Part shown: piece by piece, positions 1-64,000 of the stretch | How the letters are laid out: every line of letters starts with the position of its first letter | How positions within the stretch are numbered: position 1 is the stretch's first letter | Assembly: GCA_021613535.1 (NCBI GenBank) | Contig: CP075497.1 | Location: 6,634,001-6,698,000, forward strand | Length of the DNA stretch: 64,000 nt | Direction of reading: 5' to 3' | From: Adineta vaga | Taxonomy: Eukaryota > Animalia > Rotifera | Position numbers and translations under genes: made by a program | Notes under the pieces: generated by a model | Database searches by the model: none | The model's input: only the letters and a program-made list of their open reading frames with translations | What the model was told of the DNA's origin: nothing

Positions 1-2013
1 CACCAGAAATGAAAGATATGGAAAGAATGAGAAATTCAAAGTGTACATTTATGATCGCGGTAGGTATTCTTATATGAGAAAGTAGTGTTGATTTTATTAT
101 TGAATAGCCATTCAAATGTGATCAACTTCGGCCCAATTGTGAACCAGATCCACTGCTTATAGGGAATGGTTATCATGATATATGGGATGACAGTCATGTG
201 CATATGCCATGCTCACCAAAATACACTGATGTGAGTTTTGAATGAATTCTTTCTAATTGTGTTGATTATCGAACAATTATTAAATAGAAATATAAGAAAT
301 CTACGTGGACTTATATTTGTCGTCAATTGCATCGACTTCAAGATATATGCAACATCAGTGGTGCTATCTTTGAGGATTTGCAAGTAAAAGTTTCATTTTT
401 GTAATTCAACTAGACAGAATATTTTATTAGATAACAATTGAGAAGTGCGTTGGACGTCGCTTTAATATGGAGAGTCTTCAAATACTTATTGAACAGGTGA
501 TTGTTCTCTCTAAAAAGTCATATTTAATATAGAATTCACAGTAGGTTTACACAGCTGATGAACGAATGTATTTTATGTCGGTCGTTCTGTCCAATATCTG
601 CAACCTAGCACTGAATGTTGACAAAATTTTTGGTGAAGTAGGTCTTGTTCTTTTGTGTTCTGAAACTTTCGAGATTATTATGTTTTAGCCACCACCTCTA
701 TTACGAATTAAATCCGATGCTTCAGTGACGATGTCACAAAAGCAAGCAGCATCGTTATTAGCTTGTGCATTTTTCTGTTTATTTCCATTGCGTTCTGACG
801 ATACAAAACCTAGTGAATATGAATACTTTCAAAATCCAAACTTCAATACGTAAAACTAAAAGTGTTTTCTCTCCTAATTCTTGATCATATGTCATATATT
901 TTTTATAAGATTATACAAGAGAGGACCGCGACAAAAGGTAGAAAAACTCAAATGTATTTTACATTATTTTCATCGCATAACTGAAAAAAGTAATGATCTT
1001 AGTTTTATGATTTTCTCTATCTCTCTACTTTAATTCAGTGCCAAATGGTGTGATTAGTATTCGACGTTATGTATTACCGGAGAATTTGTACCCAAATTGG
1101 TCTCGTTCACCAGCAAAGCTTTCTCGAATCTTGTCATAAGTGATAAAAAAATTGAAGATATCAATAGTGTTTTACAAGTGGACTTTGCAAACGAATATAT
1201 TGTAAGTCTTGATCGAATGATTTCGTTCTCATACATGTAATCATAATAGGGTGGCGGTGTCTTAAGAAATGGTTGTGTTCAAGAAGAGATTCGATTTAGT
1301 ATTTGTCCAGAAATGCTTGTTAGTTTACTTCTTTGCGAGAGAATGGAAAAAAATGAATGCATATTCTTAATTGGATGTGAACGGTTTTCCTCATACAAAG
1401 GTTATGGAGATCACTTTGAATTCAATGGCGATTTTAGAGATAAAACACTTAGGTAACACAATTCTCTCTGAATTTCAAGATCGTGTTTACGTGTTACGTA
1501 TTTTTCAGAGATAATTGGGGTCGAAAATGGTGTCCTTTAGTTGCCATGGATGCAATCTTTTTTCATGAGTCAGATAAACAATATGATATACATAATGTAA
1601 ATCGTGAATTAATTAAAGCTTATGCGAGCTTTCGTCCACGAAAAACAGGCACAGGAAATAATGAGCGATATGGTATTGCCACTGGAAACTGGGGTTGCGG
1701 TGTATTCAATGGTGATCGACAATTGAAAGGTAACATATAGTTGAGTACAAAATCAAATTTTGGGATCAATTACTTTTGACTTTTAGCTATCATTCAATTA
1801 ATGGCAGCTTCAGAAGCTGGACGACCTCTAATCTATGCTGCTTTTCGTGATAAACGTATATCGAAATCTTTTTCTGATGTTTACAATTATTTATTACAGC
1901 AACAAGCAACAGTAGGCGATTTATATCAATATCTTCAAGAATACCCTCATCGAGCTAACCGAAAGTCATTATTTGACTACATTCTTCACACACCGATTTC
2001 ACAGAACTTATAA
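1..2013 (+). CDS. PARG: Poly(ADP-ribose) glycohydrolase, multi-exon, 5' end outside window
   Basis: Spliced translation gives IWDDSHVHMPCS, ASLLACAFFCLFP, EKLKCILHYF, VDFANEYI|GGGVLRNGCVQEEIRF (GGG-x6-QEE catalytic signature from 1250), YKGYG and ATGNWGCGVFNGD. Introns are ~50-60 nt GT-AG; stop at 2011-2013. Confidence 0.95.
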
Positions 2014-2089
2014 CTTATATTTGTAGAAAATTATTTTTATCCTATAATAATGAATTCATTCTTTATTCTTGAAAAAAAAATCAACATCA

Positions 2090-5000
2090 TTAAAGCACAT
2101 GAATTTCTCGACACATAGCATTATTCTTTTGTGTAAATGTATAATCATGACCAAGAAAATGACGTGTACGATTTCCAAACCATCGAAATGCTTTCGTTCG
2201 TTTTAATGAATAAAAATTCTCCACATTATCACTAAGAAAAAAGTTCGTCATCTATTTCAATTGAGTAATCAATTTTACTTACTAAATTTCTGTCGGTTGA
2301 ACAGTCATTTGCATACACACTTTAATTGGCGTATCAGCATAATCAACATCAGTTGTATAATCGACGACAGCATTTGTACTTATTGTTACATTAATACCCG
2401 TAACAACAAAATCATTCAAAACATCAACATGACTACGGACACTAAGTCCCGAACTAAAAAAATAACAAAATCAAATCCTACGATTTTCATAAGTCTTTCT
2501 TTTTACTGACCTAACACGAATAACTGAATGTGAATTTTTATTCCATAAACTAACAGCTGCCATACCAGATAAATCTAATGAAGCAGCACTTTGAGCTTCA
2601 TAATGAACTACCAAACCATTATGAAGATGAATGTAACGTGATAGATCATGTACCATAATATTGCTCTAGATCAAATAAGTATCATTTAAAAGAAAAACCG
2701 AAGAATGTTTTATAATGATCGTTTACCTTAAATGCTGATGTAAGTTCTGATGGTGCACTCCATACAGCAGACATCAATCCGGTAACTCCATTGAATAGTA
2801 CCACAGGTCTTAATTGCATATTCAATAATGTTACTCGTAGATCTGCTTGAAGATTTTCATCTGGTGTATCACTTGCTTTTCCATCGTCACTTACATAAGA
2901 TTCAAGTCCTGATGCACTAACACCAAACTATAATAAATAAATCATGAGCTTTATTCTTTGCGAATTTGTATTTTCTTTTTCTACTTACGGATAAAAGATT
3001 AAATTTATCTTTCTTCTCATACTGTTGAATATGAAAATCAAAATCACTTTCACGTAATGCTCCTAGACGACTCATTAATTGTGAAATGGTATAATAAACA
3101 CCAAAACCAAATGTTTGTAAAAATGGCCGACGATAATAATCCGATTGACCTTTATAAGCAATTTGATCATATGTTAATTCAATTAAACCACCATCATAGA
3201 TATATTTTATTTTACGACTAAAACAAACAAAAAAAATAAAGAAGAAGAAATAAAGAAGAAGAAAATTTACAATAATAATTCATCATTTTCAGCCATTGTT
3301 GAAATTAAACGCCACATATAAACACCTAATTGATGATTGGTTTTATCAAGTGCTGAAAGCTAAAAAAGAAACTATGAATTTGTTTTGAATATCATTGATT
3401 ATATTGTCTTACCATTAGATTAACTAAATCGCCAAGAGAAATATCCGTTCGAAGTAATAATTGTCCACAAAGTTGACGAATTTGTAAATTCGTTTTCGGT
3501 CTTCCTTTTTGTTCATGATAAATTGAACGAAGAATAGTAATCATTTCACTTGAAAATCGTTCAGGTTCATATTGTGTCAATGCATTCAATGCTAACCAAC
3601 ATAAATTCGTATCATTACAACGACGAATTTCATCGATAAGAATCGATTCATACATTTCAAGTTTAGCATTATATAATGAAAGATAAACTAATGATTTTTT
3701 CTTTGTATTACCAAGAAGTGTCGTATACTTTTCTATCGACTAAAATTAGAATTGAAATTCTCACCGAACATATTTCATTGAATGGTTAGCAAACTAATAC
3801 GTACCGATGATTTTTTATTCAAATCATATAATCGATGAACGATTGCACCTAATGCTAAATAAGTACTTTGTTCGAGTTGATTATCAATAGTGGCAAATTT
3901 CGGTAATCGTTCCTAAAGAATGACTTTGAAATATCTATGTTCAAATGAAACAGATTTTACATACTAAAACTTTTTCGAGTAAGAAATCGGATGGTCTTGG
4001 TGCAAAGGTAGTTGTAATTAGAAAGATTTCAATCAAGTCAAATTTATTCTTTGAATTCATTGCATTATCCAAATATTTCAAAACGGCATTTAATGAAGCT
4101 GGTGTTTGTGCAGATACAAATGCTTCAATAATTGTAGATCTAAAACAAAACAAAACAAAAATAATTGCCTTCCTATTCTCTAAATTAAATAATATATTAA
4201 CATTTACCGAATAGAATTCGATGCTTTATCAAGTATTTTACTTAATGTAACTTCACTTTGTCGTCGTGTTAATGCAATTAAATGTAAAAATGTATTACTT
4301 GCATGTCGATCACCAACAACGGATCGTGTTAATTGTTTTTGATGATCTTGAATGAAGACATCAAACTGAATAGAGAGAAGCTAGGAAAATCAACTCCCAA
4401 AAAAAATCATCAATATGTTCTCTGTACCTTTTCACAATATTCATCACATGGATGAATTTGTTTTTCCGTTTCCAATGGATGATATTGTTCAGATGTAATA
4501 CCTAAGAAAATCAAATTCGTTTTTTTTTCGATAGAAATTTCTAGGAAAAATATTTACTGAGAATAGATTTTAATGCTGCATCTATACTTGAAAATAATTG
4601 ATGCTTATCGTTATCGAGTTTTTCAATAAGATCAACACTTAATCTAACAAATAAACGATATAATTGTAGAATGCAGAGAGAAAAGTGAAAATTTACCTTG
4701 ACATGATACGAAATCCAGCTACTTCAGGAATAATTAATCTTGGAAAAGCCATATCCGAACAGGAACCTGTTTTAAGTGTTGAATTATCAAATGTATAAAC
4801 ACATGTTGATTGAAAATCAATTGAATAATTCAAAGCCTAAACAATCAAATCAATCTTCTTCAACATTATCTTTCTATTCTACCTGTTTTGTACTACTATA
4901 TTCATCATTATATTTTACATTTGAACAGTCGATTTTATCTTTTACAAGACGATCTTCATAAATTCGATACTCTGTTTTACATTTTCCTAATGTATCAATT

Positions 5001-5604
5001 TCAGATGCATTATCTTGTTTATATTGAAATAAAGACATAATTCCTTTTTTTAAATTAATCGCTGCTAAATTATCATTTTCATTAAAATAAGACGAAGACA
5101 CGATTCCTTGTTCCCAAAGAAATGTCGCAGGATAACGTGTAAGTGTACTTAATGCTAAACAATCGATCATACTGTGAGAATTAGTTCTATTAAGAAATCG
5201 AGCATCTTTTAACTAAATAGAAAGAGAAAAAACAAACATTACGAACAGTTGTTTAATAAGAAAATTTACCTCGATTTTCAATAAATGTTGTTCTCCATTT
5301 GCACTTCGCCAAACACTACTGACGTTCAATCGAGCATACAAATGAAAGGCAGCATCAGAATTACGATGAATATGACTTTCTTCAGGACCTGCCCAGATTT
5401 TATGATCTATATGAATATCCGTAGCATAATGATAAATGTAATCAACATTAGTTTGAAATCCATATGATCGATCAATTGTTCCATTTGTCTTTTCTATATA
5501 TCAAATAAAAAATTTCATTTTAAATTTAATAAATTAGCTCATATACCTGTCGTTGAGGAACAAACAAATGAAAATAACAAACAAAATAGGATGATAAACA
5601 TCAT
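2090..5604 (-). CDS. MTTP: Microsomal triglyceride transfer protein large subunit (LLTP/vitellogenin-N family), multi-exon
   Basis: Signal peptide MMFIILFCLLFSFVCSSTT from ATG 5604. Motifs NLKKGIMSLFQ, EIDTLGKCKTEY, AQTPASL, LRPVVLF, RYIHLHNG, SLDLSGMAAVSLW and C-terminal GHDYTFTQKNNAMC. Stop at 2090-2092. Confidence 0.88.
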
Positions 5605-6319
5605 CTTAGCAGTAGTGAACTATAGAGAGTGATCAAGAGAATAACAGAGGAAACAAATTTCTGTTCGCTGTTCTTTTCCTTTCTCTCTTGTGTATATTAC
5701 ACATATATAGAGAGATATAAATGAGTAGAACGCGCATGTATTTATGATGGTCCTAGTTGATATTCGGTGGATGTCAGCGGTGGCGATAGTACATATATCA
5801 ACCAATGTCTGCAAGCCAGCGATCATAAGTTATAACGGGCAATCGAAGGAGAGAAAAAAAAGGAGAAAGAGAAAAACAGAACAGGATGAGTTATTCTATA
5901 ACGAAGAAATAAAAGAAGATTTGGGAAAGAAAAGCAAGAATGACCCGAACATATGTAAGAGAAGAATTTATCAAGATAAACGTACTCTTGAAGAATAGAT
6001 TCAATAGTTCGTTGATAGGAAAAAAAATTCAATGTAAACAAATTCTTTGATTGTTAAATTGAAGTGAATGAATGATGATATATGTGTGAAAATTAAGATA
6101 TGTTTTTTCTATAACTATTGAGTTAAGAATAGTTCGCTTTTTTGTATTTTAAAAATTTCATTATCTACAGCATATTCACTGCCTTTATTCAATAAAGCAA
6201 TGGCGAATCTATATTTAGATAGTTATAGAAGAAGAAGAAGAAACTTCTTATTTGAGAAGACTTAATTCATATTCTAAGACATAGAGGTACAGTAGCTTAA
6301 CCACATCATAGATAAACAT

Positions 6320-6329
6320 GCCACGTCAT
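6320..6329 (-). promoter_or_regulatory. Candidate UPRE/XBP1-ATF6-type site (ATGACGTGGC) between divergent MTTP and claudin-like gene
   Basis: GCCACGTCAT on + reads ATGACGTGGC on -, containing the TGACGTGG consensus about 720 nt upstream of the MTTP ATG. Confidence 0.3.
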
Positions 6330-6893
6330 TCTTCTTTCTTTTTCTCTGTATTACAGACAACTCGGTGTTGAAATGTAGATATTTATTGCATTTTCTATTC
6401 GTACAAATAAATGAAAAATATTTCACCATCTTTATCGATTAAACCTATACAAAAAAATCATCCAATAGTAGATATTCTGTCGAAAAACTAATTTATGTTT
6501 AATATAGTAATTGTGTCTCAAAGTGAGAATATGCCAACAGATGATTTATTGTGTTGATAATCTAAAGTAAAACCTCACATGTACAGTATTGAAAAATTGA
6601 CATGAAATTCTTTTTCTTTTCTTAAAGGTAATTTTACGAAGGACAATATCTTTTACGATAGTAGAATACAACTAGTATATATATATATACAATGAAGCAA
6701 TCTGAATACTAAAACTTTTTGTTAGAGAAAAGATGTTTTATGACATAATGGTATGATATGGTAGTGAGTCAAATCATAAACGATTGAAGGTGGTTGTCGC
6801 TTTCATTGACTGCATTGTCTTGTATTTGAAAAAAAAAGTTTTTACAGGCATCCATATTAATCAATTCATTCGCAACGAATATATCCATTACAA

Positions 6894-7430
6894 ATGCAAA
6901 TACCGCATAAATCAGTTATACTCGGCGTTGTTCTTGGTGTTATTCCAATTGCGTTAGGTGTCGTAGCACTTGCCACTCCTCAATGGTTCAAAACTACATC
7001 AAGTACGGCACCCACGTTTGGATTGTTCAATATAAATAATACTTATATGCATACAGATACGAAAGGGTGTTACAATACTCCAAAAGAACAAACAGTTAAA
7101 GGTTTGGAAATAGGTGGTGTTGGTGCTATATTTGTCGGTGTTATACTTTCGTTTCTATTGCATATGCTGATTAAAAACCGATGGATTCGTTTTATACCAC
7201 AGATTCTACTGATTCTTGGACCCAGTGCTATTCTTATTGGTCTTATTTTGTTATTAGAATGCGCAAAATGGCCGGGTTTAGGATATAGTTTCATAATAAT
7301 GAGTGTTGCTTGTATTACGGGCTATATCTTAGCTATATATTTTGCATTGGTTACTGCTCTTGGTGCTGGTCATCATCATCATAGTCGTACTTCTTCAACT
7401 GTTATTGTTCGAGAATCAGTACGATTTTAA
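6894..7430 (+). CDS. Claudin/PMP22-like tetraspan protein, tandem paralogue 1 (intronless)
   Basis: 178-aa ORF with four hydrophobic segments. ALATPQW..FGLF, GLEIGG and GYS motifs are shared with the two neighbours. Confidence 0.75.
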   Translation: MQIPHKSVILGVVLGVIPIALGVVALATPQWFKTTSSTAPTFGLFNINNTYMHTDTKGCYNTPKEQTVKGLEIGGVGAIFVGVILSFLLHMLIKNRWIRFIPQILLILGPSAILIGLILLLECAKWPGLGYSFIIMSVACITGYILAIYFALVTALGAGHHHHSRTSSTVIVRESVRF

Positions 7431-7956
7431 TTCTCGCAATGAACTTCTACTTTATAATCGATTCTGTTTTTTATTCTGTAGTGTTTTTTTTCATAAAAGA
7501 ATTTTTAACAAAATATCAATAGATCAACATTAAATTCGTCAATATTTGTCTTCGACATACAATTCTGTAACAACATCAGGATGATTAGATGCAACAAAAA
7601 TAATTTTCTTTCGAAGTTTCATTGGAAAAAATAGCACAGACAAAAGTTCTCTTGAATCAGTTATATTATTTATTTTCATCTAGGAACCAACAGAAAACAC
7701 TTTCGTTCAGTCGACGTTTTCTCCTCAATGAACTTACAAGATTTATCGAGACTAAATAGGATAAAATCCCTATATAAAGTCACGTATGTCAATTTAATTT
7801 ATCTAACTCGAGAACTATTTTTATGTGCTTGATAATTTTTTCATCTGTTCATTTGTTATGTTAAAACTGACAAGTATAATATATTGCTCATATATATGAG
7901 ATCTTTTTTTTTATTATTTTTGGCACACAATTCAATTGTAGATTTATGTTAAGAGA

Positions 7957-8484
7957 ATGCATTATTATCAAAAATTTGCGATTATAGGTTTTATTCTTGG
8001 TTTAATTGCAATTATTTTGGGTATTGCTGGTTTGACAACATCAGCATGGATTAGCGTAACTTATGATTCATCATATTTAATTGCATATGATCTTTTTCAT
8101 GAATATAAGAATGGAACAATTGAACAAATTGATGATCAATCTTTTCGCATATCTCAATGTTTAGAAATTACTGGTTATACTGTATTAGTCATTGGTATTG
8201 TTCTCGGTGTCTTTTGCACGGGATTTATTGATAAACGTTCTATTCATTTTATTGCTCCAATTATCATCATTATTGGTACACTTTTAATCTTAATTGGAAT
8301 CATTTTTTATATTAAAAGTATCGTAGAAATGGATCATAAATATCCGATTGAAAGAATGAACTTTTGTTATAGTATAATATTGATGATGACGACAAGTATT
8401 ATTGGATGTATCTTAACAGTTTATTTTTCATTTACTTCTGGTTATATTCATCGACACATACTTTCTACTGTCAATATTTATTAA
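7957..8484 (+). CDS. Claudin/PMP22-like tetraspan protein, tandem paralogue 2 (intronless)
   Basis: 175-aa ORF, four TMs; GLTTSAW..YDLF, CLEITG, CYS; ends STVNIY. Confidence 0.75.
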   Translation: MHYYQKFAIIGFILGLIAIILGIAGLTTSAWISVTYDSSYLIAYDLFHEYKNGTIEQIDDQSFRISQCLEITGYTVLVIGIVLGVFCTGFIDKRSIHFIAPIIIIIGTLLILIGIIFYIKSIVEMDHKYPIERMNFCYSIILMMTTSIIGCILTVYFSFTSGYIHRHILSTVNIY

Positions 8485-8848
8485 AAATACTTTGAACAGA
8501 TGAGAACTATTGAAGTAGACAATGATTTTAAATCATGAATTTCTATTGTAATCCATGTTCGAACAAAGAAAAACTAAAATCTTCAAATAGATTATAAATC
8601 TTTGTCAATAAAATTGAATTTCTACCTCTGAATTATTTATAATTAGAATTTATATACCGAATACAAGTAATAAATTTTATTCTAATGTCTAAAGTGTTTT
8701 ATTTATTACGAAGAGAGAAATGTATTTATAATGGTCGGTAAAAGTTATCCGTTTTAAAGAAAAGTGCAATTGTTTATAGCATTAGTTGAAACGTGAAAAC
8801 AAAGTAAAATAAGAAGCATTTCTATTCATTCATTTAATTCAGCTACGA

Positions 8849-9388
8849 ATGGATAATCAGAAATTGATAGTTGTGCTCACTGCTGTTATTGGTCTTATTC
8901 CAATTGTTTTCGGTATTATTGGCCTTGCTACATCGAGTTGGATTAAAATAGCTCTAGCGGGACAAGAACCGAGTGTTATTTATAGTCTTTTTCAACAATG
9001 TATTACTGAAGACAATTCTATCGCTACTTGTATTGATATTAGTCCTTCATTCAAAACGATTCAAGGTTTAGAAATTGCTGGTGTTGTCATCATAGGCGTA
9101 GGTGTTATCATTGCTGTTGTTTTAAAAATACTATTCCCAAAAAAATTAATTCAATTGATAACACCCTTATTACCAATGGTCGGCTCTATTCTTATACTCG
9201 TTGGTTCTCTTCTTTATGCTAAATATGTTATTGAACATTTTTCTACGTTTGGTCTTGAAATAGGCGTTGGTTATAGTATGATTTTAATTATTATTGCCTG
9301 TATTTTTGGTTTTTTTGCAACCGTCTATTTATCCTTCAGTGCAGGTTATGCCTATGGTATCAAACGTTCAACTGTCAATTTTATTTAA
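8849..9388 (+). CDS. Claudin/PMP22-like tetraspan protein, tandem paralogue 3 (intronless)
   Basis: 179-aa ORF, four TMs; GLATSSW..YSLFQQC-x9-C matches the W-GLW-C-C loop-1 pattern; GLEIAG, GYS; ends STVNFI. Confidence 0.8.
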   Translation: MDNQKLIVVLTAVIGLIPIVFGIIGLATSSWIKIALAGQEPSVIYSLFQQCITEDNSIATCIDISPSFKTIQGLEIAGVVIIGVGVIIAVVLKILFPKKLIQLITPLLPMVGSILILVGSLLYAKYVIEHFSTFGLEIGVGYSMILIIIACIFGFFATVYLSFSAGYAYGIKRSTVNFI

Positions 9389-9456
9389 TTCAGTATTTAT
9401 ATTCACATGAAAACTGATTTCATAACACAAATTCAATCAATAAGAACGTCCCTATA

Positions 9457-9702
9457 TCAACAACATTCTTCCATGATACACCAAATACAAAACCCTGCTA
9501 CACACCCATAGATTCTAAATGATTGATGTGAATAGTTTAGAAATAAAAGAAATACAAAAAGAATGATTACTTACAGATGAAAGTATGAACCACCTCCACC
9601 ACGAATGCCTGTTGGTGCTGGTCGAATACGAGATTGTTGAGATAATGATGAAACAAAGCTACTTGGTTGAGTCAGTATCACTCTTCTATCTTCTACATCC
9701 AT
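9457..9702 (-). CDS. CYSTM (cysteine-rich transmembrane module) tail-anchored microprotein, 61 aa, 2 coding exons
   Basis: Exons 9702-9575 and 9514-9457 are joined by a 60-nt GTAAGT...TTTAG intron. Product: MDVEDRRVILTQPSSFVSSLSQQSRIRPAPTGIRGGGGSYFHLIYGCVAGFCIWCIMEECC*. The C-terminus matches the CYSTM pattern GCxAxxCxxCxxDxC. Confidence 0.75.
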
Positions 9703-10100
9703 CGAGAGTTTCCTAAGAAGAAGAAGAAGCAGTAACAAGTGTCTTGTTTTGTTTTGCAGGAAAAGAAAAATTTTAGAGAACCATCATGCATATTATGACA
9801 AGCAATATTTCTTTAGTTGTTTTTAGTTATATTAATAGAAAACAAAAACGAATTATACCTTTTTTTTTAATGACAATTAAGAAAGAATATAGAAGTATTT
9901 TTCTAAAAAGAATCAACACAAATGACAAATGACAAATGAAGACTTTCCACAACGAATTAACGATGACAGAAACAACTATTGCGCTTTCTTCACGTGATAA
10001 AAAAGCAAAAAGAATTTTTGTTAAAAAAATATTCATAGATATAAGGATAATTCCGTGTATATGACTCGAAAAAGTACACTAGGACGATATTCATTGCGTT

Positions 10101-13100
10101 TTAATTAACATTCGTTGTAGTTGAAATACATGTATCATAACACGCACCAATATATACTTTTGCCATGTCAGAAATAAGTGATTTATCGGGAACTTTTTGA
10201 CTTGTACCATAAATCACAGCCTAAAGTAAAGTATATAAACTATCTATTAAGATGAATATAGAATAATTACGGTAGGTGTATCATTTTTGTTATCTGATCT
10301 TAGAATTTCTGCAACACATTCTCGTGTATCATCAAGAAGTTTTTTCACGAAACCGGGTTGTGTATGAATTTGTGTAACGGCTATATGTAAACTAAAATGA
10401 AATTTTTTGTATGAAGTAAAATTTTTCTGAAAAGAAGAATTTCTGAACTAACCCAGGTGGGTTTTGTAAACCATTCAAATGCCATCCTTTGGCAACCAAT
10501 GCATCAATTAAATAGTAGATATTAAATATATCCGAACCAATAGCAACAACACTTACATCCGGATGATGTAAAAGATGAAGACCATGAATTTTACTCCAAC
10601 TAAACATAAGAATCATAAAATAAATGTACATATTGAAACGAATTAATTCATCATACCCGGTAGCAATATCTCGTGCGACTTGAATAATCTTTCGAGTTTC
10701 TCGAACATAACCTTCACGTCCATAATACATGAGTGTAGCCCAACAACATGCGATTAAAAATCCTGAACGACTACCAGCAATTGATGGTGATGCATAAATA
10801 CCACCTGGCCAATCAGGAAGAGCATAGAATTGATGCGCACGAATTTCTGGTGTTCGATATAGAATAACTGATGCTCCTTTTGGTGTAAAACCATACTGAA
10901 ACATAATTTCAATGATATTATCTTTCGTTATAAATCATTTGAAGAAAATTCTACTTTATGTGTATCACAACTTATACTTGTCACACCCGGTACACGAAAA
11001 TCGAATGGTTTCAATGGAAAACCTGCTTCATCCATAAAAGCAACCAGAAAACCACCTAAACATCCATCAACATGAAATGGAATACCATATTCCAATGCAA
11101 TCTAAACAAATTTTTCAGAGATATATAGGTAATAATGATTATTAGTTTTACTTCAGATATTTCTTCAATTGGATCGATAGCACCATGTGGAAAATTTGGT
11201 GCTGAAGCAACAAGCTAAAAGAAGAAAATTTTCAAATACTTTTTTTCATGTGAAAATATGTTACCATGCAAGTATTTCTTGAAATTGCTCGACGCATTTT
11301 TTTAACATCAACTTCAAGCGTTTTTGGATCAACAGGTATTCGTGTCATTTTGATTTTAAAATAAGCAGCAGCCTAAAACAAATCATGATAGATACTCATA
11401 GTCATCAAAAAAAGACAAAGTTCAATATACTTTATTAAACGCTGGATGAGCTGTTTCAGGCATAATACTAAAAGAAAGATAAATATAAATCATCTGTTCA
11501 ATGTTTATTTATACGATCAAATATCAGTGTCATCTAATCTTACAATAGATGTGCAATTTAAGAATCAGACAAACTATATAATTATTTCTATTGCTTCAAT
11601 TTTCATGGCGAAATAATTGATATCTTTTTTCATTTAAACTTTTATGAATCTGAACAAATTTATTCGAGAAAAAAGAGAAAGGTGAAAAACTAGAAGAATT
11701 GTAATCAATATTGACTTTTCTGTAAGTATGCTCAATATTTTTTATCATGGAATCAATTGAAATCGACATTATTCAATTGAAGAAAAGAAGAAGAAGAAGA
11801 AGTATAAGTGTACTTTTTTTGATAAAAATAACCTTGACAACAAATGGAACCTATTTTATTTGATAAAATCAGTTCAGTATTACAAAATCTTCATTTACAT
11901 TTCTGACAATTCCTGATGAAATACATGTCCCTTGTGAAAGTTATTCTTTCGTATTGATCGAATTAATCAATAGTTCATCGTTTATGCTTTGACACTAGTT
12001 TTTTTTAGGTCTCTTCTTTACTTCGTTTACTAAAGTTGAAATAATCGTTCTTTTCTCCTGCTGCTGCGGCTTCTTTTTCTTCTTCTTTTTCTTGCTTAGA
12101 CTTTCGTGACCGGCAGACACAAATAATAGACACAAACATTTAACGACACATATACACATCTGATGTTGACAAAGCCCAATAGCCATTTATGTCCATACAC
12201 ACAAGTCTGATTGATTGAAGCAACATCTACACACGTAACCTCATTCATTTTTTTTCAAGGTATTCTTTTCTTTGCACTCTGCTTTATATGCTCTCGTTTT
12301 AGCAAGATGTGTGTATATATATATAAAGAAATGAAAGATTCAATAAAAAACAGAAAGAATAGATGTTAAATATTCTCTTATTGCTTCTTTCTTTTGAATA
12401 AGAGAGAAAGCAATAGAAGCCACTTCATTGCTGCCTGACTGCATAGCATTTTTGAGTGTCCGGTCGTTCTCACCAGGGAGTCGTCTTTCGTTAGTTGGAA
12501 TAACAAGGAAAAAGACGAGAGAATGAAGAGCGGTAAGTGGTGGGTGGAGAAATGGGTGCCTTTCTTTCTCTCTCTCTCTCTCTCTTCCTCTCTTTCAACT
12601 GCCTTTTTTTATTATAGAAACAAGTAGAAAAGAAAAACTAGCTTGATTATTTGTTAGAAAAACAATGTCTCTCAGCTTGTATATATCCTTTTTTCCTTCT
12701 CTTCCCCTTTTAGTCGTTCTACATTGATGTATCATTGATTAGTATAAATGCATCGTTGCCATAACCTGCTTCTCTTCTATAAATGTTATGAATTACTGTA
12801 AGCAATCATGCAGATATTTATATGTATGTATGTATGTATGTATATGTATACGCATAGTTAGAATAAAATAGAGATAAGATGGCAATATTGTCCATCGTCT
12901 TATTGATAGATATCTTATTTTAGCTACATCAAAACACAGGTGTTAGTCAGATGTGTGAAGAGTTGCTTTTGTCTGACAAAAATGACAGAACAAACGTTGC
13001 TCTCAATCATATGTGCGAAAGAATATTTAAGAGTTGTATCTCCATTAAAAGAAAAAGACCTATACATATGTATACATATTCAATACGGGGGAGTTTGAAC

Positions 13101-16100
13101 GCTGCGTGAATGAAAATGCACGATTGAATAGCAGCAGTACCATTTAAAATATATGTATGTATGTATGTGTGTGTGTCGAATGTATTCATCGATCGTCATT
13201 TTACAAAATATTACGAAAAGGGATTTAAAAGATAATGAACAAAATCGTTTAATACAATAGTAGTAACACATCTGTACGAACAAGAGAGAATACAAGGTGT
13301 CAATCGATTGCTTAATACATAGATCCGCTCCTATTTGGTATTCACACGCACCATTGAAGTATGATTATGACACACTACTATTCGCTTCTTGTTCTTCTCC
13401 TCTCTATAGTATAGAAGAAAAATTCATCATCATCATCATCATCGATTCTTTTTTTATATGTGTAACGGAAGCACGGTCCAATTCGAAGTTTCTCTTTTTT
13501 CTCCTTTTTGTATTCTATGTCAAGACCAGATACGTATGCACGAACGCGAGCTCTGTCGACGGAAATGAATGTATGTACGTTTAATTGCAGTCTCGTTAGT
13601 TGTTACTGACCGTGTGACTGCATCTTGTCAAGGCAAAAGATCTCGCTCACATTCCCATCGCTGTTCGAACGTGATCAATGTTCTAATAGTGTGAAAAAGA
13701 AAGACAGAAATGCTGGCATCACTCTTTCTTTCTTTGTAATTCTGCTTGAGTCAACCATATTAGTATGATGATGAATAAGATAGAACAAGTTCCGGAGAGA
13801 TTTCATGCTTAGCATGCGTGTTATGTTACATTTAATCGATCTTACAAACACGTAAGCAAGTTACTTTCATCTATTTTCCATAGAAATATATTTGAAGTTA
13901 AAAATCACAATAGAATAATCAGATTGAAAAATAGCTATGAGAAATTTCTTTTTCTTCATATCTTTTCGTTCAATTTCGATACTTTTTGAAAGTGATTCTT
14001 CTTTTTTCTAGCGTATTTACATATGTAACTTTTTATTTATTTTAATGTCAACTATGAAGAGGAATCTATAATGGAGTATACTTGAGATTTTTTTTCTCGC
14101 ATCTTCTTCAAGTACTCGTCGAGAAAGACACTCGGAAACTCTCATCTATACAATATATATCTGTTGAAATATTGAATGACTATCTCTCATGTAATCGTTC
14201 ACTTTCTTCTCTAGTCTTGTCATTACTTATTAATTACGTTCATATAGATATGAATCGCAGAACTTCAATGCATGCTATCGTCATCGACTGATTTATGTCG
14301 ATTAATCTTTTGATATATTTTGACAACATAACAATGGAAGTATGGTTTCTCTCTTTTCTCTTTCTTTTCCGTCTGGTTCTATCATAATTCAAAATTAGAT
14401 GCCGTTTCCTTCTGTTGATGACAAGAGAAAGTGAAGTGACCATTCTCTTTTCCGTCTCTTCAGTTAACCGGCCATGTCATCCTTCTTCCTTCTCTTTTTT
14501 TTTCCTCTCTCTCTCTCTTTTTCTTTTCGAAGATAGACATACATACTCGATTCAATGTTAAGAGAAAGAATAAACTAGTAACAAAGAACAAAGAACAAAG
14601 TTAATCACAATAACATCGACCTCATTCTAAGGGTATGTTTTCAATGATACATAACTAACTACTGATGATAACACTATAATAGATTGCTATTCACTGCTGT
14701 TGACATCATCAATCATAACTAGACAATAACGAAAAAAATGCGAGTATGACTTCAAAGATTGATTTAAGCATAAAATAAGATTGAAATCATTTTTTATTCT
14801 GTTACCTTTTCAAGTGATCGAATCAGAACATAAAGCATTTTGAAAGTCAAGTATACCGACGTGATCTGGTTATCAGATTGAATTTAACAAAAAAAAAGAG
14901 AGAGAGAGAGCGAAATCAAACTATGTATATAGACTGATAGAGATAAACAACATTTGGTGTAAATCTCATTCATATCTAGCCGTTCTTTCTTTTTTTAGTT
15001 GATTTACGAGCGGAAATGTAATACAACGAGAGTCTATTAACTAGTCACTTTTGTCTATCTTGAGGCTATGCACAGTAAGAGTTCTATTTCCTTGTGACGC
15101 TTACTTTTCGTCTGCTGTCATTACCTTAAACTCGATTATTAGAACAAGAGTAGTCATCAAACAGAGACTATTAATATAGATATAGATATATATGTGTATA
15201 TGTGTATATGTGTATATGTACCTGTCAAAGAAAGAAGAGCGAGACAAGAATTAAGTGAAAGAAAATGTCAAAATCGTATTCTTCCTTGTATAGTTGAATC
15301 TATTGAGGTAAAAGAAGAAAAAAAAGTACTATTCCCTTTTTTCCTTTGATTGAGGTCAATCGATGTATATGTTTGTGTCCGCAAGAGATGAGAAGAGGAG
15401 AAGAAAAAAAGAAGACGAAGAAAAAAAAATGAGAATTAAAGTAATAACAATGCAATCGTGTTGTTGATGAGAACAACTGAATTACCCTTTTACTTTTATC
15501 ACATTTTTTTCTCTTATACATTCCATTACATTTATATACGTAGGTTATTTGAAATAATAATAATAACAACACCTTTACTAATCGAATCAATAATAGCTTA
15601 TAGGCGACTCTCATTTTTTCATCATCTTCTTTTCTCTTTTTTGTTTATTTATATTGCACGGTCAACATGAGCATTCAAGCCTCGATAATGATACTAACAT
15701 ATACACGTCGCTTCGATCAAACATATTCTATACTTCTTGTAGCCTAATTGACCAGAGATAGATTCATCCTGTTAGCGTTGATTCTTCGTCCTTTTCTCCT
15801 CCTTCTCTCCATCATTCATGTTTTTTTTGGTCTTCAATCTAATCTGTGATTTTACTAAATAAGATTATGTGAGAAAGTTTCATTCTTATACGCATTTTTT
15901 TTCCAAGAAGAATAGTTCTAACTTTTTGATAATACGTGATGCAATTTTTGTCTGTAGTTGTTTTTTTCTACTTTGTTCTCTATCTCTCTCTCTCTCTTCT
16001 TCTTCTTCTTGTTCTCTGTTCCATATTAAGTCAAAGATAACTCGACTTTGATCGATGACAAGACATACAACACTAGATCGATCGTTTCTACAAATTAGTC

Positions 16101-18368
16101 GAACACATTTGTATCATTTTTCTTCTTGAATCTTTGAAAAAGAAAGCGATGTTTTTTTCACAAAACCACACATAAGTATTTCTTTATCGATTCAGTCGAG
16201 CGTATATAAAATAACAGCATTAATTCATCATAGATTTCCTATCAAAAACGAATGACGAAACAACAAGTGTGTATATAAACGTAAGTAATGATGTAATCGA
16301 ACAAGCGGCGTGTCACATTTAGATCGGTCGAGCGACAAAACGAGATGTATGTGATGCTTTTATGAACAAATTCACTAATCTACATTATGTATATATATAT
16401 AGAATGCGAGAGATAAAACAACGCGATAACAAGATAGAAAAAAAATGTTATTTCTGTATCTAATTCAAGGTTATTAATTAATTGACATATTTATTTCAGA
16501 TAATCAATGGAATGGATTTATATTATTTAAATCTACTTTTTAGTCTTTTTCTACTATTAATTGATTATTCGTCTATAATCAATGCATACGATTTTCAATG
16601 TTTAACATGTGACAACTATATTGATGGTCCTGGCTGTGGAGAATTTACCAAACAAATACCTGTCCGAACATGTAGAACATTTTGTTATTTTGCTATTATA
16701 CATAATCGTACATTAATTTCAACGGTCTCTAAACGTGAACTTCCTACCCTCACATTAACACGAGCTATACGTGATTGTTCACCATATGATGATATGTCTA
16801 TTGATGGACCTGTTTTATTAGAATCTAAACTTGGTACATTAACAATATCTCCTCATATCGATATCATCACAATAAAACGATGTAACAGTGAACAATGTAA
16901 TAATGATTTTTATTTAAAATCGGACGAATTACTTTTTGGTAGAAGTTCGTCTTATCGGCAAATATCATTTCCAATGTGTTTTTTTCTGTTTCTAATTATT
17001 TTCTATTTTAAAAACATGTTTTAAGAAAAAAAAAGAATTCAAGAAAGTTAACCATTTGTTTCCTCTTCTTTTCAAATAGACCGACGAAAAGCTTGAATGC
17101 ATTCATAATTGGACTCTACGCGGTAGACGAGAGCGAACACATCCATACAAATGTAATCATCATCAGCGTTGATGTGTCTATTGTCAGAACTCGCCGCCGA
17201 CCGCCTCTATTCTTCTATCCTTTGTAATGTGTCATACAAGTGAAACGAAAAGATATGCAAATGACTATATGTATATGTGTGCATATGTTCAATTGTAAAA
17301 ACTGTTCAATAAGAATACGCATATTTTGTCTCACTACTCTGTTTGATTCAAACTAGTACAATATGTACTTACATTTCAGGTCTTGTGATACCCTTTGAAA
17401 GAGCTAAATCACGGTAAGTTTTACAAGCCATTAATAATGATTCAGTACCACCTGATGTCATCTAAATGATTGAAATTGAATCTAAATATTAAAATTAAAA
17501 TTAAAATTAACTTACCGTTCCACAAACATTTTCATCACCATGAAACATAGTTGCTACACATCGAACAACTTCAGCTTCCATAGTTCGAATATCTGGAAAA
17601 ACATCAGCATGAAGTGGATTCGTTTCACCAAATAATTCAAAAACCTTTTAAATAGATTTTTTTTTTTCAATAAAAATACATCCAAAATTTCTCGACAAAC
17701 AAATCATTTACTGTATTATAGATGGCTGTCGTATCATCTTCTGTTAATTTATACACACAACCAGAAACTTGACCGTTTTCATAGCTAATATTTTCAAAAT
17801 TACGATATTGTTTAAGTTTTAAAAGCAATTCATCCTAGACAAGATTTTATAATGGAAAAGTTTAATTCGAGATTTTTTATGGAAAAATCTTACTTTTGAA
17901 AGACCTTTTTTTGGTAAAGCTTTTGCAAATTGATGGCCTTTAACACTTTTGGCCATACTTTCATAAACTGATTGTAATGTATCATCACGTGCTTTTGTAA
18001 TCTGACGTTGAACAGAAGGTATACGACGTGCCAAACGAAAGACTGCTTGTTTAATACGCGTTGGTAGATCTATAGAGAATTAATGTAAAATAATATGTAA
18101 AGATCTGCTACGAATATCTTACTTTCATCATGTCCAAATATAAATTGATAAATTCCAATACCAAGGGCTGTAGCTAATGATGTTATTGCAATGATTTGTA
18201 ATGGCGTATATGATTTCAATAAATGTTCATTTAATGAACGAGCTTTTTCATTTAATATACTAAATTGCGGTTCATAATTATTTAACACATTCTAAACAAA
18301 AAAGAAAGGTTTGATTTCAGAAGAACAGTAAAATACGATCTTACAGCATAGAGACCTTGATCTGCCAT
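10101..18368 (-). CDS. SGPL1: Sphingosine-1-phosphate lyase (PLP-dependent), multi-exon with one 5.9-kb intron
   Basis: Motifs [79 protein letters not shown]|YGFTPKG (PLP lysine) and [20 protein letters not shown] 18368, stop 10101-10103; large intron 11468-17372. Confidence 0.96.
12491..12538 (+). promoter_or_regulatory. Putative initiator and non-coding first exon of the nested Ly6-like gene
   Basis: TTAGTT Inr-like element at 12491 in a locally GC-richer patch, followed by a consensus donor CG|GTAAGT at 12533. The nested CDS has an acceptor at 16498-16499 that needs an upstream donor. Confidence 0.3.
12821..12850. repeat. (TATG)n microsatellite in SGPL1 large intron
   Basis: tatgtatgtatgtatgtatgtatatgtata. 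The intron also carries (CT)n, (AG)n and (AAG)n runs. Confidence 0.85.
16512..17024 (+). CDS. Ly6/uPAR (three-finger, quiver/sleepless-like) GPI-anchored protein nested antisense in SGPL1 intron
   Basis: 170 aa from ATG 16512: signal peptide, CLTC...C...CRTFC...RDC...CNSEQCN, then small residues (GRSSS) and a hydrophobic C-terminal GPI-type signal. Confidence 0.8.
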   Translation: MDLYYLNLLFSLFLLLIDYSSIINAYDFQCLTCDNYIDGPGCGEFTKQIPVRTCRTFCYFAIIHNRTLISTVSKRELPTLTLTRAIRDCSPYDDMSIDGPVLLESKLGTLTISPHIDIITIKRCNSEQCNNDFYLKSDELLFGRSSSYRQISFPMCFFLFLIIFYFKNMF

Positions 18369-19038
18369 AGTTAAAATATTGCGCTAGTTTGAAAACAACT
18401 GTGTCTTATCTTCAAGTAACACAAAATAAAGAAAGAGTTGAAAAGATTAAGCATTTTATAGAACGATATATAAGCATAAAATTGATAATGTGCTTACATA
18501 ACCAACCGAAGTGCAACCAAAAGAAGTATACAATGATTCATTTTGCAAATATTTCGAATGATAAACTACTGATATCAACAAAAATGTCTTTTTTTGTCTT
18601 GTTGTCCTTGGTTAGCTATATACAAATTGAATTATGTCATACGATGCATTTTCTTTATGATAAGTATGCTTCAAGAACGAAATATGTTCAACTTATTTGA
18701 AATAAATATATTTATGGAAAAGGAAAATATTTCGTGAATTCTTCATTTAATATTATCATGTCATAATTGAAATAAGAATTGGTTTATTCTATGAACATAT
18801 CATAACCAAAGATGAATTCTGACAAATATGAGGTCGCTAGTCAACAGATGGACACTTTTTTCTCATATACAAAAAGAATGAATTATATATCGTAGATGAA
18901 AAACGAACAAATTTTCTAATATAAATAACTACTCATGTCAATGAAACCTTACAAAAAAATTCCAACGAAAAGAAAGTAATTTTTCAATGATCAAATACTT
19001 CATAGAAGTGTGAAAACTATATCTAATTAACAATTTCT

Positions 19039-20265
19039 ATGTCAACGATAAATCTTGCACATAATCAATTGATTACATGTAATTTATGTCAACGAAGTTA
19101 TAATATTGATGTTTATAAACGACATATTAATGAAAATCAATGTATTAAACGAAATCATCATCGATTACCATTTGAATCAATAAAACAACGTTCGATTCAA
19201 ATCGGTGATAAAATATTTTCTGTTCAACAACAATTAAAAGAGAAAACAAAAGAAATTCCTCTATCAAATAATCGTGAAAATGGAAAACAACAAACATTTA
19301 CGAATAGTAAAAAATTATATGCAGAAAAAATTCAAAAAACATTACCATCAATTAATCATCGACGAACACTCGAACAAGCTAAACAATTATTAGAACGACG
19401 AACAAAATATAAACCACCATTGTCTCAAAATATCAATCATTTTCCATCGAAATTAAATCGAACAAATACAATTACTCTTCCATCAAAAGACTTATTTCAT
19501 AATACAACTAAAACTTCATCACAAAAAACATCATATTCAAAGAATGAATTATCTTCACCACCAACAACTAAATTTAAAAATGATAATGTGCCGATTAAAA
19601 ATCATTTATCAAATGAAGTTTCTATTTTAATATCTGATCGTCGCGTCGAGAATCTTTCGGTTGTTAAACAACCTATTCTAACTCATTCTCCTAAGATACC
19701 ATCTTCTCATACATCTACAACTCAATCGAATTGTATAGACCAAACTGATTCTGCATGTCGATCAACACGCAAAGTATCAACATGGACTCGACCATTACAA
19801 CAAACATCTGTTCGAAATATTATTTCACCAATTCATATTCCAACATTTCAAGATTCATCATGTGGTCCATCACATGATCATATTTTATTACCATTCAATT
19901 CAAATTATGATGATGATGATGATGATGATGAATTCGAACGTTATAGTCCAACTCCACCATCAACACCAAAATTTCAAAGTGATAGAACAATACATATCAA
20001 ACAAAATTCTATTATTGATAAACAACCAACAATCATACGACCAATAACATATCAAAAAGCAAAACGACAGCCAAATAACGAAAGTCAATATTTCTATATC
20101 ATATATACCAGAATATTCCCTTTAATTTTAGTTCAAAAATATTCTCATTCGAATACACGCACATCCAAACTTGTTCAATCAACCTTTCATTTGCCACCAA
20201 TAAATCCTTTATCATATTCGAAACTAAATCGTCATCGAACAATAAATCTAACACCATGGCGTTAA
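19039..20265 (+). CDS. zf-C2HC (ZC2HC1-like) zinc-finger protein with long disordered tail
   Basis: CNLCQRSYNIDVYKRHINENQC followed by RLPFESIKQR, resembling the zf-C2HC_2 finger and its FDSxxQR motif. Probable 48-nt in-frame intron at 20084-20131. Confidence 0.6.
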   Translation: MSTINLAHNQLITCNLCQRSYNIDVYKRHINENQCIKRNHHRLPFESIKQRSIQIGDKIFSVQQQLKEKTKEIPLSNNRENGKQQTFTNSKKLYAEKIQKTLPSINHRRTLEQAKQLLERRTKYKPPLSQNINHFPSKLNRTNTITLPSKDLFHNTTKTSSQKTSYSKNELSSPPTTKFKNDNVPIKNHLSNEVSILISDRRVENLSVVKQPILTHSPKIPSSHTSTTQSNCIDQTDSACRSTRKVSTWTRPLQQTSVRNIISPIHIPTFQDSSCGPSHDHILLPFNSNYDDDDDDDEFERYSPTPPSTPKFQSDRTIHIKQNSIIDKQPTIIRPITYQKAKRQPNNESQYFYIIYTRIFPLILVQKYSHSNTRTSKLVQSTFHLPPINPLSYSKLNRHRTINLTPWR

Positions 20266-20525
20266 GAACATGAAAAAGATGAATTAAATTTTAAAAAATC
20301 ATCAACTGCTGTTCTTCTTTATTTTACTTTCAATGTTATTCATCTCCATTCTTCTGATTGCGCGTATTTTACACACTACAGAAAAATAGAAATAAGTTAA
20401 AGATAATATAAAAAAACTCTCTATGTGCCTCTTTCGCTCTGTTTTTTTCCTAACTTATGGGCGTTAATTTTGTTCTAGAATGAAAAAAAAAGAAAAACGA
20501 CGAAAGAAACCTATTTACAAACAAC

Positions 20526-23394
20526 TTAAACATCCTTAATACAACAGAAAATCAGTCTTGGTTCTAATGCAGCATAAACATGTTGGGCTATTTGTATACG
20601 AAGAAATTTGCAAAGTAAAGCAAATTGTTGTTGTTGAACTTGTGCATATGGTTTAAGCATTTTCTTTGGCGTATATGTTGGTGGTGAACAAGCAACAATG
20701 GCTTGGCATAAATCATTCACAAGTAAACGAACATGTTCAGATAATTGATATTGTAATTGAGGTTGTAATTGTTGCATTAATTGGACAGGTAATGTTGAAG
20801 AATTCATACCTTGTAATAAATAACATCGACGTTCTAATGTCAATAAGAGTTCAATTAAAATTGTCACTGTATGAGAATTTGTAAATAAAACTGGATCAGA
20901 AAATGGACTTGATGAAACAGTTGTATTTAATTCTACTAATTTTGGTTTGATTTTTTCATCGTAATAAATATAAACTTGAGATAATAATTGTTCAAATGTT
21001 GTTTTTTTAATATTTATTTGCTGTTGCATAAGACTAATCATATTCATAACAATTGGTTCAATACGAAAATTCGTTGACCACCGACGTATCATGTAATTTA
21101 ATGAGCCATATAAACGTACAAGCATTAATTCTAAATGATTACTTGATGATGTTGTTGTTGTAATTAAATATGGATATAAACGTTCAAGTAATATTTGTCC
21201 TTTATCAAATTGAGCAAACATATCAGCAAATAAATAATCTGGATGATTCAAATAACGATCAATGATTGAATCGAGAATTGTTGATGATTGGGTGGGTGCT
21301 GTTGGTGTGGGATTTTCATCCGATGTTGTTGGTTCTGAAGGAGTTTTATTTGGTGTTGATGGAACATCATCATCATCATCAAGACGTAATATATCACGAT
21401 GAATATTTTCAATATTTAATAATAAACCTAATGTATATTTATCGTGTGTAATCGCATTTTTTTGTGCGCCTAAGGTGAATTGTCCTAAAAGAAACGACGG
21501 AGAATTGGAAAATATGAAAAGATGAGTTGAAAAATTTTGATCATTCTTACCATCGAGGTCAAGAATGCATTTTGGATGACGAGGAGTTGCAACTGATTGT
21601 TTACCAAGTTGTGTTTGTATAGGCGATGCATATGGTAATGAATGAGCTGGGTTTACATTACTAAATGTTGCTTGATTAGATGATTGGGATAAACGTTGTG
21701 CAAGTCTGAAAGAAAATTTCATTCATAGTATCAAAATTCGATGAAAACGTTAGTGAAATATCTACTCTTTTTCTTGTTGAATTGATTTTAATAATTGTAA
21801 AACAGGATAACTAATATATTGTCCACGATGTTCATGACGGTTCGATTGATTTCCATGTACTTGTTGCATATGACGTTTTTGTTGTGACCATTTATGAAAA
21901 TAATAATCCTAAATAGAAGAATTGTTATCATTTCTATTGAATAATTACAAAGAAATTGTTACTTCTTCTTGTGTTTGAGAAACTTGATGAAGTTGAATTT
22001 TAACGACCCATTGTTTTTCACGATCGGTCATCATTCCAGCAAATTCATCATGACCAGGGCCACGACCTTGCCACGTATTAAGAAGTGGCGGACGAGGATA
22101 ATGTTTTGCCGGACGATTTTGTCGCGAATGACGTGATGGACTAACAATATTATCAAGTGGTGATGATGGAGATTCAGCTGTTCGATGATTATCAACAATT
22201 GGCATTTGATCAGAACGTTGAATGGCATCCATAAATTGTGAAGACATTCCTGTATTACCAACTGATGGTGATTGTGATCGAGAATTATTGGTATTATTTG
22301 AATTGGAAGCAGCTAAACGAGCTCGTTCCAACATTTCACCTATAGCCATTGAACGCATCGATGCTTCACGTTGTTGTTGTTGCTGCTGCTGCTGCTGCTG
22401 TTGTTGTTGCTGTTGCAATTGTTGTTGTTGTTGTAACTGTTGTTGTTGTTGGCGTTGAGCATACAACATAGGATTATTCAAAACACGACTTGGATTTGTT
22501 TCACGATAACGATCAGGACCATTAATATTTAAATTCATTAGCTACAAGAGAATAAAAAGAAATTTATTTTTGATATATTATTAGAAACGCAAAACTAAAA
22601 TTTCATTCAATTCGGTCTGTATTCTGAAGTTATTGTTTATCTAACATATTTTGATCTATGAGAAATATCTTCATTACCCTTGCTGCTTGTTGCTGTTGTT
22701 GTTGTTGTTGCTGCTGTTGTTGTTGTAATTGTATTTGTTGCTGTTGTTGCTGTTGTGTATTAACTGCATCACGTTGCATTTTTTCCATCATTGCTTGAAT
22801 ATAAACAAGTCTTTCTTGTGGTGGTACCTGTTTATTAATTAACATTTGTTCAAATTGTTTTAATAGTTGATAATTTATTTGTTGTTGTGGTAATGTCATT
22901 GGTGACACACGTGGAACTTGCTGTGGAGGCGGTGGTGGTGGTGGTAGCTGCGGCGCCTGCTGTTGTTGTTGCTGTTGTTGCTGTTGAGAAAATATATTCA
23001 TTCGATTACTTTCTTGTGCTTGTGATATGGCCATACTGAATAAAGGATTTGTTGATGATTGTTGAATAATAGGTCCTGGTCGACGATTCATTGATACTGT
23101 TGAAAAACGCATTGAATCTTCACCAAGTAAAGCATCAATCGATTGAGATTGATCATCATCATCAACAAGAGATAATCCACCAGTATCAGATACATCCGTA
23201 TCAAAAAATGATGGTAAACCAGCCGATTGATTTTCACCCAGAAATTCACCATTTTCACCAAAATCTGATTTGATTTTAATTGCTTCTAAATCACAATCAC
23301 CAAATGTTTCATCGTTTAAAACATCCGCTTCTGCATCATCTGGTATTGCAATTCCTGTCATCATCATATTTAAATCATCTGTATTCGTATTCAT
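20526..23394 (-). CDS. PATL1: PAT1 homolog (mRNA decapping activator, P-body scaffold), multi-exon
   Basis: N-terminal DVLNDETFGD, Pro/Gln-rich region, MMTDREKQWVVKIQLHQV...DYY and QLGKQSVATPRHPK, then a helical C-terminal domain. Confidence 0.88.
22371..22451 (-). repeat. CAA/CAG trinucleotide tract encoding poly-Gln in PATL1 (further tracts ~22688-22755 and ~22958-22986)
   Basis: (ttg)/(ctg) runs on + translate on - as QQQQQLQQQQQLQQQQQQQQQQQQQQQ. Confidence 0.95.
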
Positions 23395-24044
23395 TGTTGA
23401 TCTATGTACTTTAAAAGTACCACCGGTTAATACGTTGATGATTAAATTTGTCCACTTATGTTAAACGAATGATCAATAATAAAAATAGGTATACAAACGA
23501 AAAACACACACGCACACACACTCAAAAAAAAATAAGTATAATAGATCTAAAATTAAAATCGAGGTTAGAATTCAACAGACAGATGAATAGGAAGGAAAAA
23601 CAAATGAATGAATATTAGAGAAATAATCTAACTGGTTAAAGTTCGATTTTCTATGAAAGAATTTTTGATTGGATAAAAGATTGAAAATTAAAAATAAAAC
23701 TCTATTTTATGATATTTTTGTAATTTACGCAGATTCTTGTGTAATTTAATAGAAGATTAAATATATTTAGAGTGACATCTATTCATTGGGTAATTTTAGT
23801 CTCATGCAATAATTGATCTGTTTTTCATCATATTTATATAAATATTATTAATCTGAAATAATATGTAACATAATCAACATCATATGAAAGGGTCTAATCG
23901 AACATCAGTATTCGAAAAAGATTTTAACCAATAGGAGTGTCACTTATCGATTTACTTTCTATTTCATAGAAAGAAGATCGTTTGGCATTTGTAATCTGAA
24001 TTATTTGAATGGATTTAATGATAAAATAATTCGTTTGTTTCTAG

Positions 24045-27000
24045 ATGGTAAAAAAGAAAATCGATAATCGTATTCGTGTCTTGTTAGAAAATGGAATAAA
24101 ATCATTCCAGAGATCTTTAATCGTCGTTGTTGGCGATAAAGGTCGTGATCAGGTAATATTCTTTTAATAATTTTCATCTTTCGTTTTATTCTACTCGACA
24201 TATTTCAGGTTGTTATTCTTCATCATATGCTTTCAAAAGCTCAAGTTAAAGCACGTCCAACTGTGTTATGGTGTTACAAAAAAGAACTTGATTTTTCTAC
24301 GTAAGTTAATTATTTCTTAATATCCAAAGTTTTCTCTACATTTTCACTTTGTAGCCATCGAAAAAAACGTATGAAACAAATGCTTAAACGACAAGCAACA
24401 ACTGGATCAACAGGCGGTGGTGATGATGATAATCCATTTGAAGTCTTTCTTTCTTCTACACAAATTCATTATACATTCTATGCTGATACACCAAAGATTC
24501 TCGGTCGAACATTTGGAATGTGTGTTTTACAAGATTTTGAAGCATTAACACCCAATTTATTAGCACGAACGATTGAAACAGTCGAAGGTGGTGGTGTTGT
24601 TGTTTTACTTCTTCAAACTATGCGTTCATTAAAACAATTATATACATTAACAATGGATATTCATGCACGTTATCGTACTGAATCTCATCGACAAACTGAA
24701 CCACGTTTTAATGAACGTTTTATATTGAGTTTATCATCATGTAAACAATGTTTAATTGTTGATGATCAATTGAATATTTTGCCATGTTCATCGAATGCAA
24801 GTTTAATGATTGAACCTCTTGCAGCTAAAACTGAAGAAAATAGTTTAACATCTGAACAGATTGAATTAAAAGAATTATGTTCTTCATTGAAAGATACTCA
24901 ACCGATTGGTCATTTAATTGATTGTTGTAAAACATTAGATCAAGGAAAAGTTTTATTAAAATTATTAGATTCAATTACGGATAAAGCATTTCGACATACA
25001 TGTTCAATAACTGCATCACGTGGACGAGGAAAATCTGCTTCACTTGGTTTAGCTATTGCAGGAGCGATTGCATTTGGGTATGATTTGATATGTTCTTCTT
25101 TGAATAAACTTCTTTTATTTTTATTTAGTTATTCAAATATTTATGTCACATCACCAGCACCGGAAAATCTGAAAATTTTATTTGAATTCATTTTAAAAGG
25201 TTTCAATGCACTTGATTATCAAGATCATATTGATTATGATATTCAATATTCTTCTAATGATCATAAAGAAAAGATCATCGTCCAATTAACAATTCATCGA
25301 CCTAAACAACATCGACAAGTCATTCAAGTATGTTTATATCAAAATCAGATGACATATCAAAAACCTTTTTTGTTTTTTCTTCATAGTACATTCAACCAAA
25401 TGAATCATCACGTTTAAGTCAATGTGAATTATTAATTATTGATGAAGCTGCAGCCATACCTCTTCCACTTGTTAAACAATTATTAACTGGTGCTAATTAT
25501 CTCGTATTTCTTTCATCGACTATTAATGGATATGAAGGTACTGGACGTTCACTTTCATTAAAACTTCTTGAACAATTACGACAACAAAGTGCTGTTTTAA
25601 CAAAAGCAACAAAAGCGACAACAAATAATCGAACATTAAGTGAATTAGAATTGAGCGAACCTATTCGATATGGTATTAATGATCCAGTTGAATTATGGTT
25701 AAATAATTTACTTTGTCTTGATTGTTGCCAAGATCCATCAAAATCCACGTAAGTTAAATCAATTTTTTTCGATTTAATCAATCAATCAATCAATCAATCG
25801 ACCGATTTTATTTTAGTAAAGCAACTCGTGGTTCATGTCCTTCACTTGATTCTTGTTCACTTTATTGTCTTGAACGTGATACATTATTTTCCTATAATGA
25901 ATCATCGGAATTATTTTTACGTCGTCTGATGTATCTTTTTGTTTCATCACATTATAAAAATTCTCCTAATGATCTTCAAATGTTATCCGATGCACCCGGA
26001 CATGATATCTATTGTTTACTTGGACCTATTCTTGATACTCATCAATTACCGGAAATTTTATGTGCAATTCAAGTTTGTTATGAAGGTGATTTATCGAAAG
26101 AAATTGTTGCTCGACAATTATCACATGGCCAACGAAGTTCTGGTGATTTAATTCCATGGACTATTGCACAAACATATCAAGATTATACGTTTGGAAAAAT
26201 GTCGGGAGTAAGAATTGTTCGATTAGCAACACATCCCGATTATCAACGAATGGGTTATGGAACAAAAGCAATTCAATTATTAGAAAAATACTTTCAAGGA
26301 AATATTATCAATCTTGATGAATTTGATAAACGAAAATCTCCAATATCACCTGTTGCTGAACAAGTAGATATCATCGATGATGAAGATTTACCATTATTGC
26401 AAGAAGAACTTCATCCACGACAAGGTCTTCCACCATTATTACAAAAACTTACCGAACGTCGTTTAACACATTCAATTGATTATCTCGGTGTATCGTATGG
26501 TCTTTCTTCTGATTTATTAAAATTTTGGAAGAAAAATCATTTTCTTCCAATCTATCTTCGACAAACAGCTTCAGATCTGACAGGTGAATATTCCTGTATT
26601 ATGCTTCGATCAATTCATTCAGCTGATCAAGCGCCATGGCTCTTTTCTTATTATCAAGATTTTCGTCGTCGATTACTTGCTTTACTTGGTTTTCAATTTC
26701 GAACATTTACACCTGGAATGGTACTTAATCTAATTCAACAAGGTGTTTTTCCTGAAATCAAAGAAGGTATGTACATGAATTAACTCTCATAACCTTCTTT
26801 ATTTATTCTTATCGTTTTAGAATTTAAGTCTTCATTAGTTGAACAAAATTTTACTGATTATGATCTTCGTCGTTTAGAATCTTATACACGAAATTTAGTT
26901 GATTATCATTTAATTCTTGATTTAATTCCCATTCTTGCAAGATTATTTTATTTAAATCGTTTACCAATTCAATTAACAGCTATTCAAATGGCATTAATTG

Positions 27001-27628
27001 CTGGTATTGGCCTTCAATATAAAACAATTGAACAATTAGAAACGGAATTAAACTTACCACAATCTCAATTGTTAGCATTATTCAATAAACTTATTAAAAA
27101 GATTATTGATGTAAAAAAAAGAAACATAGTTTTGAAGAAAAATATACAATTCATTCATTTCTATTCTAGTTAATAAATACAACACAAGAAAATGAATTAG
27201 GAAAAACGTTTGTCAATTCATTAGATACAGTCAATATGCAACCGTTAGATAAATCCCTTCGACAAGAATTGGTTCGCTTACTTGATAAATCTAATTTATT
27301 CGATTTGATTCGTTTATTTTTAGAATGAAGTAGCTGCAACGATTCGTAATCGACAATCGGAAGAAATCGATCGATTAATGCATGATCAACATTTATCAAA
27401 ATACGCAGTGAATGGTAGTGAAGATACATGGAAAGAAGAATTAAAAAGTGTATCAGATCCTGGTGTAATATCTATTCCAAGGTAAGTTCGACTTGATGAA
27501 GAGAAACAATGTTTGATTAAGTTTTGTTTTTTCGCAGGACAATTAACAAACGAAAAGATGTGGAAATCGAAAGTCATTTTGATCTTTCGAATAAGAAGAA
27601 ACCAAAAAAGAAAAAAAATAAATTTTAA
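24045..27628 (+). CDS. NAT10: RNA cytidine acetyltransferase, multi-exon
   Basis: MVKKKIDNRIRVLLENG, VLWCYKKEL, LTPNLLARTIETVEGGG, Walker A ASRGRGKSA, DEAAAIP, GYEGTGRSLSLKL, SSHYKNSPNDLQMLSDAP and GNAT motif RIVRLATHPDYQRMGYG. Basic C-terminus; stop 27626-27628. Confidence 0.97.
25776..25799. repeat. (AATC)n microsatellite in a NAT10 intron
   Basis: aatcaatcaatcaatcaatcaatc inside the intron starting at 25749. Confidence 0.85.
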
Positions 27629-27721
27629 TTCTTTTGAAAACGTTCTGTTTTCATTTTGTTTGTGAAAGAAAATAAAAATTGAAAAAGAATTCATCAGTTG
27701 TTTTCATTTCTAGATTTTCTT

Positions 27722-28128
27722 ATGGATCGGAAAAGTCAATTAGAATTACCATCTCCACCCACATTTTCTCAAATGATGGAAGATCTAGATATAATGGCAT
27801 CCGATGATAAAATCTTTAAATTACTTCAACTCGAACAGAATGGTATCAAATCTTGAAGTTTTTACGTAATTTAATCTGTTTCGATTTAGAAAATCCACCA
27901 ACGGATCGAACTCCTGTCGAACAGACTTATTGGCTTATCAATAAATTTCTAAGTCGATTGGAAACTCTTCAACGTCTTGATACAACTTTAACAACTCAAA
28001 ATGATTCGACAAATGATGAAGTGGAAAAGAAACTACGAGATACTATTGAACAACTGCAAATGTGTTTAACGAAACTAAAAACCAATACGTTTTCGAATAC
28101 TAAAAATGTTTTATCTGATAATAAATAG
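27722..28128 (+). CDS. C19orf25: UPF0449 / C19orf25-like protein, 119 aa, 2 exons
   Basis: Exons 27722-27842 and 27890-28128 with a 47-nt intron. LPSPPTFSQMMEDLDIMASDDKIF resembles the UPF0449 PxPPTxEQIxEDxxxAxxxDxVF motif, followed by a coiled coil. Confidence 0.65.
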
Positions 28129-28319
28129 TGATAACGAACTTTTCACCTATAAAAAAAAGCAAAAAACAAACTATATAAGAGCATGTTTTTATTTCAGCAT
28201 GTATTTGTAAAACACGTGTGTCGATAAACACAAGCAGGTGTGTGAGTCTTTTCGACAAAAGATTCTTCGCTTTTTATGCAAAGAAAATTTGGTTTTGATT
28301 GAATAAATTTTGAGATAAA

Positions 28320-30301
28320 ATGCGTACTGTTGCCATTATCGGCGGTGGTATTAGTGGTTTAATATGCATCAAATGTTGTTTGGATGAAGGACTTCTACCA
28401 ACATGTTATGAAATGACAAATGATATTGGTGGACTTTGGAATTATGATCAAAGTTCAGTCAATGGAAAAGCAAGTGTTATGAAATCGACTGTTATTAATA
28501 CCTCGAAAGAATTCATGGCTTTTAGTGATTTTCCTCCACCTATTGAATATCCAAATTTTATGCATAATACGAAATTATTATCATATTTTCGAATGTATGC
28601 AACGAAATTTAAATTAACAGAATATATTCAATTTCGAAGACAGGTGACTCGTATTGAACGAGCAGATGATTATGAACAGACAGGTTGTTGGTTAATTTAT
28701 AGTATTAATTCAAATAAATCAGAAGTAGAAGGAACGAAAGAAGATGAAAAATGTGAAAGATATGATGCAGTTATGTTGGCAACTGGTCATCATGCACATC
28801 CACGATGGGCTGATTTTCCTGGTTTAGAACATTTTAAAGGTAAATGATTAGAATTCAGAGAATGAAATGTATTCTAGTTTATGAATAGGTAGAAAATTAC
28901 ATAGTTGGGAATATAAAACTCCGCATGGTTTTGAAGATAAAACCGTACTTATTGTTGGTATTGGTAATTCTGGTGGAGATATGGTTGTTGAACTAGGTCG
29001 ATTTGCTAAACAGGTATCTGAAACTATTGATATAATTGTTCAATATTCTGTTAAACGAAAAAAATTATACGAAGGTGTATCTAAGCACTCGACGTGGTAC
29101 TTGGGTAATGAATCGCGTGGGACCTAGTGGTTGGCCAATGGACATGTACGCTACAAGTTCGATTGCTGCAGCAATTCAAAAATATTGTCCTTGGTTAGTA
29201 GATAAAATACTTGAACGAACTATGAGCCAAAGATTTGATCATGGATTATATAAATTGAAACCAAATCATCGTCCTCTACGTATGTATGGAAGATTGTTCG
29301 TTATTTTTTATGTATGCATTCCAGAAATATTTTCATATAGAACAACATCCATTTATGAATGATGATTTAGCAAATCGAATTTTATGTGGTTCTGTGATTA
29401 TTAAACCTAATATTAAAGAGTTTACAGCTGATGGTCATGGTGTTATATTTACTGACGGTTCCAAACTTGATCATGTCGATTGTATACTTATGGCTACAGG
29501 TTTTAATATTGCATTTCCATACTTAGATGAAAAGGTTCTTGCTGTTCATGATAATCGAGTAAGAATATTTAAAAATCTTTATGAAATTCTAATTGATAGA
29601 AATACCTTTAACTAGGTTCGACTTTATGAATATGTTTGGCCATCACATATGACACATTCAACACTTGCTGTAATGGGTCTTATTCAACCATGGGGTGCCA
29701 TTAATCCATTAACAGAACTTCAAGCACGATGGGCCACAAAAGTATTTAAAGGTGAATTGAAATTACCATCACGTTCCAAAATGGATGAAGATATTGACGA
29801 AAAAATTCGTCAGATGACGGAACGATATGTTTCATCTCCACGACATACTGTTCAAGTTGATTATATGGATTATTGTGATGAACTAGCTGATTACATTGGT
29901 TGTCGACCAAATATATGTAAGTTAAAGACACTTTATCTTTGAAATGTACGACATGTTTTCTTCTGTATTGTAGTAAAATTTTTAAAGACTGATTTTAAAC
30001 TTGGTTGGCAGCTATTATACGGATCATTCACACCATATCGTTATCGTTTGGAAGGTTCAAACAATTGGGATGGAGCTCGACAAGCAATTTTAGCACAAAA
30101 TGAAAGGTAGAAAAAATCATTATTTTTCGTTCCGTATTTGATTGTATGTTTGTTTATTTCTATACTAATAGAGTGAAATATCCATTATGTGCAACGCATA
30201 ACGATGGAAATAAACAGAAAATGAACTTTGGAGGAATTGTTTTGACAACAATGCTTTTTATTATTGTCTTTTTCTTGATTATCATTCAATATTTTATTTA
30301 A
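28320..30301 (+). CDS. FMO: Flavin-containing monooxygenase (dimethylaniline monooxygenase family), multi-exon
   Basis: FAD motif IIGGGISG, DIGGLW, INTSKEFMAFSDFP, MLATGHH, FMO signature FKGRKLHSWEYK, NADP motif VGIGNSG, ATGF and ELQARW, plus a C-terminal TM anchor. Stop 30299-30301. Confidence 0.95.
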
Positions 30302-31174
30302 TCATTAGATTGAGTTTGCTTTTAGGAAAGAGATATGAATCTATCAATGTTAGAAATATGCATTATCTCGAATCGTTTATTGACGTCTTGAAAAATAACA
30401 GTAAAACGTTTTAATCTTCGAATCTTAATTTTATAACAAATAAACAAAAAAAAAGGATTCATAAGATCAACGAATATTTACTGTAAACATACAGGAAGAC
30501 TCTAGAGTATTTCGTTTACTTTTTGTTTTTGAAGGACACCTATTGATTATGATCAACATTCATACACGGTACACATATATTCGTCTATTAATATGCATAT
30601 TAATATCACGTGATACTTGAAAATACTCATATCGCCTATCGATATTTCCTTTTCTTACCACTTTTTTTACAGGTACGTTTTACTCATAGTTTATGAAGTA
30701 CCAGTTATTTTATATGAGTATATATATATATATTTATATTTACCAAAACAAATTATTACGTTCTTTTCATCTCTTGCAATATAAAGTATCTGTAAGTCTG
30801 ATTTTCAATATTTTAACAAACAAGAAAAAGAAATGAATGTCCACTGATATACTGTATTTTATATAAAACATTTGAAAAACACTCACATTTTTCTATTTCA
30901 CCTCTCATCATTATCACGATATCAAGATCAAGAAAGACAACATTAACGAAAGAATATTGCCTGGACGAATACACTCATAGCAAAAACAGTACAGTCGTAC
31001 TGTGAGTTTACAAATAACGATGTATCTCACAAAAACAAAATAGCAATTATTAAACGTAATAAGAAAACTGCGTTGTTATTATTACATGAGTCATTTCAAA
31101 GTTTTTGTTTTATAAATACACATATATTATATACAAATGAAACTATATTTTTTTGCTTATTCTCATAGGTAATT

Positions 31175-33931
31175 ATGATGCGATATTATATTGGTTTGCA
31201 ATTCATCTTATTATCGATAATTGTTCCAAAGAGTTATGGATTATTTAGTCCTATTACGCCATATATGAACTATACTTATTCAGTTGAAATTTCATCAGTT
31301 TCAGCTGATCTTTGGTGGAGTATTGATACTAATAAAAGTGAAATTACATTTGAATTACATATGAATACTACTGGATGGATTGCCATGGGTATCAGTCCAG
31401 GTAAGATGAATCTTGCAATAGATCTTAATCTCTTGTTTTTGTATGTATCTATACAGCTGGTGGTATGACTGGTGCAGATATTGGTGTTGGATGGGTAAAT
31501 GGATCAGGTTCTGTCACTTTACAAGTACGAATAATTCTGTTATGATTTATTACAATTTAATTCTATTCTTTAGGATCGTTTTGCCTATACATATGCACAA
31601 CCTGTAATTGATAATACTACAAGTGATTGGTTTGCATTACAAGGTAAAGAAGAAAATGGTTGGACTGCAATTCAGTTTAAACGTTTAATTGATACATGTG
31701 ATTCTATGGATGTTCCAATTGAAGTATGAGTTCGATTTTACAAAATGAATATTAAATGTTTTTTTATTTATAAAAAATAATAGTCTGGAACTAATATTTT
31801 GATTTTTGCTTGGGGTCTTCAAGATCCTGATATAAATAATACTATAACTTATCATGAAACACGACGAGGTTCACTCATTATACCATTATTATCCTACACT
31901 AAACCACCCGATAAAAGCAAATTTGCTAATCTTAGTTCATTTGATTTTCGAGTCAATAATGTAGGTAATTGATTCGAATGATTCTTTCTATAACTAATCA
32001 TTTTTAGAATACCATTCCATCAAATGAATCAAGTTATTATTGTCAAGTATTTAAAATTCCAAATAATATTACCGAAAAAAGACATGTCATCGCTGTATGT
32101 ACATATGAATTCCATATTGAAAAAGTTTATTTTTATAAATATTTTTTCAGCGTGAAATTTTAATTGATTCCAGTGCTTCACCGTATGTACATCATTTAAC
32201 TTTATGTGAATGTGATGCTACAGCTGTATTCAATGATGATAATTTGCCACAAGGCAATTGTGATGATAATGTTACTGCATATTCACTATGTACATTTAAT
32301 ATTATCATGGCTTGGGCAACCGGTGGTGATTATGTAAGATTTTTTGAGAATAATTTCTTGGAAATTTTCAAGAAATATGATATGTAAAATAAAACTTGAC
32401 AATTAATCAATTTATTTTTGTATAGTTGGTAGAATATCCGGAAGAAGCTGGCTTACCAGTTGGTCAGAATTTTTCGATTAAATATTATATGATACAAATA
32501 CATTATTATAATGTGGAAACTAAACCAAGTAAATACACTTTTCATTGATTATTTAATGAAATATTTGAGAATTTTTTATTCATTTTTATAAGATAACGTT
32601 GATAATTCTGGTATTCGACTTTATCTTGCTAATTCACTTCGTCCAAATGATCTCGGTGGTTTAACATTTGCTCTACAATCCTCACCATTAAGTATTGCTA
32701 TTCCACCAAATGTAGATTCATTTCCAATAGATTCATTTTGTCCTGCTGAAGCTAGTCTTAATGTATGTTCTTAATCTTTTGATGGAATTCGCTGAAATCA
32801 TCCAATGTTGTGTATTTTAGAATTTTCCTTCAACTGGTGGCTTAACAGTTATTTCATCGTTTCCTCATACACATCTACAAGGTAAAATGCGTTTAAACTT
32901 TATTTTTTTTCTTTTCTAATCATCTTATTATCTTTTAAAAACATAGGTACAAGTGTATGGACCAAAGTGATTCGTAATAAAACTGCGGTTCAATATTTGT
33001 TCAATGCTGAATCGTATGATGCGAATTATCAATTTGAACATATTTTACCTCAACCAATAAAAATCTATCCCGTAATACATAACTACTAAGAGTCTTCTTT
33101 GTTCAAATTTGAAGTGATTTTTCTTTAGGGCGATGAATTTGCTACTCGTTGTGTATATAGTACAACTAATAAAAGTGTTATAACACTAGTAAATATCAAG
33201 GCAAAAACATTCATATTTAGTCTAAAAACTCTTTTTTATCCAGGGTGGTCGACGAATAGATCAAGAAATGTGTATTCATCTTTTCACATATTATCCACGA
33301 ATGACTAATTTACAATCGTGTGCTAGTATTATCAATCCAAGTTCATGGCAAAATATTACGAATATCTCAGCGTAAGTTCATTATTCAATTATTTCTATAT
33401 AACAAGCTGAAAACTTTCTTTAGAACTTCGTTCAATGAAACAACACTTTCCCAATGGTTGCTCAATGCTACTTGGACAGCAAATTCAACAGCTGCATGGC
33501 AAGATTTTTACAATACAGCACCGCGATTAACTGCCTTTGGTCGTGCAGGATTTTATAACATAACATCTATATTGAATGTAACATCATATACGGATTTAAA
33601 TATGAGCACATGTACTGATCATACAAATACTACTAGTACTTCCACGATGATGTCGACTAGTAGTTCCACAATCACATTCACCGATACTTCTACAATTACA
33701 TCGACTAGTGCATCTACAATTACATCGACTGGTACTTCTACAACTACATCGACTAGCACATCTATAACTATGTCGACTAGTACATCTACAATGGTACCAA
33801 ATACTACTACTTCAATTAATCCAATTTTGAACACAACTATTAGTACTGGTAATCACTTGGCCATCCCACACACAACATTTATTCTGTTTTTTCTAATGAT
33901 TTCATGTATAATCAATGAAATACTTAATTAA
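31175..33931 (+). CDS. MOXD1: DBH-like monooxygenase (DOMON + copper type II ascorbate-dependent monooxygenase) with S/T stalk and GPI/TM tail
   Basis: Signal peptide; DOMON (TTGWIAMGISPAGGMTGAD, ITYHETRRG). Cu ligands are intact: VHHL, IQIHY, FPHTH, QEMC. Also AWATGG and YDANYQ. Confidence 0.9.
33629..33796 (+). repeat. 24-bp coding tandem repeat, ~7 degenerate units (consensus TCGACTAGTACWTCTACAATTACA = STSTSTIT)
   Basis: Units start at 33629, 33653, 33677, 33701, 33725, 33749 and 33773. Confidence 0.9.
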
Positions 33932-36900
33932 GCGAAGTGATCTTATCAATATAGAAAATTTATGAAGTGCTCCAGTAGTGATGAACATCTTTTGTTTTAA
34001 TATCAAATCTTTTCTTTCCCTCTCCTTTCTTTTTATTGATTATAAATTCTGTTTTTTTTTGTTTTTTTTTAATTAAAAAATACAATATGTTTGTCAATAA
34101 ACTTTTGCAAAATGATTCTAATTTCGATATTTGCAGTAGAAAATATAAAGAAAATAAAATAACAAGGATTTGATCTCTTCTTTTCTCTTTCTTTTCATGA
34201 AACAGAGAAAAATCATTAGTTTTTTCCTTGATCGCTTGATAGCAATGCATATCAAATAAGTTCGAATATTTAACAATGTCTACGCATCTCTCTTACACTT
34301 AGCTTTTTTAATGATTCATTAGTGTACCTGTAATAGATGTAAGTATTCATGAATCTAGGAACGAACAAGTCACAGTACGAAACAATTGCTTTCATCAATG
34401 CCTATCCTTTCAATGTCATGAGCAACAATCACTATCAAGAAATTGATTTTCTAAAAAAGTATTCAATTCATGATCAAATAGCGGATGTTAGTCACGCTCA
34501 TATGATGTGACATATTACAATATATAGATCAAAATATTGATTGATAATACAGCTTGTATTTGATTGAATATCTCTTTTTCCAACTCAAGGATGATGAAGT
34601 GTCACAATACACGAAAGCAGAGGAAAAAAAATATTGAAATTGAAGGTCAGATTAAATCGTTCATATTAATAGAAATTTCCTTGTCATTAGAATAATCTTA
34701 ATTAGTAATTTTGTATTCGAATCAGCGATAAAACGCAAAAGAAATCGTAATACTTTGATTGGATCCCTTGAGAAGGTTTTCTTTCTCAGATGACTACAAC
34801 CTTCAATTGATCAATCGTTTCGATATTGGTTTCATATTCTGATTATATGTATCTTAAATAGATACGAAATAAATCTATACATCGATCATCTATTCTTTCA
34901 TTTAACGTTATGGATATATTTTGTAACAAATGGCGAACGACTGTGTGTATGTGCGCAATTTTCAAGGATGTATTGGGCATTCATGAGAAAAAGGAGAAGA
35001 AGAAGAACAAGAAGAATAAGAAATAAGATGATGAGGAAGAAGCAGTCGGCATTCTATCCTTGCTCTAGTTTTGAATAATAATAGGATGATTTCATTGTTG
35101 TATCGTTCTAGCAATTCTGCCAATTGAATTCGTTTTCTTCTTCCTTTCTCGTCATAATAATATATAGATATATGTGCATTGAGAAAAGAAAAAAAAGTCG
35201 ATTGAATTGATTTTTAAAGCTATTTGAACGTCTCTAACTCTCTATTCGATCATCATGTACAAATAAGCGTAATGAATGTCGATTGCTCACGCAAAAGCAC
35301 TTTATTTCTTTCCTTAGCTTGTTGCTTTTACATTTTTTCTAACGATAAGATGCATATTATCAATCGATTCGTCGATCGTGTTCAATATCCGCTCTTACCA
35401 TCGATATATATGCACAATATATGCATGTTTGTTGTTCAATTGTCGTTTAATTTCGCTTTTGTTCTTGTTTGGCCGTGACTTGTCCTATCACAATGTCATC
35501 GTTGTCGAATATAATAACGAACAAAGCATAATGGGAATAAAAAATGCGAGAAGAAAAAAAAATCGATACAACACTACTATCATTAACGATGCAAAGATGA
35601 CAACGCGTATTATACTTTTCCCTTTCTATTCTGCTTTGATTTTTAATCAAGTCTATCTTGCTAATATCCATACATTCATCGATTGACAGCAACTTGAGTA
35701 AGTTATTTCTAGGAGATCACAGCTAAATGATTACTGATTGACTGACTGATGCAAACGGCATTCATAAGATTGAAAAGGATCATGATTAAAAGGCAACGTT
35801 TGTTTTATTGCCTTGAAAGATAGGAGAAATCGTCGATGACGATGATGATGGCATCAATTATATAAAGAATATAAGAAGATCGACTTGTGATGTTGTTTGC
35901 ATATAGATATACAGATGGTGATTATGTCGTTGGATTTTTCTTTTATTATCATTGCAGGAGAAAAGAGGCGAAGAGAATGGCAAAAGACCTTGTTGATCAT
36001 TTTTCGTTGTACATATTCTTATCGATCATCATGATCAATGAACAGCAACCCGAGAATGTATAGTTAATGAGTTGTCTGTATTGCAAGGCATCTTCTTTTT
36101 GTTGTCATCATAATCATTACGCGTTTTCTTCTTCGTTCTATTTGAAAAAAAAATGAGAAGAATTCCGATCGGTCAGTTAATACACAGGATATAATAAATA
36201 GATACAGAATTACTCGTTTTCCTTATCAACTTATTCCTCTTTTTTGAAATGTAGTTCTTTTAACTGTCTTTTTATTATATAACATCGACTGTAATTTGTG
36301 CGGAAGGAAGGCAACCGTCGTTGATGCATAGCAAACAAAAAACGTTTCTTCTTTCGTCCTCTCACTCACTCTCGTCTTTCCTTTCTCTCTCTCTCTCTCT
36401 CTTTTCTTTGTAAATTGATCCTTAATTTGAATGACTAGAAGGGACTATGTTGGTCAGTTCAACGGCATCCATTCTCATAAGCAAAACTCCCATACTTCCT
36501 TTCCCTCTCTCTCTCTCTCCCTCTGTTCTCGCATGGACATTTGACATAGTTGACCAGATGCGGAACAACTGATGATGTCCTGCCGATATTTTATACGTAT
36601 GAAGTCACGCCTTGACTTAGATCATTCGTCAAATATATATGTACAAAATTTCATTATGTTCATGCATTTCAAACAGAAAGCCTAAAATAAATTTGTGATG
36701 AAAGTAATAACACAATGTTCGTGTAAAACCGATAACTACGATGATAGAGCGCGAACTGACAACGTGAGATACATCGGCACATTAATCGAATTCGTCGTCA
36801 CACGCGTCCTCCTCTTTTATTCGCCTTGGAGCACGCAATCGATAATTGGCGTCGAAACAGGATGTAACCCCGCGGGGCTAGTTGAACGTTTGAAGACTAT

Positions 36901-38202
36901 CAGACAGAGAAGTAGAGAGAGAAAGTGTTTTATAACATTGTTTCTCTTTGCATTCATCATTATAACATGGTACATTAGCACCTGTCGTCAATTAGTTCAG
37001 CTTATTTGTGATCTTTTGACTTGAATGTAAGGGTGAGTTATGATGTATAGTTTTTAACTAGTCATCAATCGGACAATCAGACATAAGGGAGGGTAGGATA
37101 AAACTAAATCCATTTTTATTCACTTCAAACAGAAATGTAAATGTGGGCTGGTCAGTAGTTACTTGTTCAAACTGTACCAATATTGTTATTGTTGTTCTTA
37201 AGAGAGGACGAAAGAATGTATTTATCATTTAATCTAGCTCTACCTCTAAGACACTGTTGAGCCTCTTTCGCCATCCTTTCTTTTACATACTCCCATATAT
37301 GTACAAAGATATAGATATATATATATATACATACATGCATACATACACTTAGCGCAATGTGCAAGAAAGAGATGAGGAGAATAATGATAGATATGCGCGC
37401 AATATGTAGGCAATTTTGTTTCTCCATTTCTCTTTGTCCCACTTTTTCTCTCTTCATTGAACACACACACACACACGTATACATACATCGACGCAAGCCT
37501 AGAGATATTTGTGAGACAATAAAATTTATATTAATCGATTGAATTTTGTATCAAAACGTAAGTAGTTTTTCATTCGATTTAATTTTTAATTATTATCATC
37601 ATCATTTCTTTATGTTAATCAATAATTATTTATCTCTTGCATATCGTCAAATAGTAAAAAATTGAAAGAGAAAATAAGCAGAAGAAAAATCATCAAGAAA
37701 GAAGGAAAGGAGAACGTTCAGAAGACACACTCACTTTCTTTCTCTACGCTTCTTTTTTTTCTCTGTATACGCATTGATGACAAAAAGATGGAGAGGCTCT
37801 TTTCATCGGTTCCACCCAGCAACATAGAGAAAAGAGATAGAGATACTTCCATTGCTGATAGATAATTGACGAAGAGAGAAAGAGTGAGCGAATGGAGAAA
37901 TAAGATATTCTTAGAATAGATTTGTCAAATATGTTATTGTTGTTTTTTTTTTCGATGATCAATCTGTTTCTACCGTTATCATAACATAAGTATAGCATTG
38001 AATCAACACACTTCAATGACTGTGAATTCAACAAAAAAATCTTAACACATACGATTTCTTTTTCCTTCATCGTATGTATGTGTGATTATAACATCGATGT
38101 AATTTCTTTTTCGATATTTAGAAATATAAAAAATGCAAAATTCACCGGAAATGACTACTGATTTATAAAATTTCAAAACGACAACGACGAACTATTTCGA
38201 CT

Positions 38203-41200
38203 ATGCAATTCAGTCATATTATATTCATATTTGTATTCATCTCTGTCATATACGGTCAAAATACACAAGTAAGAACATATAGCTCTATTTATATATATAT
38301 ATATATGACAAGTTCATCTAGGTGTGATGATAGGGAGGAGTCCGCAGTCGGCTATTTCATTCTCAATAACTCACACTACCTTTCTCTTCTCTTCTCTTCA
38401 CTTCTATGAGTAGTATATAGACACATGCCGAGAAGACATGTTCATAAGTATTTGTCATTGTATGATTATATGATGCATTACTTTCACTTGATTACACCAG
38501 ATGATACCGCAAAGACTCTAGTTTTGTGCATAGTTTATTCACTAAATAGAGAGAAAGAAGAAAGAGGAGTTCTTTGTAATGCTCTGATCTGGAAACAAAA
38601 TGAAAGGAGAAGATCACATGGCAAACGTTTGTTTAAAGACTAAGAGGCCTTCATCCGAGTGATGTTCGCTTTCAATCTGTTCAATGTATGCTTGAGGCGT
38701 TGAAGCTATTAACTATATTACCAACATGTAAATATCGTCTGATGTTCGTATTTTTTTTTTGTCATAGAAAAGCAATATGAAAAAAGTGATTATTATTATT
38801 TTCTCATTAAAGATCTAATGAAGAAAAGAAAACTACCTCAGATATTCTTACACGTATGTTAAAGAGATCTATATGAAGTTAATCACCTTACCGGTAGTAT
38901 GCATTGATAGTTGTACCGCTCATTCAATCGATAATTATAATGAACAAAAGAAAAACGTCGAAAGTAATTCAGACATCTAAAGTAACCACTCGACAACAAT
39001 ATGAATAGTACCACCTTTCGAACCAAACATATTAATCATTAGATCATTTCTTCTATTGTCTCTAGACTTTGATTTTCTATTGAAAAGTTTCGAATAAGAA
39101 ATTAATAACTAAAACAATAGATTCATTGAAGTTTTCTCATTTAATTCCATTTAGTTATGTGAAAAATGTCCTGTTCATTTTGTTATTAATACTTTGGGCA
39201 ATATAAATCAAACTTCATCTGTGACATCACGATGTTTTACGATCGGACAATGTCAGATGACAATAATGACTACTAATGAACATCATATCGTATATTTGAA
39301 ACAAAATGATACGAATCAAATAGTCTTCTCATCAAAAACTGAACTTCTAATTGATTATAATCAAAACAATTCATCCTTAATATTTTCATCCGAATCAAAT
39401 AATCAAATAATCAAACGAACAGAAATCTTTATTAACTATTGTCATAATATTAAAACACTGAGAAAACGCCATACAAAAGACCAATCAACATCTGGTAAAT
39501 AATAAACATTTCTTTTTATTGAATATTCTGTTTTTTCTTCTTCTTAGATTTAGATTCATCAATAATAATTACATTTAATTCATCTGCTTTTATTGATTAT
39601 CATTACCAAGAATTCCTTGATTATCCTTTACGATTGTCTGTACGTTTTCGTACAATCGGACGCATATCGAATGGTGTGTTACTCTCTTTAACACATCGTA
39701 AATCTTCATCATTAATAACTCCATTCATTATCATTGAACATTCAAATGGAAAAGTTGAAATAACAATTCTTCAATTAGATGAAAGAAAAGTCTTATCTAC
39801 TGTAACTGTAAGTCGACCACTTGAAACCAATTGTTCTCCATGTTTTTTTTTCTCTTCCGAAGAAGGAGAAAGTAATATTATACTAGCAATGCGTTCATTC
39901 ATCTTTCTCATCTTCAAACATTTCCGTCCGAAAGACAATGTTAATCTCTTTTCTCATTAATTTCAATGTTCTAACCATTCATGCTTCACTGAACAAGACA
40001 ACACAATGACGATTTGCATTTTTCTCTCCTAGTTCTTATTCCAACCTCTTTTTCTCCTCTATTTCTGTTCTGATTAAGAATCCATCTGACACAAGATACG
40101 GAACAATGAAGAACGAGGACAAGAGGAAAACCCGAATCGAATACTCTAATAATAGTGCTGATGATGATGATATATCTCATCGTAATGATGTGCACACATA
40201 CTTAGAAAGAAAAGAAAAGAAAAGAAATGAAGTGTTATTTTTTCCTGTTGCCAAGGTCCTTGACCATACCTTGAATTGAATAATCGATGATTTCGATAAC
40301 GAGGTTTTTCCTCTTTCTTTTGTAGACAATTCAATGTGGAAAAAATATTAATAATGATAATTGGCATTGGTTACAATTTGAAATTGATCAAAATGGAATT
40401 TTTACGATTGTTGTTGATAATGATAGTCGAACATGTAAAAAGCAACGAAAGATTTCATTCAATTCATTGATTCGTTTTTCTTTTCTAGCACAAATTCCTA
40501 CATACGTTGTATTGAGTTGGAATATTAATGCATTATTAGTTGGAGATACACGTCGATTAAGTTCGGATATCTTTCAACCATTTGTTGGTTATATGAGTGA
40601 TTTAATATTCAATGATGAATATCTATTTCAAGGTTTAACAAAACCTAAACAAGTACGCGTATCAAGATATGATTATGATAATCAACATATTGTTGTTGGT
40701 TATCGTATTGCTTTTTTTAATTTTGTAACAATTGATACTCCAAAATCGTATATTGCCTTTTCGGAACGAGAAAATCAAAACAAAAATCATGGCAAATTGG
40801 ATATTTATTTTCTATTTCGTTCGTATGTACCTGATGGAATAATTTTATATCGTTATGCTCAAGGTTTAAATGAATATTTTGCCATTGGTTTACGTGCTGG
40901 TATTCTTGCTTTATTCATCGATTTTGGTTTTGGTAAACGACAAATTGTGAGTGATGAAACAACAAAATTAGCCGATGGAAAATGGCATGAAGTACGCATA
41001 ACAAGAATTGGAACAGATAAGTATGTAAACTTAATCTTTGAAAGATCAGATAAGTTTTGTCTTTCTTCGGATATTATATATGTAAATATAAGTACATATT
41101 CAGATCCAATTAGTCTTTGAATCCGATCGAAGTACTTTTCATTTACATATTTAAGTGAAAAGAACCATTGACGATCTATCTTAGAATATTCGATTTCTAC

Positions 41201-44200
41201 GGAACTTAGTCTTTTCTTTCTCTTACAATTAGTTACTTGAATGAATTGCATAGGTTTTGATTGATGTTGATTTAAAAATCGTCGTCGTCGTTTTTTTTCA
41301 ATGAGAATATGAAGAGATCTTTGTCGTACTTGAACGAGATAGATGGCAATCTATTTTTATCTGACTTCAAGTGATTTCAAGTTTAAATGACTTTTAGTAA
41401 GTTGAGAATGAATATCTAACTAATCATGTCATCTTCAATCGCTTAAAGAAATTAATATTATACTTTGATAAGTCTTTCCAAAATTGAATCGATAATGATT
41501 CATTGAAATACAATGGGTTTCTTTTTATGATAGGATTGAATTAATAGTTGATAATCGTGTCAATCGTTCGACATTATCAGCAAATGGTATTCGGAATGCT
41601 GTTTCTCTTCAACCAGTTCTCTATGTTGGCGGAATACCAAATAATAATCAAATTAATCTAACAGGATCAGGTTTAAATCCACATGGATTTCAAGGATGTT
41701 TAGCAAGTTTTATCGTTGATGGTCGATTACTTGATTATCAACGAGCATTAGTTTTAAATGGGCAAGTGAAAATGAATGTTTGTTCAGGTAAATTTTTTGT
41801 AAAATAAATTTCTCATTTCTGTCAGAAAAACGTATAATATGAAAGAAAAAGACTGATGACATTGCTATATCTAAATTGATTCCGAAGAATAAATGACCTT
41901 TTCTAGTATTTTCTTCAACTATATCATCTAATGTTAAAACGGGTAAGTTTTTCGTTTGCTTCTTTTAGATATTCTATTCCTTCCCTTGTATAAAAATTCG
42001 TGATTTTTGTCATGCAATCTTTTCCTTCTCCTATTTCATATGTATCCACACTTGTTTACCTTGCACATTTCCCTTATATTTATACTCAATAGTGAATAAA
42101 TTAAAAGAATTTTCTATGATCTATTTAGACTTAAATAAACTTTGTTATGATTTTACTTGCGTTCATTCGGGTATATGTTCAACAAATGATAATGATGGAC
42201 CACGATGTGATTGTCTTGAAACTGCTTATATCGGTGAACGATGTGATAAATGTAACTATAGATATGTTCAATTTGAAATTGATTTTTTTTTCTCTCCAAA
42301 TTCATAGTGCCTAATGGATTTTATTTTGGTAAACATTTTACCAGTGGATCAATTGAATATGTCATGACACAAACACGTCAAACAGAATATGATACAATTT
42401 CGTTTGGTTTACAAACTTTAGCTATGTCTGCACAAATATTTCGTCTTGAATCAGATTTAAATTCCTATAGTCTTGAATATGAAATTGTAAGTAGTTAATA
42501 ATGAATAGATATTCCTTCGATTTTGTATTATGATATGAAATATTTAGTTACGAGGACGTTCTTATATAAAGTTAAATATGGGAGAAAAACAACCAGATGT
42601 TTATTCCAGTATTGTACATGTTACTGATGGAATGTATCATGCTATTAAAATTATTCGACGACTTTCAATAATCGAATTATATGTTGATGGAATTCGAGTG
42701 AAATTAGAAGGAGGAAATAGTATGTTTTTAAAGAATTTGAAAGAGATTGGATTTTACCTTTCTATTTAGAATATGCACGTCAATCAGAACAACAACGATC
42801 ATTTCTTGCACAACGAAGATTACGTATTGGAAGTTTCAAAAATATTTCACAATGGAATGGAATTGTTGCTGGTAAAGTTAAATTCATATACATATATCTA
42901 TTCAAATATTGTCAGAAGTATTGACTTGTTTTGTGCAAAAACTACAGATCTTCATATCTGCAGAGGGAAGATTTTGTTTATTTCCGATAATTAGACAGAT
43001 GTATTTGCTAATATAAAGCTTATAGATATATACTAATGATATTGAGTATCCCAAACTCATCTCTTATCTTCCTGTTAGTATTCGATGTTATTCTCATCTT
43101 AATCATTGACATCGATTGAATTCTCTTTTAGGTTTATCTTTCAATCGTCAGTCAATATTTGATAGTCTTTTCAAAACTCTTGTTCGTTCTGGTGATGTTG
43201 AAGAAGTTCAACCAGATGAACATACTGGTTTATTCAATTTAGTTGAATCTACACATTATCAAACTTTTATGTCATCTTCAACTATGATTTCTACACTTTC
43301 AATTACGAACACTACATATGAAACGACGACTGTCGGCCAAATAAATTCAACGATAGATGGCCCAATTGCGGATAATATCTATCATCAACAATCAATTACA
43401 CAAATGAATAGCATTTCACAAATTCCACATCAAACACCATTCGAATGGATTTATAAGAAATTAACATATTTTGGAGTTCGTGGTCTTCTTATCGGTTCAA
43501 TATTATCCATATGTTTTCTCCTTTTTCTTCTCTTTCTAATTTTACATTTACATTGTAAAACTCGTCATTCAAAAAAGAAAATTTCACAAAAGTATAATCA
43601 AACAAATGGAAGTAAAACTTATTCTCAAATCAAAGGTTATTCCCTATCATCACCGAATAGTCATCCATCGAAAAAACGTGCCCAGAAACTTCTTCGTTTT
43701 CTACATACAAAACAATCGAAACCAACTTCTTTTCGCCTAGCATCAAATGGTAGTATGGCACGTTTAAATAGTGGTGATAGTTATCATCTAATCTCTTCAA
43801 TTCAAGAAAATCGAAAAGATAAAAAGAAAAATTCATCTTATAAAAATTCTCTTAGTACTTCCAATGATAATAATGGTTGTATATATTCAACTCTAGCACA
43901 ACCCATTCCTCCACCTTCCACTTCTTCATCAATCTATCATCAAGTAAATCGTTTGATATCAAATGGTAATGAATCATCAGCTAATCCACCACAATATCAT
44001 TCATCTGTTGTACCACATACAGCTACATTACGTTCATTAAAAAAAGACTTAGATAATTCAAGTGCTCAAACATATTCAGCTGTTTATTCATGTGATTTAG
44101 CAGCTAATCTTGATGTTGAAGAAGAATTTTTCTCATCACATCGATCATCATTAAAACGACGATCCGTTTCCAAAGCACATCCAAATTCTACTGAAATTCA

Positions 44201-45685
44201 AAATCAAATACTTTTTCTCTATGTCAAAAATCTTGTTGATTGTTATGCATTACAACCAAATCATCATCAAACAATTCTTCTTGCAACTGCTGATGAAAAT
44301 CGAATTCAATTATCTCACGTTCGTGTAAGTTAATTCACAGCGAAGTATTAAAGATTTTCTTGTCTCTTTTCGATTCTAGTCCGGTATTTTTCATTCTCAA
44401 CTTCCAATATCATCCGTTGGTGCTTGTCATAACATCTTATTTTCTTATAATGGTCAATATATGATAGGACTTTTCTATGAAGTCACATCAAATGTCAATC
44501 CATATGGTGTTAAAATTTGGTCTACAGATGATTATTCAATTCGTACAAATGTACATCCAATAAAATGTTCTATAGCTAGTACATCTCGACATTCATCAAT
44601 ACTTTATATGGCTGGTAAACAAAAATATGGTCGAGGTATTTCACTTGGACTCCTTGACATCGATTCATGTAGTCTTGCACGTGAATTAAAATCAGATCCT
44701 GATACATCGATTGGTGATGAAATTAAACGAATTATTTTAACAAAAAATGAATTATATGCATTAGTAGCTTGTACTGAATTTACAAGTACATTTACATGTT
44801 TTGTGGTTTTTAAATTAGAAACATCAGCGACATCAGCAATTTTAAATGATGATCAATCATCTTTAATTACAGGAACCATGAGTAATTGTACAATGATCTT
44901 AACACGATTCAATTGTGATCCAAATTTTACATTTGCAATGGTCGATTCCAATAATAATGGTGATCAATATATTCTAACAATATTACGTACAAATGAAATC
45001 ATTATTTGGCAATTAAATGATGGAGAAATTCTATATAGTTATGATTTTAATCATTTACTTCATAATATTGATCCAAATCAAATTATTGATTGTCAAATGA
45101 ATGACAATCGTTTATTAATATTTACCCAACAAGGTTTTATTTATATCTGGGATATTACAATTTCTATTGGACAATTTCTATTAACTACAACTATATGTGA
45201 TCCATTGGTAAATTGCCCTTAAAGTCTAACGATATAAGAAATGACATTGTTCAAGTTTCGGGAAAAGCGAGAGAGATAGTATGACCTTCTTTCAGTAATT
45301 AAATCTTTTATCTTTACCACTATTTTATTTCTTCATATAAAAACATATGTTCTCATAAAACTCTTTCGTTGAAGTGTTCATTAAAAAGTCATTGATCTAA
45401 ATTTTTTTCATTTAGATTCATTCAATTACTTGGTTGGATTATCGACATTTTCTTTCGATTGATACCGATGGCCAACGTATACGTACTTGGAATGTGAAAC
45501 AAAAAGAACCGATTAATGAATCGATTTCTCTTCAAGGTACAATTCAAACGTTACATGTTCATTCCATTACCAATCATTTTAATAATCAAAAAGAATATTT
45601 CATTACGGGTTTATCAGCAAATGAACGAAGTTTAGTTCTCTTTGAATATACGCAATTAAATGATGATCATATTGTTGCTTGTTAG
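38203..45685 (+). CDS. Neurexin-like type I receptor (SP - prodomain-like - LamG - LamG - EGF - LamG - S/T stalk - TM) with a cytoplasmic WD40-like beta-propeller; 13 exons, ~1475 aa
   Basis: Phase-consistent exons: 38203-38268, 39155-39494, 39548-39807, 40326-40434, 40489-41020, 41534-41787, 42129-42251, 42308-42486, 42548-42719, 42770-42871, 43132-44324, 44380-45207, 45416-45685. Motifs NDNWHW, LADGKWHEV, LYVGGIP, GFQGCLAS, CDCLETAYIGERC, VTDGMYHAIKIIR and WNGIVAGLSFN; then VKIWS, IIIWQL, IYIWDI, IRTWNV. Confidence 0.78.
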
Positions 45686-46709
45686 TCATGGCAAGACTTC
45701 GAAAGAAAACTTTTTCACATTGCCATATCTGTGTTTATGTGAAAGAAAATCAATTTTTTTTCTTCTTCTTCATAGACACGTTTTTATGTAGATCAGATAC
45801 ACTTTGTATTTGTTTTGTGGGTTTTTCTTTTCTATTTTTGCTATGAAAATTTTCCTTCGATATCGAATTGTAATAAAAAAACACACTTTGATTTCGAAAT
45901 AACAATTACTAAACTGTTAATTGATCAATTCCACTACGAATAAATCTGTTAAGTCTTTGACAGCTGTCAAACTTATATGCTTTTACACTGCGTAACATCA
46001 GCCAAGATTTAAATATAAACCATTCAACATTGGTATTTGTATTCATTCGAAACAGAAACATAGAAAAATGATGCCAAGGAAGTCTTCGCCTAATGTCTAA
46101 GGGAAATGAATTTTGATTAAGTAATATTTTTCCTGTCTAACGCTTTTCAATTGATCATTACTTCGATACTGATCGTTCACATGTTTTGCATATCGTCGTT
46201 CTAATCAACAAAATATTTTCCGTTCTTCAACCGATTGTAAACGAGATAATTGAGAAGAGAAAGAAATAAAATAGAATAATAAGCTCTGCATATAGTACAG
46301 GTGAGAATACTTGTTACCTTGAGAATAGCTCATCTCAATCATTATATGTTAGTTGATGATCGTGTATATTTTTCATCAAACTACTTTTTTTCCTCTTTCG
46401 TGCATACTTCGCATTCGTGTCTTTTAGACGACAGTATTTTTTCTTTTCTTTCACTTGTCTGTGTAGGCAAATGTTTCGCATGTTTATTATTCTCGTTGTC
46501 GTTGTTCATCGAAATGACAAGTCTAGAATGATTCCTATTTTTCTCTCGTTTTTTTTCTCTATATGAATTCTAATATAATCGTAAAAAAAAGAAATGACAG
46601 AAAAGAGCAGAAACAATTGAGAATAGAAGTTGATGAAATTGCACCAAAAAAACAAAACAGGTTGTAAGTGTATATTATTATTCGTTTTAGTTTTGATTAC
46701 GTTTAATCA

Positions 46710-48935
46710 ATGGCTTCAATTGATCATTTCCAATTGAATTTTCTTACGGATGATCATTATGAAAATATCTCATCAATAACAAATGCAACTGATGACAAAC
46801 AATTGATTGATTTTACTGAATATAATTGGCCTGTTCTATTTCTATCGATCTTAGGAATATTTGGCACATTTGGAAATCTACTTGTTTGTGTTTCAATTAC
46901 ACTCGATAAACAATTACAAACTGTTACTAATTGGTTTCTTTTCTCATTAGCTATTGCTGATTTTCTTGTTAGTCTTATTGTTTTACCATTATCTATTATC
47001 AAAGATTTTTATGGTAAGAATAATAGTAACAACAACAAAAAAAAAAAAAAGAAAATATAAATTGTGTTAAATCTTTTATATTGAACAGATTTAATTAGAT
47101 CTATATTAATTACATTTTCGAAATGAGAGAGAATAAGAAGAAAATCACTTGAGAGTGAATTCAATTATTTGAATAATCAATATTGCATCATTGATAGGTT
47201 AGTGTTAGAGATTGAGAGATGAAATTCTTCGATTAGTTTTAGATCAAGAACAACTTTAATCGTTCTCGGAAAAGAAAACTTCTTCGTAATCTTTTTATTT
47301 TGAATTATGAAATATTTTGTTAGATGATTGTTTATTTCCGATTATAATTCGATATGGAGACATTATTGAACTAATCATGTAATCCTTTCATGCGCAAACC
47401 ATGTTCTCAAGAGATTATTTTTTTTCTTTCATTTAAAATTTTAACTTGTGGGGAAACTTATGCGAGTAGTTTCAAATCTGTTTAAGCTTATCGGATACAT
47501 TTGTAGCAAGAAAAAGAAAATGTTGTCAATCATATTACAAGAAACAAATCAAATTTATTTATGAACATAAGATTATTTCATATTTATATTGTCAATCATT
47601 TCTAAAGCTTTTCCTTTGTTTTTGTTTTAGGTTCATGGCAATTACCAGTTATATTCTGTAATTTATTTGTTTTTTTCGATGTACTCTTATGTACAACTTC
47701 AATTTGGCATTTAACAATTCTTTCGATCGATCGTTTTCTTCATATATCACGACCATTTCGTAGTCGTGAACGAAGTAAACGAAAAACTTTCCTAACAATT
47801 CTTTGTATTTGGACATTTTCCATTGCTATATCATGTATTATACTTATCTTGGGTTTTCTTAATCAAAATAATATTATCATTATCGACACTGAACATCAAC
47901 GTCATTGTGCTTTAAACCATCGTCCATTTATTATTTATGGTTCAATTATTTGTTTTTGTATTCCATGTGTATTAATGCTTGTTACCTATTCGTTAACAAT
48001 TCGACGTTTACATATAGAAGCAGCAAAATGTTACACAGATCCTGATGATCATTTAATGATAAAACCGACAAAATCCGATGGATTAAGACGACATCAATCA
48101 GCATCAAAACGACGTCCATTATCTCAAATTCGAACTAATATCGTTTCAAGGGAAGTATCGAGTGCAACATCAAACTCATTACGAACGCCAGATGACAAAG
48201 CAAATCATCATCAATGGCCGTAAGTTTTTCTGACATTAGCAAAATAGGAAAAACTAATTTTTAATCTTTATGAAATCATATTCGTTGTATCCCCACGAGA
48301 ACGTATTAATATTCTTCCTCCTTTTCCTTTTTTTTATGAAATCAATCATTGTGATAATGATTTTCTTTTAGAATATCCCCAATTGTATCAATTCCAACAT
48401 CCAATATTCAACAACGTTCATTTCTTCATAATACTTTTGTACAAAAAGCTGTTCACGCATTTAAAGGTGGAACAGAAACAACAAGTGAACGTCGTGCAAT
48501 GAAAGTTCTTGGCATTGTTTTCTTCGTTTTTCTTGTTGCTTGGCTTCCATTTTCAATTTTAAATATTCTATCAGCTGTCTGTCCAACCTGTGGTGTACAA
48601 GCATCCTTGCTGAATTTAACAAGTTGGTTTGGTTATATTTCATCAAATTTGAATCCTGTAAAAGAACTTTCTCTACGAAGGAAATTTCACTTTTTTTTCT
48701 TCGGTATTTATTTCAGATTATTTATACGGCATTTAATGTACGATTTCGTCGTGCTTTTGTTTCAATATTAACTTGTCAACCGAATTATTTTTCACAAAAA
48801 CGTAAAGGAAATAATCACTATGTTTTTGTTGCCATCAATAATCAACAGCAGACGACAGCTGATCATGAACAATATTTTTTTCCATCACGTCGTTATGTAA
48901 CTGATCGACGAGCGAAAAGGAAAAGCTTTAATTAA
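46710..48935 (+). CDS. Aminergic class A GPCR, 5-HT2-like, 4 coding exons
   Basis: NWPVL..GNLLVC, TNWFLFSLAIAD, TM3 FDVLLCTTSIWHL..SIDRF (Asp3.32), IYGSIICFCIP, ERRAMKVLGIVFFVFLVAWLPF and WFGYISSNLNP|IIYTAFN. Exons ~46710-47013, 47631-48219, 48372-48657, 48717-48935. Confidence 0.9.
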
Positions 48936-49871
48936 TTTCTATCGATATTTATATATGTGAAATCTTCTCGGTTTTTGTTTGTTTCTTTTTCTTTTTCTAT
49001 TTCATATTCGAATTTGCATACAAATATATGAGACTATGTGCAATCAGATATATTGAACTGTATTTTCAAAACAATCATTTATATCCAGGTATATGTATAT
49101 TGTATTTCTTTTTCGAGAATATTGATAATAAGATTAAATTATCAACTACTGAATAAACATTTGTTTATCGATATTCATATCGAATTCTATCAATATTTAA
49201 TAAATAAAATTTCAATGAATAGAAAGAATAATATGATTGTATAGTTAACAGAATGTTTGTTATTATTCAATGAAGAATTTCTTATAGAATTATTCGATGA
49301 ATCATTAAGGAAATATTTCGTGATTGAATAAACATGGTTGACAGATATAACTTTAGTACCTAGAAGGTCAATTATAGTTTTAGTTGATTCAAAACAGACT
49401 GTTGATTTGATAATTTATATAAAATTCTAGTTTTGATTGAATACATCCACGAACGAAGAAGAAACGTCTGTAGTTTATCAAAACATTCATCTAAAATCTA
49501 TTGTTTTACCTTTAGTTGACGATTATACTCTACATTTGAATCATTTATTCTTTCAAAACTTCTACTATACCATTATCTTTAACTAATCAAATAAATACTA
49601 AAGACAAAAGAACATCGAACTCCTCTTACTTTTTCTTTCGTACAAGAAATAAACAGTTCTGTTATCTCCAAAGGTTATGTATGTTTATCGATAAGTAGTA
49701 TCACATTTTTCACATAAAAATACATGACTATAGATAAAAAACCTATGACAACGATATGCATATGGTAGAATATGTTTCGAAACAAATTTTGTCCTTTTAG
49801 TTCGAAATGAAAATCTATTATTCAAGAAGCGCAATAGAATAATTCATTGATATTTTGTTTTTTTTTCTAAA

Positions 49872-50443
49872 ATGAGTCGAGTTCAATCACTAGAATTCAA
49901 TCAGAATTCGAATTTCTTTCAATCAACTAAAAAAGTGTCTCTACCTACGACAAACGAATCAGTACGTCGATCAACATCGAAAACGAACGATCGATCGACT
50001 ATTGTACCTCTCACTATTGTTCAAAATAATATTCCGAATTATTTCGGTTCGACAATGCAATCAATGTGTTTTGCGTTTTTTACATTTGCATATACGGAGG
50101 TAGTCATAACTAAACTAATTCAGATGATTCGAACTCAATATTATTTACATAGTTAATCAATGGTGCTGTTTTTCTTGGAAATTCTCTTCTTATTCATGTT
50201 TTTCTTAAATTTATAACCATACTTTGTATTAGTCTGGCAACTCTTGCTGCATTTTCATCTCTTCGAGTATCACTATCAATTGCTGAAAATAATCTTAAAC
50301 TTGCCAATTCAGATGTATCGAAATTTTATTCTACAATTGCTCGTTTTGGATCAATTTTTTCAGCAATAACATGTGCAATTATTATTTGTATCTTTGCAAT
50401 AGTTTCATTATATGTCACATTCAATGGAAAGGAAAATAGTTAA
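49872..50443 (+). CDS. CD225/dispanin (IFITM/PRRT/SynDIG-like) membrane protein, 172 aa, 2 exons
   Basis: Exons 49872-50099 and 50153-50443. IPNYFGSTMQSMCF ... LAAFSSLRVSLSIAENNLKLA...STIARFGSI followed by a C-terminal TM parallels CD225 PxDYL...AxxYSxKxRxxxxxGDxxGA...SxxA. Confidence 0.55.
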
Positions 50444-50934
50444 ATTAATCATTAAAAAGAACAAATATATGAATAGAATATTAAAAGCGTTAAATAGTAC
50501 ATGATTGCTTTAGTATATGAAGTTATTTTGCCGCATGATATTATGAATATGTCTGGCATATTTCATCTTTTTCTTTTTCATTTACAGAATAAGTAGTACA
50601 AACAGTTGAAATGACATAATATATATTTGTTAGAATATATGTATCAATGATTCAGAACATCCATGAATACAAAATAAACGATTTGATCACATTTACGAAT
50701 AATAATATCAGAAAGAAAAGAAACTTTTCACTACGGTATTCTACTTTCTGACCGATGTAGTATAGTGTACAAGAAAAGGATAGAGGTAAGAAATAAAAGA
50801 ATAGGAAAAAATAAGAAGAATAAAGGCATCAGTAACAGCAAAAGGAACGAAATGAGACAGTTGAGACTAGATTTCAACAGAGAATACAAAATATAATCAT
50901 AATTCTAGATATCACTGTTTCTTTTTGTTTCATC

Positions 50935-51879
50935 TTATGAATGCTTATTATGACGATTCCATCGAAGACGTTTGACTGATCGTTGACTTCCACACAATTG
51001 ACATTCAATTCGCCATAAACCCGTTGATTTTATTAAATGCGTTCGAGCTTTTTGACAAGCTAAACAAGTCACATATTTATCAAGATATGTTTTCAATACA
51101 TTATCAAATGTTGTTCGAGTTGTTCGAGTATTAAATGTTAGTTGTTCACGTTGATTTACTGATGATTGACATCCATAATGTTGACTAACATATTGTTGAA
51201 ATAAACTGGGATCACGATTTAATGCACGAGATAACCGTATATAAGATTTCCAATTGACAACTATTGAACGTGATTGACCTACAATTAAATCAGCATGTGG
51301 AATTGTTACAGGCGACTGACAAAGTGTAATCATTTCAGTTAGATCATGTTCTTGTCGTTGAAGACAACGAGCAAGAAGACGATCGTAATCATATAATAAA
51401 TCAACTGAATTGGAATGATCTGCTAGTAGAGATTCTTGTTTAGAAGCTGGTGTTGAGATTGATTCAGACGGAGATGAAGATGAAAAAGAAGGAGAAGAAA
51501 ATGGCGTACTAACATTTTCATAGCATTTATTTTCTACTATTGCTGTTTCATCTCCTTCATTTTCGTTAGTTTGTTTTGATTGATCATTGATTGATAATGA
51601 AAGAGCTTCTTCACCAAGAGATGATGGTCGACGACTTGACGTCAAAGAATTTGATTGTGATGTTGTTGGACTTCGTCGAAAGAAACGTTTCAAATGACTA
51701 AATAATTTCCTATCAATCCATGATGTTGTATTTGTACTTATGGTATTCGTTGTTGAAGATGATGATGAAGATGTTACTGAAGGTGTCCAACTATTTCTAC
51801 GATCATAATTATTCATTAATCGAAATTCTTTTTCTGTAAGTATCATCATTTGAGGTAAGTAATCAATATCAGTACACAT
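50935..51879 (-). CDS. Divergent eIF2-beta-like protein (eIF-5_eIF-2B domain + Zn ribbon) lacking lysine boxes; CDS intronless
   Basis: YDYDRLLARC resembles eIF2-beta YTYEELLNRV. Also LNRDPSLFQQYVSQHYG and FDNVLKTYLDKYVTCLACQKARTHL...IECQLCGSQRSV. The N-terminal half is Ser/Thr-rich. Confidence 0.8.
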   Translation of the reverse strand: MCTDIDYLPQMMILTEKEFRLMNNYDRRNSWTPSVTSSSSSSTTNTISTNTTSWIDRKLFSHLKRFFRRSPTTSQSNSLTSSRRPSSLGEEALSLSINDQSKQTNENEGDETAIVENKCYENVSTPFSSPSFSSSSPSESISTPASKQESLLADHSNSVDLLYDYDRLLARCLQRQEHDLTEMITLCQSPVTIPHADLIVGQSRSIVVNWKSYIRLSRALNRDPSLFQQYVSQHYGCQSSVNQREQLTFNTRTTRTTFDNVLKTYLDKYVTCLACQKARTHLIKSTGLWRIECQLCGSQRSVKRLRWNRHNKHS

Positions 51880-52269
51880 GGGTAGATTTGATCTGGAAAT
51901 ACATTAAATAAAAGAAATCTCTAGTTTCTATTTCACTCTTCTTCTATATTTATATATATATAATGATAAAAATCGAACTTTACTCTCACTCGATTTTATT
52001 TGCTTACTTTGTAAATACATCGTTTCTTTTCTCTCTCTCCCTCCCGCTCTCCCTCTTCCTCTCTCTCTCCTTCATCTTTCGCTATGTATACATAAGAAAC
52101 GCGTTCTCGTCAAACGATAGAAAGAAAAACAAAAACACTGACTACGAATCTTTACTTATATCTCAGCTGTTTGGTGGTACAAAGGAAAATAGCAAAGGAA
52201 GAGAAAAAAAGAAATAATAGTGATAAAAACGACGACGGCGACGACAGTTACCACATTAAAAAAACTGCG

Positions 52270-52277
52270 TATTTATA
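52270..52277 (-). promoter_or_regulatory. Candidate TATA box for the eIF2-beta-like gene
   Basis: TATAAATA on - about 30 nt upstream of a GC-rich (GTC)n leader. A 5'UTR acceptor TTTCCAG lies 13 nt before the ATG. Confidence 0.35.
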
Positions 52278-52828
52278 AAAGGGGGTGTTGAGATAGGCTG
52301 ATGTCATTTTCTGATGACATGATGCCGTAAATAAACGAATATAGTTGAACCATTAACTGATGAGAAGAAAAGTGTTTCACATATTTAAACTCGATGAATC
52401 AACATCAGCTGTACCCATTTGATGTTATTCTTCATTCTATTTCACATATAGCTTGAAACAATGACAGTTTCGAAGGGCAAACAAATAGATATATACATTA
52501 ATTAACTAATAGTGATAATATATCCTACATGTCATAAAATACCTTCATGAAAAATATTCAAATCTATATAGAATAACAACAAATCATCAATCAAATGAAA
52601 AACAAACATCTTCATTAGGGTTGAAACTATTTCTTATCTTGATCTTAAGATCATCTCATTTGTCTTTTGTGATCATTACAGAAACTTATAGACATGATTA
52701 GTTCCTTTGAATAGGCGTACATAAAAACAAAAAATCATGCTATTGTAATGTTTAGATAATATGTTCTTTCAAGGTCAATCACGTACGAGTTATTATTACG
52801 CGCCTTGCTGTTCGTTTTTTTCTCTTTT

Positions 52829-55800
52829 ATGCTAAATCATCATACTTATCGAAAATATAAAATTCATATTCATACAACATCAAATGATATTAATTATAAG
52901 GCAACAGTTGGTCATTATAAGATATTGAAAGAAAATTTTCGAAATATTTCCAATGAATATGATTATATTTGTCATTCAATTGATAATCTTAGAGAGTTTA
53001 TTAAAAATCTTTTAGACAATTCTATTTTTCATCAAGTGAATTCTTCAGAAAAGCATTCTAATGAAAAATTTCAATGGCTTTTAAATTATATTAATCAACT
53101 CTTAGTCATTTATCAATATCAATATTATCATAGTAAACCATCTGTTGCCAATGAACTAAACGAGATGTATTTGACCACAAACCGACATCAAGAACAGATG
53201 CTTTCAGAACCGTAAGTACAAGTCATATTGACATAAAATTCTATAAATGTTTGTTCTATTTTCAAACAAAACGAAACATTACTTTTCAATGTATTCTTTC
53301 AATGACCTTCTTGAAAAATCAGTCTAGTGTTCCTTTAAAGCGTTTCTATGACCTTTCATCAAGTTTCTTTTTACAGGTCATCTGTTTTCTATGACGAAAA
53401 GATTCCTCACATTTCATTTTCATTTCCTTAGCAATCTATTTCAGTTAACATTTCTGCTAAAGTGAATATAGTACTGAAGAGAAACTCATTTGAAGAAGTG
53501 AACTTAATGAAAATGTTTTCTATAGAAAATGTACTCGAATGCTCTTTCAATATGTCGTCTGCTTTTAGAATAGAAAATAGAGAATTACTAATTGAATGTT
53601 CTCGCAAGAATGAATCAAAACAATTAAGTGATAATGAGAAAATTTTCAATCGTTATGAGCAGGATCGTGTAATAGAAATGTTGAAATTAATGGAAAAGAA
53701 AACTTCTCAGCCGGTAAAATCAAACTTCTTTCAAAATCTAGACAACGAAATTTCATTTGCACTTACAATAAGTAAGAAACTAAAAAAATTGAAATAAAAT
53801 GTCAAATAAATAGAATTTCAGACGAAGATTTTTGTCGACTTGTTTGTTTGTATATTATCGATACATATAGAAAAGTATCGACGTCAATAAATCTTCCCCT
53901 TTCTTTTCATGAATATTTACCATTCAAACGAATAAATGTTACTAATATTATGTTAAGCGATAAGGATGATTACCTTCAAGGTGCAAAACAAGAAACCAAT
54001 CTACTTGATTCTATTTTCAATCGATTGCATCAAATAAATAACGTCATAGAATATGCATTCTTTGATTTTGATCAATTAGCAAATCTACAAAGTATGAATG
54101 ACAAGAAGCTATGCTTATCAAATTTTTCTTTCACAATAGATTCATCTGGAAATTCGAACAAAAGTACAGATAATATTTATGATGTTTCATCTAATATCAC
54201 ACGATTGATCAGAATGTTTAAAAATATTTATAGTAATTCACAATCAGACGTTCCTATCTCTTATCTTATGTACTCATATTTAATACAGAAAAAACAGTTA
54301 TTAAAACAACGTTTAATAATTTATAATAAACAATATAGTTTGTACAGATTTGCTAGATGTATTTGCCAACGAGTTGAATCACCCGATCGTTTATATTTGT
54401 TTACTAATCAACTAAAGAAAATTGCTTATCATTTTCATCAATTAGAATATAATGGAAATTTTTTTCTTTGTCAACAATTTTTTTCATCGAATGGTGTTTT
54501 TTCAAATCTATTCAGAATATATTCAAATGAATTGATAATATTTAATCATTTACAAGAGACACATGATATACAGCATTTAGAAAACTATCTTCAGCAATAT
54601 GAACAACAACTTCAATGTCGTATATCATCTCAACTATCTATACTTTCAAAGCCATGTATTCATCACAGATTCACTCAAAAGAACAACGAAATTTGTACAA
54701 AAAATAAGTTAAAACGTCAGTAGTCAAATTATTTTACTAAGAGAAATATATACATCTATCATTCAGTTGAATTATCTTCAAATAGCAATTGCCTTTCTAT
54801 AAGTAAAACCTGTTACATTGATTCTAATCGATCTCTACTGAATATTCGAACGTATTGTGGGCAAACTTATAATCGATCAACATCAGCGTATACATCGAAA
54901 AAGAAATTTGATCGATATCATTTTACATCAATGAATCTAAATAATAAAAGAGATCAATCTGTACCTGCAAGTGTAATATCTCATATAGTAAAAAAACTCG
55001 ATCAAGAAAACGCTAGAAACAATTCAGATGATCATATCAAAATATCATCGAATTATAAATGTTCTCCTATAGAGAAAACATCTACCAATGCGTCGGACAT
55101 CTATATCAAATTATCTGATTGTGAAGCTGCATGCAGGTTTATTAAGGCTTTGTTTTCTGTCATGAAAATTTTATAGATTATTCAATAGACGTTGGGCAGA
55201 TAAGCATAAGAAAGCAAATCGTTATTCTCCACATCGTAGAAAGACAACAAAATTACCAATCTGTTATCGAAATTTTCCTTCTTCGTTCAATGCATTATCG
55301 ACATATGAAAAATTACAGAAATCTTGTAAATCAACTTCACAAGAAAACTATCAAACAAATATTTCCGTTGATATTCGAAAAATGTCTTGTAAGGAAGTTC
55401 AAACGAACAAAAAATCTAATGATCAATTTTTCTGTTTTGGTACGATTGTTCTTGTCTTTTTCTCTAAGAAATATTATGCTTGTGATCAAGGTACTGGTTC
55501 GATTGATTTTGTTGACGGTTCAGAAGGGCCAACACTTTGTTTGAAACAAGAAAACATAAAAACTGAGAAACAAATTTATTTATATCGACGAGTTTTACAT
55601 GATGATGCATTTAATTATGAAAGTGGTGATGAACGAAAACCATCCAGACAGTTTGTTCATTCATCGGTATTAAATGACGATAACGAATCAAGTTTCGAGA
55701 ACAATTTGAAACCATTTAACAATGTAACTCCTTTATCTACATGTTTGTTAGAAGATGACAAAGATTATTATACCAATGAAACTTCTATTTCTACAACTTA

Positions 55801-57633
55801 TTGCTGTCCATCAGCAGCAATCAAGAATTTCAACATAGTACACGCATGTGTTTTGATAATCACCGATGTTTCATCGAAAGTAGTCATGCTACAAACGCCA
55901 TATTTACCATCAATTATCCCTAATTCCGATATGCGTATGCAGTCTATACTTAAAACATGCGATCAAGATTTCCACTCGCAGAATGTGAAGAGATATCTAT
56001 TGAATGACCAACTACCTCAATCGATGCCATTTATCAATCCACAAACAATCGACGGTAATTGTTTTTACAGTTGATTTAAATGTCACAAGAAACTAATTTT
56101 GACATAGAATTCAGTAACATTGTCACAGTTATGGATCAAAGTATCAAGAGATTCATCTCAACAGAAAATAGATCTGAAGGTATGTTCTTCACGAATCATT
56201 CGTACAAGCGAAAACTATCCTAGAAAGTTTTTGAATACTTTTGAATATGATATTTTCTTATAGATGATGAAACATTGGATTTCGATGCGGAAATATCATT
56301 AAAATTTTCATTAGAGGAAAATCAAATTTCAAATAGTTTTGAAAATATTTCCTTACGAGCTCAACAATCGTCAAGCAAAATTTTAGATCAATTCAATAGT
56401 GAAATGCCTTCATCATTGTTAATTAAACCTTCTCAATCATCTTGTAGATATCCTAGTGACCTATCTAAAATATAATCGCTTCTTTTTCTTCTTCTCTAGT
56501 TTCTACGAAAATCATGGAGAACTCTATCGACCTTTCTGGTAAGCAGAGAATAACAATCTTTATGATCTTATTTAATGAAGAATTTATCGATATTCGTTGT
56601 TCAGCTGAATCAGACAAAGAGCATCAGTCTATGACAACTCCGACATGTGTACCTTTATCTGTTTCATTTGAATATCTCGTTCATAAAAAATCTGATTCAA
56701 TTTTGTCAACAGTTGTCACTCAAACACAAACATTTCTTTCATCTACCAAAAATCCTATTTCATCTAGTCATAAAATATTACAAAATATGAATGACAAACT
56801 TGACGACAAAACAAGTTAAACCTACCTTTTATTGCTGGTATATAAATCATGTTTCAATTTTAGATGATCCAATAACAAATAATGATATGTTTCATGTAAA
56901 TGGTAATTTTGTTAAGAAATTTTAACAACCTATTTATTAATACTAATTTCGCTTCCCTTTTCAAGTTATTCCTACTGATGAAAACGCTATTTTAGCACGT
57001 TCGACACTACTTCTTTCAAATGAACCTTCATCAAATTTGAAGCATCCACCACTAATGTCTGCATCTCAAGTACACAAGAAAACATCATCAAGTATTTCGA
57101 TGATAAATTAACTAATAATATGCCTATTAGACTTTTTAGATGATAAAAGTAGAGTCCTATTACATCATCTAAATAAATCTATACTTGATAAAACAGAGAG
57201 TGCATGTCAACAATTAAACGACGAACAGAAAATGTCACGAAACATCACAATATCTCGAAAATCCAATGATTTAAATGTTCAACGCAAGCAGAAAAGATAT
57301 GCTATATCACAATGCAAAATGAAAAATATTGTTCGTGAAAAGCCCATCATCGACACATCATCTTCTATAATAACTCACAAAAAACAGATCCGTAAAAATC
57401 GAATCTGTACTCGACCACCATGGGTTTCAGTTTATACAAATCCACCAACGAATACTTCTCTATTTCGCAAATCTATCAAACGAGCATCACTCTCATTTAA
57501 ACAATTAAAAGATTCTTCTCAAATCTTACAATCCTATACACAATTTCAGTGTCTTCATCATCCACCGAATGATTCTCTTCCTTCATGTCCAATGATAAAA
57601 ATAACTAATCTCTGTGATGCACATTTAATATAA
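52829..57633 (+). CDS. Large multi-exon orphan protein (helical N-half, Ser/Asn/Thr-rich C-half); start and some exon boundaries uncertain
   Basis: Successive + ORFs (52805, 53462, 53848, 54931, 55382, 56275, 56514, 57232) are separated by short GT-AG intervals. Several downstream exons read in frame from their acceptors (e.g. 54768, 55189). No family recognised. Confidence 0.5.
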
Positions 57634-58010
57634 AAACTAAATTTATTTTCTAGGACTTTTTCTCTCGAAACAAACAAAAAAGAAGCGACCAATACGTACC
57701 TTGTTTCTCTTCGTTATATTACATTACAACTATAACTAAACGTCATTAGTTTGCAAATCATTCATGAATTCTTTTTGAATCATTTTCTTCCGGAATCACA
57801 CATGACTGACGTCAATGTACGAAGTTTCTAGGTATGATTTTTTTTCTTTCCTAAAAAATATCATTCCACTTCAATGAGTCATTATGTTAATATGTCTGAC
57901 AAATGAATAACTAACTAATTACGAATAAGTATATATATATATATTTATATTGTTTTTTTTATTAAAAATCTCATGACAAAAAAAATGGAGGTGAACAAAA
58001 TAAATTTTAT

Positions 58011-58582
58011 TTATTTATGTTTGACACGAACTTCTTGATTTAATTGCGGTTGAAATATATCTTGAATCATTTTCTTCTTTACTTCAATTTGACTTGTATC
58101 AAGACCAGCTTCTCGATATTGTCTTTCAGCTGTTTTAAGATATTCTAAATTTAATCGAGGAAATATTTGCCATGGTTCCATATCTAACATTTCATCAATA
58201 TCATTTTCTTCACGATAATAACCCCAATAAAACTAGAACAAACAAATCAAATTCATTTCTTCTTCTTCTCGTTTTTTTAAACAAACAAACAAACCATATT
58301 AATTAGAATAGTAACAATTAAGACAGGTCGTGTAAATTTTCCGATATGACGATTGAATACAATAGAATCTGCTGTATCCCAATATTTTGCTCGACTAGTT
58401 GAAAATTTAATTGGTTTATCAAATTCTCGACGTAATTCTCGTACATGTTCTTTGGCTGCTTCTTTAATATCTTGTGTTGCTTTGGGAATTAGTGATGGGA
58501 TTGTTTTCGAACGAAAGAATATCAGATTAAACCAACGTGTAGATATTTGAAATCTAATTGGGGATAAATATAAATGTTGCAT
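58011..58582 (-). CDS. UQCC4: UQCC4/CCSMST1 (C16orf91)-like mitochondrial inner-membrane protein, 169 aa, 2 exons
   Basis: Exons 58582-58295 and 58232-58011. Basic presequence-like N-terminus, KPIKFSTSRAKYW, a TM, then YREENDIDEML...GLDT. Confidence 0.7.
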
Positions 58583-58668
58583 CTACAATTAACATGAAAA
58601 TTTTACTTATTCAAATTAAAAAATGCATCCCTCTTTTTTTGCTCTCTCACAAAACACTAAAATATGAT

Positions 58669-61073
58669 TTATTCAAAATGATCATACGAAGTTATACAAT
58701 CCCACACCTAGAAGAAGAATAAAATAAGATATTATTAATCTTATTTCTTTGTCGATTATTGTTTTATTTACTTTTATTTTAGCATCAGCAGCACCAGACA
58801 TAACATGACGAGCATTGGCATGTAATGCTGTTACTTCGGCTTCATGTCGATCGTCATATTGAACTTGTTCGAATGTATCAACAGTCCATACTCGAATTGT
58901 TTTATCACTTGATGCACTTATTAAATTTGATTGATTATATTTATCAGCACTAAGCATACAAAGACCATGCACAGTTCCATCATGCTCACAAGTGGTATCT
59001 AAACAGCGATTAGCTCGAATATCCCAAACCTATTGACAAAAAAACAACAAAATATATATATATTCAATTGATGTAATGATTATTTACATAAATTTTTCCA
59101 GAAGAAGCACCAGAAAATAATAATGTGTCAGAATGTGCTAAACTATATATTGAATCACCAGTTGGTAATTCAAATTCAAAGGACATTTGATGTGTAATAA
59201 CATCGAAGACCTAAAACTTGAAATGAATGATTTGATTTTTTCTTTTATAAAAGATTACTTTGATAACACGTCGACATCCAGCATAGATACATTTATCTTT
59301 TTGCATTAAAACTCTTAACCAACCATTTCGACTATCTGTCGCAGTTTCATTGATCAATTCTAATCTTTCAATATCCCATACTTTTAAACATTTATTTGAA
59401 GAACTGTACAAATGATTATTGTATTGTGTCAACGAACAAACAGGATCTAAAAAGTATGAGATATTCTTTAATAAAAAAAAAAGACGATAATTTTCAAAAT
59501 CGAATTCTACCTGAATGAGCAACAAAAGATGTAATCTTTTTATAATCATTTAAATTCCAAACCTAAACAATAGAATAGATAAATTAGATAACTTTTAATC
59601 ATATTCTTACATGTATAGATTTATCTCCACTTCCACTAAAAACAGTTCTTTCTTTCACAGTCAATGATAAAACACCATCTTCATGACCATGTAATGTAGC
59701 CAAATTTGTATATGGAGTTTCACATAAATTCCAAACCTTTGATTTCATTATAAAATAATCCATTAAAACCTTTACAAAGATCTTACTTTGACTGTTTTAT
59801 CTGAAGATCCACTAAGAAGAACATCATCTAATGCATATAAACACCAAACCGTATCGTTATGTCCTGTAAATGTTCCATTACAACGAAGAATAACACTGGG
59901 TAAATCCTGATCATCATCACTATCTAATATTGAATACAAAATAAAATAAAATTCTTCGATAATACGAAGATTTATACCGTGATTTCGTGTCGATTCTTGT
60001 TCATCAATTGTTGTTGGAATAGGTGATGTTTGTTTTGTTTTCATTAATTCACTCTAGAAAATAATTCTTCAAATAATAGTTTAACAATTCAACAAGACAT
60101 ACTAATAAAAGATCATTTCGAACACATAGAGCTTCTTGATTCATTTTCAATGTATCTAAATTTCGAAGGAAAAACAAATGAGAAAATGATCATTAGGATT
60201 TCTATCTACCGATTTCATTTCGCATAATCGCCATTGTACTTGTTAATTGTTTACAAGTGTTAGCAAGAAAATCAATTTGTGACATTTTTGAAATTAATTC
60301 GTGATGCAATAATTGTAATTGATCATAATTTGTCGATATTGTTGTATTGATTGTTGTTATTTGTCGATTGGGACAAGTATGAAGATGATTATAAAGATCC
60401 TAATAATCTTTTATTTTCAAACTAACGATGTTTTCTTTAATAAGAAATCAAGATTTTCACTCACTTTTTGACGAAGATTATTCAATAAACAACCATTTGG
60501 ACAAAAAACAAAACGATAAGAACATTCATCTTCATGTTCTCTACATGGGGAAAAAAACGGGAAAGTATTTTCTTTGATTTAATGATTAGAAGAAGAGTTT
60601 ACTTTTTCTTTTTGAATGGAATTTTTACTGGGCAACCATATTCATCACGTTCATTTTTAATATCATTCATATTTATTGGATTTTTTTTAAAAGCATATTT
60701 ACACCAAACAAGTAACCAATCGATTTGTTCAGCAATGATCTGATTGCTAACGAATGTTTGAAGAATTTGTTGATCAAATGGACATGAAACTAGAAATCAA
60801 GTGAATATTAAGATTAAGACTTCTATCAAACAATTTTCTTTACTCGTTGTGGAAATACATCTTCGACAGAATGTATGCTAGAAGGAAAAGTAGAAATATA
60901 GAATCAAGTGAAATTCAAAATATATGACTTACTGAACATTGTGTGACAATTGGATCACGAAATATTCGACAACAGATGGGACATTTCAATGCCGAAGCAG
61001 ATTGATTATCGACATAAACGATGTCATCCTGAGATAAATATATGGATTCTTTTTGTGAACCCGCTCCGGCCAT
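58669..61073 (-). CDS. TRAF7: E3 ubiquitin ligase TRAF7-like (RING - TRAF Zn finger - coiled coil - WD40 repeats), multi-exon
   Basis: [94 protein letters not shown] and [14 protein letters not shown] 61073, stop 58669-58671. Confidence 0.88.
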
Positions 61074-61320
61074 AAAATCAGATCTAGAGTGCTTGCAGAG
61101 ATATAAACACATGCAAAGAGTTTTTTTGGTTAAAATTTGTTGTTTTTTTTCTCTCTGTTACAATTATGATCAACTTCACTGTTACCAAGGAAAAAGAAAA
61201 CAAAATCGGATAAACCAGGAAATGTTCTCGTTACTTAAACAAATAAATAGATATCACAACAGAAATATATATATGTATATATTAAAAATGAAAAACATGA
61301 GTAAATGTTCGTTTGTTTTT

Positions 61321-64000
61321 CTATAAACTTGATGAACCAATCGTTGCAACAGTTTGACCATCGAAAAGAATAGGTCGTTGTGGTAAACAAGTTGAACGTA
61401 TACCATTGGAGGAATGACGCATTGGCATATTGCACGATGAAGAATCTGATTGCTAGAGTGGTTGAAAAGAAGAAAATCAGTTTCTTTAGTAATATATTGT
61501 ACAATTTTTTAATTTTAAAAAGATAAAAGATATATGATTTTGTAGATAAAATTCACTTCGAGAACTACATTCGTTTTTAACTGTACTAAATAAAAAGTAA
61601 GATATTTAACTTATTATTGATCTTTTAGTATTTTTATCAATAGGAGAATGCCTAGAATCATTGAACATAAATTCAAACACGAGTGAGTAAGGTTAAAAAG
61701 TAGTACACTCATTCGTTTATCTTTTCTCACAGAAAAAGAATCACCACAATGTCATCGAGTAGATTGATTTCAGTGTACTTTACAAGGTTAAAAATATACA
61801 TGGATCAATTTCTTCTAGTGATTACATTAGTTACTTCGACTCTGTAATCTTGTCTGTCATTCGGTTGAGAAACAGATGCATCAAGACTACACCTGTGATT
61901 TCTACTTATCTTTAAATAATCAAAATTCTTTACCTGAAAACGTTCAATAAATGCCACTAAACTAATGGAAAGTGCTCGAATAGTTTTCAATCGTTCTTGC
62001 ACTCTATTTGAAATCAAATATGAAATACATTTCTTTCATTTTCTGTCAACTTACTTATCTTTTGCACATAGTTTATGTTTAATAATTTCACTACGAATTG
62101 TTTCACTAATCTTTTCATCAAACAATGGAATACCAAATCTTGAAAATGCAACGAAGTATTAGTATAAAATCTGTTCTATGATTAAAATCTTACCTAACAT
62201 CTAAGAGAACTTCTTCAGCAGTATTCGATGATATTGCTAACATTGATACATAACCACAGGTATTCTTCAAATCAATTGCTAATGATAACTTTTCCAATCC
62301 GGAATGTTTTTCCATATGTTCAAATGGAAATGGTATATGTCGGATTTGTTGATACTCTTCTTTGAAATCATTGCTATTTCCATGATAAAATCCTTGTAAA
62401 AGTACAGCTGAATGAAGTAATGCTTCATTAATACTTAATAAAATGTTCACATTTGATATATATGTTGGTTCATGATTCCATGTTGTAACGAGAAATTTAT
62501 CGAATATTTTCAAACAATCAGGTAAAACATTTAAACGATAACCTTTTGGTAAAAGTAATGATGGTGGTCCTGATTTTGTTAAACTATAAATGAATAATTT
62601 CATCCAAACACTATTCATTTCTTGCAAATATGGTCCAAGATAATCAATTGAATTAAATGGTGAATAAACTGTTTCAGCACTAATAGGTGCCATTGATATT
62701 AAAATATGATAATTTCGTTCAATTAAACGTTGACGAGTCGTTGAATCAAGACTAGATAAGCTTTCATAGCGAATTAGATCGACTCCAAGAGGACCAATTT
62801 CTTCATCAAAAAGTTCATTATTTAAACGTAAAAATGATATTGTTTGATAAAGAACACGTGCATGTAAAAAATATCGATCTGCTTCTCCTTCACTTTGATT
62901 ATCATCATCTATGGATTTTATTGCTGATTGAGATATAGGTGATATTCTTTCTAATTCTTGTAGAAATGAACCAAGTATTTCATCAGCTAATTTACCAACT
63001 TCAAACATTGTTACAGCATGCGTTTTTAAATTTGGTGATAGATTTCCCATCATTAAAAATGCTGTTAATGAAGAATCAAATAGAAATCCAATACGTTTTT
63101 GTTTTAATGTCGAACTTGTTATAGAAATAGATAGATTATCAGGTGCACCAATACTCGTCGGTGATGCTAAAGATTTCTAAAGAAGAAAATATAGTTTATA
63201 AAAGTAAGAATTCGAGAAACATAAAATCATATGTACTACGTCATCATTTGGATTTAATGAAGTTGTATCATCTTCAATAAATGATGTATCTAATTCTAAA
63301 TCTTTTTTCCATTCCGAAACATTTTTATCAATTGTTGGAGTTGCTACTTTCAATTCTTTCGGTGGTGGTGGTAATTGTAATCCACCAGTTGCAGAAAAAT
63401 GTTTCCACGATGTATGAATCACTCCATAATCACTATCAAGATTTTTCTTTCGTGCAAATCCTAATCGTAAAAACATTGACATTGTTTGCTTAACTAAATC
63501 AATATCTAAACTTAAAATTCGAGATAATTCACCAACATTTGTATGTTCATCTGTTGAAACAAATAATTTATAGAGTAAAACTTCAAAATAATCGCCAACA
63601 ATTCGATTCATAACAAAACCGGAACCTAATGGTGGTACTTGAATATAATCATCTTCGGAAACAGGTACATCTAAATAGATTAAACCTTTACGATAAAGAT
63701 TGTGTATAGCATCATAATTAAGTTCTCCAGCTAATTTCGATGATCTTTCATCAATCAAATAATCAATAATTATTTTTTCTTCATTAGTACATTGTTTAAC
63801 ATCATCATCGGTAACACAACCTAAATTAATAACCCACCATGGTTGGATATTAGCAGAATCAATGGGTTGTAATGGTAATAGATGACGAATTGATGCTGGT
63901 GTTTTCCAATTCGATAAATTTAAAAACATTTTCTTTTTTGCTGCTTGTAAAATTGTACGTGATTGATTTATTAATTCAATATATTGATTTCGACCGATGC
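61321..64000 (-). CDS. FAM91A1: FAM91A1 homolog, multi-exon, 5' end outside window
   Basis: IGRNQYIELIN, LLPLQPI, NLGCVTDDD, LYRKGLIYLDVP, FVMNRIVGDYFEVLLYKLFVSTDE, RIGFLFDSSLTAFLMMGNLSPNLKTHAVTMFEVGKL and FGIPLF. The last exon (61452-61321) has LPQRPILFDG. Confidence 0.93.

What the first reader, a model, noticed from the sequence alone, without database searches (positions are those of the whole stretch)
38203..45685. Neurexin-like adhesion receptor fused to an intracellular WD40-like beta-propeller
Seen: the ectodomain matches the C-terminal half of alpha-neurexin (LamG-LamG-EGF-LamG, S/T stalk, TM at ~43482-43550). The frame then continues ~620 aa. A 55-nt phase-0 GT-AG intron (44325-44379) and a second intron (45208-45415) join it in frame to a beta-strand-repeat region with WD-like ends (VKIWS, IIIWQL, IYIWDI, IRTWNV). 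Known: neurexins and CASPRs have short tails ending in a PDZ ligand and recruit scaffolds such as CASK in trans. Inference: this is a receptor with its own built-in propeller scaffold, an architecture I do not recognise. The ORF track splits it into many separate ORFs.
Basis: partly seen in the sequence, partly recalled or inferred. Interest (0 to 1): 0.82.

Follow-up and report, generated by a model that had tools for sequence, protein, structure and literature searches.

The report
Rotifer PHRED-1-like receptor with propeller tail
This is a real, spliced and expressed bdelloid rotifer gene for a membrane protein with neurexin-like domains outside the cell and a beta-propeller inside, but the design was already described in 2017 for the flatworm muscle protein PHRED-1, so it is a divergent new member of a known kind.

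Summary
A 13-exon model (38203-45685, 1505 aa, no internal stop) encodes a signal-like N-terminus, LamG-LamG-EGF-LamG, an S/T stalk, one TM (43482-43550), a 260-aa tail and a beta-propeller. The first propeller blade lies in the same exon and frame as the TM. AlphaFold2 and Foldseek give a WD40-type propeller, probably eight-bladed.

The novelty claim does not hold. Adler and Sanchez Alvarado (bioRxiv 10.1101/131789, 2017) described planarian PHRED-1, which has LamG and EGF domains, a TM and intracellular WD40 repeats. Its homologues occur only in lophotrochozoans, and it is needed for muscle-fibre patterning.

The same layout is found across Syndermata: bdelloids, Brachionus, Seison and acanthocephalans. 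Databases auto-name some of these proteins "neurexin".

The window gene is a shortened, fast-evolving paralogue seen only in bdelloids, and its WD signatures are degenerate. A canonical paralogue (6 LamG, EGF repeats, clear WD40) lies about 1 Mb downstream. A classical neurexin ending in -EFYI also exists in the genome.

I could not test direct sequence homology to PHRED-1. The scan had reached the same reading on two other loci of this genome.

The parts
38203..38268 (+). Exon 1: start codon and hydrophobic signal-like peptide (22 codons), GTAAGA donor
   Evidence: Sequence and frame check.
39155..39494 (+). Exon 2: Cys-containing N-terminal region
   Evidence: Open frame with GT/AG bounds. 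Model only.
39548..39807 (+). Exon 3: first half of LamG 1
   Evidence: tblastn of P0071 residues 199-314, 41% identity, E 1.4e-18.
40326..41020 (+). Exon 4: end of LamG 1 and first half of LamG 2
   Evidence: Pfam Laminin_G_2 E 6.5e-13. P0071 residues 309-548 at 56% identity. The 3' end is fixed by RNA joint 41020>41534.
41534..41787 (+). Exon 5: second half of LamG 2
   Evidence: RNA joints on both sides. Pfam Laminin_G_2 E 1.3e-4.
41907..41942 (+). Exon 6: 36-nt micro-exon
   Evidence: RNA joints 41787>41907 and 41942>42129 in run X3. In frame.
42129..42251 (+). Exon 7: EGF-like domain
   Evidence: RNA joints. Weak Pfam EGF hit, E 0.025. Six-Cys pattern visible in the sequence.
42308..42871 (+). 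Exons 8-10 (42308-42486, 42548-42719, 42770-42871): LamG 3, equivalent to neurexin LNS6
   Evidence: All four bounding introns seen as RNA joints. Pfam Laminin_G_2 E 1.3e-4. The orthologue matches neurexin-1-beta LNS6.
43132..44324 (+). Exon 11: S/T stalk, TM (43482-43550), 260-aa cytoplasmic tail with conserved motifs, and the first propeller blade (about 44190-44324)
   Evidence: One open frame. RNA contigs cover 43131-43655 and 43927-44324. The same continuous ORF is present in the C3 ohnologue, in the environmental bdelloid contig L001 and in P0071.
44325..44379 (+). 55-nt phase-0 intron containing the in-frame stop 44331-44333
   Evidence: Skipped in RNA contigs of X1 (side 228 nt) and X2. 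The canonical paralogue has an intron at the same position and phase.
44380..45207 (+). Exon 12: core propeller blades, including the family-invariant motif MAGKQKYGRGISLGLLD...ELKSDP
   Evidence: AF2 pLDDT 81.6, pTM 0.81, all-beta. Foldseek top hits are eIF3i, WDR5 and WDR91. 48 bdelloid-like homologues at 57-86% identity.
45208..45415 (+). 208-nt phase-0 intron
   Evidence: Skipped in contigs of all four runs from two studies. The position is shared with canonical and monogonont-type genes.
45416..45685 (+). Exon 13: last blades and stop codon (TAG 45683-45685). The C-terminus ...HIVAC carries no conserved PDZ ligand.
   Evidence: RNA contigs. Alignment to P0010 and P0071.
45686..45864 (+). 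3' UTR
   Evidence: RNA contigs extend to 45864.

Best explanation
Shown: 38203-45685 is a single expressed gene of a bdelloid rotifer (a 100.8-Mb, 6-chromosome assembly). It encodes a 1505-aa type I membrane protein. The outside part is a truncated alpha-neurexin-like ectodomain (LamG-LamG-EGF-LamG) on an S/T-rich stalk. Then come one TM helix, a roughly 260-aa low-complexity tail with short conserved S/T/Y-rich motifs, and a WD40-type beta-propeller, probably eight-bladed.

Shown: it is the shortened, fast-evolving paralogue, found only in bdelloids, of a gene family present across Syndermata. That family has LamG and/or EGF ectodomains, a TM and a cytoplasmic WD40 domain. Its canonical member (6 LamG, teneurin-type EGF repeats, TM, clear WD40, about 2330-2440 aa) has the same architecture and size as planarian PHRED-1.

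Inferred mechanism: the ectodomain binds an extracellular or cell-surface ligand, as LNS domains do. The covalently attached propeller, rather than a PDZ-ligand tail, recruits cytoplasmic partners. The most likely docking surface is around the motif invariant from bdelloids to Seison and acanthocephalans (MAG-x-Q-K/R-Y/F-G-x-G-I-S...E-L/I-K-S-D).

By analogy with PHRED-1, the family most likely organises muscle-cell contacts and fibres rather than synapses. Whether this divergent paralogue kept that role is unknown.
For: - Single gene: nine GT..AG introns are seen as joints in RNA contigs, including 44325-44379 and 45208-45415. One frame runs through all RNA-bounded exons, and the whole 13-exon model has no internal stop.
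- TM, tail and blade 1 share one exon whose frame is open beyond chance. That frame is conserved in the C3 ohnologue, in L001 and in P0071.
- Propeller: AF2 on the orthologue's domain gives pLDDT 74.9 and pTM 0.76 with about 30 strands. Foldseek top hits are WD40 propellers, many of them eight-bladed (Fbw7, Cdc4, Tako8). The window's own exon 12 gives pLDDT 81.6 and WD40 hits. ESM Atlas matches reach TM 0.62-0.70 to WD40 clusters.
- Family: an exhaustive profile search found only 23 proteins. They include Seison P0059 (12 LamG, TM, WD40), Pomphorhynchus P0053 and single-ORF LamG-TM-WD40 proteins.
- Further members are Brachionus 'neurexin-1a-like' P0087, Neoechinorhynchus P0221 and Rotaria/Adineta models of 2330-2440 aa.
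- The tree separates a bdelloid-only window-type clade (100/100) from a canonical clade that follows the species groups.
- The window's two cytoplasmic introns sit at the same residue and phase as two introns of the canonical paralogue, which has one more in this region.
- PHRED-1's architecture, lophotrochozoan restriction, muscle expression and RNAi phenotype come from bioRxiv 10.1101/131789.
Against: - No PHRED-1 or mollusc, annelid or flatworm homologue sequence could be obtained. None appeared in three searches seeded with rotifer WD40 domains, so orthology to PHRED-1 rests on architecture, size and clade only.
- The window's propeller fails Pfam WD40 thresholds.
- RNA contigs do not cover 43656-43926, and no single molecule spanning TM to propeller was seen.
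- Exons 1-2 and the signal peptide are model only.
- The blade count comes from strand counting and from the kinds of hits, not from inspected coordinates.
- There are no expression-site or binding data for rotifers.
Confidence: 0.78

Rival explanations
1. Convergent fusion: Syndermata joined a WD40 propeller to LamG/EGF receptors independently of the PHRED-1 family of flatworms, molluscs and annelids. The resemblance would then be in architecture only.
For: Searches seeded with bdelloid, acanthocephalan-type and monogonont-type WD40 domains returned only Syndermata proteins. Below those, scores dropped to generic, mostly bacterial WD40 proteins at 20-26% identity. The PHRED-1 paper lists no rotifer homologue.
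Against: - The canonical rotifer protein matches PHRED-1 in domain order, LamG count and size: 6 LamG, EGF repeats, TM, C-terminal WD40; 2330-2440 aa against 2536 aa.
- Rotifers belong to the clade to which the paper restricts the family.
- Two of the three searches were limited by word matching and protein length. The third used the most divergent profile.
Confidence: 0.15
2. Two products: the receptor and the propeller are made as separate proteins, through an internal start or a trans-splice acceptor within or after exon 11. The apparent fusion would come from adjacent or overlapping transcription units.
For: No RNA-contig depth at 43682-43880 in any of four runs. Bdelloids are known to use spliced-leader trans-splicing (my own knowledge, not tested here).
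Against: - The 55-nt intron is cis-spliced, joining 44097-44324 to 44380-44959 in one contig.
- The frame is open and conserved through the uncovered stretch.
- Blade 1 lies upstream of the intron, in the TM exon.
- After 43756 there is no in-frame ATG before 44461, which is inside blade 2.
- Intron-less monogonont-type ORFs encode LamG, TM and WD40 in one reading frame.
Confidence: 0.04
3. Decaying duplicate: the window-type gene is a relaxed, functionless copy whose WD repeats are eroding.
For: A very long branch separates it from the canonical clade. It has lost Pfam-detectable WD40 repeats, and its ectodomain is truncated.
Against: - It is intact and spliced in both ohnologues, and it is expressed.
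- It is retained in Adineta, Rotaria and Didymodactylos, with 80 invariant columns over 276 residues.
- Tail motifs are conserved.
- The AF2 fold is confident.
Confidence: 0.03

Closest known systems
PHRED-1 (Schmidtea mediterranea) and its lophotrochozoan homologues (Adler and Sanchez Alvarado 2017, bioRxiv 10.1101/131789)
   Same: Type I membrane protein with LamG and EGF domains outside, a single TM and a C-terminal intracellular WD40 domain. It is restricted to spiralian animals and described as a divergent neurexin-1 homologue.
   Different: - The window protein is much shorter: 1505 aa against 2536 aa, with 3 LamG and 1 EGF against 6 LamG and 9 EGF.
- Its WD repeats are degenerate.
- It is a second, bdelloid-only paralogue. 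The canonical rotifer paralogue at C6:7.67-7.68 Mb is the better PHRED-1 counterpart.
- Sequence-level homology to PHRED-1 was not testable here.
- No functional data exist for rotifers.
Alpha-neurexin (NRXN1-alpha)
   Same: The ectodomain of the orthologue aligns with the LNS-EGF-LNS C-terminal half of neurexin-1-alpha (E 2.3e-63). The monogonont-type relative P0056 is collinear with residues 375-1216 (E 2.6e-105). Both have an S/T stalk and a single TM.
   Different: The cytoplasmic part is 623 aa with a propeller, against about 55 aa in neurexin. It has no syndecan/neurexin-type tail (no PF01034 hit) and no conserved C-terminal PDZ ligand. The genome has a separate classical neurexin ending in -REFYI.
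Cytoplasmic WD40 propellers on other membrane proteins (for example SCAP; recalled from memory, with a weak Pfam Beta-prop_SCAP hit on P0203)
   Same: A membrane-anchored WD40 propeller facing the cytoplasm and serving as a protein-docking platform.
   Different: SCAP is a polytopic ER/Golgi protein, not a single-pass cell-surface adhesion receptor. No specific sequence relationship was found.

Membership tests
PHRED-1 family | Extracellular LamG plus EGF domains | tested here: met
   Pfam LamG hits on three exon groups and a weak EGF hit. The orthologue has three LamG stretches. Neurexin-1-alpha is the best PDB match.
PHRED-1 family | Single transmembrane helix between the ectodomain and the WD40 domain | tested here: met
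   A 21-residue hydrophobic segment at 43482-43544 followed by basic residues. One TM was found at the same place in P0071, P0056, P0062, P0059, P0054 and P0057.
PHRED-1 family | C-terminal intracellular WD40 domain | tested here: met
   The AF2 models are all-beta and Foldseek hits are WD40 propellers. The domain is collinear with canonical relatives that pass PF00400. The window itself stays below Pfam thresholds.
PHRED-1 family | N-terminal signal peptide | tested here: inconclusive
   Exon 1 encodes a hydrophobic MQFSHIIFIFVFISVIYG-type start. No signal-peptide predictor was available, and exon 1 had no RNA evidence.
PHRED-1 family | Restriction to lophotrochozoan/spiralian animals | tested here: met
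   All specific relatives come from Syndermata or from unlabelled environmental contigs that group with them. That Syndermata are spiralians is my own knowledge.
PHRED-1 family | Sequence homology of the WD40 C-terminus to PHRED-1, with reciprocal best hit | tested here: inconclusive
   No PHRED-1, mollusc, annelid or flatworm member was returned by any search. No PHRED-1 sequence was available by reference, and the paper holds no text supplement.
PHRED-1 family | Expression in muscle and a role in muscle-fibre patterning | not testable with these tools
   Only bulk RNA contigs were available.
Neurexin (classical) | LNS/EGF ectodomain related to neurexin-1-alpha | tested here: met
Neurexin (classical) | Short cytoplasmic tail of syndecan/neurexin type ending in a PDZ ligand (EYYV-like) | tested here: not met
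   No PF01034 hit on exon 11. The cytoplasmic part is 623 aa and ends in ...HIVAC, and the end is not conserved among relatives. The true neurexin-type tail (-REFYI) is on another gene.
WD40 repeat family (PF00400) | Repeats that reach the Pfam gathering score (GH...WD signature) | tested here: not met
   The window exons give only sub-threshold propeller-family hits, E 0.0036-0.045. Canonical relatives pass at 36-56 bits.
WD40 repeat family (PF00400) | Beta-propeller of four-stranded blades | tested here: met

The most novel reading that the evidence does not exclude
The bdelloid-only paralogue is a neofunctionalised receptor. It kept the PHRED-1-type membrane-tethered propeller and the family-invariant MAGKQKYGRGIS...ELKSDP motif. 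It shed half the ectodomain and the WD signatures, and it gained its own conserved tail motifs (SKKR..LLRYLH, SIYHQVNR, TLRSLKKD..SAQTYSAVYSCDLA). This implies a new ligand and partner set specific to bdelloids. Alternatively, the whole Syndermata family may be an independent fusion that converged on the PHRED-1 design.
Probability: 0.2. Interest if true: 0.45.

Novelty: new member of a known kind. Interest (0 to 1): 0.3.

Why it matters
The finding extends the little-studied PHRED-1 design (a neurexin-like adhesion ectodomain wired directly to a cytoplasmic WD40 propeller) to rotifers and acanthocephalans. It shows that bdelloids carry two paralogues of it alongside a classical neurexin.

This gives a natural comparison set for asking what the built-in propeller binds: canonical against degenerate propellers, with one motif invariant across about five lineages. 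It also corrects the database labels 'neurexin' and 'neurexin-1a-like'.

It is not a new kind of system.

Tried and rejected
All searches used single exons by reference, or database orthologues. A script joined the exons only to count length and stops and printed no sequence.
- I first thought the WD40-tailed genes might be the only neurexins of rotifers. A PF01034 scan found three syndecan-type tails far from any LamG cluster. A classical neurexin with a -REFYI end then turned up at C1:6.51 Mb, so I rejected the idea.
- Searching the genome with the P0056 ectodomain gave only weak hits to other LamG genes and was uninformative.
- ESM Atlas feature search on P0087 gave no usable hit. Atlas fold search gave only generic WD40 clusters.
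- Attempts to reach PHRED-1 homologues by sequence failed, and the paper holds no text supplement.
- P0092 ('LRR and WD repeat', Adineta steineri) has the WD40 domain at its N-terminal half. I did not pursue it and did not count it as a family variant.
- My first tail alignment row (44185-44324) was out of frame, so I discarded it and rebuilt the alignment.
- I looked for a second near-identical genomic copy that could explain the RNA loose ends. None exists.
Full report
**What is there**

The region is AT-rich (about 30% GC) eukaryotic DNA with short GT..AG introns. The window is C6:6634001-6698000 of a 100.8-Mb assembly in six contigs. Close relatives of its proteins carry bdelloid rotifer names: Rotaria and Didymodactylos.

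I built a 13-exon model, in window coordinates:
- 38203-38268
- 39155-39494
- 39548-39807
- 40326-41020
- 41534-41787
- 41907-41942
- 42129-42251
- 42308-42486
- 42548-42719
- 42770-42871
- 43132-44324
- 44380-45207
- 45416-45685

The model is 4518 nt (1505 codons plus stop) with no internal stop.

Searches used single exons by reference, or database orthologues. A script joined the exons only to count length and stops and printed no sequence.

**RNA evidence**

I laid contigs of four public runs from two studies on 40100-46050. They are RNA by behaviour, because they skip GT..AG introns.

They show nine joints: 41021-41533, 41788-41906, 41943-42128, 42252-42307, 42487-42547, 42720-42769, 42872-43131, 44325-44379 and 45208-45415.

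- The 55-nt intron is skipped in two runs. One 808-nt contig has 228 nt upstream and 580 nt downstream of it.
- The 208-nt intron is skipped in all four runs.
- Contigs end near 45864.

The weak point is that no contig covers 43656-43926, inside exon 11. That stretch is in frame with both flanks. From the TM to the exon end the frame has 0 stops in 257 codons, against 10 and 26 in the other two frames. None of 20000 shuffles stayed open.

The same continuous ORF, from stalk through TM and tail to the first blade, is present in:
- the ohnologue on C3;
- an environmental bdelloid contig, L001;
- the annotated Didymodactylos protein P0071.

**Domains**

- LamG is found three times, with a weak EGF between the second and third.
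- P0071 (1635 aa, UniRef name 'Neurexin') is collinear with the window from 39556 to 45646.
- Its ectodomain matches neurexin-1-alpha residues 717-1011 and LNS6 (E 2.3e-63).
- The TM is at 43482-43550.
- The cytoplasmic part is 623 aa.
- Its first 260 aa are low-complexity but contain blocks conserved in all four bdelloid sequences: SKK..LLRYLH, S(I/M)YHQVNR, TLRSLKKD..S.QTYSAVYSCDLA and KRRS.
- The end of exon 11 (FLYVKNLVDCYALQP...ILLATADENRIQL) aligns with the first WD blade of canonical relatives. The propeller therefore begins in the same exon as the TM.

**Fold**

- AF2 on the orthologue's domain (P0071:1235-1635, 22-row alignment) gave pLDDT 74.9 and pTM 0.76, with about 30 strands.
- Its Foldseek hits are all WD40 propellers. 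Several are eight-bladed, namely Fbw7, Cdc4 and the designed Tako8.
- The window's own exon 12 gave pLDDT 81.6 and pTM 0.81, with hits to eIF3i, WDR5 and WDR91.
- ESM Atlas matches reach TM 0.62-0.70 to WD40 clusters.
- Pfam does not reach threshold on the window exons, so the repeats are degenerate.

**Relatives**

A word search with exon 12 found 48 fragments at 57-86% identity. Those that carry a source organism name are Rotaria.

An exhaustive profile search of 1.84 billion representatives found only 23 proteins. Beyond the bdelloid type, these have canonical WD40 repeats at the C-terminus, behind one TM and LamG and/or EGF ectodomains:
- Seison nebaliae P0059 (4756 aa, 12 LamG, 3 Fz);
- Pomphorhynchus P0053;
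- P0056 (6 LamG, collinear with neurexin-1-alpha residues 375-1216, E 2.6e-105);
- P0062, a 7.8-kb ORF without introns.

Two further searches added more members:
- Brachionus plicatilis 'neurexin-1a-like isoform X9';
- Neoechinorhynchus agilis;
- Rotaria and Adineta models of 2330-2440 aa with 6 LamG, teneurin-type EGF repeats and WD40.

Below these, scores fall to generic, mostly bacterial WD40 proteins.

In this genome there are four loci:
- the window gene and its C3 ohnologue (70% identity);
- a canonical pair at C6:7.67-7.68 Mb and C3:8.61-8.63 Mb, with LamG exons upstream.

A tree separates a window-type clade that contains only bdelloid sequences (100/100) by a very long branch from the canonical clade. 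In the canonical clade, acanthocephalans, bdelloids, monogonont-type sequences and Seison form their own groups.

The window's two cytoplasmic introns lie at the same residue and phase 0 as two introns of the canonical paralogue (SHVR|SG against IWDAI|NG; CDPL|IH against GHKRE|IT). The canonical gene has one more intron in this region. The cytoplasmic module therefore has one origin within Syndermata.

**Known or new**

A full-text search found Adler and Sanchez Alvarado 2017 (bioRxiv 10.1101/131789).

Planarian PHRED-1 is a 2536-aa protein with a signal sequence, 6 LamG and 9 EGF domains, a TM and intracellular WD40 repeats. Homologues with this combination occur only in lophotrochozoans. It is expressed in muscle, and RNAi thickens and disorganises muscle fibres.

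The authors already call the addition of intracellular WD40 domains the mark of a distinct family. Rotifers are not mentioned.

The architecture is therefore described, and the canonical rotifer paralogue matches it in order, LamG count and size. The window gene is a shortened, divergent second copy.

I could not obtain any PHRED-1-family sequence from flatworms, molluscs or annelids, and none appeared in my searches. Orthology is inferred from architecture and clade, not shown by sequence. The independent-fusion rival keeps about 0.15.

**Not the rotifer's neurexin**

A classical neurexin lies at C1:6.51 Mb. It has a signal peptide and LamG/EGF exons that hit neurexin-1-alpha residues 200-521 (E 1e-44). 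Its last exon carries a TM and a 66-aa tail ending in -REFYI.

**Mechanism (inferred)**

The protein is most likely a cell-surface adhesion or recognition receptor. Its LNS-type ectodomain would engage an external ligand. Its tethered propeller, rather than a PDZ ligand, would recruit cytoplasmic partners.

The motif MAG.Q(K/R)(Y/F)G.GIS...E(L/I)KSD is invariant across all lineages and is the best candidate for the binding surface. By analogy with PHRED-1, a role in muscle-cell organisation is the leading guess (about 0.3).

**Earlier scan notes**

I consulted the earlier scan notes after I had found the paper. They reached the same reading on what appears to be the ohnologue, and on the canonical paralogue. 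They agree with my reading but are not independent evidence.

**Verdict**

This is a new member of a known kind, of modest interest.

Noticed in passing
G000:C1:6508000-6517999 (L014); tail exon at L014:6645-7154: A classical neurexin gene in the same genome. It has a signal peptide and LamG/EGF exons (best PDB match neurexin-1-alpha residues 200-521, E 1e-44). Its last exon carries a TM and a 66-aa tail ending in -REFYI. A likely ohnologue lies at C4:6.477-6.482 Mb.
   Followed up: partly
G000:C6:7672691-7682242 (L005, L011) and C3:8614836-8632797: The canonical PHRED-1-like paralogue pair: LamG exons, EGF repeats, TM and clear WD40 repeats. It lies about 1 Mb downstream of the window gene on the same chromosome. 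Two of its cytoplasmic introns match the window's in position and phase.
   Followed up: partly
window 43656-43926: No RNA contig covers this stretch of exon 11 in any of four runs, although both flanks are covered. It is A-rich, depth is low (3-5x), and the frame is open and conserved.
   Followed up: partly
window 44911, 45512 and 45771: Contigs of three runs from one study fit the window only from or up to these points, then run on into at least 255 nt of unlike sequence. A contig from the other study is contiguous across them. The genome holds no second near-identical copy. They could be chimeric contigs, another strain or rare alternative transcripts.
   Followed up: partly
window 41907-41942: A 36-nt micro-exon between the second LamG and the EGF domain, seen spliced in one RNA contig. 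It may be alternatively spliced, as neurexin splice inserts are.
   Followed up: no
window 46710-47060 onward; L012:2872-3141 (minus strand); L001:12787-14796: A rhodopsin-type GPCR gene (7tm_1) lies directly downstream of the receptor in the window, the C3 ohnologue and an environmental bdelloid contig. In L001 it is followed by Arf and eIF2-beta genes, so synteny is conserved.
   Followed up: no
P0051 (UniParc/MetaClust, 933 aa): This unlabelled EGF-TM-WD40 protein sits next to Neoechinorhynchus agilis in the tree (branch lengths 0.037 and 0.038), so it is probably acanthocephalan.
   Followed up: partly
window 38283-38306: A (TA)n microsatellite just inside the proposed 886-nt first intron.
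   Followed up: no
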